Virus record (IMG/VR): IMGVR_UViG_2795385501_000005
Coordinates: 1 to 64,000 of that record
Strand: one strand, 5' to 3'
Source of the DNA: an uncultured virus (IMG/VR IMGVR_UViG_2795385501_000005)
Taxonomy: Duplodnaviria > Heunggongvirae > Uroviricota > Caudoviricetes
Length of the DNA: 64,000 nucleotides
Of this stretch, positions 1-64,000 are shown one piece after another. Both the position numbers and the translations under genes were made by a program. The notes beneath the pieces are model-generated. The model was not told where the DNA came from. It was given only the letters and a program-made list of their open reading frames with translations, and did no database searches. The first letter of the stretch is position 1. Each line of letters begins with the position of its first letter.

Positions 1-426
1 CTAATCCGGCATTGCTGGCCACTCTATGCTTTTACCAGTCGATATATCCAATCTCATTAAAGAGATTCGATACTCCTTCCATTTTGCCAAATCATTTGCT
101 TCCGTCCCTTCAGGCGAACCGCTGTCAACCGCATCCTGACGCCATTCAATTTCACTATCAGCTTTGGCCTTTAGCGCCGATCTCTGACTAGTTGCCTCAA
201 CTAGAACTTCCTCTGGCGTCATCTCTGGTGCATCGACCCAGGCTGGCCTGCCCTTTACCGTCCCCAATAGTTTTCTTTGTGGTGCGGCAGTGGCGTGATA
301 TATAGTCATCTCATCGTCAGTGGGGATGATTAAGTCTGAGTCTTTAATTTCACCGTAGCTACCATCATCGACCATATTTTTTGCCAAAAACCGGCTTGTC
401 TTTTTATTAAATAAATATGACATCAC
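1..426 (-). CDS. Tail fibre assembly chaperone (Tfa-like)
   Basis: C-terminal 'ADSEIEWRQDAVD..WKEYRISLMRLD..IEWP' motif; directly downstream of the fibre gene. Confidence 0.85.
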   Translation of the reverse strand: MMSYLFNKKTSRFLAKNMVDDGSYGEIKDSDLIIPTDDEMTIYHATAAPQRKLLGTVKGRPAWVDAPEMTPEEVLVEATSQRSALKAKADSEIEWRQDAVDSGSPEGTEANDLAKWKEYRISLMRLDISTGKSIEWPAMPD

Positions 427-437
427 AACCTCGTTAT

Positions 438-1643
438 TTAGTAGCCAAAAGCAACCCAGAATAAATCCACAACCACAGTATCAGCCGCATTAACCTCAAA
501 TGTTGTGCTGGTGACGTTCCTCACGGTTTGGTTTGCCTGAGCACCAGTGGCGGCAGCACTATAATTTCGAGTGGTAATGACTGAACCGGTATAATTGGGG
601 AATGCAGTTGGAAAGGTGACCGTGGAGAATGATGTTCCAGTAGCTAGGCCTGTTGCCTTGCCCCACTGGATAATTAACCCGCCCGGACGGTCTGGTATCC
701 TGATGAAACTATTACCAGTGAAGTTTATTTTTCCAAAAAGAATCATTAGCCCCGGCAACGTGAGAACCTTATCTGCCGTACCGACGGGGATTTCTGCCGA
801 GGTTGCTACGTCACGTGTGGATGAATTACCCAATCCTAAGTTAACCCTGGACTGGGGTTTGTCCGAAAGGTCATTCAGATTTTGCGTCTTTTGAAGGGCT
901 CCAGTAATGCGCGTGTCATTGCCGGCGGCCACGGTATTAGCCGCACTCCCCACATCTAATGTTGAAGAATTTCCGAGGCCTAAGTTATTCCTAGCGGTAG
1001 CCGCGTTAGTCACATCCGACAAGTTTTTTGATTGAGCTAGCGCATAGGATACCAGCCCTGGAAGAGTAACAACCTTGTCTGCTGTGCCGATCGGATAGTC
1101 GGATACAAGCGCCACATCCCTTGTGGATGAGTTGCCAAGACCAAGATTGGTCCTTGATGCTGGCTTGCTCGCCAAGTCAGAAAGGTTGGCGCTTTTCTTC
1201 AGAGCATCAGCAGCGGCGGCAGCGGCCTCTGTTAAGCCAAGGTTAGCTACAGCAGCAGCCACAGCTGCGGGACCAGCAGTTGCTATTTCAGATAAGTTAT
1301 TGGCTGTTTGTAGTGATAAATCTTTTTGAGCCAGTTGCGCAATTGTGCCTGCCGTCAACATATTGGCTGCAATGTCATTAGCAGACCACAACCTTGCTGG
1401 GGTACCCTCCTGAGCGCGAACTATCGTCATGACATCTCCCGAACGAGAGGTAACATGAACTATTTCTGTTAATGTCCCTGTAGCGGCATCAACTAAAGTA
1501 AGCTTGAAGTAACTAGACCCCGGGCTAGGTGACGGAAAGATTATCCCGGTGCCGGTATTAACAGTAAGTGTCGTTGCGGTCGCGCTGATGCCGGACGCCA
1601 ATACTGTCGATGCGTTATTGGATGTTAAGAGTGTCAAGGCCAT
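438..1643 (-). CDS. Tail fibre protein with gp53-like C-terminus
   Basis: Repeated 'NLGLGNSSTRDV/NLSD' units; C-terminal 'GGLIIQWG..FPTAFP..AFGY'. Confidence 0.9.
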   Translation of the reverse strand: MALTLLTSNNASTVLASGISATATTLTVNTGTGIIFPSPSPGSSYFKLTLVDAATGTLTEIVHVTSRSGDVMTIVRAQEGTPARLWSANDIAANMLTAGTIAQLAQKDLSLQTANNLSEIATAGPAAVAAAVANLGLTEAAAAAADALKKSANLSDLASKPASRTNLGLGNSSTRDVALVSDYPIGTADKVVTLPGLVSYALAQSKNLSDVTNAATARNNLGLGNSSTLDVGSAANTVAAGNDTRITGALQKTQNLNDLSDKPQSRVNLGLGNSSTRDVATSAEIPVGTADKVLTLPGLMILFGKINFTGNSFIRIPDRPGGLIIQWGKATGLATGTSFSTVTFPTAFPNYTGSVITTRNYSAAATGAQANQTVRNVTSTTFEVNAADTVVVDLFWVAFGY

Positions 1644-1665
1644 TTGGCTCTCCTGATATTAAGAT

Positions 1666-1690
1666 AATAAAAAACCCGCATAAGCGGGTT
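1666..1690 (-). terminator. Intrinsic terminator after ant
   Basis: AACCCGC-TTAT-GCGGGTT hairpin followed by a T-tract on the minus strand. Confidence 0.75.
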
Positions 1691-1715
1691 AGGTTTAGTT
1701 CAACAATCTGGGTTT

Positions 1716-2615
1716 TTAACGAGGTAGTGGGTTCCAGTGATTCTCTCTCAAGTAAGCTAAAGACGAGTAGCAACCCTCGCGTCCAGATGGTTTAGCAATA
1801 TGCCGAGTTTCTCTGGAAAGAATTGATTCGGTATTCCCTAGCCAATATTTGAACTCACGAGCAATATCGCAGGCATCGCCAGCGTATTTCGATTCAAGCT
1901 GTTTAAGTGCTGGGTACGTTTCTTCCGCGTGTCGACGCATTTTATCAGCAACAAGCCACAACCAAGATAATGCGCACAGTTCATCATTAGTGAACTGTAC
2001 TTGCTTAACAGTGGCTGGCACCGCTTCCTGTTTGCCAAGGTATTCACCATCAAGAACCACACGATGGATATATTCTACAGCCAGCGGAATTTGATTAAGC
2101 TCAAGCTCGTCAATGCTATCAATGTTAAAACGCTGATGAACCATATTGTATGCATCGTCATAGCGGAGTCCTTTCTTGCCGACCAACATGTTTACTGCGT
2201 CACGAAGCGGAGTGCGCTCATTGACTGTAGTTTTGCTGACTTTCGGCTTTACCTCACCCTTAGACCAATATTCATATAGAACGCTGAAACACTCTTCCTG
2301 ATACTGAATGAGCTTGTCTTTGATATCGGCACGAACCTTTTCAGGGTTGATACTGAACAACCAGCCGTTGAGCTTGCGCAATGGAATGCAGATCATCTTC
2401 TGAATGCCACCTTTTGTAGGAGTAGAGATATCTCTACACCCAAATTTTTCCTTCTGATTTTTGAGCTTTACAAGCTGCCCGGTCCAATCTATCCCAATGT
2501 TCTCAATGATTGGGCGCATAGCGACAAAAGGCTGACCATCATGGAAAATTGTAGCCAAAGATTGACCATGGAAAGGAACGTTGATAGTAGAGATCTGAGT
2601 TGCTATACTTGACAT
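1716..2615 (-). CDS. ant: P22 Ant-type antirepressor
   Basis: 'INVPFHG..PFVAMRPIIENIGIDW..LRKLNGWLFSINPEKV' P22_AR N-domain; start taken at MSSIAT (2615). Confidence 0.9.
   Translation of the reverse strand: MSSIATQISTINVPFHGQSLATIFHDGQPFVAMRPIIENIGIDWTGQLVKLKNQKEKFGCRDISTPTKGGIQKMICIPLRKLNGWLFSINPEKVRADIKDKLIQYQEECFSVLYEYWSKGEVKPKVSKTTVNERTPLRDAVNMLVGKKGLRYDDAYNMVHQRFNIDSIDELELNQIPLAVEYIHRVVLDGEYLGKQEAVPATVKQVQFTNDELCALSWLWLVADKMRRHAEETYPALKQLESKYAGDACDIAREFKYWLGNTESILSRETRHIAKPSGREGCYSSLAYLRENHWNPLPR
2581..2609 (+). promoter_or_regulatory. Sigma70 promoter (Psar-like), antisense to ant
   Basis: TTGATA (2581-2586), 17 nt spacer, TATACT (2604-2609). Confidence 0.7.
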
Positions 2616-2689
2616 GTCGATAACTCCGAAAGTATTTGACAAATTAGAAGCCCGGCTAGTGTTGACGCACTGCCGGGTTTCGTTGTTTT
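2616..2689 (+). ncRNA. Sar-like antisense RNA to the ant ribosome-binding region
   Basis: Follows the promoter above, spans the arc-ant intergenic region and ends in GAAGCCCGG..CCGGGTTTC-GTTGTTTT; same layout as P22 sar. Confidence 0.65.
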
Positions 2690-2853
2690 CACTGCACACT
2701 AGCAAATCCCTCGCTTTTCAGGCTATTCATCAATCTCTGATAAATCTCTGAGTTAATGGAGCGTCCATTTCTTTCTGCCGCCATTTTCACAAGATCCATA
2801 TCGCTTTTTGGCATTCGTATATTAAATACAGGCAACTTACGTGCGTCTTTCAT
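2689..2853 (-). CDS. arc: Arc-family ribbon-helix-helix repressor, 54 aa (absent from the ORF track)
   Basis: Hand translation MKDARKLPVFNIRMPKSDMDLVKMAAERNGRSINSEIYQRLMNSLKSEGFASVQ. Confidence 0.9.
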   Translation of the reverse strand: MKDARKLPVFNIRMPKSDMDLVKMAAERNGRSINSEIYQRLMNSLKSEGFASVQ

Positions 2854-2867
2854 TTTAGCTTCCTTCT

Positions 2868-2886
2868 TAAGACCACCGTGGTCTTA
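2868..2886. promoter_or_regulatory. Mnt-type operator
   Basis: 19-bp palindrome TAAGACCAC-C-GTGGTCTTA between arc and mnt; CCACGGTGG core as recalled for the P22 Mnt operator. Confidence 0.75.
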
Positions 2887-2940
2887 TTGATAAGATAATA
2901 CCACCGTAATAGTATGTCAACTCTATTTATCGGAGGATGC

Positions 2941-3252
2941 ATGGCCAGAAACGATCCACAGTTCAACTTGCGCATGACACAAGAACTTAAGTGCGAGCTT
3001 ACTGAAAGAGCAAAAAGAAACGGCAGATCACTGAACGCCGAGATAGTACAAATACTTGATGATGCAATCGAAGCGGAGAAATCAGGCTTCCCGGCAGGAG
3101 ATGCTAGGGAGCTAAGGAATGTGATCAGAATGCAGAGTGAGATGCTTGATCAGCAAGGCAGTAATCTTAAAAACATGGCGTCAATGTTTGCAGAGTCACT
3201 AAAAAAGGTCTCTGAAATTATTGAAGAAAAACATAATAAAAAGCCCACCTGA
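2941..3252 (+). CDS. mnt: Mnt-like Arc-family repressor
   Basis: 'MARNDPQFNLRM..NGRSLNAEIVQIL'; divergent from arc-ant. Confidence 0.85.
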   Translation: MARNDPQFNLRMTQELKCELTERAKRNGRSLNAEIVQILDDAIEAEKSGFPAGDARELRNVIRMQSEMLDQQGSNLKNMASMFAESLKKVSEIIEEKHNKKPT

Positions 3253-3313
3253 GTGGGCTGCTCAGCGCAATGACGCGCCAGAAAGAAAAGGCCTACGTAA
3301 ATTGGGCCATTTA

Positions 3314-3952
3314 TTAATACACATTCTTAATTTGTGTTGTTCCATCCGTAATACCGTTTTTGCTTAGAGTCCAGCAAGACATAGCAATGTCCCTGAACTG
3401 CCCTCTTACCTCAGGAGACAATCCAGGTTGCTGGTTTACATCTTCTTCAATCTGCCTTAATGGAATTCCCCCCCTTTGTCCAACGCCAGCGGCTTTGCAT
3501 AATGCTCTAATATTCAAATCAAATTCAGCTTGGTCATATTGGTTTCTTGCCATGACAAGATAATATATATGATTTAAATCATGTATTGCCGATTTAGTCT
3601 CTCTATCTCTGATGCAAACTGGGTTTTTACTACACAGTCCATCTTCTTTTTCTTCTTTTTTTTCTTTTAGCTCATCGTAATAAAAATCAAGGGCGCATGA
3701 ACCTGAAGCTGCATATGAAAGATCATAGCATTTATCAGATAATCTCTTTAAGAAGTCATCAGTCTCCCAACCATTGGCAATCATTTCTCCTCGGACTGTA
3801 TTAATATTTACAGGAATACTCGCCCCCATTGGGTTGTAAATTGAAGGAGCCATTTTGATAAGAAAATCACGCTTCTGTGATAGAGGTGGTTCGGCGCAGC
3901 CTGAAAGAAAAATTGACACAATTAACAAAAAACATAACTTATTCATCATCAT
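3314..3952 (-). CDS. Putative lipoprotein (accessory, AT-rich)
   Basis: Signal peptide with lipobox LSGC; Cys-rich body. Confidence 0.7.
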   Translation of the reverse strand: MMMNKLCFLLIVSIFLSGCAEPPLSQKRDFLIKMAPSIYNPMGASIPVNINTVRGEMIANGWETDDFLKRLSDKCYDLSYAASGSCALDFYYDELKEKKEEKEDGLCSKNPVCIRDRETKSAIHDLNHIYYLVMARNQYDQAEFDLNIRALCKAAGVGQRGGIPLRQIEEDVNQQPGLSPEVRGQFRDIAMSCWTLSKNGITDGTTQIKNVY

Positions 3953-3990
3953 CCCTAAAACCCTATGAAAGAGGATAAATTCTATACCAT

Positions 3991-4695
3991 TCAACCAACA
4001 ATGGTCACAGAAACAGGCTGATAAAATGGCATATGTAAAAGTCCACTATCGAAAGCCTGCTTGAATAGTGATGCAAACTCATATTCGTTACTTTTAATCA
4101 GGACGCTTGTGTTCTGATTAAAAGAGCGAGTATTTATGGGGAATGAATTATATACCCCCGAGTTTGTAAGCTTTCTATACCCTTTAACAATCGAAATGTT
4201 AGCGCCTGATGTGGAAAACAGCACCGAAATACTCCACCGCTGATCATTAACAACATCTACTCCATCGACCCCGGTCAAAAACCTCATAACCCGGCGCTTT
4301 AGCCACGGTATGGTAAAGTTGAAACCATCACCTTTATAGTAATTCCATGTCATTACTCTTTTGAACACATCGTCTGAAGCAACTACTTGCTCAGATTCAT
4401 CCTTAACCATCCGTCCATTAAAAGGCAATTGGTTAAACAAAAGCGAATTGTAATCACCAAACGTGCGGCGCTTGTCACTAACCAGTATAGGTGGCCTAAC
4501 CCCATACACCCCCAAAGCAATCCACCTGAGCTGATCGCCTGCGTTATAGCCGCCAACAAAAACAGGGAGATTCGCATCTTTCATCCATGAATATATGTCT
4601 TTTGACAGCGTGTTATATGCGTCAACAAAAGCCTGAAGATTTTCATCATCATTATACTGTTGATATAAATATGCACGAATAATATCATCAAGCAT
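3991..4695 (-). CDS. Baseplate wedge/tail protein
   Basis: Position immediately after baseplate J; coupled ORF. Confidence 0.65.
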   Translation of the reverse strand: MLDDIIRAYLYQQYNDDENLQAFVDAYNTLSKDIYSWMKDANLPVFVGGYNAGDQLRWIALGVYGVRPPILVSDKRRTFGDYNSLLFNQLPFNGRMVKDESEQVVASDDVFKRVMTWNYYKGDGFNFTIPWLKRRVMRFLTGVDGVDVVNDQRWSISVLFSTSGANISIVKGYRKLTNSGVYNSFPINTRSFNQNTSVLIKSNEYEFASLFKQAFDSGLLHMPFYQPVSVTIVG

Positions 4696-4696
4696 C

Positions 4697-6115
4697 TCAC
4701 CCCCCAGTAACGGTCACGCCATCATCTGAAATAAACCAATAGCTGTATCTGTCACCGCTAATTATATTTGTATTTTCATCCACGCTAGTAATAACGCCAT
4801 TTACAGTAACAATCACATTGAGATTGCTAATCAAGCTCATATTTAGAGTTTCATTTATGGACTGCAAAAAAACATCTTTTATACTATTAATATTTAACGG
4901 ATTACCAGCATAAATACCGTTAATATAAGAAATGACTGGAGCAGCCACTAGGGAAGATACCGTGGCGTCAGTTAGATAATTGACACTTTCAGTTGCCCAC
5001 TCTAATTTTACAGTTACGCGCTGCTGTAAAGGTTGAACAAAAGGTATAACGTAGCTATCAGGCCAGTCATTTATTGTTACAGTGTTATTTCTTAAATTTG
5101 GAGTTACCACCCCGCCGCCAGTCCATGCCCCGGAACCCGTCGTGCTAACACCAATAGAGAACGAGTGGGAATTTATAACAGTAATGGTGAAAGGCGTGCC
5201 ATTGATCCCTGAAATCCCCGTAACTCCATTAATAATAGCGACCTGCCCACTACTAAATCCATGAGTTATATCGGTGGTAATAACTCCAGGAGAAGCATTG
5301 GTTATTCCTGTAACATTTAGTGAAGTGCCTTTTAATCGGCTAATATCGCCTGCTGACTTGTAAATAGCCCCTGCCATTGAAAAAATGTCACCCCCGCCGC
5401 ACATGATTATCCAATCGCTACCATCGGCCACGACAGAGACAAGCCTAGCCTGAACATTATCTAAATCAGTTAATTTTTGACGAATAAAGCCAGGATACCC
5501 CTGGACTGTGCTCATTCCTGATTCCCATACTCGCCCCCTGAACTCTGCAACGGTTTCGGTTGGTCCACCGGGTATCCCTGCGGTTTGATTTGTACAAGTA
5601 ATAACGATATCTGATGGCAGGCTTGTGGCTATATTGTTTACGGTATTCTCTGGTACTGCCCATGTCCCTGTGATTGTTGCCGCACAAGTAACTGGTGATG
5701 TTGTTCCTGACGCAGGAATTATGGTTGTATCAGATAATGAATATTGATGCGTGCCATCTGAAACCAAAAAACCCTGAGGGAGGGCAAATCCTGCCGGGCC
5801 ACTAAAAATAATCTGAACAGTTGTCAGCCCCTCTGTTTTTTGCCCAGTTATCCCATATTGTTCAGCGAGAGTATTAAGCATAAAAATATTAGCCGTTAGT
5901 GGTCCAACTGAGTTAATTAAATCAACTCTGGCTTGATCACAAACGAGAAGTGCGCCAACGCTGGTACTAACAATATCCTCTACCAAAGATCCGGGCAAAT
6001 CAGTTGTAATTCCAGGTGATTGCGCAGTGGCGAGGGAGACTATTTTATCTCTTAATTCATTTGCGGTTAGTGGGATAGGGCCTGATGCATTGTAACTAAC
6101 TGGCAAATCACTCAT
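4697..6115 (-). CDS. Baseplate J/gp47-like protein with inserted beta-domain
   Basis: 'GPAGFALPQGFLVSDG..AGIPGGPTETVAEFRGRV' J-like motifs. Confidence 0.85.
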   Translation of the reverse strand: MSDLPVSYNASGPIPLTANELRDKIVSLATAQSPGITTDLPGSLVEDIVSTSVGALLVCDQARVDLINSVGPLTANIFMLNTLAEQYGITGQKTEGLTTVQIIFSGPAGFALPQGFLVSDGTHQYSLSDTTIIPASGTTSPVTCAATITGTWAVPENTVNNIATSLPSDIVITCTNQTAGIPGGPTETVAEFRGRVWESGMSTVQGYPGFIRQKLTDLDNVQARLVSVVADGSDWIIMCGGGDIFSMAGAIYKSAGDISRLKGTSLNVTGITNASPGVITTDITHGFSSGQVAIINGVTGISGINGTPFTITVINSHSFSIGVSTTGSGAWTGGGVVTPNLRNNTVTINDWPDSYVIPFVQPLQQRVTVKLEWATESVNYLTDATVSSLVAAPVISYINGIYAGNPLNINSIKDVFLQSINETLNMSLISNLNVIVTVNGVITSVDENTNIISGDRYSYWFISDDGVTVTGG

Positions 6116-6444
6116 ACATTCACCTGTGCAATGATTTTTGAACCGGCGTTCGTTATAGCCGATATGTTATAAATTGGCGGGTCATCACTGACCATGGCAA
6201 TCTGCAAAGAAGAGAAATATTGGCTAAATTGTTGCTGTATTCTATTGACGTAATAAGTCGGCAATATCTGCTGAATGACCGAGCCATTAGCCGGGATGCC
6301 GTTATTCGCGTAAAAGGGTGATTCTTGCGGGGCCAGCTTCAGGTTTTGAATAAGCGTCGTCAGATAAACAGAATCATTAAAACCATTATCATCAGTTTCA
6401 ACAAGCACCCATTGGCCCTCTGAATTTCTGCCGTAAGTTCTCAT
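6112..6444 (-). CDS. Baseplate wedge protein (gpW/gp46-like)
   Basis: 'ESPFYANNGIP' motif; lies between spike and J. Confidence 0.65.
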   Translation of the reverse strand: MRTYGRNSEGQWVLVETDDNGFNDSVYLTTLIQNLKLAPQESPFYANNGIPANGSVIQQILPTYYVNRIQQQFSQYFSSLQIAMVSDDPPIYNISAITNAGSKIIAQVNV

Positions 6445-7157
6445 TCAGTAATATTCCCGTTAAAAGGCGTTGTAGTTGAACCGGTATTTGACCCGCCATT
6501 ACCGTTGGTATGAACGTGGCTATTACACCATGCAACCAATCCGGCCCAGCCCTCATGCATAATTGCAGGACTTGTACTTGCGGTAGCATCTTCTAACTTT
6601 CCAGCTTCTCCAGAAAGGCTCCACATGCCGTTTGTCAAAGTTAGCACCGTACTGCCAACTGTGACTTTAAACTGTGTAGGCGTGGCAATAGTGATACTTT
6701 CCGGCGTAAGCAAAAATGTTGTATTGCTTCCGCCATCCCGAATAGTCACCCCCTCTGGTCCGTATAGCGTCAGGACCTGCCCATCAACCGAATCCCACTC
6801 GGTATTGCTGATGGGTAAAAAAACCAAGGCACTTAAGTTCGCAGGAGGCGTAAGGTCTGCCGTCCCTCCCCCTTGCCCACTCACTCCGCCAAGATAGGTG
6901 TCAGCAGGGATCACGATCCCTTTATCCCCTGATTGCATTGGGTAGCGAATATATTGAGGCCCAAAGATAGGAATAGTGACTTGAGGTAGCGTGTACGGGA
7001 TATTAGTGAGATTGAATGAAACAGTTACCATTTTCCCTGACTGAGAAATAACAGTTACTGGCAATACCTTACCAGCCGACTCCATTGCTTCGCTTATTTT
7101 GTTTTCAGCAAACTGAGTAATATTTCTATTAAAATTCAACTTATTGCTAACATTCAT
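6441..7157 (-). CDS. Baseplate central spike (gpV/Gp138-like)
   Basis: Beta-rich C-terminus ending in HxH 'NSHVHTNGNGGSNTG'. Confidence 0.8.
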   Translation of the reverse strand: MNVSNKLNFNRNITQFAENKISEAMESAGKVLPVTVISQSGKMVTVSFNLTNIPYTLPQVTIPIFGPQYIRYPMQSGDKGIVIPADTYLGGVSGQGGGTADLTPPANLSALVFLPISNTEWDSVDGQVLTLYGPEGVTIRDGGSNTTFLLTPESITIATPTQFKVTVGSTVLTLTNGMWSLSGEAGKLEDATASTSPAIMHEGWAGLVAWCNSHVHTNGNGGSNTGSTTTPFNGNITE

Positions 7158-8179
7158 TTTTTCGCCAACTCCGTAGAAGGATATGCCTCAATGATGGTCA
7201 CCCAACTATTTGCATCGGGTTGCCGGCTGTTACCTACAAGGCGAACGGATTGCACGATAAACTCACCAGTAAAAGCAGAGTCATTTCTGAATTGAGAAAA
7301 TGAAGATGCTTGAATCATTGCCCGTGATTTTTTCGGCATTAAAATATGGTCACCAACCTGAATATCGGCTCGCATTACACATGGCACTGTTATTGTGCCA
7401 AATCTAATCCAGGTGGGCTGACCTATAAGATCAGTGAATTCTATTTGAGTTGGATGACCATTCCGGTAGGTGGCACTTTTTAATGATGTTTTATCTGAAT
7501 GATTAATATAATCGTTATCCCATACCCTTATCTCTTTTCCATTAACGATGGTAATTTCAACACCAGAATAAGATGAATCTTTAATTATTGTCTTTGAGAA
7601 GTTTTTCAGATCGCTAGCTAACTGGCTAAGAGCCCCACAGAACATGGGCCTTGAATATGGAAGCACCAAGCGGTTACTAACGTTTATATTGTGAGTGTAT
7701 GAACCACCAAGAGTCTGAAAGCATTGAGTTAAAGCTACCGATAACTGCTGTCCCACCCCCCATGGCATCGTTAAATTAAGCGGAGCCATAGGTAACTGAC
7801 TGGTGGTCGATGTGGGTCCAGCAACAACGATTAAATCAAGCCGTAACTCGGTTCCCTGCCAGTTTCCAAATGCTTGCCAGATGGTCCCCTCAAGAACCAA
7901 GCCTTTTTGAGATGGCTTCGATAACGGCAATCCCTTTGACATTCCAACAAACATTTTTACAGTCATGCCAAACATGTTTTGCTGGGCTTGCTGCATTTCC
8001 TGTGGGCTAACTCCCCAAACAGTGATGCAGCTTTGCCCTTGTGGGGTTGACTCTCCAAATCGTTGAATGTCAAATTCAACCATCAGCCCGCCAGGATTGA
8101 AAACTCCATTCTTAAGGCTTGAATACTGACGAAATAAAGCTCCCTTCTGGTCATATATTTGAATATCGTAAAAGCGCAT
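7154..8179 (-). CDS. Baseplate hub protein
   Basis: Size and position before the spike; C-terminal 'GEFIVQSVRLVGNSR..W'. Confidence 0.7.
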   Translation of the reverse strand: MRFYDIQIYDQKGALFRQYSSLKNGVFNPGGLMVEFDIQRFGESTPQGQSCITVWGVSPQEMQQAQQNMFGMTVKMFVGMSKGLPLSKPSQKGLVLEGTIWQAFGNWQGTELRLDLIVVAGPTSTTSQLPMAPLNLTMPWGVGQQLSVALTQCFQTLGGSYTHNINVSNRLVLPYSRPMFCGALSQLASDLKNFSKTIIKDSSYSGVEITIVNGKEIRVWDNDYINHSDKTSLKSATYRNGHPTQIEFTDLIGQPTWIRFGTITVPCVMRADIQVGDHILMPKKSRAMIQASSFSQFRNDSAFTGEFIVQSVRLVGNSRQPDANSWVTIIEAYPSTELAKK

Positions 8180-8454
8180 CAGCTTGTTACCTCAATTCGA
8201 CCATTAGGCTGACGCCATATCATGGATGTTGAAGAAAAAACTCCCGATATAAGGTTAATCCCCATACCGGTTGTTGATTCGATCATTGCGGTGGTAAGGA
8301 TCTGGTTACCTGAGTTATCCGTAATGTTCAGATACCATCTCTGAGCCGATATATTCCATTTTATTTGGCAGTTATAAATCGTCCCATCCAGCGACGGAGT
8401 AAACGACATGCTCTCCCGCTCATTGCCAGAAAAATCATAATATTCTGTACTCAT
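8179..8454 (-). CDS. Small baseplate (plug-like) protein
   Basis: 'LDG..Y...IKWN..AQRWYLNITD' pattern and synteny. Confidence 0.6.
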   Translation of the reverse strand: MSTEYYDFSGNERESMSFTPSLDGTIYNCQIKWNISAQRWYLNITDNSGNQILTTAMIESTTGMGINLISGVFSSTSMIWRQPNGRIEVTS

Positions 8455-9176
8455 AAGCCGAAAGCTCCACTCAGTTTTCCAACAAGCCCTACAACCTCAC
8501 TTGCTATGCCTGAGACGCTTCCACCAAGAGAGGTATTTCCTAATGCCGCAGCCGTACTTGTCCACGCGCTACTGGTTGTCTTTGCTCCACCGTCTATCTT
8601 GCCGATAAAGCTATTAACGGCTTGCTCGGCTCCAGTCTCAGTAACAAGTGGCTGCTCGAAATCCCATACCCACGATTTTTGCGTGATCGCTTCGTTATAG
8701 CTGGTAACGTCTTTCACTGTTTTCAGTATGCAACCGCTGTATATCAATGCAGGTGTTGCAACAATGAATGTGCCACCAAGGTTGGCATGAGCTTGCAGAA
8801 CTGACTGAAGTGCACTTAGGGTCACTAATTTTGTCATTGCGCCAGTGTTCTCATTAACCGGCGCATCCATCATTAGAGATACTCGGAGTGGTTGTGCTAA
8901 TAGCGCGTTTGCAGCCACTGTTTGGTTAGCGAATGGGTATCGGGCAATATCGTAATCAACCATAGTTGCCCCCTGAATGGGCTTCCAATGGCAGAAATAC
9001 TTATCCAAGTCTGTCAGGTTTATAGCCCCGCCGATGAGTCCCGTAACAAAACTTGCGCTTTGTGTAAGAGCCACTATCGGCAGCATCCCTCCTGGGATGC
9101 TTTGAGCTACACCCTCACACAGAATTACAGGGGATATTTCAAAACCAAGCTTGTAAAGCTCCCGCGTGAAAGCCAT
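8451..9176 (-). CDS. Tail tube initiator/Dit-like protein
   Basis: Directly after the tape measure gene. Confidence 0.55.
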   Translation of the reverse strand: MAFTRELYKLGFEISPVILCEGVAQSIPGGMLPIVALTQSASFVTGLIGGAINLTDLDKYFCHWKPIQGATMVDYDIARYPFANQTVAANALLAQPLRVSLMMDAPVNENTGAMTKLVTLSALQSVLQAHANLGGTFIVATPALIYSGCILKTVKDVTSYNEAITQKSWVWDFEQPLVTETGAEQAVNSFIGKIDGGAKTTSSAWTSTAAALGNTSLGGSVSGIASEVVGLVGKLSGAFGL

Positions 9177-10996
9177 TATCCATACCCTCCAAGCTGAGCG
9201 CTATTTACAATGGCATTGCCACCGGTATTGTTATAAATCTGGATGACGGCCCCCTCAGTAACCCTGCTTCCGGCCCCCTCTTTCGTTGCCATAGCTGAAA
9301 TTAGTTTTGCCAGAACGGCTGGATCATTAAGGTTTAGCTTTTCGTTTTCACTGAACTTTGTCGATTTAACAACATGGCGAATATAAGCGGCTGTATCGTT
9401 TTCATTGGATGGGGCCCATTTGCTAACGATATCCTTAACGTTATTTATCCCTTTAGAGCCATATATCTGAAGCTGCTTCGTGGCTGCCAGAACCCCCTCA
9501 TCAAGGGTTGGAAATACAGCAAACTTTCCACTTTGAGTGTTATGAGTCCCGTAACCTTCAGCCCAGCGCAAATTACCGGGGTTGTTAAAGCGATCGGCTA
9601 TTGTTCGGCCCTTGGCGGTGACATCGGCAGGAGTTGGGTCAACTGGAGTAATGCTTCCGCCGGAATACCAATCTTTTATTTTTTTAGACCCAATGCTGAA
9701 TAAATCTTTAATTGCCGGTCCAACAGTTTGCGGATCAAAACCAGTTTTCTCTTTAACCCACTTAGCCGATGAGTTAGCGCTATCAGCTACTGAATCATTC
9801 CATCCGTTCAGTGTTGTCCCATTTAAAAAACGAATCACATTATCGACAGTCAGACCCATATCTCGGATTGACTTCATGAAGCTATCGATATCAGTTCGAA
9901 ATGATGGTGATGCTAGGTATTCTCCAAACTTCTGGATTCCTTGTGAGAGTCCATCAATCCATTTCCCCAGTTCTGGTGATTTAAGAAATGAATCAATCAT
10001 CCCGGAAACAGAATCAGACAACCTGGTTAACTGTGGAGCCAAAGGGGCAAGACCACGAATAAATGAGTTTTCTATGCTGTAACCACTACGTTGCAACTGG
10101 ACATTAAAATCAGTCCACTGCTTTTGAATCTGATCGCTTAGTTGTAGTTGTTTGCTGTCCTGAGCGGCCCTTTTTTCCATCGAATCAATTTCTGCATCGC
10201 TCATATTTTTAAAGCGGTTCAGATCATCGAGGGTGAAAAAGTTTGTCAGTCCGTGGGCCTCGGCCCCTTGAAGATTGCTGCCATTTTTAACAAAGATATC
10301 GCGCGCATTGCGGATCATCTGTGGAAGCAGTTTTGCAGGGTCCTGATCTGGATTGTTGATACCCATCGCCTGGAACTGCCAGCGCTTGCTCAGGTCAAGC
10401 TGTGAGTCTCGAATAGCACCAAGGGTACCTGTTGGGTTACTTAGTGCTCTCTGATAGTTGATAGCGGTAGAGTCAAGGCCACCAGACGTGGTTCCTAACC
10501 CAAGTGTTGTAAATCTCTGTGATGCGGCACCGGAGGCCAGTCGATTAATCCCGAATAGCCCGCCAGCGCCGATCAGCCCAGAAAACAAACCAAGGATGCT
10601 AGTCCATGAAATTAAACTTGTGGTTGCATCCTTGATATGACCGGCCAGCGATTTCGCATCTTTCGTAGCACCACTCAGGAATTTCTTTGCAGCACTCGCA
10701 TTCTTGTTAAATCCAGATTGGTTTTTATTGGCTTTATCAAGGCTATCGTTTAACCGGTCAAGTCCGCTATTTATCGACAGAATAGCAGCAGCGCCATCGG
10801 AGAATGATTTTGCTACACCCTGCAACTCTGATCGCACCTTCGCAGTTTCTTTCTCTGTATCACCAATGCCATGAGCGACACCTCTCCATGCTTCTGGGAG
10901 GTCACCAAGGGCAGCTTGATACTCGTTGAACTTCTCCATAAATGACTGGAACTTATCGTCATTTACATCAATATCAATGATTGACTTAGCTGCCAT
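9176..10996 (-). CDS. Tape measure protein with C-terminal lysozyme-like domain
   Basis: Helical N-terminal part; C-terminal 'RFNNPGNLR..FAVFPTLDEG..KWAPSNENDT..Y'. Confidence 0.8.
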   Translation of the reverse strand: MAAKSIIDIDVNDDKFQSFMEKFNEYQAALGDLPEAWRGVAHGIGDTEKETAKVRSELQGVAKSFSDGAAAILSINSGLDRLNDSLDKANKNQSGFNKNASAAKKFLSGATKDAKSLAGHIKDATTSLISWTSILGLFSGLIGAGGLFGINRLASGAASQRFTTLGLGTTSGGLDSTAINYQRALSNPTGTLGAIRDSQLDLSKRWQFQAMGINNPDQDPAKLLPQMIRNARDIFVKNGSNLQGAEAHGLTNFFTLDDLNRFKNMSDAEIDSMEKRAAQDSKQLQLSDQIQKQWTDFNVQLQRSGYSIENSFIRGLAPLAPQLTRLSDSVSGMIDSFLKSPELGKWIDGLSQGIQKFGEYLASPSFRTDIDSFMKSIRDMGLTVDNVIRFLNGTTLNGWNDSVADSANSSAKWVKEKTGFDPQTVGPAIKDLFSIGSKKIKDWYSGGSITPVDPTPADVTAKGRTIADRFNNPGNLRWAEGYGTHNTQSGKFAVFPTLDEGVLAATKQLQIYGSKGINNVKDIVSKWAPSNENDTAAYIRHVVKSTKFSENEKLNLNDPAVLAKLISAMATKEGAGSRVTEGAVIQIYNNTGGNAIVNSAQLGGYG

Positions 10997-11316
10997 TGAA
11001 AAAGCCCCTTTCTTTGAGTGCCGCGATTAAGAAGCGCTGGCGATATTGAGCAGGACTGAAGAATTCTTCCCCAGTGATTTCCCGGATAACACGCCAGAAC
11101 CCCTCATTCGCAGCCCAATCTAAGAGGGTATAAATGAAGTTTCCTGCTCGGCACTCTGGGGTTGGGTATCGGTAGCCTGATTCGACTTCAGCAAGGAAGC
11201 GCGGAATTCCATAGCGTTGGATGATGTTAGTTGCCCACCGTACATACTGATCACCGCCCCCACTGTTGGGGCTATCAGTTCCTTCTTCTGAATGGCAGAT
11301 GACACCATAAAAAAAA
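10986..11316 (-). CDS. -1 frameshift extension of the tail assembly chaperone (G-T-like)
   Basis: -1 frame is open without an ATG from the T8 run (11309-11316) to TAA at 10986-10988. Confidence 0.7.
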
Positions 11317-11695
11317 CTATTTCACCTTCAGTGTCTCGATATTCATCTGCGGTGATAACGTTATTCTTCATCGCGGCATCAAAAGGTGATGACTTCCACT
11401 CGCCGTTGTCGTTATAAATGACAGTGGTTAAGCGTTGAATATCGTCAACAATTGTAGGTCCAGAAGATCCACTCAACTCTTGCTCCTGCTTGAGTTTTTT
11501 CCGTAGCATCATGGCGGCAATGCGAGCGGAACCGAGCCCACCAACTTGAGAAATAAAGTTTGAAAACATGTTCCCCAACAGCAAACAGTTCTCTTCGATA
11601 ACCTCATAAGGGAACGGGGTAACATGAATATAAACAGGATTACCCCCATCTCGGATGATGGTGCTAACCAGGTTAAGATTTTTGTCAATTTTCAC
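11120..11695 (-). CDS. Tail assembly chaperone
   Basis: Between tube and tape measure; contains slippery GTT TTT TTT ATG. Confidence 0.75.
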   Translation of the reverse strand: MKIDKNLNLVSTIIRDGGNPVYIHVTPFPYEVIEENCLLLGNMFSNFISQVGGLGSARIAAMMLRKKLKQEQELSGSSGPTIVDDIQRLTTVIYNDNGEWKSSPFDAAMKNNVITADEYRDTEGEIVFFMVSSAIQKKELIAPTVGAVISMYGGQLTSSNAMEFRASLLKSNQATDTQPQSAEQETSFIPS

Positions 11696-11698
11696 GGA

Positions 11699-12136
11699 TT
11701 ACACCCACATATTATCGTTGGTAATGATGTAGCCAGAAATTGTAGCCACATAGCCAGGATCCATGCCGTTCATAGTTATTTCATTGAAGTTAACTAAATA
11801 ACTATTAAGAACGGTGTAATTCCCAAAGGTATTAGCATCCGGGGTAACTACAATTTCCCCGAGTGACGTATCGGTCGCAAAGCGATTTTGATATGCAGCA
11901 GCAAGCGACTGAGTTTTAAGTAAGTGAACTGTTAACGTAACCTGCTGGTATGGTGCCTGGCTGCCTACCGTGCCAGTCATCGTGGGTAAGATGTCGGTTG
12001 CTGGCCCATCAGGACGCAAACTAACCCCCTCTTTGCCAAGAAATGATGCTGTAACATTCAGAGACGGATCGCCAGTTACGGAAACCGCGCCACGAACACG
12101 GTTAAGAAATCCCTGTGATACTAACGGGTTTGCCAT
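11699..12136 (-). CDS. Tail tube protein
   Basis: 145 aa, directly after the sheath gene. Confidence 0.75.
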   Translation of the reverse strand: MANPLVSQGFLNRVRGAVSVTGDPSLNVTASFLGKEGVSLRPDGPATDILPTMTGTVGSQAPYQQVTLTVHLLKTQSLAAAYQNRFATDTSLGEIVVTPDANTFGNYTVLNSYLVNFNEITMNGMDPGYVATISGYIITNDNMWV

Positions 12137-12140
12137 TTTT

Positions 12141-13535
12141 TTATGCCCCTACAAAATTGGTTACGTTCAGGTTAAACGTGATTGACTCGAATCCACGACG
12201 AGGTGTCATAACAGCGCTTAGCCCGTTATATTTACCGCCCTGATAATCGGAAGGATTCAGGCTTGTGTAATTACTGAATGGCACGGCATTAATCACAGCA
12301 TTGCCCGCATAGCTGCCTTTTTCATATTCAGCATTAAAGTCAGTTTGAATAAGCTTGGTTCCAATGACTCGCCCCAGGATTAACCCATAACTAATGCCAT
12401 TGCGTAGTGTTTTCAACGCGCGATTTTGGAGACGGTCGATACCAACTTGCTCATAGTAAAGAGGGTTGGTTGAGGTGTTAGAGCCGTTAATGACTTCGTT
12501 AGCAAGATCCAGTTCAAGGTTTATCGCCGTCCATGCAACTGAATACCAATAGTTGAATGGATTACTGTCCAGCATATGGCCAGCAACCAGCATCTTATTG
12601 CTAAGCCCACCTTCTGCCGCAGTGCCGATGTAGTTAATGCTGTTATCTTGAAGGGTTTTCAGCAGTGTGCCATTACCACTCACTGGATATTCTGTTACCC
12701 CATACATGAACCGATATGCCATCGGCGGGACCATGTTTGATGAACCGGGGTCATTCGATAGTGAAGATTGGAATGGGCCAGCCATAGAAAACTCCGTTGC
12801 CGGAATATTTGGGGCCTCAACACCTGCAAATACTGTCTTATTCTTCGTAGTAACCCACTCGGAATAAGTGCCAATAGTGGTAGTAACAAAGAAATAAACC
12901 AACGAACTTGGCGATGTATATTGCCCAGTTAGGGTTTTAAATGTTGTCTGCTCATCCCACTCGCGCGGAACCAGATAAGAGAAGAATTTCTGGTATGTAT
13001 TCCCCAGTGAAATATCTTCATCAATAAATGTCGATAGAGCCGCAACACCATTCACCATGGATACATCACCAAGCTCGAGCACAAATACTGCTCGGTTAGT
13101 TCCCTGCGCCCAATATGAAGTATTCATCTGGGTAATTTCATTCGCTACTACAGTTTTTACCGATCCCATAACCGTGGATACGCCAGGGCTAACTGATAAT
13201 GGATAGGTGAACGCAGTTGATGTGGTTACCGTGGCAGTAAATGCACCGTTATATCCAGTAGGGGTAACGCCTGAAACTAATACAGGAACCTGATCGCCAA
13301 TTGTCCATCCATGAGCGGCCGAAAGCGTTACTGTCACTACGTTTGTAGCCCATTCAATGGTAGCAATCGCTTTTGCTGGTTTTAGGATGGTTGTCAAATC
13401 TGATTTAGATGTCAGTAACTGGTACTCGCCTGGATTCAGCGTGGTCCCGCCCATGGAAATCATCGCCCCGGACTTAAGCAGTTGCGACGGCTTCGGTGGA
13501 TTGGTCACCGATACGTTAATATTAACAATTGCCAT
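12141..13535 (-). CDS. Tail sheath protein (DUF3383-like) with inserted beta-domain
   Basis: Size and position; C-terminal 'NPLYY.Q.GIDRLQ'. Confidence 0.75.
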   Translation of the reverse strand: MAIVNINVSVTNPPKPSQLLKSGAMISMGGTTLNPGEYQLLTSKSDLTTILKPAKAIATIEWATNVVTVTLSAAHGWTIGDQVPVLVSGVTPTGYNGAFTATVTTSTAFTYPLSVSPGVSTVMGSVKTVVANEITQMNTSYWAQGTNRAVFVLELGDVSMVNGVAALSTFIDEDISLGNTYQKFFSYLVPREWDEQTTFKTLTGQYTSPSSLVYFFVTTTIGTYSEWVTTKNKTVFAGVEAPNIPATEFSMAGPFQSSLSNDPGSSNMVPPMAYRFMYGVTEYPVSGNGTLLKTLQDNSINYIGTAAEGGLSNKMLVAGHMLDSNPFNYWYSVAWTAINLELDLANEVINGSNTSTNPLYYEQVGIDRLQNRALKTLRNGISYGLILGRVIGTKLIQTDFNAEYEKGSYAGNAVINAVPFSNYTSLNPSDYQGGKYNGLSAVMTPRRGFESITFNLNVTNFVGA

Positions 13536-13539
13536 TTAA

Positions 13540-14481
13540 TTATTTCTCCGGATAAATGGACGGGATTACAGAAATAACCAACTTACGGGCGACATTCCTC
13601 ATCCGTTGCTGGTAATAGTTGATCTTGAATTTGATGGTTTTACGCATGGCAGTAACGTTAAGTTCGTTCTGCGTCACGCGCTCATCTTGAACGACAGGAA
13701 TGTTCATAATTCCCATTTCAGCGTCATCACTTATCGTGTATTGCTGCATGTAGCAAAGAAAGTCCTCTATTGCGGCATTACGCAATCCGGTTACTGAAAT
13801 GGTCACATCTTCCGAAACAAGCTGGTATTGGTTGTACTTCTCATCCAGATAGAACGCCCCGGCAATAGGAGCGGCGTTACTACACCTGACTGTCGCAAAT
13901 GGTGGCGAAAGATTCTGGATTGATAACATGGCTGGATACATTGGCATGTACTGATTCAACCCCAACCAGATCGGCAGGGAGCTAGAGACAACCACATCAG
14001 TTAAATCTATATCTTCAGCAGAGTTGATAATCTGCGATCGCATATGCGGATATACAGCTTCGCCAGTGTAGTGATATAGATTAGCTGGTTCATTCAGGCC
14101 GGTTCGCCGAGAGAACGAGAACTGTATTCCGTAAAACTCACCGATGTAGAGCACATCAGAACCGATGTCATTAAATTGGTCGATATCCGACTGAGCGGTG
14201 AATGTCACTACGTTTCGGTCGTAAAGTTGCTCATCATCTTGGATGGTTTCAGTTGTTAAGTGCAGGTAACCTTTCACATCCACCGTATCTGGCTCAGGAT
14301 CTGGTTCGTCAGTGAGAATTGACGCTTTTACCCAGAACACAAAGCCATCCAGAGGGAGAACCTTCCTGATATATTTTGTAAATGTGACGACCTCGGAAAG
14401 GCTTATGTCATCGAGGCCCTGAGTCAAGGCCGCATTAAGTTCTGTTTGTGCAGTTTTCTGTAGCTCAGCTAGGGAAGGCAT
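13540..14481 (-). CDS. Neck/tail-terminator region protein
   Basis: Synteny between head-tail adaptors and sheath. Confidence 0.55.
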   Translation of the reverse strand: MPSLAELQKTAQTELNAALTQGLDDISLSEVVTFTKYIRKVLPLDGFVFWVKASILTDEPDPEPDTVDVKGYLHLTTETIQDDEQLYDRNVVTFTAQSDIDQFNDIGSDVLYIGEFYGIQFSFSRRTGLNEPANLYHYTGEAVYPHMRSQIINSAEDIDLTDVVVSSSLPIWLGLNQYMPMYPAMLSIQNLSPPFATVRCSNAAPIAGAFYLDEKYNQYQLVSEDVTISVTGLRNAAIEDFLCYMQQYTISDDAEMGIMNIPVVQDERVTQNELNVTAMRKTIKFKINYYQQRMRNVARKLVISVIPSIYPEK

Positions 14482-14899
14482 TCAGCACCCCGCTTACCCA
14501 GGCGCGCATAGACGCCTGATATGTTCCGGTATCGATAAAGGATGGTCTTGGGCTACCCTTCTTATTTTTGAATCTCTTCGATATCCCTTCCATTGCCCTG
14601 CGAGTTGGAATTCCCGCTAACCCATTCATCTCTTCATTATCCAAAAACGCGACAAATAGGTTGTGCGTTCGTGACATTGATTCAGCTAACGGATCTCTTG
14701 TAGGTGGCGCACCTACAATCATATTCTCAAGACTGGCAGCAATATCATTAGCCATCATGTCAGCGATATCTTTACCGTACCGGTCAAAGAACGTCTGCAT
14801 GATTTTGTACTTACCCTCTAGCAGCTCTGCTACGTCGCCAGTGGTTGTGTTCTCATCACCATAAGGGATGTCCATAACACCGAGATGGAGAGTGATCAT
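14465..14899 (-). CDS. Neck/tail completion protein
   Basis: 'PRPSFIDTG.YQAS' motif; start taken at MITLH. Confidence 0.6.
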   Translation of the reverse strand: MITLHLGVMDIPYGDENTTTGDVAELLEGKYKIMQTFFDRYGKDIADMMANDIAASLENMIVGAPPTRDPLAESMSRTHNLFVAFLDNEEMNGLAGIPTRRAMEGISKRFKNKKGSPRPSFIDTGTYQASMRAWVSGVLNAFPS

Positions 14900-15324
14900 G
14901 ATAGCCCCCACAAACTCCCGAATTGCTGAGCAATCATCAGGTACCTGCGCCCCCAAGGGTCAAGTAGCATCTGAAGGTCAGCTAATGACAAGTCCTTGAA
15001 GAAATCAGGCACCAGGCGCTGAGAACTTGTTGAGTTATCGCTGGCTCCGGTGATCACCCCAGCCTTGAAGTTATTCAGCCCAAGCGTTTTACGAAGCTCA
15101 GAAAATACTGATTCCGTCCCGTAGTTAACCAGGAATGAAGCAGCAAGGTTATATACCGCCACCGTATAGAGATTCGGCATCACAGAGGCAATATCCTGAT
15201 TCACCCACTCAACAGCGCCACCGTAAGCAAGAGCAATTGAAGGCGAGTCGTCGGGAACCTGAGTAGCGGTAATCTCCATGTCAGTGCGAATAAACTCGAT
15301 AAATCCCGACAGACTGATGGTCAT
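14896..15324 (-). CDS. Head-tail adaptor (DUF4054-like)
   Basis: C-terminal 'DPWGRRYL' and synteny. Confidence 0.6.
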   Translation of the reverse strand: MTISLSGFIEFIRTDMEITATQVPDDSPSIALAYGGAVEWVNQDIASVMPNLYTVAVYNLAASFLVNYGTESVFSELRKTLGLNNFKAGVITGASDNSTSSQRLVPDFFKDLSLADLQMLLDPWGRRYLMIAQQFGSLWGLS

Positions 15325-15804
15325 TTACTTTTTACTCCCGCGCTTCTGGGTGACAATTGTTTCATTCACGCTAGGCGTGTCGTTATTGTCATCACGGCCC
15401 TTTGTCTGCTCGACAGTGAACTCCATGTCACCGCCATAACCGGTACCGCTATTCAGCAATGCATCGTCTTGAGCTGCGACTGACGCTTGACGGCGGTTAT
15501 GAGAGGTTTCAGTCAACTTATGGTCGTTATCTCTCATCGCTTTTTCGATGATCTTCTCTTGCACCGGCTTATCAATGCTGTAGCAAAGGCCAACAAAGTT
15601 TTTACTTTGGTCAATAGTTGAAGCATCTATCAGCCCGTAAACTTGGTGATGCTGGATAACTGCATCGATTTCTTCAGCGCCACCATCAAGAACAATGGCT
15701 TGAGAGCCATAAGCAATAGGAATGTTGCGCAAGCGACCCGTCTCTAAGGTACGGAAAGAGAACATGTGGCGCTGCTTAGTAGTGTTTGCGATATAAAGCT
15801 TCAT
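15325..15804 (-). CDS. Hypothetical head-region protein
   Basis: Long ORF directly after the capsid gene. Confidence 0.6.
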   Translation of the reverse strand: MKLYIANTTKQRHMFSFRTLETGRLRNIPIAYGSQAIVLDGGAEEIDAVIQHHQVYGLIDASTIDQSKNFVGLCYSIDKPVQEKIIEKAMRDNDHKLTETSHNRRQASVAAQDDALLNSGTGYGGDMEFTVEQTKGRDDNNDTPSVNETIVTQKRGSKK

Positions 15805-15872
15805 CGTTTCCCCCAAAATAAAAAACCCCTGAAGGATTTAACCAGCAGGGGTTCTTATGACAACGCGCAGAC

Positions 15873-16904
15873 TTAAGCGCTGTAGGCCATAGATAAGATA
15901 GTGATAGCTTCCGGACGAACGGCCCAGCCAGATGTTGAACGCATTTCTGCTAACACGTCTACTGCGCCACCGGCGATCGGAGTAGGAATTTCGCGAGGTG
16001 CAGCCATGTCACAGAACATCAGGGCATTTGCAGCCAGAGAAGGTGAAAGTTTGGCAAATTCGTTGGTGTTAATGGTTGAGTTAACCATCGGAACTTCAAC
16101 TTCAGGGATAGTAATTAACACAACGTCTGTACCGCCAGCGCCAGCGCCGATCAATGTATCGTCGTAAACCCAATCAACCTGAACTCCGGCACCTCTCAGA
16201 ACTTCCTTCACCATCCCGCCAACTGCATCAGTACCACCACCAGGGCGCTGATATGATGTCAATTGAACAATCTGCTGAATCTCCATGGCACCCAGCACAC
16301 GCTGAGGACCAAGAATTACAACGCGCTGCTGGCGACCCAATTGCATGGTTCGTGTAAGCGCTGCCTGAACTTGCCCCAGAAGATAAACCGCCATTTCCCC
16401 ATGGTCGTAAGTCAGGACCGTGGTGTTTCCGCTTGAGTCAGCTGGCAGAGTGTCAGTGGTCGCGCCTGCGGTATTCAGCAAGCCCTCACCGCCTGCTGGG
16501 TTCATACCAAACAGTAAGCTGGTACGAAGTTGCTGGAAGATACCCTGTCGCATACCAAGGCGCTGTGCTTCAGGCAGTGCCACATTCCAGTTTCCTGCTG
16601 CTGCCATGTCATGGTGGTCATAGATACCACGGCAACGGAAAAGATATGTTGGAGTGGAAATCATGCGGGCTTCCATTGCAACACTCGGCAACTGGTTAGC
16701 GTTCCCGGATTGACTGGAAGTAACCTGGGTGCGGATATCAAGACGACGCATGTAAACATACTGATCGCCAACACCCAGGCGAACCTGTGGGTTACCGCTG
16801 GCGATGGTTTCAAATGCACCTGACGCCTGCTGGTAGCCAATGATCATTTCCGGCGCGATGTACGACGGATTGACGATCGTGTAACTCGGAGTAATTGCAG
16901 CCAT
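15873..16904 (-). CDS. Major capsid protein (DUF2184-like)
   Basis: 343 aa; 'LLFG..GLLN' and C-terminal 'GWAVRPEAI'; followed by a terminator hairpin. Confidence 0.8.
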   Translation of the reverse strand: MAAITPSYTIVNPSYIAPEMIIGYQQASGAFETIASGNPQVRLGVGDQYVYMRRLDIRTQVTSSQSGNANQLPSVAMEARMISTPTYLFRCRGIYDHHDMAAAGNWNVALPEAQRLGMRQGIFQQLRTSLLFGMNPAGGEGLLNTAGATTDTLPADSSGNTTVLTYDHGEMAVYLLGQVQAALTRTMQLGRQQRVVILGPQRVLGAMEIQQIVQLTSYQRPGGGTDAVGGMVKEVLRGAGVQVDWVYDDTLIGAGAGGTDVVLITIPEVEVPMVNSTINTNEFAKLSPSLAANALMFCDMAAPREIPTPIAGGAVDVLAEMRSTSGWAVRPEAITILSMAYSA

Positions 16905-16920
16905 TTAATTCAACTCCCGA

Positions 16921-17781
16921 TTAAATTAGGACCAGCGCGCAGCTGTCGTGATCATTCCATGTCAGGAAACCCGTAACACTGTCATAAGAGACGGTTTTTG
17001 AGTTGCCAGACTGTATTGAGATAACTTTGGCCGGCAGCGTAATGTTCGCCAGAGTTACCGCGCCAATAGTTCCCTGTGTAGTTGCTGCGCCACCAGGTGT
17101 TGACGCTGGCACATAAGTGAACGTGGTAGCTGTCGGTGCTGAGGTAACAACTACAGTGCCGTTATAAGCCGCAGGAACAGCACCACTAATGGTGATGTAC
17201 TTACCAGCAGTTAATCCATGCGCCGCGCCAGTAGTAGCCGTAGCCACACCACCGGTGAATGAAATGGCGGTGGTGGCAATATCAGCACCTGCATAACCCG
17301 CATCGGCAGCTGTGGTGATTTGGTTGTTAACGAAGTCCCACGCCAATGCTGTTTTTACAGATGCATTGTTGGCACCGAGCGCGATCACCGCAGAAGATGC
17401 TTTCAATGGGATACGCATGTTCGCGCCAAAGCGATAGAAGGAAACACTCATGCCTGACGCAAATAGTGGAACAGGTGATTGTGGAGTGGTCAGCCCATTA
17501 TGCGCCTGATTGAAAACTGTAAACCCTTCAATATCAGCCACGCCTAGCGCACGACGAATGGTCGAACCGCGAGGGCTGGAAGATACGCCAGGGATCAGCT
17601 CAGCAACCGGCACGCCGCCCCACAGAGGTTTAGTCTCAGTTGCAGAAACGGTGCCGGAAGCAAGATTGAAACGATTAGCCGGGTCATCCAAAGCAACGCC
17701 TTGAATGAAGCCGTCAGACTGAACACCGAAAGAACCCAATGCGTTAGTCGTCGCCATTGGGTTTAGAGATAAATTAGCCAT
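16921..17781 (-). CDS. Capsid decoration/cement protein with inserted beta-domain
   Basis: Between scaffold and capsid genes; Thr/Ala-rich insert. Confidence 0.65.
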   Translation of the reverse strand: MANLSLNPMATTNALGSFGVQSDGFIQGVALDDPANRFNLASGTVSATETKPLWGGVPVAELIPGVSSSPRGSTIRRALGVADIEGFTVFNQAHNGLTTPQSPVPLFASGMSVSFYRFGANMRIPLKASSAVIALGANNASVKTALAWDFVNNQITTAADAGYAGADIATTAISFTGGVATATTGAAHGLTAGKYITISGAVPAAYNGTVVVTSAPTATTFTYVPASTPGGAATTQGTIGAVTLANITLPAKVISIQSGNSKTVSYDSVTGFLTWNDHDSCALVLI

Positions 17782-17796
17782 GCTTTAATGCTCCCG

Positions 17797-19434
<1,638 letters not shown>

Positions 19435-19465
19435 TCATTGAACCTCTCGCGTCATGGGTGGTTAG

Positions 19466-20287
19466 TTATTTTCCGCCCATCGACTCCATAAACTTTTTAC
19501 CCTTCTGGGTAAGCATGTCTTCAGGGATGCTGCGGAGGTTGTAGATGTACTCGCCATAACATGAGCAGAAAGGCTTTTCTCCGAACTGGTCAACTTCATC
19601 CAGATATCCCGCTTTACCGGGCTTTACATAGCCATTCTTTTGCGCCCAATTACCGCGAATAAGATAGAACTCTTTATCTCGCTCTTTGTGGTCAACCCGA
19701 TAGTTATAGCCAGGGCGACGCCAATGGCTGTGCCACTCAACAGCGATAGCGTTGTTGTTGGTTGCAATAACATTGTCGATGTTGGCAATCAGCTTGTGAT
19801 TCTGATCAATCATCACGCGCCGGGCTTCATAGTCCATTTGCTCGGCTGTTTTTTGGATGTGCTGTGCAGTTTTCAGCATGCCACCCTGATTACCGACCAG
19901 AGCGATACTTGCAGATGGAGGGATACTGCTGGCCCACCCGCTAAACCGAGATAACGTAGTGTCGATAGCTTTGCTTCTGTTCAGTTTGATGAGGTCAACA
20001 CTGGCGAGAATTCGGCGATCTAACTGCGCCCTAAGCTGTGGTTCAAGATGGTGAATGGTAAAGCGCGCTATTCCTGGATGACGATTAATAGCACCACCGT
20101 TGGTTACTTGGCGCTCGAATGAATGCCTTAATCTTTCGGCTACCATACCGGCATAATCATCAGCAGTAGCACCCTCAGCGGCCCCTCTAATAAGAGACTG
20201 CCAGCGCTCCAGCTCACTGCTTGATGAGTAGCCATTCTTCAGGAAATACTTAACCGCCTCTCGCACAATTCGCGTGAAATTGTTCAT
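19466..20287 (-). CDS. MuF/SPP1 gp7-like head morphogenesis protein
   Basis: 'WHSH..R.DH..RD..GEKPFCSC' motif after the portal. Confidence 0.8.
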   Translation of the reverse strand: MNNFTRIVREAVKYFLKNGYSSSSELERWQSLIRGAAEGATADDYAGMVAERLRHSFERQVTNGGAINRHPGIARFTIHHLEPQLRAQLDRRILASVDLIKLNRSKAIDTTLSRFSGWASSIPPSASIALVGNQGGMLKTAQHIQKTAEQMDYEARRVMIDQNHKLIANIDNVIATNNNAIAVEWHSHWRRPGYNYRVDHKERDKEFYLIRGNWAQKNGYVKPGKAGYLDEVDQFGEKPFCSCYGEYIYNLRSIPEDMLTQKGKKFMESMGGK

Positions 20288-21708
20288 ACTAAATTCCAAT
20301 CAACTTGAGGGTTATTTGGGTCTTCCCCCTCTTTAATCGGTGGATTATCCTTCAGGCTGTCAAAATCAAGGTCAAGTCGGTTAGGGAAGAGGCGTTCATT
20401 TGCGTTAGCGTTTGATTGCATCCACTCAATAAATGTTGCTCTGTTTTCATTGTCTTTATTTAGTTGAGGAAGCAGCAATTCCCCCATACTAATAATTGCT
20501 TTAAACCTGATTTCATCAACTTTAACTTTCTCGCTTTCTGGCTCCTTCAGCGATGAGGGCCATGTGTACTCAAAGTTATTAATCCACTTGGTGAAATACA
20601 GACTGTAGGTGTTCTTTATTTCTGGCATGTCTGCACGCAGGGATTGGAAGAATTCGATACTCCAAGCTCGGTACTGACAAATGCGGATGAAATAGTTGTA
20701 CAACTCATCAAGCCATTCACGCAGATCATCAATGTAAACTGCTACCGCTTTAGCGTCCTCTGTGCCCTCGCCAAATCCCTGAGTAAATGTCTCACTATTC
20801 AAGATGATCGCTGGCATGTCGGCGGCAGCGGCGATATTAGCCAGAATATGATTTCTCACTGTATCGAGTGGCTTGTCGAGGTTGTTAAGGTCAATAGATT
20901 CGATTGCATCTTCGTGACCGACCTGTAATACCTCCCCGGTCCGTCCGCGTTTCAGCATCATTCGCTTAACACCACTAAGCTTCTGCATCATGTTGTTTAC
21001 AACAGAGCTAGGCCCTTTAATCTTCGTAACAAGCAATCCGCCTTTTACTGCAACCATGTCATCGGTGCGCATGGTCTGAATAAACGACTTTAGCGGGAAC
21101 AAGGCGCGCTGATAGACGCTTCGACCTGTGAAACCGAACGCTGCTGGGTTATACGCGAGGTAAATTGGCGCTTCATTCTGGATCACCACACAACGGGACT
21201 TGTGATATGCCTTCCCCGCAACTCGAATGCCATCAACTTTTTGGAAGTCTTGAGCGTTAGGGTCTTGGTTGAGAACAATACTGCCAGCAGTGTTTAGCGG
21301 GTCAAGAATGTTAAAACTGATGTTGTGCTTGTACAGCGTGCGGAAATCAAGGGCTATTGACGGCTCTTGGTTATCTACCAACATCGCTATCGCAGATGTA
21401 CCGTAAATTCTGGCAATCCGTGCAGCATTTGAAATGTGTCGGTCAGCACCAAGTGACCGCCACTCGCGCTCGAAGGCTTCTCGTAGGCGTTGTTCAAGCG
21501 CAAATGTTTGGGAAACATGTACCGTTCTTGGTTCGTTCATCGCCATTTTAATTGGGCGATCTACCATTTTCCCACCCAGCGGATGGTAGAGGTAAATAGT
21601 CTTACAGATTTGATATCCGGCGCTCATTCCTGGCTGGATATCATCACCCTCCAGAAGTAGTGACAGTTCTGGTGAGCTGCTGCCGATTTCAATTTCGTCG
21701 TCAATCAT
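20284..21708 (-). CDS. Portal protein (DUF1073-like)
   Basis: 'ARIYG..YHKSR..AADMPAIIL' motifs; follows terL. Confidence 0.8.
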   Translation of the reverse strand: MIDDEIEIGSSSPELSLLLEGDDIQPGMSAGYQICKTIYLYHPLGGKMVDRPIKMAMNEPRTVHVSQTFALEQRLREAFEREWRSLGADRHISNAARIARIYGTSAIAMLVDNQEPSIALDFRTLYKHNISFNILDPLNTAGSIVLNQDPNAQDFQKVDGIRVAGKAYHKSRCVVIQNEAPIYLAYNPAAFGFTGRSVYQRALFPLKSFIQTMRTDDMVAVKGGLLVTKIKGPSSVVNNMMQKLSGVKRMMLKRGRTGEVLQVGHEDAIESIDLNNLDKPLDTVRNHILANIAAAADMPAIILNSETFTQGFGEGTEDAKAVAVYIDDLREWLDELYNYFIRICQYRAWSIEFFQSLRADMPEIKNTYSLYFTKWINNFEYTWPSSLKEPESEKVKVDEIRFKAIISMGELLLPQLNKDNENRATFIEWMQSNANANERLFPNRLDLDFDSLKDNPPIKEGEDPNNPQVDWNLV

Positions 21709-21720
21709 TTTGTTATCTCA

Positions 21721-23043
21721 TCAGAGTGCGTCGCCGCTACCGAATGCCAGTATCAGCCCATACATGTAGTCATCGAGCAGGTCATCAGCGCGCTTATGTG
21801 CGTTTTTATCTGCGAGATGGAATCGGGATACTTGCTTAAATAGATGGTTAGCTGTCTCGCCTTTAAAGACAGCAGTTTTCTCGAAGGCATGACGCGATAT
21901 CTTGGCTAACCCCCGGTAGTGATAACCGGATGCCATAATTGCGCGCTCATCTTTCCCTTTGCTTGTTAGTGCTGACTCTATCTTTTTGACAGGCCAACCC
22001 ATGCTGTCGCCTTTTTGCAGCAAGATACTGCCCATACTGGCGTCCTCTATGAACAACCCAAGGCTGCCGTTTACAGCGACGCACTGGCCGGTTAATTCAT
22101 TTAGTCGGTCGAATACGGAGGGGAGATAAACCTCTAATAAAGCGCCATCGATTTGCACAACATCCCAATCAAGGATTGTTAGTCGCTCCATGCCGGGGCG
22201 AGTTTCAATGGCGTAGTAAACTACTGCTGTTCCGTCATGCTCTGTGCCGCCCTTAACTGCCGTGTCCATGACAGCAAAGACCGCCTGACACATGGCTGGG
22301 TACTCAACAGGCTTCTCGTCAATGAACCACTTGCTTATGTCAAACAGGGCAGATGATGACCAGTCAACAAATTCAGCCAAGAACTCCTGACGGAATACGC
22401 GGGGATCATTATTCTCCCGTTCCTTCTCCAGTTCTTCAGGTGGAACAAATGGATTAGATGACGTTGGTGCGTGATGCTCAAAGAAGCCAAGCTTCTTATT
22501 GTTGCAAATGGCGTAGAAAAAATTATCGTCGTCAATGCCGTCAGGTGTGGAGAATACAAATGCACGGCCTTTCGTAGTAAGAAGCGTCGGCTTTATAGAC
22601 TTGGTCCATATTTCCTTCAGCATTTCCGGTGATTTGGTGAATGCAGCCTCATCGATAAGCACAATATCGTACTCACGCCCACGACCAGCCAGCTTGTTAT
22701 CGTTGGTAACCCAGAAATCAATCTTCCCAGCGTTCTTAAGTAGTAGGCGCTTTTCCTGTCGGCTAAAGCTTTTTTTCAGCGGCTGAAGAGTTTCTTCAAG
22801 CTTGTCGTAAATTTCCTGATATTGGCGATATTCGGCGGTAAATATACCTACGCGCCCACCTAACTCGACATCCATTCCAGGGCGCTTAAATGGCGCTGTA
22901 GCATACGTAACAGCAGCGCTGGCGAGCATGAAGGTTTTACCCCACCGCCGCCCGCAGCGGATAGCGTTAAGGCGGTGATCCCAAGCATCAGACCAAACCT
23001 TTAACTGCCCATCGTGTAGCGTAGGTAGATATATGTCGGCCAT
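21721..23043 (-). CDS. terL: Terminase large subunit
   Basis: Walker A 'CGRRWGKT', Walker B 'VLIDEAAF', 'FSTP', nuclease aspartates. Confidence 0.95.
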   Translation of the reverse strand: MADIYLPTLHDGQLKVWSDAWDHRLNAIRCGRRWGKTFMLASAAVTYATAPFKRPGMDVELGGRVGIFTAEYRQYQEIYDKLEETLQPLKKSFSRQEKRLLLKNAGKIDFWVTNDNKLAGRGREYDIVLIDEAAFTKSPEMLKEIWTKSIKPTLLTTKGRAFVFSTPDGIDDDNFFYAICNNKKLGFFEHHAPTSSNPFVPPEELEKERENNDPRVFRQEFLAEFVDWSSSALFDISKWFIDEKPVEYPAMCQAVFAVMDTAVKGGTEHDGTAVVYYAIETRPGMERLTILDWDVVQIDGALLEVYLPSVFDRLNELTGQCVAVNGSLGLFIEDASMGSILLQKGDSMGWPVKKIESALTSKGKDERAIMASGYHYRGLAKISRHAFEKTAVFKGETANHLFKQVSRFHLADKNAHKRADDLLDDYMYGLILAFGSGDAL

Positions 23044-23044
23044 A

Positions 23045-23775
23045 TTATCTCCCAGGGATTGGCAGCGAGTTATGAACGACAATCGCGTTATCGCTATCTC
23101 CGTCCTTCATTTTGTCTATTTCCAGTTCCACCTTTTCAGTGGCAGCTTCACGGTAAGCAGCATCGATCTGCATCTTGATGATTGTGCCTTTCGTGTACTC
23201 CAACGATTCAATGCGCGCAGTGTTGCGATGCATAGCCTTCTCGGCGGCGCTGATGTTGTCACGTAGTGCCTTCTTAGTATCATCATCAACGTCATCATCT
23301 AACTCAGTTCGCCAGCGACCAATGTTCTCAGCGGCAGTCAGACTGGCAGCACGTAGCCAAAACAATTCATCATCTAGCGTCAGGCAATTAGCATCTTCGC
23401 TGATTCGTCAGTGAGCAACATGCGACGCCCATAGCCGCCATGCTTTAGTGCATGCTGATTGCCTGGTTGGAATGGATTGGTCGGAGGGGAACATCGAGCG
23501 CCACGTATCGGTTTCGCGCCTGGAGAATTCTTGACTTTGTTTGATTCGCGGTTTCTACCAGATTCCTTTGGCTGCCTACTTTTGGTGTCTTTTCCTTTCT
23601 GCGAATTCGCACTTCTATTCGCACTTTTACTATTAGCATTCGCAATTTTGATGTAGCGCTTTGCAGTGGAGTAATTAAGCCCTTGCGCCTCGCACCAATC
23701 TTTAGGGGAGATGTTTGATTTGGCATGGTCGGCGAGGAACTGTCCTTGAATGGCTCCCCAATCCGGTCTTGCCAT
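23045..23775 (-). pseudogene. terS: Terminase small subunit, split by a 1-nt deletion near 23404
   Basis: HTH N-terminus and 'GNQHALKHGGY'; adding one base at GAC GAA TC joins the 131- and 106-aa ORFs as ..DE(I)SEDANCLTLDDELFWLR.. Confidence 0.75.
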
Positions 23776-23901
23776 ATTTGCTCCGTCTCGTTGTTCAACG
23801 ATCGTTTTAAACGATCAATAGCCGATTATTGATCTGTACAACCAATTTCCATCCCTCTGATTTGACTGTCATTCTTTTGCAAAACAAAAAGGATGATGAC
23901 T

Positions 23902-24030
23902 ATGTGGGCTAAATTTAAAAGTTGGTACATGGCTGCAACAGTGAGCTACTCCACCCTGGCATTGGGGCTAACCTTTACAGGGATGGCCTCTTTGGTCGGG
24001 ATCGCCTATCTGATATATGAGTGCTTTTAG
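23902..24030 (+). CDS. 42-aa single-TM peptide, antisense to the late operon
   Basis: MWAKFKSWYMAATVSYSTLALGLTFTGMASLVGIAYLIYECF; AAGGA RBS; terminator at ~24037-24070. Confidence 0.6.
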   Translation: MWAKFKSWYMAATVSYSTLALGLTFTGMASLVGIAYLIYECF

Positions 24031-24071
24031 TTAATGGAGAGCCGTTGTGAAAGTGGCTCTCAGTTTTTCTT

Positions 24072-24593
24072 TTAGCTGGCAATATCGAGCGTTAACTTCA
24101 GTTGCTCCTGCCAGAATTCCACGGTTGCTTCTAGGGCAGGTTTGTCCCAGCGCCAACGTGCCATTTCTCGTGCACCACCACTTGCTTTTGATTTCCGGTC
24201 ATCGCGAATTCGGCAGGCCTGGTCATAGTTTTGCTGCTCCGTTAGCTCACCACGCAACAAGCTATCTATATGCAAATCACACCAGACAGCGAACCGAGCA
24301 TCGCACCAACGCGCAAAAGCGACCGATAGCTTTGGATGAAGCCATGTACCACCTCCGCGATCCTTTCTCGCCTTACTGGTTTTTACATACCTGCATTTCG
24401 AGGGATGTAGAATTTCAGACTCCACACCAGTCATTGCCTCATCCAGCGCCCGGATGTATTCAAGCGTTTCAGCTAGCCTCATCCAGTTGTCGATGCGCTT
24501 ACCAAATTTCTCAGCAACGTCAGTGACGTTTACCCAACCTTCAGTGTTAAAGCGTACTGATTCGCCTTTATAGCTAAGAGGGATAATGTTCAT
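24072..24593 (-). CDS. KilA-N domain protein
   Basis: 'GWVNVTDVAEKFGKR..GGTWLHPKLSVAFARW'. Confidence 0.9.
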   Translation of the reverse strand: MNIIPLSYKGESVRFNTEGWVNVTDVAEKFGKRIDNWMRLAETLEYIRALDEAMTGVESEILHPSKCRYVKTSKARKDRGGGTWLHPKLSVAFARWCDARFAVWCDLHIDSLLRGELTEQQNYDQACRIRDDRKSKASGGAREMARWRWDKPALEATVEFWQEQLKLTLDIAS

Positions 24594-24783
24594 TCGGATA
24601 TACCTTTTAGTGATGAACCTTGTTCGCACAGGAATACGGCCCTCAGAAGGCTCCGACAGCCAGCCGGTTCCTCAAGGGTCATCCTGAAAGGTTCTGAGTG
24701 ATTTGCGCTGCGATGCGCTGGATTTACTGCATAAAAAAAGCCCGACCTAAGTCGAGCCTTTTGTGTTTTTTTGCCTAACAAGC

Positions 24784-24945
24784 CTACGAAACGGCCATTT
24801 CAATCAAATCTGTGAAGTCCAAGCACATGTCTAGCCTGTGTCCGTGATCATCCACGAAGTTATATTTCTTAAAGTGTTCGATCATCTCTTTGGCACTTTT
24901 GCCACTTAAAGGAGATTTATCAATTGATTCGTCAACCTGTTTCAT
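24784..24945 (-). CDS. Small hypothetical protein (MKQVDES..)
   Basis: C-terminal 53 aa of the 95-aa ORF; followed by a terminator at ~24733-24761. Confidence 0.45.
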   Translation of the reverse strand: MKQVDESIDKSPLSGKSAKEMIEHFKKYNFVDDHGHRLDMCLDFTDLIEMAVS

Positions 24946-25139
24946 CTTCAAACCTTCATTCAGTTGGTTACGATAGTGCAAGTTCCACTTTGGAAATTGC
25001 TTTTCTAGGAGGCGGTATTTATCAATATTCGAGAGTCCCGGCCTCCATTCACACGTCATTAATGAACGCACCGTCTAAGGGGCAGTATTTTGATGCGCAT
25101 ATCAAAAAAGCTGGCTACCCTTACCGCAAAGTTGGGTGA
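24924..25139 (+). CDS. KTSC domain protein
   Basis: 'PVSSSNL.SVGYD....LEI.F..GGIYQY..VP......LM.APSKGQYF...IK'; AAGGAG RBS before TTG. Confidence 0.9.
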   Translation: MIRQPVSSSNLHSVGYDSASSTLEIAFLGGGIYQYSRVPASIHTSLMNAPSKGQYFDAHIKKAGYPYRKVG

Positions 25140-25172
25140 TTAATTCAGCGGGGATGCTGTCCCCACCTTCTC

Positions 25173-25628
25173 TTACCTCGCAAGACAAACGTTATTGATA
25201 TACGCCTGCAAGCCGTTTATTTGGCTGGTTGCAATTCCGATTCGCTCGCGGAGACTGAGATAATCCCGTTCAGCGGCGTTAGTAAGTCTGGCGCTGGCAT
25301 CATCAACGCTGCTGGAGGTGGCTGTGGCTTCGGGCAATCGCTTACAGCTGGCGTTGAGCTGCAACCGCTTAGCACCAGTAGCGATATCAGCACGAAGGCG
25401 CTCGTTCTCAGATTTGGCATCTGCCAGTTCCTTGGTGTATTTGATATCGATAGCAGCAACCTGCTGGCGCTGAATTAGCATCGTGTCAATGGCTGACTGT
25501 CTGCTGTTGGCTATCTGGGTAATGTCAGAGACGTCGCGCTGTAGCCTGGTTACTTGCCCGTGGTAATACATCAGGCCGAATAGCAGAGCCACCGTTACAG
25601 CGATGAGTATTGCCGTTACGCGACTCAT
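25173..25628 (-). CDS. Rz: Rz-like i-spanin
   Basis: N-terminal TM, coiled coil, 'GLQAYINNVC'. Confidence 0.9.
   Translation of the reverse strand: MSRVTAILIAVTVALLFGLMYYHGQVTRLQRDVSDITQIANSRQSAIDTMLIQRQQVAAIDIKYTKELADAKSENERLRADIATGAKRLQLNASCKRLPEATATSSSVDDASARLTNAAERDYLSLRERIGIATSQINGLQAYINNVCLAR
25217..25420 (-). CDS. Rz1: Rz1-like o-spanin lipoprotein embedded in Rz
   Basis: Alternative frame; lipobox LSGC; Pro-rich. Confidence 0.85.
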   Translation of the reverse strand: MPNLRTSAFVLISLLVLSGCSSTPAVSDCPKPQPPPAALMMPAPDLLTPLNGIISVSASESELQPAK

Positions 25629-26074
25629 GACAGGAAAAGCTCACGCTCAGCCGCCCGGCGATTAGTCAGGCCTTTCATTTCTTTCCCACCTGCTTTATTC
25701 CATTTCAGGAATTCATCCGCAGCGCCCTTTGCATCACCCGCGTTTACCTTTTTCATCAGCGTCGATGTGCTGAGCGCTCGGGTTCCGATGTTGTAGGCCA
25801 GCGATACCAAGGCGTCGAATTGATTCTGGGTTACGCCGATTTTGAGCATCTGGTTAACGCCCTGCTCGAACTGGACAACTCCGCATTTCAGCAACCGGTC
25901 GGCGGTAGGCTGATCGATAGTCATGCCGCGAACCACGGGCTTACCATCTACTGGATGAGTCCAGCCGTAACCAATTGTCCAGGGAGCGCCGCCGGTGCCA
26001 GGGTCTGGATATGTCGTCAATTTGCAGCCTTCGAATTGTTTTATTAGATTGATTCCGGTGCTACTGATTTGCAT
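25625..26074 (-). CDS. Endolysin, GH24 lysozyme
   Basis: 'FEG......PD....WTIGYG' and 'NQFDALVS.AYNIG'. Confidence 0.95.
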   Translation of the reverse strand: MQISSTGINLIKQFEGCKLTTYPDPGTGGAPWTIGYGWTHPVDGKPVVRGMTIDQPTADRLLKCGVVQFEQGVNQMLKIGVTQNQFDALVSLAYNIGTRALSTSTLMKKVNAGDAKGAADEFLKWNKAGGKEMKGLTNRRAAERELFLS

Positions 26075-26393
26075 TGTCAGCCCCTGTCTTATTGCCAACG
26101 ATGCGCTTTAGCACCGAACCAATGTAATCCGTACCCATGTACCCAATGAACACGCTGGCAATTAATGACCAGTCAGGGTTCAGCCCGGCTATAACCAATA
26201 CATCTTTGATAAACCATGCCATCACTGAGCACATGGCCGCATCAAGCATACGTTGCGTTTTACCTCCTCCGGCATACCAGCCACGCAAGTAAGCCATCAA
26301 CGCAGCCAGTGCCGCGCTAAGTAACTCACCCCGGTGGTCTGCTATCCAGGCAATGATGAGCATCCATACATCCGGTGATTTCAACATTTTCAT
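26061..26393 (-). CDS. Lambda-family class I holin with Met-Lys-Met dual start
   Basis: Three hydrophobic segments; 'FIGYMGTD'; MKM N-terminus. Confidence 0.9.
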   Translation of the reverse strand: MKMLKSPDVWMLIIAWIADHRGELLSAALAALMAYLRGWYAGGGKTQRMLDAAMCSVMAWFIKDVLVIAGLNPDWSLIASVFIGYMGTDYIGSVLKRIVGNKTGADNANQ

Positions 26394-26560
26394 GACCCAC
26401 CCCCCGTTTGGGGAAAATCTTCCCCGGCATTTGGTCGGGTGCTGTTGTGTAGGGAATAGCTCGCCGCCGTGGCCCATTCAGGCACGTTGTGTTTTTGAGG
26501 GTGATTGGCACTGGCGGCGAGCTAAATAAAAAAGGCCACGCAATAGCGCAGCCTGAAATG

Positions 26561-26634
26561 TGGAGCGTCTAGCCAGAATCGAACTGGCGCTTACTGGGTG
26601 GAAGCCAGTAGTTATGCCACTTAACCATAGACGC
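26561..26634 (-). tRNA. tRNA-Gly(TCC)
   Basis: GCGTCTA acceptor stem, anticodon loop CTTCCAC, GTTCGATTC T-arm, encoded CCA; 74 nt. Confidence 0.95.
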
Positions 26635-26720
26635 AAATGCAAGAAGCCCCGACCGGTTAGAGTCAGGGCTTTAAATTGGGTAGGCGTTCGTTTAAGACAG
26701 ATACGGCACCTTACCTACTT

Positions 26721-26749
26721 ATCATTGCTCATTTGCTCAAATGTGTCAA
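26721..26749 (-). promoter_or_regulatory. Late promoter pR'
   Basis: TTGACA, 17 nt, AATGAT just after Q; tandem TGAGCAA in the spacer; terminator-like hairpin at ~26645-26670. Confidence 0.65.
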
Positions 26750-26755
26750 CACGTT

Positions 26756-27244
26756 TTATGCAACCTTCCTAATTTTCCCTACACGTTTGCGGCTGTTCAT
26801 GGCAGATAGCNGCGGTTGGTAAATCATAAAGACGCTAGCATCCAGAATTTCCTTCACCTCTCGGCGACAGGTTGATAGCGATGGGCGTTTTAATCTATTC
26901 CCGCCGCGAGTTACTATTTTGCGAGGAATTGCACTCTTGTGGCTATAAACTGCAATTGCGTATTCAGTGGAATTGTTCGCGTAATAGCTTAGTAATATCC
27001 CAAAGGCCTTTGTATCAATGTTCATGACAGAATCTACGACCTGAGAAATCAACATTCCGTCATCGTCATTACACATCGGTCTATCTGGATATTTCTGCGG
27101 CTCTATTGTAGCCATGTACTGCGCTATAACGCTGCTCATGCGCTTCTCTAATCTCCCCGAGTAAACCCATGAACCCCACAGTTCAAGCCAGCCATTAATC
27201 CAATCATGCTGTTCTTTGGTGAGCTTTAATTGAGTTACGTTCAT
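26756..27244 (-). CDS. Q: Late antiterminator Q
   Basis: '[24 protein letters not shown]' and position. Confidence 0.9.
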
Positions 27245-27849
27245 GCTGCCTCCTGGAGAAGTTTTAGCTTTTTCAGTTCCAGCCGGTAGTAATCTCGAAT
27301 GCTTTTCAGCTCTTCAATGCTGTAACTGCTGCGTTCGTGGTTGTTTTCGATAGCCTCCACTGTCTCAATTCCAATGCGCTTAATCAGCTCGACGCGGTAC
27401 GGAACGATATTCCCGCCCTTGTGCTGATTGCATACTGAACATTGTTTATGGATTTGCCGGGGGTCGAATCTGAATTGAGGTGCTGCTGCGGTTGTTCTGT
27501 AGTGTCCAGCATCCCACTGTGCCGCTAAATGGGTACCACATGATACGCAGGGCAGGCTTGAATCACGTGCTCTTACAANGGCGTTGACGGCTTGCTGTGC
27601 CTGCTTAATCCAATACGTTTTGGGCTGGGCATTAATTCTTCTGACTTTTAGCTGCTTCCGATCCTCCTTTTTCCGCTCCTGCCTTTGCTTAATCTCGTTA
27701 TCGTAGTTCTGCTTTCGCCTCTCTTTCATAACCAGAACCGCGTATTCTATTTTGTGCTCTTCGCAGCACCACCACTCGTATATCGCGACTGGTTTAAATC
27801 TCGTTTTACACACTTTACAATTTCGATGCTTCGGGAGCTTGGCTATCAT
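27241..27849 (-). CDS. ninG: NinG/Rap endonuclease
   Basis: 'RD...PCVSCG....WDAGHYRT...IHKQCSVCN'. Confidence 0.9.
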
Positions 27850-28042
27850 TCCCGGCCTCCTTCGCTGCCTTATCAACGCATTTCTGATGAGCGTAGGTTT
27901 CACCCTTGTTAAGCATCAAATCAATACACGCATACGGATTGCGGTAACTGAGTCATCGCGTTCTCCTTACTCGGTCAAATTTGGCGCGCAGCAAAACGCA
28001 TATGTGGTCATATGTGGGTATTTCGCTGGCGGGGATTGGGGG

Positions 28043-28384
28043 TTAAATCAGGTTAGATAACTTTTCACTTCTGGTGCGGTGCGTTTTCGCTTCATTCCTC
28101 AGCAAGAAATATATAAGCGTACCCCATGCCCAAAATGTGAATGGGTATGTTGATGCCACGATCAGTTTTAAGCACAAATACATGAACCACTCGCCAATCT
28201 CTCTGATTGTCATGTCAAAAAAATCGGTAATATCAAGTGCGTGTGAAAATAGTCCTTTGAATACTACGAATATGACACTGGCAGATATAGCCCAACAATC
28301 GAGAACCGACGGTTTGTAGCCTTGCCTGACTGCGGAGTATGGCTTATCTATGAAAGCCCTGATTCCAATGTCCCAGTTATTCAT
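28043..28384 (-). CDS. Hypothetical membrane protein in the nin region
   Basis: Hydrophobic segments; coupled to ninB. Confidence 0.55.
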   Translation of the reverse strand: MNNWDIGIRAFIDKPYSAVRQGYKPSVLDCWAISASVIFVVFKGLFSHALDITDFFDMTIREIGEWFMYLCLKLIVASTYPFTFWAWGTLIYFLLRNEAKTHRTRSEKLSNLI

Positions 28385-28827
28385 GCTGCCACCTTTCCCT
28401 TATCGCCGAACCTGTTAGCCCACTCGATAGCAAGCCGTGATTCATCGCTGAACTTAACGCCATGCGTAGCCCCGAAAGCGTTAATTAGCTCTATCAGGTC
28501 GCGCAACTCTCCAACGGTCATGCGGCTGGTTGACTGGCCCAGAATTACAAAGCCACCTTCGAGCCCCGGTGCTGACCTCTGCCCTTTCAGTGATGCGGTG
28601 AATATGTGCTTCCAGTCCTCACTGCTAAGCTTCTGACCGTGCCATACAACCTGTGTAGCGATATCGCCTAAAGTAGCCCAGAGCTTGGCATTCTGGTCTA
28701 ATGTGCGGGTTCGCTCTTGGATTGTGATCAGGAGTGGTTTATCAGGATTAACAGGGAGTTGATTTATAAACTGGATGGCATTTCGCTTGTATTGATCACC
28801 GCATAAAACAAAAACTTTTTTATCCAT
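28381..28827 (-). CDS. ninB: NinB/Orf recombination protein
   Basis: 'RTLDQNAKLWA.L.DIA.QV.WHG..L..EDWK'. Confidence 0.9.
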   Translation of the reverse strand: MDKKVFVLCGDQYKRNAIQFINQLPVNPDKPLLITIQERTRTLDQNAKLWATLGDIATQVVWHGQKLSSEDWKHIFTASLKGQRSAPGLEGGFVILGQSTSRMTVGELRDLIELINAFGATHGVKFSDESRLAIEWANRFGDKGKVAA

Positions 28828-28905
28828 AGTCACTCCCATAAGCAAGCAAACAGCACCACAACAATGACTAATGCTATTATCGTTAGCGGTATATTCCCCA
28901 TATTG

Positions 28906-29112
28906 TCAGCCATGAATTCCATCAACGACTCCTTTCAGTTGCTGCTGAACAATCTGCAATGCCGTTTGTAGTGCATACAAGGCATCTGGTGACCTGTCAT
29001 CTTGAAGGGGTGTAATCATCAGAAGCTGAGGCATCATGTTTACTGTGTTGATGTAAGCATCGCAGAGTTGGCGGTATTGCTTCTTGGATAGGGTTATTTC
29101 AGATTTAGCCAT
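28906..29112 (-). CDS. Hypothetical protein
   Basis: Coupled ORF in the PR operon. Confidence 0.55.
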   Translation of the reverse strand: MAKSEITLSKKQYRQLCDAYINTVNMMPQLLMITPLQDDRSPDALYALQTALQIVQQQLKGVVDGIHG

Positions 29113-29581
29113 TACTCTCTCCCTCTAGAAGTGAGGTGGGTGCGGCGGGGAGTGGCATCCAGTGGGTAATTTCGTTAGGGCAGACTCCGCCTGTGTCTGG
29201 ACCAAAGTCATCATCCTCAAAAATCATTGTCCAAATCACACCTTGGTCGTCAATTGCCAAGCACAAATCATCTTCTAATGGAAGATTATCATTGCAGTTA
29301 ATCCAACCATCAGGAATTTCCAGAGGGCCTGATGGTGGAGTGGTATAAATTAAACGACGCTCACTTTTTGGCAGGTACCCATACGTTGAATTGTTAATGT
29401 CAGCCCAATATTCAATCTGTTTCTTGCCGGAAAATTGATACCTACGCTCCTGATAAACCGGCTCGGCCTGCTTTGCTGATAGCGCGATTCTTGCCAGTGC
29501 TGCCACATCGCCACATTGAGCATGGTCTGATTCAATGAAATTGCTTAGCTGCTCTACTGTAAATTGGTCTAGTTCTTTCAT
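29105..29581 (-). CDS. DUF551/Eaa-like protein
   Basis: 'AALARIAL' and C-terminal 'ITHWMPLPAAP'. Confidence 0.75.
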   Translation of the reverse strand: MKELDQFTVEQLSNFIESDHAQCGDVAALARIALSAKQAEPVYQERRYQFSGKKQIEYWADINNSTYGYLPKSERRLIYTTPPSGPLEIPDGWINCNDNLPLEDDLCLAIDDQGVIWTMIFEDDDFGPDTGGVCPNEITHWMPLPAAPTSLLEGESNG

Positions 29582-29772
29582 CAGCACTTCCTCCCGCTTA
29601 GTATTCTATCGTGATAGATAATGGCTTTGGTTTTATTGGCAATACGCAGACCCTCTATTTGTTGCTTAACCACTGGTGACCAGAATGTGCCATCTTCAAA
29701 ATGATATTCGTGCGTACGAATCATTGCCTCCATAGCATCCAGAGCGCTCTTTACTCGGCTTGGAATTTCCAT
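29581..29772 (-). CDS. Hypothetical protein
   Basis: Coupled ORF. Confidence 0.5.
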   Translation of the reverse strand: MEIPSRVKSALDAMEAMIRTHEYHFEDGTFWSPVVKQQIEGLRIANKTKAIIYHDRILSGRKC

Positions 29773-29773
29773 C

Positions 29774-30076
29774 TCAATCCCCTTTTACCGTTAGACCAGC
29801 AGAGCGGAGGGCTTCGGCGCATAAAATTATGCCGGAATCAAACGATGTCTCATCGCTGTCTAGGTGCGCATCTTCCCCCGCAATATCTCTGCAAGTTTTT
29901 GGAAGTGTCACCGCAATGCTTGCTCTGGATTCTTTCCATGCGCACCAAGCCAGATGAACGCCAAAAATTCGATAACAATTTCTCTCTGGCTCCCAATCAA
30001 TATCTTCCCCATACAAACCGTGAATGTCTTCCAGCCACTTCTCAAACTCTTCCCGCGATGTTGTTATGTCCATCAT
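29774..30076 (-). CDS. Hypothetical protein (MMDITTSREEFE family)
   Basis: Homologue at 51869-52165. Confidence 0.65.
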   Translation of the reverse strand: MMDITTSREEFEKWLEDIHGLYGEDIDWEPERNCYRIFGVHLAWCAWKESRASIAVTLPKTCRDIAGEDAHLDSDETSFDSGIILCAEALRSAGLTVKGD

Positions 30077-30402
30077 GCGACCCCTTTTTGCTCGTATTTG
30101 GCATACCACCAACCGTCTTGGCCATTTGTTAATGGCATAACCTTTTTCCCGCCGATACCATCTAAAATTTCCAGATATGCAGCCTTTGGTATCGAGAAAC
30201 TTGTTCCGTCTCTCAGCCTTTTTGATAGCCCATCACCAACTCTGAACCGGAAAGTTTTTGTCTCGAAGCATATTTCAGCCTCGATAGAATCAAACTCACC
30301 AGATACCGAGCGATTTATTGAGCAAAGACCGGTGTTACGGACAGTTAACTTTGGTTCGGAGAGTGGGCGTGATATTTCAGCCATGGATACAAAAGCCATC
30401 AT
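30073..30402 (-). CDS. Hypothetical protein
   Basis: Coupled ORF. Confidence 0.55.
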   Translation of the reverse strand: MMAFVSMAEISRPLSEPKLTVRNTGLCSINRSVSGEFDSIEAEICFETKTFRFRVGDGLSKRLRDGTSFSIPKAAYLEILDGIGGKKVMPLTNGQDGWWYAKYEQKGVA

Positions 30403-30419
30403 GATTTCCTCGAATTGAT

Positions 30420-30656
30420 TTACAGCAGCACTTCCGCGTCACTGTCACGATCATGTGATGCGAAATAGATTTCCCACTCGCTGTAGTAAATTCCGTTGTA
30501 TGTAACGCCACCTGCAAACTCATCATGAATAAACTGGTTATAAATGGCTTGGAAGGTGTTTTCAGGTAACTTGCTTAGGAATTTAATACGGAGGTCTGAT
30601 TCGTGGCGTTCTTGCTGCTCTATCTGATGTTTGATGTATTGGCCCAAGGCATTCAT
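30420..30656 (-). CDS. Hypothetical protein
   Basis: ATGA overlap with the helicase loader gene. Confidence 0.55.
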   Translation of the reverse strand: MNALGQYIKHQIEQQERHESDLRIKFLSKLPENTFQAIYNQFIHDEFAGGVTYNGIYYSEWEIYFASHDRDSDAEVLL

Positions 30657-31495
30657 GCAGCCCTCGACCGGTAGCTATCCCACGTAAACGCCAGCGTACA
30701 ACCGCCGCCATCATTCATCCGATCAATCACTCGCTCACCGATGAAATCGCTAAGCTCGGCTCTCGTCTGGTTGCTGATTAAAATTGTCGGGCGCATTTTC
30801 TCGTAGCGAGTGTTGATGATCTCAAAGAGGATTTGCTTTTCAGTATCAGACCCAAACTGAACGCCAACTTCGTCAATGATGAGCAAGTCGGGATCTGTGT
30901 AGGCTTTGATAACGTCAGACTCAGTGCGGTCTGCATTTTTACTCCATGTTGATTTAAATGCCCGAGCGATGCGTAGTGCGGTTGTAAATAGTGCTGATGA
31001 TTCATGAGTTCTAATCACATATTGAGCAATGGCCAGTGCGAGGTGATTCTTTCCAGTGCCGGGCTTGCCACACATAACCATGCCGCCGCCCTGCTTTAAA
31101 CGCTCTGGCCACTTGTTTGCATAAGCCTGACACACTCGTAAGCAATGACCTGCAGCATCATTGACCGGTTCATAGTTTTCTAAAGTTGCCGATTTAAATC
31201 TCTCGGGCAGATTAAGCCCATCAATCAACTGACTAACGTGGCGCGATCTGGACCACTGTTCATGATCTGATTGCTTTGTTTGAAGTTCGCTAAGTCGCTC
31301 GGCTAGGCACTTTGGGCATTCGCTTTTGGTAGATGTTGTAAGGTTGGCCATACTGCGTTGTCGCTGCTCATAGAGCCCATGATGGTCGCACTCCGCCCAC
31401 ATGATAGCGACTGTCGTATGGGGTATTTCTTTCGGCGGGTTACTCAGCTCTGAGATTTTGCTTTTCAGAATACTAATTTTTTCAGACAGGTCCAT
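30653..31495 (-). CDS. DnaC/IstB-like helicase loader ATPase
   Basis: 'GKPGTGKNHLA', 'LLIIDEVG', 'IINTRYE..RPTILISN'. Confidence 0.9.
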   Translation of the reverse strand: MDLSEKISILKSKISELSNPPKEIPHTTVAIMWAECDHHGLYEQRQRSMANLTTSTKSECPKCLAERLSELQTKQSDHEQWSRSRHVSQLIDGLNLPERFKSATLENYEPVNDAAGHCLRVCQAYANKWPERLKQGGGMVMCGKPGTGKNHLALAIAQYVIRTHESSALFTTALRIARAFKSTWSKNADRTESDVIKAYTDPDLLIIDEVGVQFGSDTEKQILFEIINTRYEKMRPTILISNQTRAELSDFIGERVIDRMNDGGGCTLAFTWDSYRSRAA

Positions 31496-32341
31496 TTACC
31501 CCTCCATCCACCCGGGTGTGTCGGTGGTTCCGTAATTTTTTGCGGAAAAGTTATCAGCAACAGCCCTCGTTTTTGTTGCCACTGGCTTTGATTGCTTGTT
31601 CTGGTAGTTAAGCTTGGCGCTAGCAGTGGTAAACCAGCTCTTTGGCTTCTCATGGGAAAACTCCAGATCTAGCCTTGTCAGCTCAACAATCAGGTCAATG
31701 TTCGGGAACAGAGACTTCCAGCAATCGAAATCTTTCTGGCTCAATCGAACAACAGAACCCTCGAATGCATAGCGGCTTGCCATCTGGTGAACATCGGCTT
31801 CCTGAGGCTCTGGCGATAACTCCTCTTGCTTTGCAGGTGGTAATTCATCATCAATTTGGCAAGGCGCGTCAGCGGCTTGGGTGTTGAAGGGAATCAGGAT
31901 AGGGGAATCAGGAATCAGGTTAAGGGAATCAGCAGGATTTAAATTGTTCTGCTCTGGTTCTTGTACCGTACTTGCACCGTGCTCTTCTGGTGCTTCTTTA
32001 GTTTCAATAAGTTGCATTACTTGTTCAGGTATCTCACTAGCACTTTCTTTGCAGTGGGGGTTCTGGTGCTTCTTCCAGTTATTAATCTGAACGTAAGCGC
32101 CTCCATCCACTAAATAGCGAGTGATGAAGTTGTGCTGATGCAATTGCTGTAGTAGTTCATCGCAATCAACATTGTCGAACGGTAATACAAGCGCTTTAAT
32201 CTTCTTGGGGCGATCATCTAACCGCCCTTCTTTATCTGCGATAGTCCACAATCCGGCGAATAGCAGACGAGCGTATGGGCTGCATTCTGCTAATTCGTCG
32301 TTAGTGAAAAATCCCGGCTTAATATTTCTTGAACGGGCCAT
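31496..32341 (-). CDS. Phage replication initiator
   Basis: 'MARSRNIKPGFF.N..L......RLLFAGLW..ADKEGRL'. Confidence 0.85.
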   Translation of the reverse strand: MARSRNIKPGFFTNDELAECSPYARLLFAGLWTIADKEGRLDDRPKKIKALVLPFDNVDCDELLQQLHQHNFITRYLVDGGAYVQINNWKKHQNPHCKESASEIPEQVMQLIETKEAPEEHGASTVQEPEQNNLNPADSLNLIPDSPILIPFNTQAADAPCQIDDELPPAKQEELSPEPQEADVHQMASRYAFEGSVVRLSQKDFDCWKSLFPNIDLIVELTRLDLEFSHEKPKSWFTTASAKLNYQNKQSKPVATKTRAVADNFSAKNYGTTDTPGWMEG

Positions 32342-32361
32342 ATATTTCTCCGCTTATCACC

Positions 32362-32652
32362 TCAGAAACTGATTGAAATTTGCTGTTCTGAAGTCTTTGT
32401 TCGTGTTGGGGCTTTTTGCTTTCCGGTCACCGCAATCACAGCCTGCCTTGCGATTTCCCTTATCACGCTCGTCTCCCATATCTTTTCCAGAAGAACAAAC
32501 GTCACAGCCATATCTCTTACGTTTAACCGACTGACCTTTGATTCAGCCCAGCCAGCTTCACGTGCAAAGTTGCTCTGCCCCTTGATAGCCATTCGGCTAC
32601 GTAGCTCAGATTCAACTTCCATAATTCTCTTGCTGTTACTTGCGCTATCCAT
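32362..32652 (-). CDS. cII: CII transcriptional activator
   Basis: 'VESELRSR...GQ..FA...G..ESKVSR..QQISISF'. Confidence 0.85.
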   Translation of the reverse strand: MDSASNSKRIMEVESELRSRMAIKGQSNFAREAGWAESKVSRLNVRDMAVTFVLLEKIWETSVIREIARQAVIAVTGKQKAPTRTKTSEQQISISF

Positions 32653-32785
32653 TTCGTATGATTTCCATGTTGTTTAAGTGATTTAGTTATGGCGAGCCTA
32701 GTTACGCTCACCTCCGACTTTTAGCCTTACCTGGCAGATCCTCGGGGCCGCCATATACCGGGCGTTCGGTTAATGCTGTTGGTTG

Positions 32786-33016
32786 TTAAGCTGCTTTTTC
32801 CGGATGAGGGAACAAGTCAGTTAAATCAGGTCTGATTCGGTATGCAGGGATTAGTCCTTTGGTCGCCTTTTCAATGCGTTTCGCATTTTCGGCGGAAACC
32901 TTTTTCTTCCCATGCAACCAAGACCAAACGGAAGGCTGTCTAACATCACAAGCTTCAGCTAACTTCTGCTGACTTCCTACGATGTTAATAGCCGACTTAA
33001 TAGCTTCGTTGACCAT
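32786..33016 (-). CDS. cro: Cro-like (YdaS) repressor
   Basis: 'GSQQKLAEACDV.QPSV..W..IRPDL'. Confidence 0.9.
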   Translation of the reverse strand: MVNEAIKSAINIVGSQQKLAEACDVRQPSVWSWLHGKKKVSAENAKRIEKATKGLIPAYRIRPDLTDLFPHPEKAA

Positions 33017-33048
33017 AAATAACTCCTGCTTTTGTAGATACACAGATA

Positions 33049-33111
33049 ATAGCCAAAGCTATTCATATTGTAAATAGCTTTAGATATTTGATTGGGTATA
33101 GCCATGGCTAT
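33049..33111. promoter_or_regulatory. OR: three 14-bp operators ATAGC-N4-GCTAT
   Basis: 33049-33062, 33074-33087 and 33098-33111 (the last is a perfect palindrome). Confidence 0.85.
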
Positions 33112-33122
33112 AGACTAAGTAA

Positions 33123-33854
33123 ATGGAAAAAATGACTTTTGCAGATCGGCTAAATTTAGCCATGAAAGAAGGTGGGTTTACTCAGGGTTCTCTCGCTGAG
33201 GCCGTAGGCATGGCACAGCCTAGCGTCTGGAAACTAACTTCAGGAAAAGCCAACTCTTCAAGGAAATCCGTTCAAATAGCCAGAGTTTTAGGTGTTCGGC
33301 CGGAATGGCTTAGTGAAGGAATAGAGCCAATGCGCGAAAGCGGTGTAAACCCACACCATCCTGACTCAACAATCCCACCTGAAAGTGAATGGGTTGGAGT
33401 TAAGGCGTGGGATAAAAATACCCCTCTTGACGATGATGAGGTTGAAGTCCCATTCCTTAGGGATATTGAATTTGCATGTGGCGATGGAAGCGTCTCTGAT
33501 GAGGACTACAACGGGTTTATGCTCAGATTCTCCAAGGCAACGCTACGTCGAATAGGGGCTAACACTGATGGATCTGGAATACTTTGCTTCCCAGCTCGCG
33601 GTAATAGCATGGAGCCAAAAATATCAGATGGTGCGACAGTCGCCATTAACACTGATGATAAAAAGATAATTGACGGTAAGATGTACGCGATCAATGAGGA
33701 TGGATGGAAGCGAGTAAAAATGCTTTATCGTGTGGGCCCTGGTCGTGTCAGCGTGCGGAGTTACAACAAGTCTGAATATCCAGATGAAGAGAAGAATCTA
33801 AAAGATATTGAAATTATTGGCCGCGTGTTCTGGTGGTCAGAGATAGATTACTAA
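33123..33854 (+). CDS. cI: CI repressor (HTH plus S24 peptidase), probably leaderless
   Basis: HTH, 'ACG' cleavage site, 'GNSMEP' and 'VKML'; -10 TAGACT ends 6 nt before the ATG. Confidence 0.95.
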   Translation: MEKMTFADRLNLAMKEGGFTQGSLAEAVGMAQPSVWKLTSGKANSSRKSVQIARVLGVRPEWLSEGIEPMRESGVNPHHPDSTIPPESEWVGVKAWDKNTPLDDDEVEVPFLRDIEFACGDGSVSDEDYNGFMLRFSKATLRRIGANTDGSGILCFPARGNSMEPKISDGATVAINTDDKKIIDGKMYAINEDGWKRVKMLYRVGPGRVSVRSYNKSEYPDEEKNLKDIEIIGRVFWWSEIDY

Positions 33855-33890
33855 CCCACGGCTAACCTACTGCTAGCTCAAGGAGGAATA

Positions 33891-33995
33891 ATGGCATTTA
33901 ACGATCTGGAATTTCACGCAGTCAAAAAAGAGGCATCCCAGTTCATAGATAGCATTAGGCCGCCAATAGAACCAACCCGACCGGAATGTTTATAG
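33891..33995 (+). pseudogene. Truncated gene relic (DUF3024-like N-terminus)
   Basis: Strong RBS AAGGAGG; MAFNDLEFHAVKKEASQFIDSIRPP then an early stop; family from recall. Confidence 0.5.
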
Positions 33996-34079
33996 CAAGC
34001 ACAATTACATAAACTGCTTGCTAGAATTATCCTTTTGTATAAAGATTGTTCTCATCATCAAAGTTGAGAGGCTGAGTGT

Positions 34080-35078
34080 ATGGAAAGCAAGCAATCAAAG
34101 GGAGGGGTAGCGAGAGCTGACTCCCTTTCGTCAGAAAGAAGAAAGGAAATAGCTAGAATGGGTGCGGTGGCTAAAAATGTGCCTAAAGCTACCCATAAAG
34201 GCGAGATTGATATTTCAGGGATAAAGATTCCATGCTTTGTTCTTGATGATGGTCGAAGGGTTATATCAGGAAGAAGCTTAACGGCGTCAATAGGTATGAA
34301 AGGCCGTGGCCAAGGGGTTGCCCGTTTAGCGGGTCATAAAATGCTTAACCCAAGCAAAAACAAAGAGTTAATATTGGCCATCGAAAACCCAATAAAGTTC
34401 ATTGGGGCCTTTCCTATAAAGGGTTCAAGTAACACCAATGTTTTTGCGGATGGCTTTGAAGCTACCATTCTTCAGGAGTTATGCGAGGCCATCCTTGCTG
34501 CCAGAGATGGGAACCTGTTAACCACAGAGCAGGAATTTAGATATGCTCAGTATTCAGACATGCTTATCAGGGCGTTTGCAAGGGTTGGTATTGTATCTCT
34601 GGTTGATGAGGCCACTGGGTATCAAGAGGTAAGACCAAGGGATGCACTTCAAGAATTTCTTAATAAAATAATAAGTAAAGAACTTGCTGCTTGGGCTAAA
34701 AAATTCCCTGATGAGTTCTACGAAAATATTTACAAGCTAAAAAATTGGCCATGGCAAGGGATGAGTAAAAACAGGTATAGCGTTGTTTCACACTACACCA
34801 GAGATTTGGTTTATGACCGATTGGGAGATGGTATTCTTTCAGAGCTTGAAAAAAAATCCCCCAAAGACGATAAAGGTAATAGAAAAAATAAATTACACCA
34901 ATGGTTAACTTCAGATATTGGGAATCCAATGCTATCTCAGCACCTTCACTCGTTAATTATGCTACAAAGGTTGGCTATATCTAATGGACATGGATGGAAT
35001 CGATTTGTCAAAACGGTAGACCAAGTGATGCCCAAGAAAAACGGCACATTGGAGCTAAATTTGACAGATGAGCTCTGA
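34080..35078 (+). CDS. P63C domain protein
   Basis: 'IPCFVLDDGRRVIS..VGIVSLVDEATGYQ..WAKKFPDEFY..KLHQWLT'. Confidence 0.85.
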   Translation: MESKQSKGGVARADSLSSERRKEIARMGAVAKNVPKATHKGEIDISGIKIPCFVLDDGRRVISGRSLTASIGMKGRGQGVARLAGHKMLNPSKNKELILAIENPIKFIGAFPIKGSSNTNVFADGFEATILQELCEAILAARDGNLLTTEQEFRYAQYSDMLIRAFARVGIVSLVDEATGYQEVRPRDALQEFLNKIISKELAAWAKKFPDEFYENIYKLKNWPWQGMSKNRYSVVSHYTRDLVYDRLGDGILSELEKKSPKDDKGNRKNKLHQWLTSDIGNPMLSQHLHSLIMLQRLAISNGHGWNRFVKTVDQVMPKKNGTLELNLTDEL

Positions 35079-35116
35079 CAATAAAGGGCCAACACTTTTC
35101 TCGATAATATTAAAAT

Positions 35117-35142
35117 AACCCGGCCCCGCTGCCGGGTTTTTT
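35117..35142 (+). terminator. Immunity-operon terminator (timm-like)
   Basis: AACCCGG-CCCCGCTG-CCGGGTT plus T-tract; same element at ~57530-57556. Confidence 0.85.
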
Positions 35143-35281
35143 GTGCCTGTAATCTGACAATCTCACCACTCTACCCGTATTAAACACAACTCACTTCACA
35201 CTTTTCACGCCTGATAGCCGGTGCGAATGGTCACGCCTGAATTATTTTTAAAAATAAATACCTTTATCAATCAATAATTAA

Positions 35282-35340
35282 ATAGCTAAATCTATATTAT
35301 TATATCTTTGGCTATTTACATGTATTATATCCAAAGCTAT
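35282..35340. promoter_or_regulatory. OL/PL: three 14-bp operators
   Basis: ATAGCTAAATCTAT, ATATCTTTGGCTAT and ATATCCAAAGCTAT match the OR consensus. Confidence 0.8.
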
Positions 35341-35522
35341 TATCTATTCCATCAACACGGCAGGACGCCAACTAAGCAGCACGCAACGGGGTGAGCGATG
35401 TAATCACCCCCGGCCCCGAGAGGGATCGACCGCTAAGTGTTCTTTAAGGAGAAAGTGAATTTATACCCTGTCGCTGTCAGGTGTAGGCGGCAGTCATAAG
35501 TTCTCTAAACGAGAGGTGGCAA

Positions 35523-35771
35523 ATGAAGAATGAAATTCGTTGTCCGGTGTGCGGATTGGACTTCAACCCAAAGATACCGCTTATGCACATTCAGCAGCAC
35601 CACAAGGGCGCGAAAGATTGTGAGCTGGCGAAGATACGCGACGCACGTCGCAAGTGCTTCACGGAGCCAGCAGCAAAGAAGTTAGGTGGTAAGACGTGTT
35701 TACCTCAGGTAGCGATATTTAGCGCTGGGTACCGCACCAACCGTAAAGAAGCAACACACATTGTTAAGTAG
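35523..35771 (+). CDS. N-like antiterminator with N-terminal C2H2 zinc finger
   Basis: CPVC-X11-HIQQH; C-terminal 'TCLPQVAIFSAGYR' matches the phage B N C-terminus; first PL gene. Confidence 0.7.
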   Translation: MKNEIRCPVCGLDFNPKIPLMHIQQHHKGAKDCELAKIRDARRKCFTEPAAKKLGGKTCLPQVAIFSAGYRTNRKEATHIVK

Positions 35772-35804
35772 CAGCATTCAACTTATTTAAACAGAGAGGT
35801 AGTT

Positions 35805-36005
35805 ATGAGATTTGTCGAGTTACCACTTGAAATGCAGTTAATCGCAGCCCAAACGCTTTCAAACAGACTTTCTACTTTAGGTATGGGGATGGATGAGCAA
35901 ATAGAGCCAGTTAAAACACTGGCCCGAGAGGTAAGAGAGGCATTTATTGAGCTTTATTCCACAGAAAATAATGAGGAAAAGGAGAAGCTCGGTCAAGATT
36001 ANTAG
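35805..36005 (+). CDS. Hypothetical protein, convergent with the GhoS-like gene
   Basis: GAGG RBS; 66 aa. Confidence 0.6.
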   Translation: MRFVELPLEMQLIAAQTLSNRLSTLGMGMDEQIEPVKTLAREVREAFIELYSTENNEEKEKLGQDX

Positions 36006-36277
36006 NNTCTACTAAGGCTCCATGCTCTTCCGCTAGATTTTGTAACCAATACGTCAGACTTTGGCTTTACCGAGTTTGCAATTCTCAGTACATCATCACG
36101 AATTTCAGGTGTAGATAAATCTTTACTACAGACATATTCAGCATTCGGTAATTTATAAGTTTTACCATCTGTGGTTATTTCTTTTTGATACCCCTTTGCN
36201 TTCATTTTTTCGTGAAGAGTTTCGTAGTCATCAGCGTCAGCATTATGCAACTCAACCCTAACAGTAAAATCTGCCAT
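35999..36277 (-). CDS. DUF2622/GhoS-like small protein (putative endoribonuclease fold)
   Basis: 'MA.FTVRVELH.A...DY..LH..M...G....I......Y.LP.AEY'; has N bases near its 3' end. Confidence 0.7.
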   Translation of the reverse strand: MADFTVRVELHNADADDYETLHEKMXAKGYQKEITTDGKTYKLPNAEYVCSKDLSTPEIRDDVLRIANSVKPKSDVLVTKSSGRAWSLSRXX

Positions 36278-36442
36278 TTCTAAATCCCTATATTGACTGT
36301 GGAATAACCAACATATCAATTTCCTTTGACTGTGGAAAGCAGGGAAACCACGGCTGGGCGTGGATAAATATCCCAGCTCAAATTATAGAGGTCACTTAGG
36401 TGGCCTTTTTTATTGGCGGGTAAATGGTTAAGGGGTAAGAGA

Positions 36443-36625
36443 ATGACACTTTCTTTCACTGTTCTGGCTGGCAAGCCGGATAACGACGACGGCGCGTATT
36501 ACGAGAACATTAAGTTCTGTGACAGCGCTGACAGCATGGAAGCTGCGCAGAAGATTGTTCAGGACAACAAGCTTTATACCTATCCGATATGTCGGATTGA
36601 GGTTACAGGATTCAAGGCTGCATAA
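36443..36625 (+). CDS. Hypothetical protein, 60 aa
   Basis: RBS and terminator; duplicated at 58906-59088. Confidence 0.6.
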   Translation: MTLSFTVLAGKPDNDDGAYYENIKFCDSADSMEAAQKIVQDNKLYTYPICRIEVTGFKAA

Positions 36626-36885
36626 CGCGGCCTTTTTTATTGGCTGGTAAATGAGGAATGAATGATGAGTCAATATCGAAACATAAGCATTGAATGGCTT
36701 CAGCGAATGCATGCGGATGGATATGTAGCTCTGTGTGACGGTGATTTACAGGAAGTATTAGATTTCATCTCGGAACCCCAGTGATCTTACCCCTGCCACT
36801 TAACCGGTGGCAGCAATAAGACCACTGAAACAAACAACGAGCTGCTTAATGCGGCTTTTTTATTCCAAAAATTCAAGGAAGCAGC

Positions 36886-37950
36886 ATGAGCAAAGAAACA
36901 GTTATTACCTTTAAAGGCTTCGACCAAAATCTTCAGTGCCGTGGCTACCAGTTCGAAATTGGCAAAACGTATACGCATGAGGGCAAGGTCGAGGCATGCG
37001 GCTCTGGCTTCCACGCTTGTGAATGCCCATTTGATGTTTTCGGATATTACCCGCCAACAAATAGCCGGTATGCAGTAACTGAATCATTTGGTGTTATTGA
37101 CCGCGAAGATGATGGCGATACAAAAATCGCAAGCGCCAGCATAACCATCACAGAAGAACTAACCCTCCCTCAGTTTATTCAGCGCGGGATTGATTGGATC
37201 TGGAGCAAAGTTGATAAGTCGCTTGAACAGCAGATCATGACCGGAAACCAGTCAGCGGCAACCAACACTGGCAACTGGTCAGCGGCAACCAACACTGGCT
37301 ACCAGTCAGCGGCAACCAACACTGGCGACTGGTCAGCGGCAACCAACACTGGCTACCAGTCAGCGGCAACCAACACTGGCGACCGGTCAGCGGCAACCAA
37401 CACTGGCAACCAGTCAGCGGCAATCAACACTGGCTACTGGTCAGCGGCAACCAACACTGGCTACCGGTCAGCGGCAACCAACACTGGCTACCAGTCAGCG
37501 GCAACCAACACTGGCGACCGGTCAGCGGCAACCAACACTGGCTACCGGTCAGCGGCAACCAACACTGGCAACTGGTCAGCGGCAACCAACACTGGCTACC
37601 AGTCAGCGGCAACCAACACTGGCAACTGGTCAGCGGCAACCAACACTGGCTACCGGTCAGCGGCAACCAACACTGGCTACCAGTCAGCGGCAACCAACAC
37701 TGGCAACCGGTCAGCGGCAACCAACACTGGCGACTGGTCAGCGGCAGAGGTGTCTGGATCGCAATCTGTAGCGGCTTCATTCGGTGATGGTGGAAAGGCT
37801 AAAGCGTCAGAAAGCGGCGCAATCGTCCTGTGCTACCGAAATGGCGAAGGCGAACTAATTCATATCCGTGCCAGTAAAGTAGGCGAGAACGGAATTGAGC
37901 CGGATGTTTGGTATTCGCTGAATGAGAATGGCGAGTTTGTAGAAGCGGAA
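36886..37950 (+). CDS. Phage protein with 18 nonapeptide repeats SAATNTG[NYD][WQR]; stop lost at the junction
   Basis: '[32 protein letters not shown]' N-domain; intact copy at 59349-60416. Confidence 0.85.
37252..37746 (+). repeat. 18 x 27-bp coding tandem repeat
   Basis: TCAGCGGCAACCAACACTGGC(A/T/G)AC(C/T)(A/G)G. Confidence 0.97.
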
Positions 37951-37971
37951 GAGCATGGAGCCTTAGTAGAA

Positions 37972-38771
37972 TCGAAGCCGATCCTTATCTCAGTCAGGCG
38001 GTGCTGGATTTACAATTTGGTCACTCCCAGCGGGTGGGTTACGACGTAGCGGTAAAAGTGCTACATGAGCTTCAAGCCATTGGTTCTATTCATAAACGTA
38101 GGCCGGAACACGCCAGTCTTGGCGTGTTGCGTTCACCGGACATTCCCTCTTTATTAGTGGAAACCGGCTTTATCAGTAATGGTACGGAGGAGCGGCTGCT
38201 CGGCAGCAGTGCGTATCAGGATAAAATTGCCCAAGCGATTTACAAAGGCTTGCGCAGTTATTTCCTGTCGCATCCGCTACAAGCCGACCCAAAGGTCGAA
38301 AACCGTCCGCTGGGCGCAACAGCGGCGGTTGAAAGGTCAGCGCGTCAAAGTGGTGTTAATCAGCCTGGCCCGGTAGTCAGTGCGGTCAGCAGTGGGGGGA
38401 AAGCCACCATTAGCGGTAAATCGCTGATTCACATGGTAAAACGGGGTGAAACTCTATCCGGCATTGCCAGCCAGTACGGTGTCAGTATGGCGGCGATGCG
38501 GCAGAATAATACGCTGAAGAAAGACGTGGTATGGGTTGGGCAGCGCCTGCGAATTCCCGCATCTGGCAGCGCGGTAGCTAGCGTCGCCAAGGTGCCTGCG
38601 GTGAAGAAAATCAGCCCGGCCAAACCGATCAAGCATCAGGTTAAACGCGGGGATACTTTATCCGCTATTGCGGCGAAATATGGTGTATCTCAAAGTGAGA
38701 TTCAACGCGTGAATAAGCTGAAGTCTGGTTCGGTACAACTCGGCCAAACGCTCACCATTCCACAGTCTTAA
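37972..38771 (+). pseudogene. amiB: Host N-acetylmuramoyl-L-alanine amidase AmiB, 3' part only, with two LysM domains
   Basis: '[37 protein letters not shown]'; two 'H.VKRG.TLS.IA..YGVS'; upstream of mutL. Confidence 0.9.
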
Positions 38772-38786
38772 CCGAAGGGATTTGTT

Positions 38787-39585
38787 ATGCCGATTCAGAT
38801 ATTACCGCCACAACTCGCCAACCAAATTGCCGCCGGTGAAGTGGTAGAGCGGCCTGCGTCGGTAGTAAAGGAGTTGGTGGAAAACAGTCTGGATGCTGGT
38901 GCCACGCGAATCGATATTGATATTGAGAAAGGTGGCGCAAAATTAATCCGCATCCGTGATAACGGCTGTGGGATAGCTAAAGACGACTTATCGCTGGCGT
39001 TAGCGCGCCATGCAACCAGTAAAATCAGTTCGTTGGAAGATCTGGAGGCCATTCTCAGCATGGGCTTTCGCGGTGAGGCGTTGGCCAGTATTAGCTCGGT
39101 TTCCCGTTTGATGCTGACCTCGCGTACCGCCGAACAGAACGAAGCCTGGCAGGCTTACGCCGAAGGGCGGGATATGGCGGTGACCATCAAACCCGCCGCC
39201 CATCCGGTAGGCAGTACGCTGGAAGTGCTGGATTTGTTTTATAACACGCCAGCGCGGCGTAAATTTATGCGCACGGAAAAAACCGAATTCGGCCATATTG
39301 ATGAAGTGGTACGCCGCATCGCGTTGGCGCGCTTCGACGTGGCGATTCACCTCACTCACAACGGCAAGCTGGTTCGCCAATATCGAGCGGCCCCAGATCC
39401 TTCGCAGCATGAACGTCGTTTGGCCAGTATTTGCGGCCCGGCCTTCCTGCAACATGCGCTGGCGATTTCATGGCAGCACGGTGATTTGAATATTCGTGGC
39501 TGGGTGGCCGACCCCAGCGCTGCCCGAACGCCTAGCGAGATGCAATATTGCTATGTCAATAATCGCATGATGCTTGATCGGCTGA
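38787..39585 (+). pseudogene. mutL: Host MutL, N-terminal ~265 aa only
   Basis: '[46 protein letters not shown]'; breaks at 'YVNNRMM.DRL'. Confidence 0.95.
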
Positions 39586-40484
39586 ATATCATGTTCTGCC
39601 TGACGAAGCGCGGCTGCGCGGGCTTCAACGGCTTTAATCGCTGAATCCATAGCTAATTTACTGTCATTTGCCATCTTCTCTTTATCGGCTCTATCAGCCT
39701 CATCTTTGGCTAACTTGTCTTTCTCAGCCTGCTCCGCTTCGTCTTTGGCTAACTTTTCTTTTTCTTCGTCGGTCATCTCGTCCTTCGCTGTTTTGGGGTC
39801 TTTCTCGTCGTCTTTGATGAGCTTTTCCACGTCCTCTTCCGCTTTCTTTACAGCTTCAGGGTCGGCATCGTTAGCCATCAGCGGCTTGAAGATGCTCATG
39901 AGTTGTTTGATTTTTGACATCAGTTTGAGTCCTGTAGGTAGTGAGTCATATACAAATACATCCGGGCCAGCCCGGCCACTTGGCACGATTGCCACATGGT
40001 TACAAACGATGTCACGCATAACGCCATCGTATGGTTCGCCCTCGTACTCGCCCGGCGTCATGTCGAGCCGATAACGGTATGAAGATGAGATTTCTCGCTG
40101 CTGTTTGTTCTCTACGCCGATAATGGAATTGATGTCGTAAATGCCCATCGAATTCTTCAGATACGGAGCTTCGTACACTGCGTCAGTGCCAGTCGAACCA
40201 ATAATGTGTTCTTTTGGCGGGTCAATTACCGACACAGCGATGTGAGTGTCTAGAACTGGTTTGTTGTTGAATGTTGGAGCGGCTTTCCTGAGTTCTTCAG
40301 GGTCACGTAGCAACCGGTATGCCTTGTCAGGGTTAAGGCCTAACGCTTCCCAATCGGGTATCTCTTTGCCGTAGTAGACGCAGACGTTAGCCTTGCTGAT
40401 AGGCGTCAGTTCAACATGAAGCATCCCGTCAACGTCATAGCGACGAACGCTCGCCTTATCGAAGGCAAACTTCACATCTTTCAT
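39580..40484 (-). pseudogene. DUF2213 head protein, 3'-truncated at the junction
   Basis: 'TPISKANV..Y.G.EIP..NHVAIV..GRAG.DV.V.D'; no Nudix domain. Confidence 0.85.
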
Positions 40485-40547
40485 GTTCTTTCCTGTTTTT
40501 CGGGCAATAAAAAAGGCCGCCTAAGCGACCTTGTTCGTTTTATATTT

Positions 40548-41345
40548 TCAGAATGGCAATACTGGCTTCCATACACACCCGCAATTAGGCTCTTCACCCG
40601 GCAACACATGCTGCCCTTTGTCACCGATTGGCAGGCCCTTATCTAGGTCGAACTCCTTCCCGTTAGCATGAACGTGCTTCTTGCGGGGTTCGCTACCGCC
40701 GCCACTGTGTAACCAGATGCCTCGCTTAATCCCTGCCGCTTGTTGCCTTGCGTTGGATAGTGCGCTGGTAGCCTTGCGTACCTGGTCACGTGCAATGAAT
40801 TCAGCACGCCTGCGAGTAATACCATGACGCTTGCCAAAGTTAGCTTCCATTTCGTCAGCCAATCCTTTGCGGTCGCCACCCTTGGCTACTGAGCGAAACA
40901 CCATCGATTCCACTTCAGTGAAATACTTCTCAGGAATGGAGCGGATTAACGCCACATTCTCTGAAATGATAGCCTCTCGCTTTTCGAGCATAGCCTCAGT
41001 CCACTGCATGTTAATTGTCATTGAGTCTTTACGGGCAGCAGCAAGTAATGAGCGGTCAACAGCCTCGCCAGTCTTGTTTGTCACTGATTCGGCAGTAGGT
41101 AGCGCCATCTTAATGAAGCGCTCTACCCACTTCCTAGACAGAGCACGCAAAGCACTACGCAACAATTGAACCGGGTTAGCGTCCATCGCCAGTGGGTTAT
41201 CTTCAAATATCGGGACGATTTGTTTCTTAACATCGTCATTCATTTCTCTGATAACAGCCAGTAACTCTCTGCGATACCAAATGATATTACCGGCGTTATA
41301 GTTGACCGCCCGAAGGCTTCTACTCTTCTTCGGTTTCCGGTTCAT
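40548..41345 (-). CDS. MuF-like minor head protein
   Basis: 'RAEFIARDQ..WLHS....PR..H...NG..PGEEPNCGC'. Confidence 0.9.
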   Translation of the reverse strand: MNRKPKKSRSLRAVNYNAGNIIWYRRELLAVIREMNDDVKKQIVPIFEDNPLAMDANPVQLLRSALRALSRKWVERFIKMALPTAESVTNKTGEAVDRSLLAAARKDSMTINMQWTEAMLEKREAIISENVALIRSIPEKYFTEVESMVFRSVAKGGDRKGLADEMEANFGKRHGITRRRAEFIARDQVRKATSALSNARQQAAGIKRGIWLHSGGGSEPRKKHVHANGKEFDLDKGLPIGDKGQHVLPGEEPNCGCVWKPVLPF

Positions 41346-42741
41346 AGTCACCCTTCAGGTTTTCGAATCCTGCACCTTCAATGCTTTTCAGTGCGTCTCG
41401 CGCCTCTTCAGAGTTAATCAGCATGCTATCAGCAGCAGCAACCACGGTTTCAACGCGAGTCTTGTTGGTGTTGGCACGGTCATCATCGCTGACCTCATCA
41501 AGCGGTTTAAACTCGAAGTAGATGTCGGGCTTCAGTTCGCCAAACTCTGAAAGCTGGATAATCTTGAAGATGTTCTCAATGGCTCTGCGATAGTCCAGTT
41601 CTTGCGAGCCGGATATCGTTTCGTGCCACGTCTCAATCTCAGCATCCCCACTGGCATTCAAACCTGCTGGGGCGTTACCAAACATCTTCAGGTTGGTGGT
41701 GCGTGATGGTATGCAGAGTTGCTCTTGGTAATTCGATAGGATGCTTGACAGCTCACTCAGTGATGTCTGCATATGAATCAGATCCTCTTCAGTATCGAGA
41801 GCCCATATACCAAAGTTATCCTGATACTTGGTGAACATTTTAATGCGCTTATCAAATTCACCAGGGATTTCTAACCTAGCATCCATATCCGTCTTCAGCG
41901 CCCGCATTCGAAGAGTTCGAAGAATCTTTATCACGTTCTTCTTCGCATCTCGCCAGTCAACAACGTAATCCTCCATTAACTGCGTCAGCGAAAGACCGCC
42001 GAAGTTATATGATGGTTTTAGAATGTCGGGCACTGGGCGGCTAACGATATCGATGAATCGAGACTCATGCACCGTATCCCCCATCACGAACCATGCTTGG
42101 GGTTTGTAGAAATCTGGCCTAAGCGGTTTGTTTGAGTTGTACATCGCCGGATAAACCCAATTAGGGTCTACGCAACGAAAGCCTTTAAGTGAGCCTTTAG
42201 TTATCTTGCGCGGGTCTAGAAATAGGGGTTTTTCGTTCTCAAGGTCATCGGCGCCAACATCAATAAAGATGTGTGCCACGCCATACTCTGAGTCCTGCCT
42301 TACGGCTTCGTGAATCAAGCGCTTAATGTCGTATTTGGTCAGCGCCTTATCCATTAGGTCGATATCAGGATCACCCTCTTTGGTGCTCTTCACCTCAATC
42401 CAGTTTCGCGTCATCTCGTCAGCCATGATGGTATGCATGTTCGCATACTCAACCTGCTGAGACATTGCCGCCAAAATAGGGTAGCCACGAAAGCCAGAAT
42501 ATTCACCACCAATAAACATGCCGTTGATGACATCGTAAGGCGTGGAGTCCATCGCTAGAGCGGATTCTTCTTTATCTTCTGGAATCACACCTGGTAGCGG
42601 TTCGTAACGCTTAAACTCAGCAAATGGCTTCTCGCCATTCGCAGCAGACGCCGCATCAAGATGCGCATTTGTAATCTTCGCCAGTTCCCGCCGAGGTGCT
42701 TGCACGGCTTGAGCTGTTCGCACAGCCTTCTTTCTTGTCAT
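41320..42741 (-). CDS. Portal protein (DUF1073)
   Basis: '[20 protein letters not shown]'-type motifs. Confidence 0.85.
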
Positions 42742-44108
42742 TGCAGTATCTCGTCAGGAATGTTGAATGGTTTGTGCGCCGGAGCAAATGCCATGATTAG
42801 CGAGTCCGCCATATTTGGTGACGGTATGCCACGCTTCTTCATGTCTTTCTTGCTCTCAACCTTCACGCGACCGTTATTGTCGTAGTCAACCCATGGGCGT
42901 GACAGCTCAGCCTTGAGGTATTCCAGTTGTTTAATGCCGGAGCTAAGGCTGATTAGCTGATCGTCTGAAAATTGTTTGATGAATTCTTTGTCGTTGGGGT
43001 TGGCTTCGAGGTGCTTAACCACTCGCCATGTATTGAAGAAGCGATCACGGACTCCCCACCATGCCTGAGCCTTGATATTGGAGAACATGTCTTTATTGGT
43101 CTTGCCTTCAGCATATTTAGCATCTGGTTTGAATACGGCAGCACCTGCGTTAAATCCGCTGGACGGTATCGCACAGACGCGCCTCAGGTGAGCTTTTACG
43201 CCTGCACCCACGCCAATGGAGTCGTAAACAATCTCGCTTGCTGTGACGCTTTCTGCGTAGTTTTTGACGCGATCAGATGATGTGATTACATCACCCTTGT
43301 TCCACTGCTGGCAGTCCATGACAACAGAGCCGTGGGCCAGTGTTGTAGCGTTGCTATCCTCGCCTTCATCTGCTACGTCAAAACCGACTCGCTTACGACC
43401 AGAAGGGGCGAAGCCAATCAGTTTATGGGCATCTATAGCGGCAGCAATCCACGATGGCTTGATAATTGCCAAGTCACTGTCGGCAACCGGCTCACCTTCC
43501 CAAATGTGCAGGTAAAGGTCGTAATCACGTTCTTTGCATTCAGCCATTTGCGCAGGGAGCGGTGAGTCATGGAAGTGAGGGTTGTCGTTGTAATTGGCTT
43601 TCAGAACAATCGCCCCAGCAGGAGGCCTGACGATGAAGCGCTGATACGTATCGTCAAGAATGTTCTTCGGGTTAAAGCTCACCCATATCTCTGAGTGTTT
43701 GTCGCCTCGTATGGATGGAATCAGTACATCCCATGAGTCTTTTGTTACCGCCTCGGCCTCTTCTACCCAGCAGATTCCAACGCCCTGTATGGATTTTATT
43801 TTTGTGACGTTGTTTTTAATGCCGGAGAATACGAAGCTAGCACCGGTTGCTAGGTGAATGATTGTGTTTTTCTGGATTTCGAATTCTGTGGAATAACCGA
43901 GACGATCGATAGTCTCACATAGCAATTTGTGGACTGAGTCGCTAATAGAACCCTGAAACTCGCGAGTACACAAAATTACCGTGTTAATGCGTCGTGCAAC
44001 CTCCACGGCAAGTTCCGCAAAGAAATATGACTTCCCACTTCCACGGCCGCCGTAAGCTATTTTGTATGGAGCGCTTTCGGCGAATGGCTTGAAATGTGGA
44101 TTAGCCAT
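42738..44108 (-). CDS. terL: Terminase large subunit, PBSX family
   Basis: '[10 protein letters not shown]', 'WVEEA', 'SFNP', 'SPNMADS'. Confidence 0.95.
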
Positions 44109-44502
44109 CGAAGATGTCCTTAATAGATTTGTGCTCGACCTTAACTCCGCCACTCAGCTCGACAATCACTTTGTCCAGGCCGGTCAACTTGGCCTTGCCC
44201 ATTGTTGCGGCTACGGCTGCTGATGATTGTGGCGTCTCAGCCGCTAAAGCTGATTTCCGAGCCTCTTCCAATTCTCTAATCAAAGAGTCAACAGTGACGT
44301 GATGGCGCTGCTTAATCTCACCCTGCAATTCGGCAATCCTTGCCGTGATCTTGCCGTTGTCTAATGACTCTTTAGCTTTCCGGTTAATGGTCTCAGGTTT
44401 CATCTTGTCAGCAGCATACGCCGTCCGATATGCCTCAGAAGCATTACCCGTTTCGATGTATGCCTGACAGAATGTCTCTTGCTTCTGTGTCAGGCTTGCC
44501 AT
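44101..44502 (-). CDS. terS: Terminase small subunit
   Basis: '[26 protein letters not shown]'. Confidence 0.9.
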
Positions 44503-44504
44503 GG

Positions 44505-44735
44505 TTATTTCTCGTCTGAATACTGCGTGATAAAGGTTTCTCTAATAAGTTCGGCTCTAAACTTAGCCCCCCTGATGGATCCGGGTAGAATTTGAGTAAT
44601 GTCTACCCCTGATGCCCCCAAATCTCTTAACGCATCAAGTTCTTCATCAAGCTTCCCAAGCAGCCAATCGCTGGCCTTATCTTGAATTATTTCTGGAACG
44701 ACGCGAGCAAACTCAGTTTTATCGGTCACCATCAT
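44505..44735 (-). CDS. Hypothetical protein
   Basis: RBS; directly upstream of terS. Confidence 0.55.
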   Translation of the reverse strand: MMVTDKTEFARVVPEIIQDKASDWLLGKLDEELDALRDLGASGVDITQILPGSIRGAKFRAELIRETFITQYSDEK

Positions 44736-44811
44736 TTCCTTACTTCAAATTTGAATCCGTGGCCTGCAATAAAGCGAGATAGCAGCCTTGCTACGGCTTG
44801 ACGGAGTTGAC

Positions 44812-47496
44812 CCGTCTCGTTGTTCAACGATCGTTTTAAACGATCAATAGCCGATTATTGATCTGTACAACCAATTTCCATCCCTCTGATTTGACTGTCA
44901 TTCTTTTGCAAAACAAAAAGGATGATGACTATGTGGGCTAAATTTAAAAGTTGGTACATGGCTGCAACAGTGAGCTACTCCACCCTGGCATTGGGGCTAA
45001 CCTTTACAGGGATGGCCTCTTTGGTCGGGATCGCCTATCTGATATATGAGTGCTTTTAGTTAATGGAGAGCCGTTGTGAAAGTGGCTCTCAGTTTTTCTT
45101 TTAGCTGGCAATATCGAGCGTTAACTTCAGTTGCTCCTGCCAGAATTCCACGGTTGCTTCTAGGGCAGGTTTGTCCCAGCGCCAACGTGCCATTTCTCGT
45201 GCACCACCACTTGCTTTTGATTTCCGGTCATCGCGAATTCGGCAGGCCTGGTCATAGTTTTGCTGCTCCGTTAGCTCACCACGCAACAAGCTATCTATAT
45301 GCAAATCACACCAGACAGCGAACCGAGCATCGCACCAACGCGCAAAAGCGACCGATAGCTTTGGATGAAGCCATGTACCACCTCCGCGATCCTTTCTCGC
45401 CTTACTGGTTTTTACATACCTGCATTTCGAGGGATGTAGAATTTCAGACTCCACACCAGTCATTGCCTCATCCAGCGCCCGGATGTATTCAAGCGTTTCA
45501 AATCAGCCTCATCCAGTTGTCGATGCGCTTACCAAATTTCTCAGCAACGTCAGTGACGTTTACCCAACCTTCAGTGTTAAAGCGTACTGATTCGCCTTTA
45601 TAGCTAAGAGGGATAATGTTCATTCGGATATACCTTTTAGTGATGAACCTTGTTCGCACAGGAATACGGCCCTCAGAAGGCTCCGACAGCCAGCCGGTTC
45701 CTCAAGGGTCATCCTGAAAGGTTCTGAGTGATTTGCGCTGCGATGCGCTGGATTTACTGCATAAAAAAAGCCCGACCTAAGTCGAGCCTTTTGTGTTTTT
45801 TTGCCTAACAAGCCTACGAAACGGCCATTTCAATCAAATCTGTGAAGTCCAAGCACATGTCTAGCCTGTGTCCGTGATCATCCACGAAGTTATATTTCTT
45901 AAAGTGTTCGATCATCTCTTTGGCACTTTTGCCACTTAAAGGAGATTTATCAATTGATTCGTCAACCTGTTTCATCTTCAAACCTTCATTCAGTTGGTTA
46001 CGATAGTGCAAGTTCCACTTTGGAAATTGCTTTTCTAGGAGGCGGTATTTATCAATATTCGAGAGTCCCGGCCTCCATTCACACGTCATTAATGAACGCA
46101 CCGTCTAAGGGGCAGTATTTTGATGCGCATATCAAAAAAGCTGGCTACCCTTACCGCAAAGTTGGGTGATTAATTCAGCGGGGATGCTGTCCCCACCTTC
46201 TCTTACCTCGCAAGACAAACGTTATTGATATACGCCTGCAAGCCGTTTATTTGGCTGGTTGCAATTCCGATTCGCTCGCGGAGACTGAGATAATCCCGTT
46301 CAGCGGCGTTAGTAAGTCTGGCGCTGGCATCATCAACGCTGCTGGAGGTGGCTGTGGCTTCGGGCAATCGCTTACAGCTGGCGTTGAGCTGCAACCGCTT
46401 AGCACCAGTAGCGATATCAGCACGAAGGCGCTCGTTCTCAGATTTGGCATCTGCCAGTTCCTTGGTGTATTTGATATCGATAGCAGCAACCTGCTGGCGC
46501 TGAATTAGCATCGTGTCAATGGCTGACTGTCTGCTGTTGGCTATCTGGGTAATGTCAGAGACGTCGCGCTGTAGCCTGGTTACTTGCCCGTGGTAATACA
46601 TCAGGCCGAATAGCAGAGCCACCGTTACAGCGATGAGTATTGCCGTTACGCGACTCATGACAGGAAAAGCTCACGCTCAGCCGCCCGGCGATTAGTCAGG
46701 CCTTTCATTTCTTTCCCACCTGCTTTATTCCATTTCAGGAATTCATCCGCAGCGCCCTTTGCATCACCCGCGTTTACCTTTTTCATCAGCGTCGATGTGC
46801 TGAGCGCTCGGGTTCCGATGTTGTAGGCCAGCGATACCAAGGCGTCGAATTGATTCTGGGTTACGCCGATTTTGAGCATCTGGTTAACGCCCTGCTCGAA
46901 CTGGACAACTCCGCATTTCAGCAACCGGTCGGCGGTAGGCTGATCGATAGTCATGCCGCGAACCACGGGCTTACCATCTACTGGATGAGTCCAGCCGTAA
47001 CCAATTGTCCAGGGAGCGCCGCCGGTGCCAGGGTCTGGATATGCCGTCAATTTGCAGCCTTCGAATTGTTTTATTAGATTGATTCCGGTGCTACTGATTT
47101 GCATTGTCAGCCCCTGTCTTATTGCCAACGATGCGCTTTAGCACCGAACCAATGTAATCCGTACCCATGTACCCAATGAACACGCTGGCAATTAATGACC
47201 AGTCAGGGTTCAGCCCGGCTATAACCAATACATCTTTGATAAACCATGCCATCACTGAGCACATGGCCGCATCAAGCATACGTTGCGTTTTACCTCCTCC
47301 GGCATACCAGCCACGCAAGTAAGCCATCAACGCAGCCAGTGCCGCGCTAAGTAACTCACCCCGGTGGTCTGCTATCCAGGCAATGATGAGCATCCATACA
47401 TCCGGTGATTTCAACATTTTCATGACCCACCCCCCGTTTGGGGAAAATCTTCCCCGGCATTTGGTCGGGTGCTGTTGTGTAGGGAATAGCTCGCCG
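44812..47496. repeat. Lysis-region block, copy 2 (TM peptide 44931-45059, KTSC 45954-46169, Rz/Rz1 46203-46658, endolysin 46655-47104, holin 47091-47423)
   Basis: Near-identical to 23783-26466. Confidence 0.95.
45101..45623 (-). pseudogene. KilA-N protein copy, frameshifted near 45500
   Basis: TTTCAAATCAGCC here versus TTTCAGCTAGCC in copy 1 (+1 nt). Confidence 0.75.
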
Positions 47497-47497
47497 G

Positions 47498-48616
47498 GGC
47501 GAAGTCATTGCCGCCGCTGCTGATGCCCTGAAGAAAAGCGCCAACCTTTCTGATGTTACTAATGCCTCAAAGTCCCTATCAAATATTGGTGGGTTTGCAT
47601 CTAAAGGAGATCTTGGGACAATTAATTTAAATGCGCTGGGTGATAGGGCAACCTCTGCGGGTGTGTGGTACCAACCCACCGACATATTGGCAACCTCGGC
47701 GGCGAATTATCCGATTCAATCATCTGGAACACTGCTTGTCACGCAATCAGCTTATGGATGCCAGCAAGAGTATACAGCCTACTCTGGTCGTAAATTTGTT
47801 CGTGGATTATCTAGTGCATGGACTGGATCAGGGCCATGGGCATCATGGGTTGAGTTTTACGGGCCCAATAACAAACCAACCTCCAATGACATTGGTTCTC
47901 TTGCTAAAATCAGTAATCTCTCTGATGTTACAAATCCATCTTTGTCCCTGACAAATATTGGTGGTCTTGCCAAAATCAGTAATCTCTCGGATATTGCAAA
48001 TCCATCTTTGGCGCTGTCAAATCTTAGTGGATTCCCTATTAAAGGGTCTTTGGGTACTTCAGATTTAAATGGTTTTGGTAATATTACGTCAAGCGTGGGT
48101 GTTTGGTATCAATCCGTCGATTCTCAAGCAACTCCTGGTAGGCACTACCCGGCAAATACAAGTGGAACACTGCTTGTCACGCAATCAGCTTATGGATGCC
48201 AGCAAGAGTATACGACGTACTCAGGACTGAAGTTTGTCCGTGGTCTGACCGCTGAGTGGAATGGGGCGGGCCCATGGTCAGAATGGAAACAAATCTCAGC
48301 ACAACAGCCGAAAACAGTAACCACCAGAGATTATATTCGCATACCTGATGTTCCTGGTGGATTGATCATTCAATGGTTTGCTGGCCCATCCTCTACTGGT
48401 GAGAGCACCATGGGTCCACTCTCGTTCCCTATAGCATTCCCAACTGCTTGCGTGTTCTCCAGCGTGTCCACTCTGGGGAATGGTACGGGGTCATGCGACC
48501 AAATGTTTCAAGTGACATCAACCAACTTAAATTCTATTACCCTATTCTCACAAGTATTTGGTTCTGGGTCAGTTCCTGGAACAGCTAATCCACTTGTTTT
48601 TGCTATCGGATATTGA
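47498..48616 (+). CDS. Tail fibre variable C-terminal segment (no start codon) with two knob-like repeats
   Basis: Frame reads GEVIAAAADALKKSANLSD from the junction; 'SGTLLVTQSAYGCQQEYT' twice; gp53-like end. Confidence 0.85.
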   Translation, partial: GEVIAAAADALKKSANLSDVTNASKSLSNIGGFASKGDLGTINLNALGDRATSAGVWYQPTDILATSAANYPIQSSGTLLVTQSAYGCQQEYTAYSGRKFVRGLSSAWTGSGPWASWVEFYGPNNKPTSNDIGSLAKISNLSDVTNPSLSLTNIGGLAKISNLSDIANPSLALSNLSGFPIKGSLGTSDLNGFGNITSSVGVWYQSVDSQATPGRHYPANTSGTLLVTQSAYGCQQEYTTYSGLKFVRGLTAEWNGAGPWSEWKQISAQQPKTVTTRDYIRIPDVPGGLIIQWFAGPSSTGESTMGPLSFPIAFPTACVFSSVSTLGNGTGSCDQMFQVTSTNLNSITLFSQVFGSGSVPGTANPLVFAIGY

Positions 48617-48626
48617 GGGAAATGCA

Positions 48627-49049
48627 ATGGTATATTACAGCGCTAATTTAAATGGATTCATACCTGCAGCATGGAAAGATGATGGTACATATAACAAGAA
48701 AACCTGGCCAAGTGATGCTGTTTTACTTTCTGATGAGGAATCTAATGAATACTGGAAAACTACTCCACCAGATAGGAAGACCATAGGGTCATTAAATGGA
48801 CGGCCAGTATGGGTTGATATACCACCGCCTTCACCTGAAGAATTGATATATCGCGCTGTCCAGAAAAAAAAGGCATTAAGGGAGGCGGCTGATTCTGAAA
48901 TTGCCTGGCGGCAGGATGCTGTTGATATGGGAGATGCGACAGAAAAAGAAAAGGCTGACCTCACAGAGTGGAGAAAATATCGAGTTTTGCTGATGCGTGT
49001 TGACGTTTCAACTGCGCCAAATATCGAGTGGCCACTAAAGCCTGAGTGA
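48627..49049 (+). CDS. Tail fibre assembly chaperone
   Basis: 'ADSEIAWRQDAVD..WRKYRVLLMRVD..IEWP'. Confidence 0.9.
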   Translation: MVYYSANLNGFIPAAWKDDGTYNKKTWPSDAVLLSDEESNEYWKTTPPDRKTIGSLNGRPVWVDIPPPSPEELIYRAVQKKKALREAADSEIAWRQDAVDMGDATEKEKADLTEWRKYRVLLMRVDVSTAPNIEWPLKPE

Positions 49050-49086
49050 TTTTTTATAGGCCACGAACGATGCGGCCTATAAAGAT

Positions 49087-49587
49087 TTAACGAAATTCTG
49101 GCGGCCACACCGGCACCACGTAGCCATTATTCACCGCTTCCGTCAGTAGCCAGCGGGATTTATCCAGCCCGGCAATCACTGGCAACTCAATCAGCGGCCA
49201 GCTCGCCAGCGTCGGCCACTGTTTGAACGCTAAACGAGTGGCGATTAGCTCGCTGCGCTGCTCTTCCGTCAGCGGTACGTCGTCAATAGAATAATCACTG
49301 ACCATCATGGGATCGGTGGCTTGAATGAAAGCATCGCGATAGCGGCGAGCACGGGCGGCCAATTCATCATCGGTAGGGACATAAACGGGAATATCCTCCC
49401 AAACTGGCTGGCCTTGCTTTCCGGCTATTCTGGTTTTACCGGCTGGCGAAGCACAGGCAAAAAACGTCTGATAAGTCTCGTCCGTTATTTTAACGGCATC
49501 CTCCGGCCAACTTTGCGCAGCCTGATATTCCGTTTTTAACGATTCTGGATAAGCGGCATTATTCGCTGGGCTGTAGAAATAATTCAT
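49087..49587 (-). CDS. Tail fibre assembly chaperone (inverted allele)
   Basis: 'YFYSP..NA.YP......Y......WP.DAV..G.P.W.DIP'. Confidence 0.85.
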   Translation of the reverse strand: MNYFYSPANNAAYPESLKTEYQAAQSWPEDAVKITDETYQTFFACASPAGKTRIAGKQGQPVWEDIPVYVPTDDELAARARRYRDAFIQATDPMMVSDYSIDDVPLTEEQRSELIATRLAFKQWPTLASWPLIELPVIAGLDKSRWLLTEAVNNGYVVPVWPPEFR

Positions 49588-49598
49588 TTAAACCTCAC

Positions 49599-49972
49599 TT
49601 AATAACCAATAACGCGCCACATAACTCTTTGCGCTGTAGGGATGTTTTCCCCGCTTTTCTTGCTCAGTGGGATCGCTGCCCATGTTCTTGCTAACATATC
49701 CGCAGCGAGCGTTTTTCCTATTATCGAAATATCGGTGATGCCGTGGAGTGTCACACTCATATTTAAAACTTTATTGGGGAACGCTATTGGGAAAAAAGCG
49801 TCAGCATAAAAAAACTGGTCATTTGATCTGGAAAAGGATGATTCTCCCCATTGTTCAATTAAACCATCGGGTCGCTTCATCCAGCCTGTTGAGGTCATTG
49901 AGCTGGTAAAACTCCACATATCCGGTATCTGATTAATCCCAGTGCCGACATCTCGCTTAGCCGCTTCTTTTT
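49599..49972 (-). CDS. Tail fibre variable C-terminal segment (inverted allele, no start codon)
   Basis: 'KEAAKRDVGTG.NQIPDM..GW...PDGLIEQWG..FPIAFP..IGY'. Confidence 0.85.
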
Positions 49973-50038
49973 GGGCGTAGGTTTCACCCTTGTTAAGCAT
50001 CAAGAAGCAATACACGCATACGGATTGCGGTAACTGAG

Positions 50039-50710
50039 TCATGCCTGCTCCCCTTGAATCTGGATAACTGTTAACTCACGCCCAAATACCGCACCAGTGT
50101 CGATATAGAATTGGTTTTTAAATTGGCTGGGTTTACTCATTGGCGTATGGCCGAAGATAAACTGCTTTGCCCCAGTTATTTCTGCACCTAAACCATCCAT
50201 AGCGTCACCCACGCGATCCCGATTCCAAATAACAAGCTCCTCACTAACCGGCTTTCCGTAATAATATTCATTGCCAGGGTAGTCGGCGTGGGCCACTACA
50301 TATTTACCGCTGTCAGTTGTCACTTCGATCACCAGCGGCAGCGCAGCGGCCTGATTAATTAAGCTGGTTGCCAATAGTTTTTGGTCGGGGTCGAGACAGA
50401 AAAACCACATTCCGCCGTTAGCTACCCAGCATTCAGCCATTCCATATTTTCCATCCAGTGCATCAATCGCCATTTGCTCATGATTGCCACGAACCGCACG
50501 AAACCAAGGCTGCGTTATCAGGTCGAGGCATTCGACGTTCTGTGAACCTCGGTCAATCAGGTCGCCTACGGATATCAGCAAGTCTTTGCTCTCATCGAAA
50601 TCTACTGAGAGTAATTTCTCATCGAGCTTATTCAGGCAGCCGTGGATATCACCAACGACAAATATTCGTCGGTAATCGGCCCCGTTAATCTTTTGGTAAA
50701 TATCAGGCAT
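50039..50710 (-). CDS. ninI: Ser/Thr protein phosphatase (lambda NinI-like)
   Basis: GDIHG, GDLIDRG, RGNHE, FGHTP, IDTG metallophosphoesterase motifs. Confidence 0.95.
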   Translation of the reverse strand: MPDIYQKINGADYRRIFVVGDIHGCLNKLDEKLLSVDFDESKDLLISVGDLIDRGSQNVECLDLITQPWFRAVRGNHEQMAIDALDGKYGMAECWVANGGMWFFCLDPDQKLLATSLINQAAALPLVIEVTTDSGKYVVAHADYPGNEYYYGKPVSEELVIWNRDRVGDAMDGLGAEITGAKQFIFGHTPMSKPSQFKNQFYIDTGAVFGRELTVIQIQGEQA

Positions 50711-50876
50711 TCTTTCTACTCCTGAGTCTTAGCCAGCGTTTAGCTAATAACGGATAGATAGCGTCATATGTGGGTATTTCGCTGGCGGGGATTGGGGGTT
50801 TAGGTTTGGTTCGGGATGTCTTGCGGAAGATAAGATTGTCTAGGGCGAAAACTATGCTGCTTTGCCTTTGTCGCAT
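50703..50876 (-). CDS. ninE: NinE-like protein
   Basis: 'MRQRQSSI..ALDNLIF....R.K.KP.IPASEIPTYD'. Confidence 0.75.
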   Translation of the reverse strand: MRQRQSSIVFALDNLIFRKTSRTKPKPPIPASEIPTYDAIYPLLAKRWLRLRSRKNA

Positions 50877-51322
50877 GGTGTATTTCCCCACCGGTTAGCC
50901 CACTCGATTTCCAGCTTGGATGCATCGCTGAATATCACGCCCTGCTCAGTGCCGAACCAGTAGATAGCCTCGATAACCTCCACCATCTCACTCACTCGCA
51001 TCTTGCTAGTACGCTGGCCGAACATCACCACCCCGCCGCCGATTCCAGGAGCCGTACGCTGATCCTGATTTTTGGCCTTAGCCACCATCGCAGTAATCAG
51101 GTCTTTCCAGTCAGCTTCATCGTACTTCTCACCGAACCAGAGAACCTGTTTTGATAGGTCGTGCAAAAGTGGCCACATTTTCCGATTCTGGTCATTGCTG
51201 CGTTTCTTCTCCTGAATGAGAACCTCAATCGGCTTTTTCTCATCAAGCGGCACACTGCGGATCGCTGCTATGGCGTTGTCACGTACCTGGGTATTTCGGA
51301 GTAGATAGGTATGCTTTGTCAT
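50852..51322 (-). CDS. ninB: NinB/Orf recombination protein
   Basis: 'KRSNDQNRKMWPLLHDLSKQV.WFG..Y...DWK'. Confidence 0.9.
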   Translation of the reverse strand: MTKHTYLLRNTQVRDNAIAAIRSVPLDEKKPIEVLIQEKKRSNDQNRKMWPLLHDLSKQVLWFGEKYDEADWKDLITAMVAKAKNQDQRTAPGIGGGVVMFGQRTSKMRVSEMVEVIEAIYWFGTEQGVIFSDASKLEIEWANRWGNTPCDKGKAA

Positions 51323-51720
51323 AGTGGCTTCTCCGGTGCGGCGGCTAGCATATTGGCATAGCGCTCTTGCATACTTTCAAAGCTGCCTGTTAATCCCAAT
51401 AGCGTGAGCATGGCTAAAGTTGCCTCTTTCGGTAATAGTTTCCAACCTTCCGGAATTACCGGAGAGTTCAACTGTGGGGCGAGATAGACAGGGATATCAC
51501 CTGCACCGCCCTCAGGCCAAATATCAGCATCAGAACCGGATCGAAGATAATCCAAATGGTTTTGCTCTAAATAACCAACAGGCTCAGCCCTCTTTGCAGC
51601 TAACGCGATGCGGGCTAGTGCTGCGATTTCCCTGAAATTAATCAGATTAGTGACTCTGTTTGGTCGATAATCGCAAAGGCTTTCTAGTCTCTCAGATGTA
51701 AATCTATCTAATTCTTTCAT
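51319..51720 (-). CDS. Eaa-like hypothetical protein
   Basis: 'AALARIALA...AEPV'; similar to 29105-29581. Confidence 0.65.
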   Translation of the reverse strand: MKELDRFTSERLESLCDYRPNRVTNLINFREIAALARIALAAKRAEPVGYLEQNHLDYLRSGSDADIWPEGGAGDIPVYLAPQLNSPVIPEGWKLLPKEATLAMLTLLGLTGSFESMQERYANMLAAAPEKPL

Positions 51721-51868
51721 GGCTTTACCTCAACGTTAATAAACCCGCCACAGCCACACTTTGGGCAGCATTTTCTTTTGGTGCCAGAAGACTCATCACT
51801 CATGACAACCCTCTCTAGCTTCAAGTGGTGATATCTGCATGCTACGCACATTACGGCTTCCGTTGTTT

Positions 51869-52165
51869 TCATTCACTCTCTCCCTTGATTCGAATGCCAG
51901 CAGTTCGGAGGGCGTTGGCGGTGGCACTCAACCCTTCGTTGTAGGCGGTATCAGTGTCGAAGTTTTCATCTCGCTGGTCTGGAAACTCCACCTCAATGCT
52001 TTCTCGCGACGCTTGCCACGCTGTCCGCATATCTAACACTGACGCTTTAGCTAAGTTGGTTAACTCGCCATCGTCGCCACACTCAAATGCAAGGCGGTAA
52101 GTCGTTGGGATTTTCGATTTAAGCCAAGCTTCAAACTCTTCCCGCGATTTAGTTATGTCCATCAT
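51869..52165 (-). CDS. Hypothetical protein
   Basis: Homologue of 29774-30076. Confidence 0.65.
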   Translation of the reverse strand: MMDITKSREEFEAWLKSKIPTTYRLAFECGDDGELTNLAKASVLDMRTAWQASRESIEVEFPDQRDENFDTDTAYNEGLSATANALRTAGIRIKGESE

Positions 52166-52344
52166 GCAGCCCTCTTCGATTCGTATCTGGCGCAGGTGAT
52201 AGCAGTCCAGGCAATCAGTTGTGCGCGTTTCATGTGAAGCTCCTTCAGCCGGTCAAGCCAGATAAATACCGGGCCGGTGTAGCCGTTGTGAGCAAGGCGA
52301 ATATATTGCTCAATGGTTAATTCATCTTCGCGAGTCAGTTCCAT
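52162..52344 (-). CDS. Hypothetical protein
   Basis: Coupled to the helicase stop codon. Confidence 0.55.
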   Translation of the reverse strand: MELTREDELTIEQYIRLAHNGYTGPVFIWLDRLKELHMKRAQLIAWTAITCARYESKRAA

Positions 52345-53747
52345 TAGAAACCACCTTGTTTTTTAGTTGACCGGCGCTCAGATTCAGCCGCCTTTGCTTT
52401 AGCCTGATCCTGGTTGCAGTCATAGATTGCGCCATGACGTTGCTCGACGAATACCACCCCGCCGCTGCCGTGCCGGTTAAGCCGGAGTAGTAATTCGGTG
52501 TCCTGCTGATTGGCGTTTTCGTCGTAAGCACCTTCGCGGTATATTCCCAGCCAGTAATCACAGTCTTGCTCAATCTGTCCTGTGTCGCGGGAGTCGCTTG
52601 GTTGAGGCCGCTTATTGACGCGCCTTTCTAAATCACGGTTTAGCTGAGTCAGCAGAACGACAACGCAATCAAGTTCTTTGGCGAGGTTCTTTAGCCCCTT
52701 GGTGATCATCCCGTAAGCCAGATCATTACGGTCTGCTTTTTCGGCTGACATCAGTGTGAGGTAGTCAACTAATACCATGCCTACAACACCACGTTCGCGC
52801 TTGATGCGGCGGCACTCAGAAACGATGTGAGACAGTGAAAGTCCCGGCGTATCGTCGATGTACAGATTGCCACTTCTCGCCAGCTCTAACCCTTTCGCAG
52901 ACGCCAACGCAAAACGGTTATCGTCGTACCCATCAAGATAAAAATTACTGCTGGATACTCCTGAGGCTTGGGAAATCATGCCTTCGCCAAGCTGCACATC
53001 AGGCATTTCAAGGCTAAACGCCAGCGCCGGGAGATTCTCATTCAGTGCGCAGTTGATAGCCATGTTTGAATAGAGCGTTGTCTTACCCATTTTGGGGCGG
53101 GCACCAACCACGAACAGTGACCCTTTCACAATTCGCTTAGGTTCCAGCATGGCGTCCAGTGATGCGATCCCGCTGGTTAACCCAACAGCTCGCGGGTCAC
53201 CGGAAAGTCGTTGTTCGACAACATCAACCCAATCTGAGAACACACTCTCGAATGTTCGCAGTCCTCTGCGGTTACCTGTCTTGGCGTGATCTGTGATCTC
53301 GGTAGATAGCGCCTGTATCGCCTCAAGCTTTTGGGTCGCCGTCATACCGTTGTTGGCATAAAGCAACTCGGTCATCGCATTTGTTTTGGCAATGCTGTAA
53401 CGAGTGATCGCCTTATCGCGTACTTCCATCGCGTAATGCACGATATTCGCGGCGCTGGGGGTGTTCTTCGATAGCTCTGCCATGTAAGCAAAACCACCTA
53501 CAGTGCTGCTAATCCCCTTGTTCTCCATCTGGTTGAATAGTGTCAGAAGGTCAATAGGGATCTGCCTGCTAACCAAGTCTTTAATTTCAGAAAAAATAAC
53601 TTGGTGCGGGCGGGTGTAAAACGATTCGGGTTTCAGCATGGACAGGACTTTAGCAACGTTATCACTGCCGTCATCCAGCATCAGGCCGCCAAGAACACTC
53701 TGTTCTGCGTCGAGGTTGTGTGGTGGTGTTTTGTAATCAACGGTCAT
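52344..53747 (-). CDS. dnaB: DnaB-like replicative helicase (P22 gp12 type)
   Basis: 'PPHNLDAEQSVLGGL', 'GARPKMGKT', 'FSLEM', 'VDYL', 'QLNR', 'GQIEQD'. Confidence 0.95.
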   Translation of the reverse strand: MTVDYKTPPHNLDAEQSVLGGLMLDDGSDNVAKVLSMLKPESFYTRPHQVIFSEIKDLVSRQIPIDLLTLFNQMENKGISSTVGGFAYMAELSKNTPSAANIVHYAMEVRDKAITRYSIAKTNAMTELLYANNGMTATQKLEAIQALSTEITDHAKTGNRRGLRTFESVFSDWVDVVEQRLSGDPRAVGLTSGIASLDAMLEPKRIVKGSLFVVGARPKMGKTTLYSNMAINCALNENLPALAFSLEMPDVQLGEGMISQASGVSSSNFYLDGYDDNRFALASAKGLELARSGNLYIDDTPGLSLSHIVSECRRIKRERGVVGMVLVDYLTLMSAEKADRNDLAYGMITKGLKNLAKELDCVVVLLTQLNRDLERRVNKRPQPSDSRDTGQIEQDCDYWLGIYREGAYDENANQQDTELLLRLNRHGSGGVVFVEQRHGAIYDCNQDQAKAKAAESERRSTKKQGGF

Positions 53748-54621
53748 CCTTGGCCCCCTCTCGGACTTGAAGATAAGTTTCATCGTTCAGGAAATACTCC
53801 AACCCTTTTTTCTGCCACGTCTTTCCGGAGCGAGTATCAGGGCGGTCTTCCAGCATCCAGCGGCAATTGGTGGAAATGTAAGTCAGGTAGGCTTTCCAGC
53901 TTTCCAGCGTGAATGGCTGGCTGTCCAGTTGGCGAGTTATCTTGCTGGCTTTCACCCAGAAGGTTTTGATCAGGTTGCGTCGCTTGTCACTGAGTGCTCT
54001 TATGCCTTTGGCTTCTGGCAGAATGTCGTGATAAGCATTGACCACATCTTCACAACTGAATGACGGTTTTTTCTTTTCCGGTTTATCGGCTGAAGAGGGA
54101 CTCTCTATTACGTTAGTAATAGAGTTATTAGTTATTTCATTGTTTGTGGCACTTTGTTGGTAATCTGTTGGCACAACCTCCGCGCCAGCGCTTGGCGTAA
54201 GCGGCTTTGCGTTGGCACTTTGTTGGTAATCTGTTGGCACTAAATTTGGCTGATATTCGTCGTATTTTGTGACGTAAATTAATGAGAATTTCTTGGTGGT
54301 TGACTTGGTGATCATCCCAAGTTTTTCAAACTTACCGATGAGATATTTAATGCGGTTACCGGTAATACCGGTTGCCAGTTCCAGCTTATTTCTGCCAGTC
54401 ATAAACTCTCCACGACGAACCATGACATCACCCAGCTCAGTATTAACTATTGCCGGTGCGTGATTAGCGGTAAGTATGAAATGTATCCACAGGTGAACTG
54501 CCTCAGAATCCGTCCTGTAGAAGGGCAGTTCCATTATTTTTCTATGCATCAAGGCAAACCCCTTACCGGTTGCCTCCGGCCTTGCTGTGTCTGGTTGACG
54601 AAACGCTAAGACGTTACTCAT
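53737..54621 (-). CDS. Phage replication initiator (O-like)
   Basis: 'GFALMHRKI..HLWIH..ANH'; internal iteron-like repeat GGCACTTTGTTGGTAATCTGTTGGCAC twice (~54147-54240). Confidence 0.85.
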   Translation of the reverse strand: MSNVLAFRQPDTARPEATGKGFALMHRKIMELPFYRTDSEAVHLWIHFILTANHAPAIVNTELGDVMVRRGEFMTGRNKLELATGITGNRIKYLIGKFEKLGMITKSTTKKFSLIYVTKYDEYQPNLVPTDYQQSANAKPLTPSAGAEVVPTDYQQSATNNEITNNSITNVIESPSSADKPEKKKPSFSCEDVVNAYHDILPEAKGIRALSDKRRNLIKTFWVKASKITRQLDSQPFTLESWKAYLTYISTNCRWMLEDRPDTRSGKTWQKKGLEYFLNDETYLQVREGAKDDR

Positions 54622-54805
54622 TGGCCTTCCCTCTTCTCGCTTCTATGCCGCGGAATATCTCTGCAAACTTGCGGCCAAAAACGTGGTTGTCATTGCAGAC
54701 CATGAGAAGCTCATCAGGCTTTGCCGCCCGTTGATATTGAGTAGCGTCTGACGTATTGCTATTTGGTTTTTTCTTTCGCATAATTACTCCTGTTGTTTTG
54801 TCCAG

Positions 54806-55102
54806 TTAAAACGACATTGTTATCTGCTCTGCTGAATCCCTGGTGGCCGCCGGGGATTTTTGTTTTGCGAGCAGCAACGCCACTGACTTAGCCAGCCTTG
54901 CCATCTCGTCATCGACCACTCCCCACTCCAAAACAGCCAGAAGCATTGATATCTTCGGAATGAAGCTTTCTTTCCAGCGTGATATCTGTGACTTATCAAC
55001 GCCAACAGCGTCAGCAATATCAGTGACGCCTCGTAATGCAATCTTGTTCAGTAGTTGGCTCTCAATGATTCGAGCCTTGTTGCGTGTGCTTGCACGTTCC
55101 AT
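54806..55102 (-). CDS. cII: CII activator
   Basis: 'IESQLLNKIA..G....A.AVGVDKSQISRWK..IPK.SMLLAVLEWGV', lambda-like. Confidence 0.95.
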   Translation of the reverse strand: MERASTRNKARIIESQLLNKIALRGVTDIADAVGVDKSQISRWKESFIPKISMLLAVLEWGVVDDEMARLAKSVALLLAKQKSPAATRDSAEQITMSF

Positions 55103-55164
55103 GCGTAATACTTCCCTTTCTGATTAAGTGCGTAGTCAGTCCGTGGGATTGACCACTTTGTTGG

Positions 55165-55202
55165 TGCCCTCGAGTCAGGGCGGTTAAGTTGTGTAAAGAG
55201 CG
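55165..55202 (-). promoter_or_regulatory. nutR (boxA plus boxB)
   Basis: CGCTCTTTAC then GCCCTGACTCGAGGGC after cro. Confidence 0.85.
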
Positions 55203-55208
55203 GTGTTT

Positions 55209-55418
55209 CTATGCAGCTTTTGGCGGGAAAATTTCATCTAATGTGTCGTTGCTTCCCAACTCATTAAGCGCCATTACTATTCGACGACATGACTCAAGAT
55301 CAGGAACTCGGATACCTGATTCATAGTTGGCAACTCGTGACTGTTTCCAACCGCAGGTGTTTGCAAGAACTGACTGAGTGACGCCAAGTTTTTTCCGTAC
55401 TGTGGCAATTTGATTCAT
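55209..55418 (-). CDS. cro: Cro-like HTH protein
   Basis: 'RKKLGVTQ..LA..CGW.QSRVANYESG.R.P'. Confidence 0.9.
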   Translation of the reverse strand: MNQIATVRKKLGVTQSVLANTCGWKQSRVANYESGIRVPDLESCRRIVMALNELGSNDTLDEIFPPKAA

Positions 55419-55452
55419 TTGGTTTTCCTTAATGATTCACTCAACCTCAATT

Positions 55453-55513
55453 AAACACGTTTTGTGTTTTAATTTCAACACAAATCGTGAAAGCCAATTA
55501 ACACGGATTGTGG
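55453..55513. promoter_or_regulatory. OR operators of phage B (ACAC-N5-GTG)
   Basis: Three copies here; two more at ~57713-57753 (OL). Confidence 0.75.
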
Positions 55514-55520
55514 TAAATAG

Positions 55521-56180
55521 ATGTGCATGAATACGAATGATGAAATTGCAAAAAGGCTGAAAAGCCTTAGAGAAAATAAAGGCCTTACCCAAGGGGCCTT
55601 GGCAAGCCTGTGCGGATGGAAATCACAGTCAAGAATTGGGAATTATGAATCTGGCGCTAGAAAATTAAGCACTAGCGATGCAGAAACAATCGCTAAGGTT
55701 TTGGGGGTTTCGGCATCTCAAATTCTTTTTGGCGATCAGGAGCCATCAAATTTTTCTTACGTTGGCCCTAATATCAAGGGGGAGAAATATCCACTAATCA
55801 GTTGGGTTAGTGCCGGGGCATGGTGCGAAGCTATTGAACCCTACGCACTAAAAGATATCGATGAGTGGTTTCAGTCAGACGCGAGAATTGAAGGTAATGG
55901 CTTTTGGTTGCGTGTTGAGGGTGACTCGATGACAGCCCCTACTGGGCTTAGCATTCCTGAAGATACACTCGTTCTTTTCGATACTGGAAGAGAAGCAAGA
56001 AACGGCAGTCTAGTTATTGCGAAGCTGGAAACAGCTAACGAAGCTACATTTAAAAAACTGATCATTGACGGCGGAGCTAAATATTTGCGTGGTCTTAACC
56101 CCGCATGGCCTCTTGTGCCGATTAATGGGAATTGCAAAATCATTGGCGTAGCTGTCGAAACCAAAATGCGGTTAGTCTAA
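55521..56180 (+). CDS. cI: CI repressor (HTH plus S24)
   Basis: 'VSAG', 'FWLRVEGDSM', 'EATFKKL'. Confidence 0.95.
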   Translation: MCMNTNDEIAKRLKSLRENKGLTQGALASLCGWKSQSRIGNYESGARKLSTSDAETIAKVLGVSASQILFGDQEPSNFSYVGPNIKGEKYPLISWVSAGAWCEAIEPYALKDIDEWFQSDARIEGNGFWLRVEGDSMTAPTGLSIPEDTLVLFDTGREARNGSLVIAKLETANEATFKKLIIDGGAKYLRGLNPAWPLVPINGNCKIIGVAVETKMRLV

Positions 56181-56201
56181 TACCCTAACCCACTGCTAGC
56201 C

Positions 56202-56306
56202 CTACCAATTTCGGGCACGCCAGCACATAAACAAGACGACCGTTAGGTTAGTAACCGAAGCAATTAATGCGACAGTGGCAAGAATATCGGAACCTGAGAA
56301 AGACAT
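56202..56306 (-). CDS. 34-aa hydrophobic peptide (absent from the ORF track)
   Basis: MSFSGSDILATVALIASVTNLTVVLFMCWRARNW; GGAGA RBS 7 nt upstream. Confidence 0.6.
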   Translation of the reverse strand: MSFSGSDILATVALIASVTNLTVVLFMCWRARNW

Positions 56307-56318
56307 AGGGATATCTCC

Positions 56319-56717
56319 ATGACATACAGTGATGCGGTTGCAACTATTGCAATAATTATATCAGTCGTTGCATTACCTGCAACATACTATTTTGGCTACA
56401 AGGCTGCCGTGAGGAACGATAATCGCAAAGAATGGAATGCTATTGCGGAACCGATTTTAGCCGAATTGGAGTTGATACAAAGCATATGGGAGGGCAATGA
56501 TTCGCTAAGCGTCGACCCGCTGCCTTACCAAAACATAGAAATGCTATCCCGTAGAGTAACTAACAAAAAGAGCAAAGAATTGAAAGCTGTGTGGGATAGA
56601 TATTATCAATGCAGGGACAGGATAAAACGGCCTGAACAGCATGATGATATAAGCGCTATCTATCGTGACGGAATTGAGTCAGTAAAAGCACTCAGAAAAA
56701 TAATGAGGCTTAGGTAA
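56319..56717 (+). CDS. Hypothetical protein with N-terminal TM helix
   Basis: AGGGA RBS; residues ~6-27 hydrophobic. Confidence 0.75.
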   Translation: MTYSDAVATIAIIISVVALPATYYFGYKAAVRNDNRKEWNAIAEPILAELELIQSIWEGNDSLSVDPLPYQNIEMLSRRVTNKKSKELKAVWDRYYQCRDRIKRPEQHDDISAIYRDGIESVKALRKIMRLR

Positions 56718-56767
56718 ACCCACTGCTAGCCCATAGAGATTTAGCAAATATAAATAAAGGTCTGGTT

Positions 56768-57199
56768 ATGGAAAAAATATCATTTATTTACACCCACGAA
56801 ATCAGAGAGGGTGATCCAGCCAGGGTGGTTAGGCAACCAGAACCTTGGATTAAAGTCTCAAATATTCCAGGAAGAATTAATCTTGGAATAATTTTTGGGT
56901 TATTCATAAGATCCTATAAAACATATAAAATTGTTGTAGATGTCCTCCATGAAGACATTAGTATTATGAATGACACCAAAGACAAGTTATCGGCTGAACC
57001 GTTAGTTGCCGCATCCCCTTCAGCTGACGATTATGTGAGCATAGAAAGCATGGCTCTTCTTGGATTGAATGTTAAAAATGAAGGCGCGCATAAGGTGGTT
57101 TGTTCCATATATTCCTCCCCAGACCAAATAGAAAATGAGAAAATATTGCATTCAGCTGAGTGTTATTTTTTTGTATCTAAAACGCAGGGAGCGCGCTGA
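56768..57199 (+). CDS. Hypothetical protein (beta-rich, AT-rich)
   Basis: 143-aa ORF coupled to the next gene. Confidence 0.7.
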   Translation: MEKISFIYTHEIREGDPARVVRQPEPWIKVSNIPGRINLGIIFGLFIRSYKTYKIVVDVLHEDISIMNDTKDKLSAEPLVAASPSADDYVSIESMALLGLNVKNEGAHKVVCSIYSSPDQIENEKILHSAECYFFVSKTQGAR

Positions 57200-57513
57200 T
57201 GGTTGAAGCGGTCAACATCATAACCAGAGCCCCTGTCATTGCAGATGATCAGGATATGGGCGATAATCGTCAACATGGTAGCGGGAATGGAGGAGGTGAT
57301 GACATGCTTGAAAGAGTAAAAGATTTAGAAACCAAAGTCGCCACTCTCGTAACTGACGTGGCCATCATCAAAGATAAACTAGCTTCAAAAGAAGACATCC
57401 AATCAGTGAAAACTGAGTTACATAAAGAACTTAATAATCAAACTTGGAAAATTATTGGATCTCTTGTTGTAGCTGTTTTGATTGCGGTTTTGTCAAAATA
57501 TTATATCAAGTAA
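57199..57513 (+). CDS. Coiled-coil protein with C-terminal TM anchor
   Basis: 'LERVKDLETKV..ASKEDI..QTWKIIGSLVVAVLIAVL'. Confidence 0.7.
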   Translation: MVEAVNIITRAPVIADDQDMGDNRQHGSGNGGGDDMLERVKDLETKVATLVTDVAIIKDKLASKEDIQSVKTELHKELNNQTWKIIGSLVVAVLIAVLSKYYIK

Positions 57514-57802
57514 AATGCTGTCGCTTAGAAACCCGGCCCCGCTGCCGGGTTTTTTGCGCCTGTAATCTGACAATCTCACCACCCTGCCCGCTTTAAACAC
57601 TACTCACCTCACACTTTTCACGCCTGATATCCAGGTGCGAAGGGTCACGTCTGAATTATTTTCAAATTAAATTACATTAAAAATCAATAACATCACACTT
57701 AAGCGCCCCAATTAAACACAATTCGTGTTGACGATCAAAACACAATCTGTGATTATTTATCCCATCAACACGGCAGGACGCCGAAGTGGTACGACAGGAA
57801 GC

Positions 57803-57840
57803 ACGCTCTTTAACAATTAGATTGCCCTGATACGAGGGCA
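57803..57840 (+). promoter_or_regulatory. nutL (boxA plus boxB), followed by an RNase III-type long stem
   Basis: CGCTCTTTAACAA; GCCCTGATACGAGGGC; TTGGCTTTGG..CCAAAGCCAA stem at ~57851-57985. Confidence 0.85.
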
Positions 57841-58000
57841 CCAAAGAGAAGTTGGCTTTGGCGGTGCTGGTAAGACAACGGCCTTGTGAATAAGCAAACC
57901 GGATCGCAATGCGAACGTGATGCCAAATCGATAGCTGTTAGAAGCATCAAGGAAATCCGGTAACTACCGGCACCACCAAAGCCAATCACCGGAGGTAATC

Positions 58001-58234
58001 ATGAATTCGAGAGAGCGACGCACAGCTCGTTACAGAGCTAAATGTGCAGCAGAGGGTCGGTTAGAAAAGAACATCGCTACAGCCCTCACAGGCTGCACAG
58101 CTCGGGTATACAAAGCAACGATTCCTGTACCGGTTCGCAGCGCCGAGCAGCCAAGCGCGGACAATATATGTTTGCCTGAAGTGGCTAAGTTTGCAGCAGG
58201 CTTCCGTAAGAGTGAGAGCGTTACGGCGCGGTAG
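58001..58234 (+). CDS. N: N antitermination protein
   Basis: Arg-rich 'NSRERRTARYR' N-terminus; 'ICLPEVA.FAAGFRK'. Confidence 0.85.
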   Translation: MNSRERRTARYRAKCAAEGRLEKNIATALTGCTARVYKATIPVPVRSAEQPSADNICLPEVAKFAAGFRKSESVTAR

Positions 58235-58239
58235 TGATT

Positions 58240-58737
58240 TTAGTAGCGCTTCATGCTGTGTGGGATATGTACATCAGGGAGCGGTGGTACTTTATTCATG
58301 CGGTATTCATTTTGGCATCGGGGGCACTGATGAACAAAGAAATTATTGGACTTAACTGTTTGAATGCTAGGCTGAAGTATAGATATCTGGTGATCGCCGA
58401 AGCAGTGTGCACAAAGGTCATGAGGCTCAATAACGTCATCGGAAGAAGACTTAGATCTGTACACGACAGATCCACCTTCCGTTTTGTGAAGTTCGTAGTT
58501 CTCGGCCTGCACAATAAACATCTCGATTTTGTTATTTTCTTCGCGAAGCTGTCCTGTGATGTATCGCTCAGCCTGATAAAGGCCAGAGAGTTCCGCATTA
58601 AGCATCTGTAACTCAGTAATTTTTTCTGAAAGATCACCTGCTGCTTTCCTGATAACTAATTCATCACGACTTTCTTTTATTATCTTCAATAAATCAAAAG
58701 CTTGCTTTGCTGCAGTCAAACTAGAAAAAACGTCCAT
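58240..58737 (-). CDS. Hypothetical coiled-coil/Zn-ribbon protein in the sieB position
   Basis: CAHC..CPRC; antisense within the PL operon. Confidence 0.75.
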   Translation of the reverse strand: MDVFSSLTAAKQAFDLLKIIKESRDELVIRKAAGDLSEKITELQMLNAELSGLYQAERYITGQLREENNKIEMFIVQAENYELHKTEGGSVVYRSKSSSDDVIEPHDLCAHCFGDHQISILQPSIQTVKSNNFFVHQCPRCQNEYRMNKVPPLPDVHIPHSMKRY

Positions 58738-58889
58738 TTGAATAATTCTCTAACTGTAGGGGTGATTACAGTTTATTCGATTTCTTGCTGTAGGGGTATA
58801 GCAGAACCACCGCCGCCTGACGTGGTTAAAGATAGTTCAGGCAACTATTTATTGGTCATCGCACCAACCGCAAAGAAGCCCACCACATA

Positions 58890-60413
58890 GTTAAGGGGTA
58901 AGAGAATGACACTTTCTTTCACTGTTCTGGCTGGCAAGCCGGATAACGACGACGGCGCGTATTACGAGAACATTAAGTTCTGTGACAGCGCTGACAGCAT
59001 GGAAGCTGCGCAGAAGATTGTTCAGGACAACAAGCTTTATACCTATCCGATATGTCGGATTGAGGTTACAGGATTCAAGGCTGCATAACGCGGCCTTTTT
59101 TATTGGCTGGTAAATGAGGAATGAATGATGAGTCAATATCGAAACATAAGCATTGAATGGCTTCAGCGAATGCATGCGGATGGATATGTAGCTCTGTGTG
59201 ACGGTGATTTACAGGAAGTATTAGATTTCATCTCGGAACCCCAGTGATCTTACCCCTGCCACTTAACCGGTGGCAGCAATAAGACCACTGAAACAAACAA
59301 CGAGCTGCTTAATGCGGCTTTTTTATTCCAAAAATTCAAGGAAGCAGCATGAGCAAAGAAACAGTTATTACCTTTAAAGGCTTCGACCAAAATCTTCAGT
59401 GCCGTGGCTACCAGTTCGAAATTGGCAAAACGTATACGCATGAGGGCAAGGTCGAGGCATGCGGCTCTGGCTTCCACGCTTGTGAATGCCCATTTGATGT
59501 TTTCGGATATTACCCGCCAACAAATAGCCGGTATGCAGTAACTGAATCATTTGGTGTTATTGACCGCGAAGATGATGGCGATACAAAAATCGCAAGCGCC
59601 AGCATAACCATCACAGAAGAACTAACCCTCCCTCAGTTTATTCAGCGCGGGATTGATTGGATCTGGAGCAAAGTTGATAAGTCGCTTGAACAGCAGATCA
59701 TGACCGGAAACCAGTCAGCGGCAACCAACACTGGCAACTGGTCAGCGGCAACCAACACTGGCTACCAGTCAGCGGCAACCAACACTGGCGACTGGTCAGC
59801 GGCAACCAACACTGGCTACCAGTCAGCGGCAACCAACACTGGCGACCGGTCAGCGGCAACCAACACTGGCAACCAGTCAGCGGCAATCAACACTGGCTAC
59901 TGGTCAGCGGCAACCAACACTGGCTACCGGTCAGCGGCAACCAACACTGGCTACCAGTCAGCGGCAACCAACACTGGCGACCGGTCAGCGGCAACCAACA
60001 CTGGCTACCGGTCAGCGGCAACCAACACTGGCAACTGGTCAGCGGCAACCAACACTGGCTACCAGTCAGCGGCAACCAACACTGGCAACTGGTCAGCGGC
60101 AACCAACACTGGCTACCGGTCAGCGGCAACCAACACTGGCTACCAGTCAGCGGCAACCAACACTGGCAACCGGTCAGCGGCAACCAACACTGGCGACTGG
60201 TCAGCGGCAGAGGTGTCTGGATCGCAATCTGTAGCGGCTTCATTCGGTGATGGTGGAAAGGCTAAAGCGTCAGAAAGCGGCGCAATCGTCCTGTGCTACC
60301 GAAATGGCGAAGGCGAACTAATTCATATCCGTGCCAGTAAAGTAGGCGAGAACGGAATTAAGCCGGATGTTTGGTATTCGCTGAATGAGAATGGCGAGTT
60401 TGTAGAAGCGGAA
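58890..60413. repeat. PL-operon block, copy 2
   Basis: Near-identical to 36427-37950. Confidence 0.95.
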
Positions 60414-60416
60414 TAA
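59349..60416 (+). CDS. Nonapeptide-repeat phage protein (intact copy; repeats at 59715-60209)
   Basis: 355-aa ORF with its own stop codon. Confidence 0.9.
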   Translation: MSKETVITFKGFDQNLQCRGYQFEIGKTYTHEGKVEACGSGFHACECPFDVFGYYPPTNSRYAVTESFGVIDREDDGDTKIASASITITEELTLPQFIQRGIDWIWSKVDKSLEQQIMTGNQSAATNTGNWSAATNTGYQSAATNTGDWSAATNTGYQSAATNTGDRSAATNTGNQSAAINTGYWSAATNTGYRSAATNTGYQSAATNTGDRSAATNTGYRSAATNTGNWSAATNTGYQSAATNTGNWSAATNTGYRSAATNTGYQSAATNTGNRSAATNTGDWSAAEVSGSQSVAASFGDGGKAKASESGAIVLCYRNGEGELIHIRASKVGENGIKPDVWYSLNENGEFVEAE

Positions 60417-60440
60417 CCCCTCCAACTAAATAGGTGAGAT

Positions 60441-60926
60441 ATGAAAGAGGTAATTTGGAAAAATCCATCTGAACTTCCAGTTGTAAAGCGTGGAGGCGAT
60501 ATAAAAATATGGGCCGTTGTTGATATCTACCAGTATGAAATTAAATATGGCGGCCTTGGTATAGATGGAAAAGCAGAGCGAATAGCAACATTAAAAGAGG
60601 TTAATCGCCGAGTAGTTGAGTTGAATTATTTGAACGCCGAAGCAACCCATGAAGAACTGCTTTCTTTTGAAGAGAATGGTGATTTTCCACCTGGCACCCC
60701 TAGCGGCTTAGATGACTGGACTAACGAAGATGGCGAGTTTATTGGATTCACTGGCTACTACGCTCAGTACCCAGATGAAGGTCGAATGTATTTCGAAGAG
60801 TTCAAGTTAGGCGCTGATGGCAAATACCAAACAACTAGCAATTGGACTGACAAACTACCTGAGCGTGTTCTGCTAGCATGGGGAGAGTTTGAAAAGCCAA
60901 CAGTCCCTGAATCTATACCAGAATAA
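60441..60926 (+). CDS. Hypothetical protein
   Basis: RBS AGGTGAG; 161 aa. Confidence 0.7.
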   Translation: MKEVIWKNPSELPVVKRGGDIKIWAVVDIYQYEIKYGGLGIDGKAERIATLKEVNRRVVELNYLNAEATHEELLSFEENGDFPPGTPSGLDDWTNEDGEFIGFTGYYAQYPDEGRMYFEEFKLGADGKYQTTSNWTDKLPERVLLAWGEFEKPTVPESIPE

Positions 60927-61005
60927 CCCCCCCCACCAATCCCCAGAGTAAATAACTGACATCATCGTCGGTGTTTTGCTGTGGGCTAAACACAAGGAAA
61001 TGAGC

Positions 61006-61209
61006 ATGGGTATTTTATTTACCAACACAGACACAAACCCCTCAGTTGATAGCGGAAAGTCCAAAGCGGTGAAAATCGGCGACTTCACAATATCAAATTA
61101 TGCAGACGGAATAATTTGGATTGAATCCGATTCGGCTGGTGACGCTGGGTCATTTGACTTCAAAAAGTTCGAATCCGCCATTAAGTCTTTTTACGAAGCA
61201 AACTTATAA
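61006..61209 (+). CDS. Hypothetical protein
   Basis: AAGGA RBS. Confidence 0.55.
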   Translation: MGILFTNTDTNPSVDSGKSKAVKIGDFTISNYADGIIWIESDSAGDAGSFDFKKFESAIKSFYEANL

Positions 61210-61219
61210 GGAAATGAGC

Positions 61220-62235
61220 ATGAGTGATGAAAAAAAGGAACTGGCGCTCGTCACCTTGCCAGCTGAAAAAGTAGATTTGGAAGTTGCGTTACTGAATGAC
61301 AAATTCATTGATGAGCTGATTGATAACGTTCGCAAGACAGCCGGTTCAGTGGTTGGCGACCTGAATACGGCAAAGGGTCGCGGCGTTTATACACGATGGC
61401 TGACAAAGTGCGTAAATCTAAAGCAGCATTTGAGGTTCGCGCCAAAGAGTTAGTTGCTGAGCTAAAAGCACGGCCTGCTCTGATAGATGCCAACAGAAAA
61501 AAGTTTCGTGACGAACTGGATAATATTGCAGTAGCAATCCGAAAGCCGGTTACTGATTGGGAGGCCGAACAGGAACGTGTCGCAGCCGAAGAAGCTTACT
61601 CGGCCATGTGGCAGGAAGCCCATGAAATGGACGCCAGCATTACAGCAGAACGGGCAGCCAAGAAAGAGTCTGACCATGAGATGGCCCTGCTGATGAATGA
61701 CGCTTTCGACCGTGACGCCAAAGCGAAAGCTGATGAAGTTGAGCGCCTGCGGAAAGCACATGAAGAATTCATTGCTCAACAGGCAGCAGAGAAATCGAAG
61801 CGTGAAGCTGAAGAGAAAGCCAAGCGTGACATTGAAGCAGCGGAACAACGTGAACGTGATGCAAAACTAGCTCAGGAACGAGCAGAACAGGCCGCCAAGG
61901 ATGCCGCAGCCAAAGCTGAGCGTGATGCCAAGGAATTAGCTGAACGCGTCGAGCGCGAGAAGCAGGAAGCTATCGCAGCCGAGAAACTTAAAGCACAGCA
62001 GGAAGCTGAGCGAGTTCAACGTGAAGCCAAGCAGAAAGAAGATGCCCGGTTAGCTGAAGAGAAACGTGTTGCTGATGAAGCAGCCAAGCGCGCGGCTGAC
62101 GTTGAACACCGTCGCACCATCAACCGCCAAGCAGTAGCCGACTTAATTGCAAACGGATTGCCAGAAGATTGCGCACAGAAATGTGTAGCCGCTATCGCTA
62201 AGAACCTCATTTCCTCAGTTCGTATCACTTACTAA
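61220..62235 (+). pseudogene. Ala/Glu/Lys-rich coiled-coil protein, frameshifted near 61391
   Basis: MSDEKKEL..TAKGRGVY joins MADKVRKSK with one extra nucleotide. Confidence 0.65.
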
Positions 62236-62261
62236 TCAAACTTAAATTTCAGGAGCCACTC

Positions 62262-62393
62262 ATGTACCAATTCGTACTAACTGGCGATGCCGTCATGGGT
62301 CGCTATTGCCAACATCAGCCAAAAGTAAAAAACACCAATCCGTGGATCCGCTGGTTTCTCAGCATATTTCAACAGAAAGGTAATCCGCTATGA
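62262..62393 (+). CDS. CIII-like FtsH inhibitor peptide
   Basis: MYQFVLTGDAVMG..WFLSIFQQKGNPL resembles CIII termini; AGGAG RBS. Confidence 0.55.
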   Translation: MYQFVLTGDAVMGRYCQHQPKVKNTNPWIRWFLSIFQQKGNPL

Positions 62394-62686
62394 CACCTAC
62401 CGACATTACCGAAGCAAGGAAGCTTTATAGCTCATTGAACGAGCAAGATTTAGAACAAGCTGGACAAGTCGCAGAGAGGCAGGAAAAGGCACTGCGGGTT
62501 CATAACCTAATTAAAACCTTTGAACACCTCCCTGAATTCGACCGTGAAGCTTTCAATATTTTAGTTGATGAGTACGACTTCGAGGGGCTCGACACCGCAC
62601 TCTACAACGTCCTATTTGAGAATGCCAAATGGCAACAGGCGCTGGGAATACAGCGGCGACTGGCTGAGCATGATGAGGCGGCATGA
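62390..62686 (+). CDS. Hypothetical protein
   Basis: ATGA-coupled. Confidence 0.6.
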   Translation: MTPTDITEARKLYSSLNEQDLEQAGQVAERQEKALRVHNLIKTFEHLPEFDREAFNILVDEYDFEGLDTALYNVLFENAKWQQALGIQRRLAEHDEAA

Positions 62687-63504
62687 TGGAACCGGGCCAC
62701 TATCAAGATATATCAAACGAGGATTATCACTCGGGTCCGGGGGTAAGTAAGTCGCAACTGGATGATGTGGCTATTAACCCCGCAATACTTACATGGAAGA
62801 AAACAGCGCCTGTAGATACGGAAAAGCTAAAGGCGCTGGATATGGGGACAGCACTCCACTGCCTGCTACTTGAACCTGATGAGTTCGATAAGCGATTCAT
62901 CAAAGCGCCAGAGTTTAACCGGCGCACAACGGATGGTAAGGCAGCAGAAAAGGACTTTCTGAAAGAGTGCGAAGAGTCAGGGAAGACCGTAATGGACTTT
63001 GAACAGCACCGGAAGCTGGAACTGATGCAAGGGAGTGCAATGGCCCACCCGGCGGCCAGATACTTTTTAGAAGCAGAAGGATACTGCGAATCTTCAATCT
63101 ATTGGACGGATGAAGAAACATCAGAACTATGCCGGATCCGACCGGACAAGTTTCTCACCAGTCAGCCAATCATAGTGGATGTGAAAAAAGTGGCTGACAT
63201 GGATCGCTTCTCGCGACACATCGAAGAGTTCCGGTATCACGTGCAGGACGCTATGTACCGGGACGGCTATCTCAATCACTTCAACGAATACCCGACATTT
63301 CTGTTTATCGCAGTAAGCGAAACCATTAACTGTGGTCGATACCCCACCCGCGTATTTCAGCTCGATGCTGACGATGTAGCCGCTGGGCATGACCTTTACA
63401 GAAAGAACCTGCAAACCTATCACGAATGCCGACTCACCAACGAATGGGGCGGTGTAGAAACCATTTACCGCCCGGCATGGGCAAGGAAAAAGAACAATGA
63501 CTGA
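62683..63504 (+). CDS. recE: RecE-like exonuclease (PD-(D/E)XK, DUF3799)
   Basis: 'ISNEDYH..PGVSKSQLD..GTALHCLLLEP..CRIRPD..VDVK..YHVQDAMY'. Confidence 0.9.
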   Translation: MMEPGHYQDISNEDYHSGPGVSKSQLDDVAINPAILTWKKTAPVDTEKLKALDMGTALHCLLLEPDEFDKRFIKAPEFNRRTTDGKAAEKDFLKECEESGKTVMDFEQHRKLELMQGSAMAHPAARYFLEAEGYCESSIYWTDEETSELCRIRPDKFLTSQPIIVDVKKVADMDRFSRHIEEFRYHVQDAMYRDGYLNHFNEYPTFLFIAVSETINCGRYPTRVFQLDADDVAAGHDLYRKNLQTYHECRLTNEWGGVETIYRPAWARKKNND

Positions 63505-64000
63505 CATCGCCAACATCGAACTCAGCAATGAGCCAGCTATCACCAATGCGAACGTGGCTATTTTTAGCCCTCAAAATCTGATGGCCATCCAAAATTTTGC
63601 AACGCTAATGGCAAGTGGCCGGTCAACAATCCCATCGCATCTTGCCGGTAACAAAGCTGATTGCATGGCTGTTGCAATGCAAGCCGTTCAATGGGGTATG
63701 AACCCGTTTGTTGTTGCCCAGAAAACCCACGTCGTCAGCGGAACGCTGGGGTATGAGGCGCAACTGGTCAACGCGGTAATTTACGCAATGGCACCTACAA
63801 AAGACCGGATTCATTATGAATGGTTTGGCCCATGGGAAAACGTGATCGGCAAGTTCGCAGAAAAAGTTTCAAAGAACGGCAATAAATACATAGCACCAGA
63901 CTGGACTCTGGCAGACGAGAAAGGCTTAGGGATTCGAGTGTGGGCGACGATGAAGGGGGAGGATGAACCGCGCGTTCTTGAGCTTCTTCTGTCTCAGGCT
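63497..64000 (+). CDS. recT: RecT-family annealase, runs off the window edge
   Basis: 'IPSHLAG..ADCMAV.MQA.QWGMNPF.VAQKTH.V.G.LGYEAQLVNAVI'. Confidence 0.9.
   Translation, partial: MTDIANIELSNEPAITNANVAIFSPQNLMAIQNFATLMASGRSTIPSHLAGNKADCMAVAMQAVQWGMNPFVVAQKTHVVSGTLGYEAQLVNAVIYAMAPTKDRIHYEWFGPWENVIGKFAEKVSKNGNKYIAPDWTLADEKGLGIRVWATMKGEDEPRVLELLLSQA

Follow-up and report, generated by a model that had tools for sequence, protein, structure and literature searches.

Directly behind a lambdoid cI repressor gene, the provirus analyzed here carries a module in which a 132-aa membrane protein and a 34-aa membrane peptide are encoded back to back on opposite strands, an arrangement shared by many enterobacterial prophages, and the sequence of the pair suggests that the phage probably uses the peptide to switch off its own anti-phage protein. 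The explanation that best accounts for the evidence as a whole, which we hold at about an even chance of being correct, is that the module encodes a repressor-linked exclusion or abortive-infection effector fitted with an off-switch made of a peptide and an antisense RNA, and that it is exchanged between phages by short-homology recombination. Positions given below are those of the window, the whole 64,000-nucleotide stretch of DNA that was analyzed.

The cassette lies in the slot between cI and N

The record is a provirus with two lambdoid immunity regions, and the cassette sits in the second of these, where the gene order is cII, a cro-like gene, cI, the cassette, two further genes, and N. 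The cI gene (55521..56180, + strand) encodes a repressor with helix-turn-helix and S24 domains, matching Pfam PF01381 and PF00717 above cut-off. In the available text of the papers on these systems, the interval between cI and N is the slot of rexAB and bstA (PMC8585504, PMC7067206), and the position of the cassette is equivalent. By analogy with bstA in that slot, read-through from the cI gene is the probable source of cassette transcription. In 64 of 77 loci the end of a repressor gene is no more than 150 bp from the module, and in 7 other loci the module occupies a variable slot of a satellite-like element; it resides, in other words, in accessory hotspots. In the satellite-like element (L153:2361-2930; L252-L276) the module lies between imperfect 20-bp repeats upstream of an Erf-like gene, and other alleles hold other cargo in the same variable slot.

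Elsewhere in the window, a 165-aa gene lies antisense directly after N (58240-58737, - strand; PHROG 1244, function unannotated), and a protein with a long 9-residue tandem repeat is encoded in two copies (59349-60416 and 36886-38049). Two segments are duplicated at 99.9% identity (23783-26466 with 44812-47496, and 36424-37950 with 58887-60413), and host amiB-mutL DNA is found inside the window at 38001-39644. The two duplications, the two immunity regions, and the host DNA together mean that the record probably contains two prophages that are joined or mis-assembled. The amiB-mutL fragment does not come from the pseudotuberculosis group, because it shares 75-79% identity with five Yersinia genomes, Y. 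similis among them.

A 16-bp boundary site at the ends of repressor genes

The cassette is bounded by two exact copies of a 16-bp repeat, here called R, at 56187-56202 and 56717-56732 (+ strand), each of which touches a stop codon as the sequence-only reading had described. The last base of the first copy doubles as part of the stop codon of the peptide gene, and the first base of the second is the last base of the TAA of the 132-aa gene; the second copy continues into the start of the tail that is seen at empty sites (56717..56738). That the repeats enclose exactly two ORFs holds for the conserved ORFs, although three more short minus-strand ORFs are present between them. The repeat variant claimed for the record's other cI gene is there as well, in the form of two degenerate copies (33853..33879, + strand) starting at 33853 with 3 mismatches and at 33864 with 2. 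At up to 3 mismatches the 16-mer has 4 matches against a mean of 0.38 in shuffled sequence, where 1 of 100 shuffles reached 4, and a pair of exact copies at a distance of 530 bp is a far rarer event still. The presence of the repeat is explained by its location, because the first copy adjoins the cI stop (56180), beginning 6 nt after it. The 6 nt in between (56181..56186, + strand) appear to be a leftover of another cI gene's end, as identical letters end another cI type just before the site in several loci.

The repeat is not specific to the module; it is a Yersinia boundary site, found where many cI genes unrelated to one another have their stop codon. The 16-mer matches 86 viral stretches, in most of them once and where a repressor gene ends. 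Exact copies of the site were seen in 8 GTDB stretches, every one of them Yersinia, and in a single named Yersinia phage; of 151 family-level genomes 2 have the site, both from Yersinia, and none of the E. coli genomes searched does. Most homologs of the module outside Yersinia lack the 16-bp repeat.

For a survey of the site, 173 loci including the window's two regions were pooled (with 3 metagenome loci left out), 2 without a full site were dropped, and the remaining 171 were reduced to 97 distinct alleles. Empty sites with one repeat, which the sequence-only reading had proposed to look for, do exist; 64 of the 97 alleles have a single site, and 9 of the 63 downstream types are seen both empty and filled. 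Another 28 alleles have two sites and 5 have three. Other cargo between the same repeats was likewise to be looked for, and the 38 intervening segments, 115-856 bp in length, represent 19 cassette types, in most of which a ribosome site precedes a short ORF for a single helix, with the end of the ORF lying in the site. In the 95 alleles that retain both flanks, 92 combinations are formed from 27 types of upstream and 63 types of downstream sequence; the TAA of the site terminates the upstream ORF in 67, and in 86 the end of a long upstream ORF falls at -9..+2 relative to the site. In our reading, the site is a boundary that perpetuates itself and provides stop codons as well. The cassettes of 115-171 bp directly behind the site (L015, L016, L012, L055, L068, L074, L040, and others) nearly all encode one membrane peptide of 29-50 aa ending in the site, and these are candidate exclusion peptides; one cassette type of 148 bp was found in 10 alleles.

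Cassettes are exchanged at the boundary

The module moves as a block, and cassettes are exchanged at the cI-end boundary of Yersinia lambdoid phages. The 530-bp cassette of the window recurs in L043 behind a different cI gene and ahead of different genes, and the genes downstream of it in the window, which lie outside the cassette (56768..57513, + strand), directly follow one R only in L046 and L078, with 96.3% identity over 973 bp. These downstream genes encode proteins of 143 and 104 aa (PHROG 5881 and 6324, function unannotated), are translationally coupled, and recur as a pair behind the site.

The mechanism of exchange is most likely short-homology, RecT-type recombination, and the record encodes a RecT with a PDDEXK-type neighbour gene. 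Homology of 23-27 bp is quoted as efficient for Red-beta in the available text of one source (PMC3945230), and because the junction homologies here are shorter, at 9-21 bp, a dedicated recombinase has to be weighed as well. R would then be the target of a site-specific enzyme that moves cassettes as circles, and the array would be the prophage counterpart of an integron, with the cI promoter as its driver. This alternative, which we consider unlikely, would fit the many cassette types and instances, with up to three sites in a row and all joined around the same CTAG, as well as the prevailing layout of a ribosome site and an ORF ending in the site, the recurrence of the 148-bp type, and the downstream types seen in both states. 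It is opposed by the register of the homology, which shifts by 0 to 11 bases to the left and 0 to 8 to the right of CTAG, by the identical manner in which unrelated cI genes are joined to R, and by the use in other enterobacteria of a different word, a leftover of a cI end. The sole tyrosine recombinase of the record (PF00589 match at 68810-69316) is about 12 kb away. The precise excision that the sequence-only reading expected was not seen either, since 0 allele pairs among the 95 share both flanks and differ solely by a cassette.

The same reading had likened the unit to an integron cassette, and the comparison is not supported. An attC site is an imperfect palindrome that folds into a hairpin, and the modelled circle junctions of the 19 types fold at -0.4 to -12.3 kcal/mol, energies without a shuffle control, with no common stem evident. 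No integron integrase lies beside the array, where the neighbour is cI. An ORF with a 3' site, stacking, and empty sites are all found here, as in integron gene cassettes, whose promoterless ORFs with a 3' site are stacked behind a fixed promoter (phage cases in the available part of PMC9892861); in contrast to these, the R array has no attC hairpin, adjacent integrase, or fixed crossover point, and this module seems to carry an internal promoter.

R joins many upstream to many downstream modules through a short word at a gene end, which is also how lambdoid boundary or linker sequences and T4-type PeSL cassettes work, the conserved word being the point through which unrelated modules swap. 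Unlike those words, R is present in copies flanking the stacked cassettes, contributes stop codons, and is confined to Yersinia among named records. In non-Yersinia prophages (L162:1750-2390; L163:2200-2400; L136; L160), short hydrophobic ORFs are stacked between repeated leftovers of cI 3' ends, a parallel array with a different word.

A membrane-anchored helical protein of an unnamed family

The putative effector is a 132-aa protein (56319..56717, + strand) with an N-terminal membrane helix running into a four-helix bundle and a motif R-K-E-[WF]-N. Its family comprises 142 representatives at 50% clustering, and one Klebsiella-type allele is present on at least 1000 contigs. The predicted structure (mean pLDDT 95.5) contains four helices, a long one (residues 3-58) and three that are shorter, and by this model the protein is a membrane anchor with a generic four-helix bundle. 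A fold search returned generic four-helix bundles only, the best with Z 11.0, rmsd 2.8, and 93 aligned residues, and Foldseek gave no match at E<=0.001. Sequence searches of Pfam, NCBIfam, PADLOC, and PDB yielded no named family, and the match to PHROG 34525 (E 3.5e-16) has no annotated function. In the ESM Atlas the protein falls with unnamed clusters at 0.95-0.96; KilB, at 0.83, is a lead that falls below the bar.

The only good viral fold match is BFVD Q8W646 (TM 0.79), which is probably phiP27 L13, a correspondence based on length and homology only. L13 belongs to the 132-aa family by profile (probability 99.6) and, like PHROG 34525, is a family member with no annotated function; it differs from the window gene in lying antisense after cro. 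An N-terminal helix joined to a helical bundle is shared with Csx28 and other TM-HEPN membrane effectors, and PADLOC gives weak matches in 3 of 123 family members, the best being Csx28 at E 9e-4. The window protein itself has 0 PADLOC matches and hence no Csx28 match, Csx28 is absent from the listed fold matches, and no CRISPR context was seen.

The antisense peptide is conserved and under selection

The 34-aa single-pass membrane peptide (56202..56306, - strand) is mostly uncalled in annotation, and the exact peptide of the window is absent from a collection of 15 billion sequences. It was surveyed at 78 loci with close homologs of the 132-aa gene, comprising 76 from a homolog search, one Klebsiella phage, and the window, with 3 start codons reset by hand. 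Of these 78 loci, 72 have a hydrophobic back-to-back peptide in intact form, so that the co-conservation proposed from the window alone is borne out. The peptide is under purifying selection: across 41 distinct genes, pN/pS is 0.13, 0.12, and 0.16 at 90-100, 80-90, and 70-80% identity (25, 10, and 26 pairs, which are not independent) and climbs to 0.28 and 0.55 where sites are saturated, and the mismatch rates at the three codon positions are 0.108, 0.030, and 0.299. Co-conservation and selection refute the idea of a chance ORF.

The other 6 loci, classed by hand, have an intact large gene with the peptide decayed or missing, from which it follows that the peptide is dispensable. In L140, L144, and L145 the peptide has lost its start codon and gained charged residues while the large gene is intact, and these are natural peptide-null alleles. 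The same 6 losses favour a conditional effector and disfavour a classical toxin-antitoxin pair, a system of that kind being one of two options in the sequence-only reading. One product would in that case be constitutively toxic and be neutralised by the other product or its RNA, most nearly in a type I-like arrangement with the peptide as toxin. The 5' ends of the two genes do overlap, and type I toxins have a characteristic size and charge pattern that the peptide shares. We nevertheless regard a toxin-antitoxin pair as very unlikely, given the loss of the peptide in those loci and a large gene that is truncated beside an intact peptide in one (L162), some of which breaks may be sequencing errors.

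The peptide mimics the membrane helix of its partner

The claim that the peptide resembles the N-terminal helix of the 132-aa protein is upheld by a clear likeness in 26 of the 41 distinct alleles, where 0-1 of 200 residue shuffles reach the score, and by a profile-profile comparison (P 4.5e-5). The likeness is weak in 12 alleles, all ES-type, for which 2 to 151 of 200 shuffles reach the score, and 3 are unclassed. Third codon positions are mostly unshared between the peptide and the partner helix, and in the main subfamily the likeness is kept at the amino-acid level, not at that of the RNA. With the family profile, the mimic is picked up upstream on the other strand at 29 of 77 loci, compared with 0 of 77 in a downstream control stretch, and peptides score best on the helices of their own subfamily in all three groups (33.9, 19.2, and 20.6).

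These patterns also bear on what the peptide does to its partner. It could be a positive accessory subunit, both products forming one hetero-oligomeric membrane complex as in RexAB, with the antisense layout setting only ratio or timing. The strong co-conservation is consistent with a shared complex, as are the likeness of each peptide to its own subfamily's helices and a conserved Asn in the peptide helix. The two products also have the same predicted orientation, which is called from their basic C-termini by the positive-inside rule. This role is nonetheless unlikely in our judgment, as the large gene stands intact without a peptide in 6 of 78 close loci and several distant ones, and the overlapping head-to-head 5' ends would favour mutually exclusive expression.

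The products might instead be independent, for example two entry-exclusion helices acting on the same host membrane target, with mutual control solely through antisense RNA or transcriptional interference. Stand-alone single-helix peptides are the product of most other cassettes at the site and of the arrays behind cI in other enterobacteria, and convergence on one target would also preserve the helix likeness. Against such independence, which we think quite unlikely, the peptide is found only back to back with the large gene (in a search of homolog loci, solo copies falling outside it), and the spacing between the two starts is fixed at 11-12 nt in 34 of 41 alleles.

The picture is more varied in a distant subfamily of 31 loci. 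Some members have a candidate back-to-back peptide, and several others, which are coupled to an upstream gene, have none; the two profiles found no mimic in any of the 31, and in 11 hand-picked loci the mimicry is not significant per locus (11 to 237 of 300 shuffles). Phage phiP27 has a different layout (L311:7092-7838), in which the ORF directly following cro, 248 aa long and in sense orientation, overlaps the entire antisense family gene and carries a mimic helix. This ORF mimics both the helix and the basic motif (0 of 300 shuffles; 41% DNA identity) and faces the early lytic direction. It is a single case, no further loci with the phiP27 layout having been found; of the two ORFs, RefSeq marks the sense one (in E. 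coli GB089) and GenBank the antisense one. The peptide probably arose, we infer, by inverted duplication of the 5' end of the effector gene.

A shared start region and a probable promoter hidden in the large gene

The two ATGs, at 56306 (- strand) and 56319 (+ strand), flank a 12-nt spacer (56307..56318) that has the form of a two-way ribosome-binding site, with AGGGA on the + strand and GGAGA on the - strand, exactly as first read from the letters. This gap is conserved at 11-12 nt, and among the 34 alleles that keep it, 29 have SD-like triplets on both strands.

Beyond the start, codons 7-22 of the large gene probably hide an antisense promoter flanked by two palindromes, a reading of the sequence that draws on codon conservation. 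In a set of 25 representatives below 80% identity, the same-codon fraction is 0.67 over these codons against 0.29 expected, compared with 0.39 against 0.38 from codon 25 on. The predicted promoter of the peptide gene (56355..56382, - strand) has a -35 of TTGCAG, 16 bp, and a TG-extended -10 of TATAAT, with the -10 shape TAnnnT in 20 of 25 representatives, and is not listed by a simple consensus promoter scan. One palindrome, TTGCA-N5-TGCAA, lies over the predicted antisense start point (56338..56352; at most 1 mismatch in 19 of 25 representatives) and a second over the predicted -35 (56368..56382; 18 of 25), and these are the only two copies in the 69.9-kb record. The local repressor is unlikely to be the binder, because the motif persists behind unrelated repressors. 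A cII-activated promoter was also rejected, as the repeats are spaced 5 nt here and those of the cII motif 6 nt.

A long mRNA hairpin over the start, an alternative raised in the sequence-only reading, is not supported in the window allele (z about -0.5), nor is it a conserved feature of the 41 alleles, which range from z -2.2 to +1.5 on the + strand, with a few at about -3.5 on the - strand. Rfam has no match in 55000-58300. Contigs of two RNA runs cover the module, showing neither strand nor level, and from two raw-read runs only 3 and 2 reads aligned, 0 of them on the module.

A proposed mechanism for self-immunity

We infer cI co-expression, anti-phage activity, antisense silencing, and dominant-negative binding for the module, which would work together as follows. 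In the lysogen, the 132-aa protein would be made from the repressor operon as a single-pass inner-membrane effector, and would block or abort infection by other phages. The antisense gene would have its own regulated promoter within the effector's first 22 codons, where the sequence signal is seen and activity is presumed. When this promoter fires, the transcript would overlap the ribosome site and start of the effector and could silence it in antisense, and the peptide would enter the membrane in the effector's orientation and poison its assembly by helix mimicry. The carrier phage would in this way gain self-immunity.

This logic matches that of P22 SieB/Esc/sas, in which, according to the available text, a prophage exclusion protein acts together with an inhibitory peptide related to it and with a cis antisense RNA, so that the phage escapes its own exclusion (PMC10002423, PMC12197685). 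The earlier comparison with SieB/Esc holds for this proposed logic; it does not extend to the parts, which are different, placed on opposite strands, and not of the SieB family, the SieB Pfam model having no match among 123 family members at E<=0.01. Whereas SieB and Esc are products of one gene on one strand, the mimic here is a separate opposite-strand gene, so that the antisense RNA would itself be the mRNA of the inhibitor.

A second parallel is with BstA-aba. In the available text, bstA is co-transcribed with cI, and aba includes the first 34 bp of bstA, forming a self-immunity element at the 5' end of the effector gene; aba appears to act as DNA, and BstA localises to sites of phage DNA replication (PMC8585504, PMC7067206). 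The module resembles BstA-aba and RexAB in the cI-N slot and, as proposed here, in co-transcription with cI and in a self-immunity element at the effector's 5' end, and the searches gave no family match of the 132-aa protein to BstA or RexAB. No description of the module or the site was found in the literature consulted, which excludes most subscription papers and supplements, where a table from a defence screen might list the family. On present comparisons, no family, fold, or paper appears to name the module.

A more ambitious reading, which we put forward tentatively and think somewhat doubtful, is that this is an undescribed class of prophage defence. Its self-immunity factor would be an inverted, truncated copy of the effector helix, set head to head over a shared ribosome site, with an operator-controlled promoter within the effector codons and one antisense RNA that both silences and poisons the effector; in Yersinia it would sit in a cI-driven cassette array loaded by a recombinase at a fixed site.

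Little is settled about the way prophages escape their own membrane-acting defence proteins, and the module offers a two-gene, easily cloned test of it, with natural controls in the alleles without the peptide and in the subfamilies with different helices. The boundary site, for its part, points to 19 or more cassette types that can be listed as candidate exclusion genes, most of them coding for small membrane peptides.
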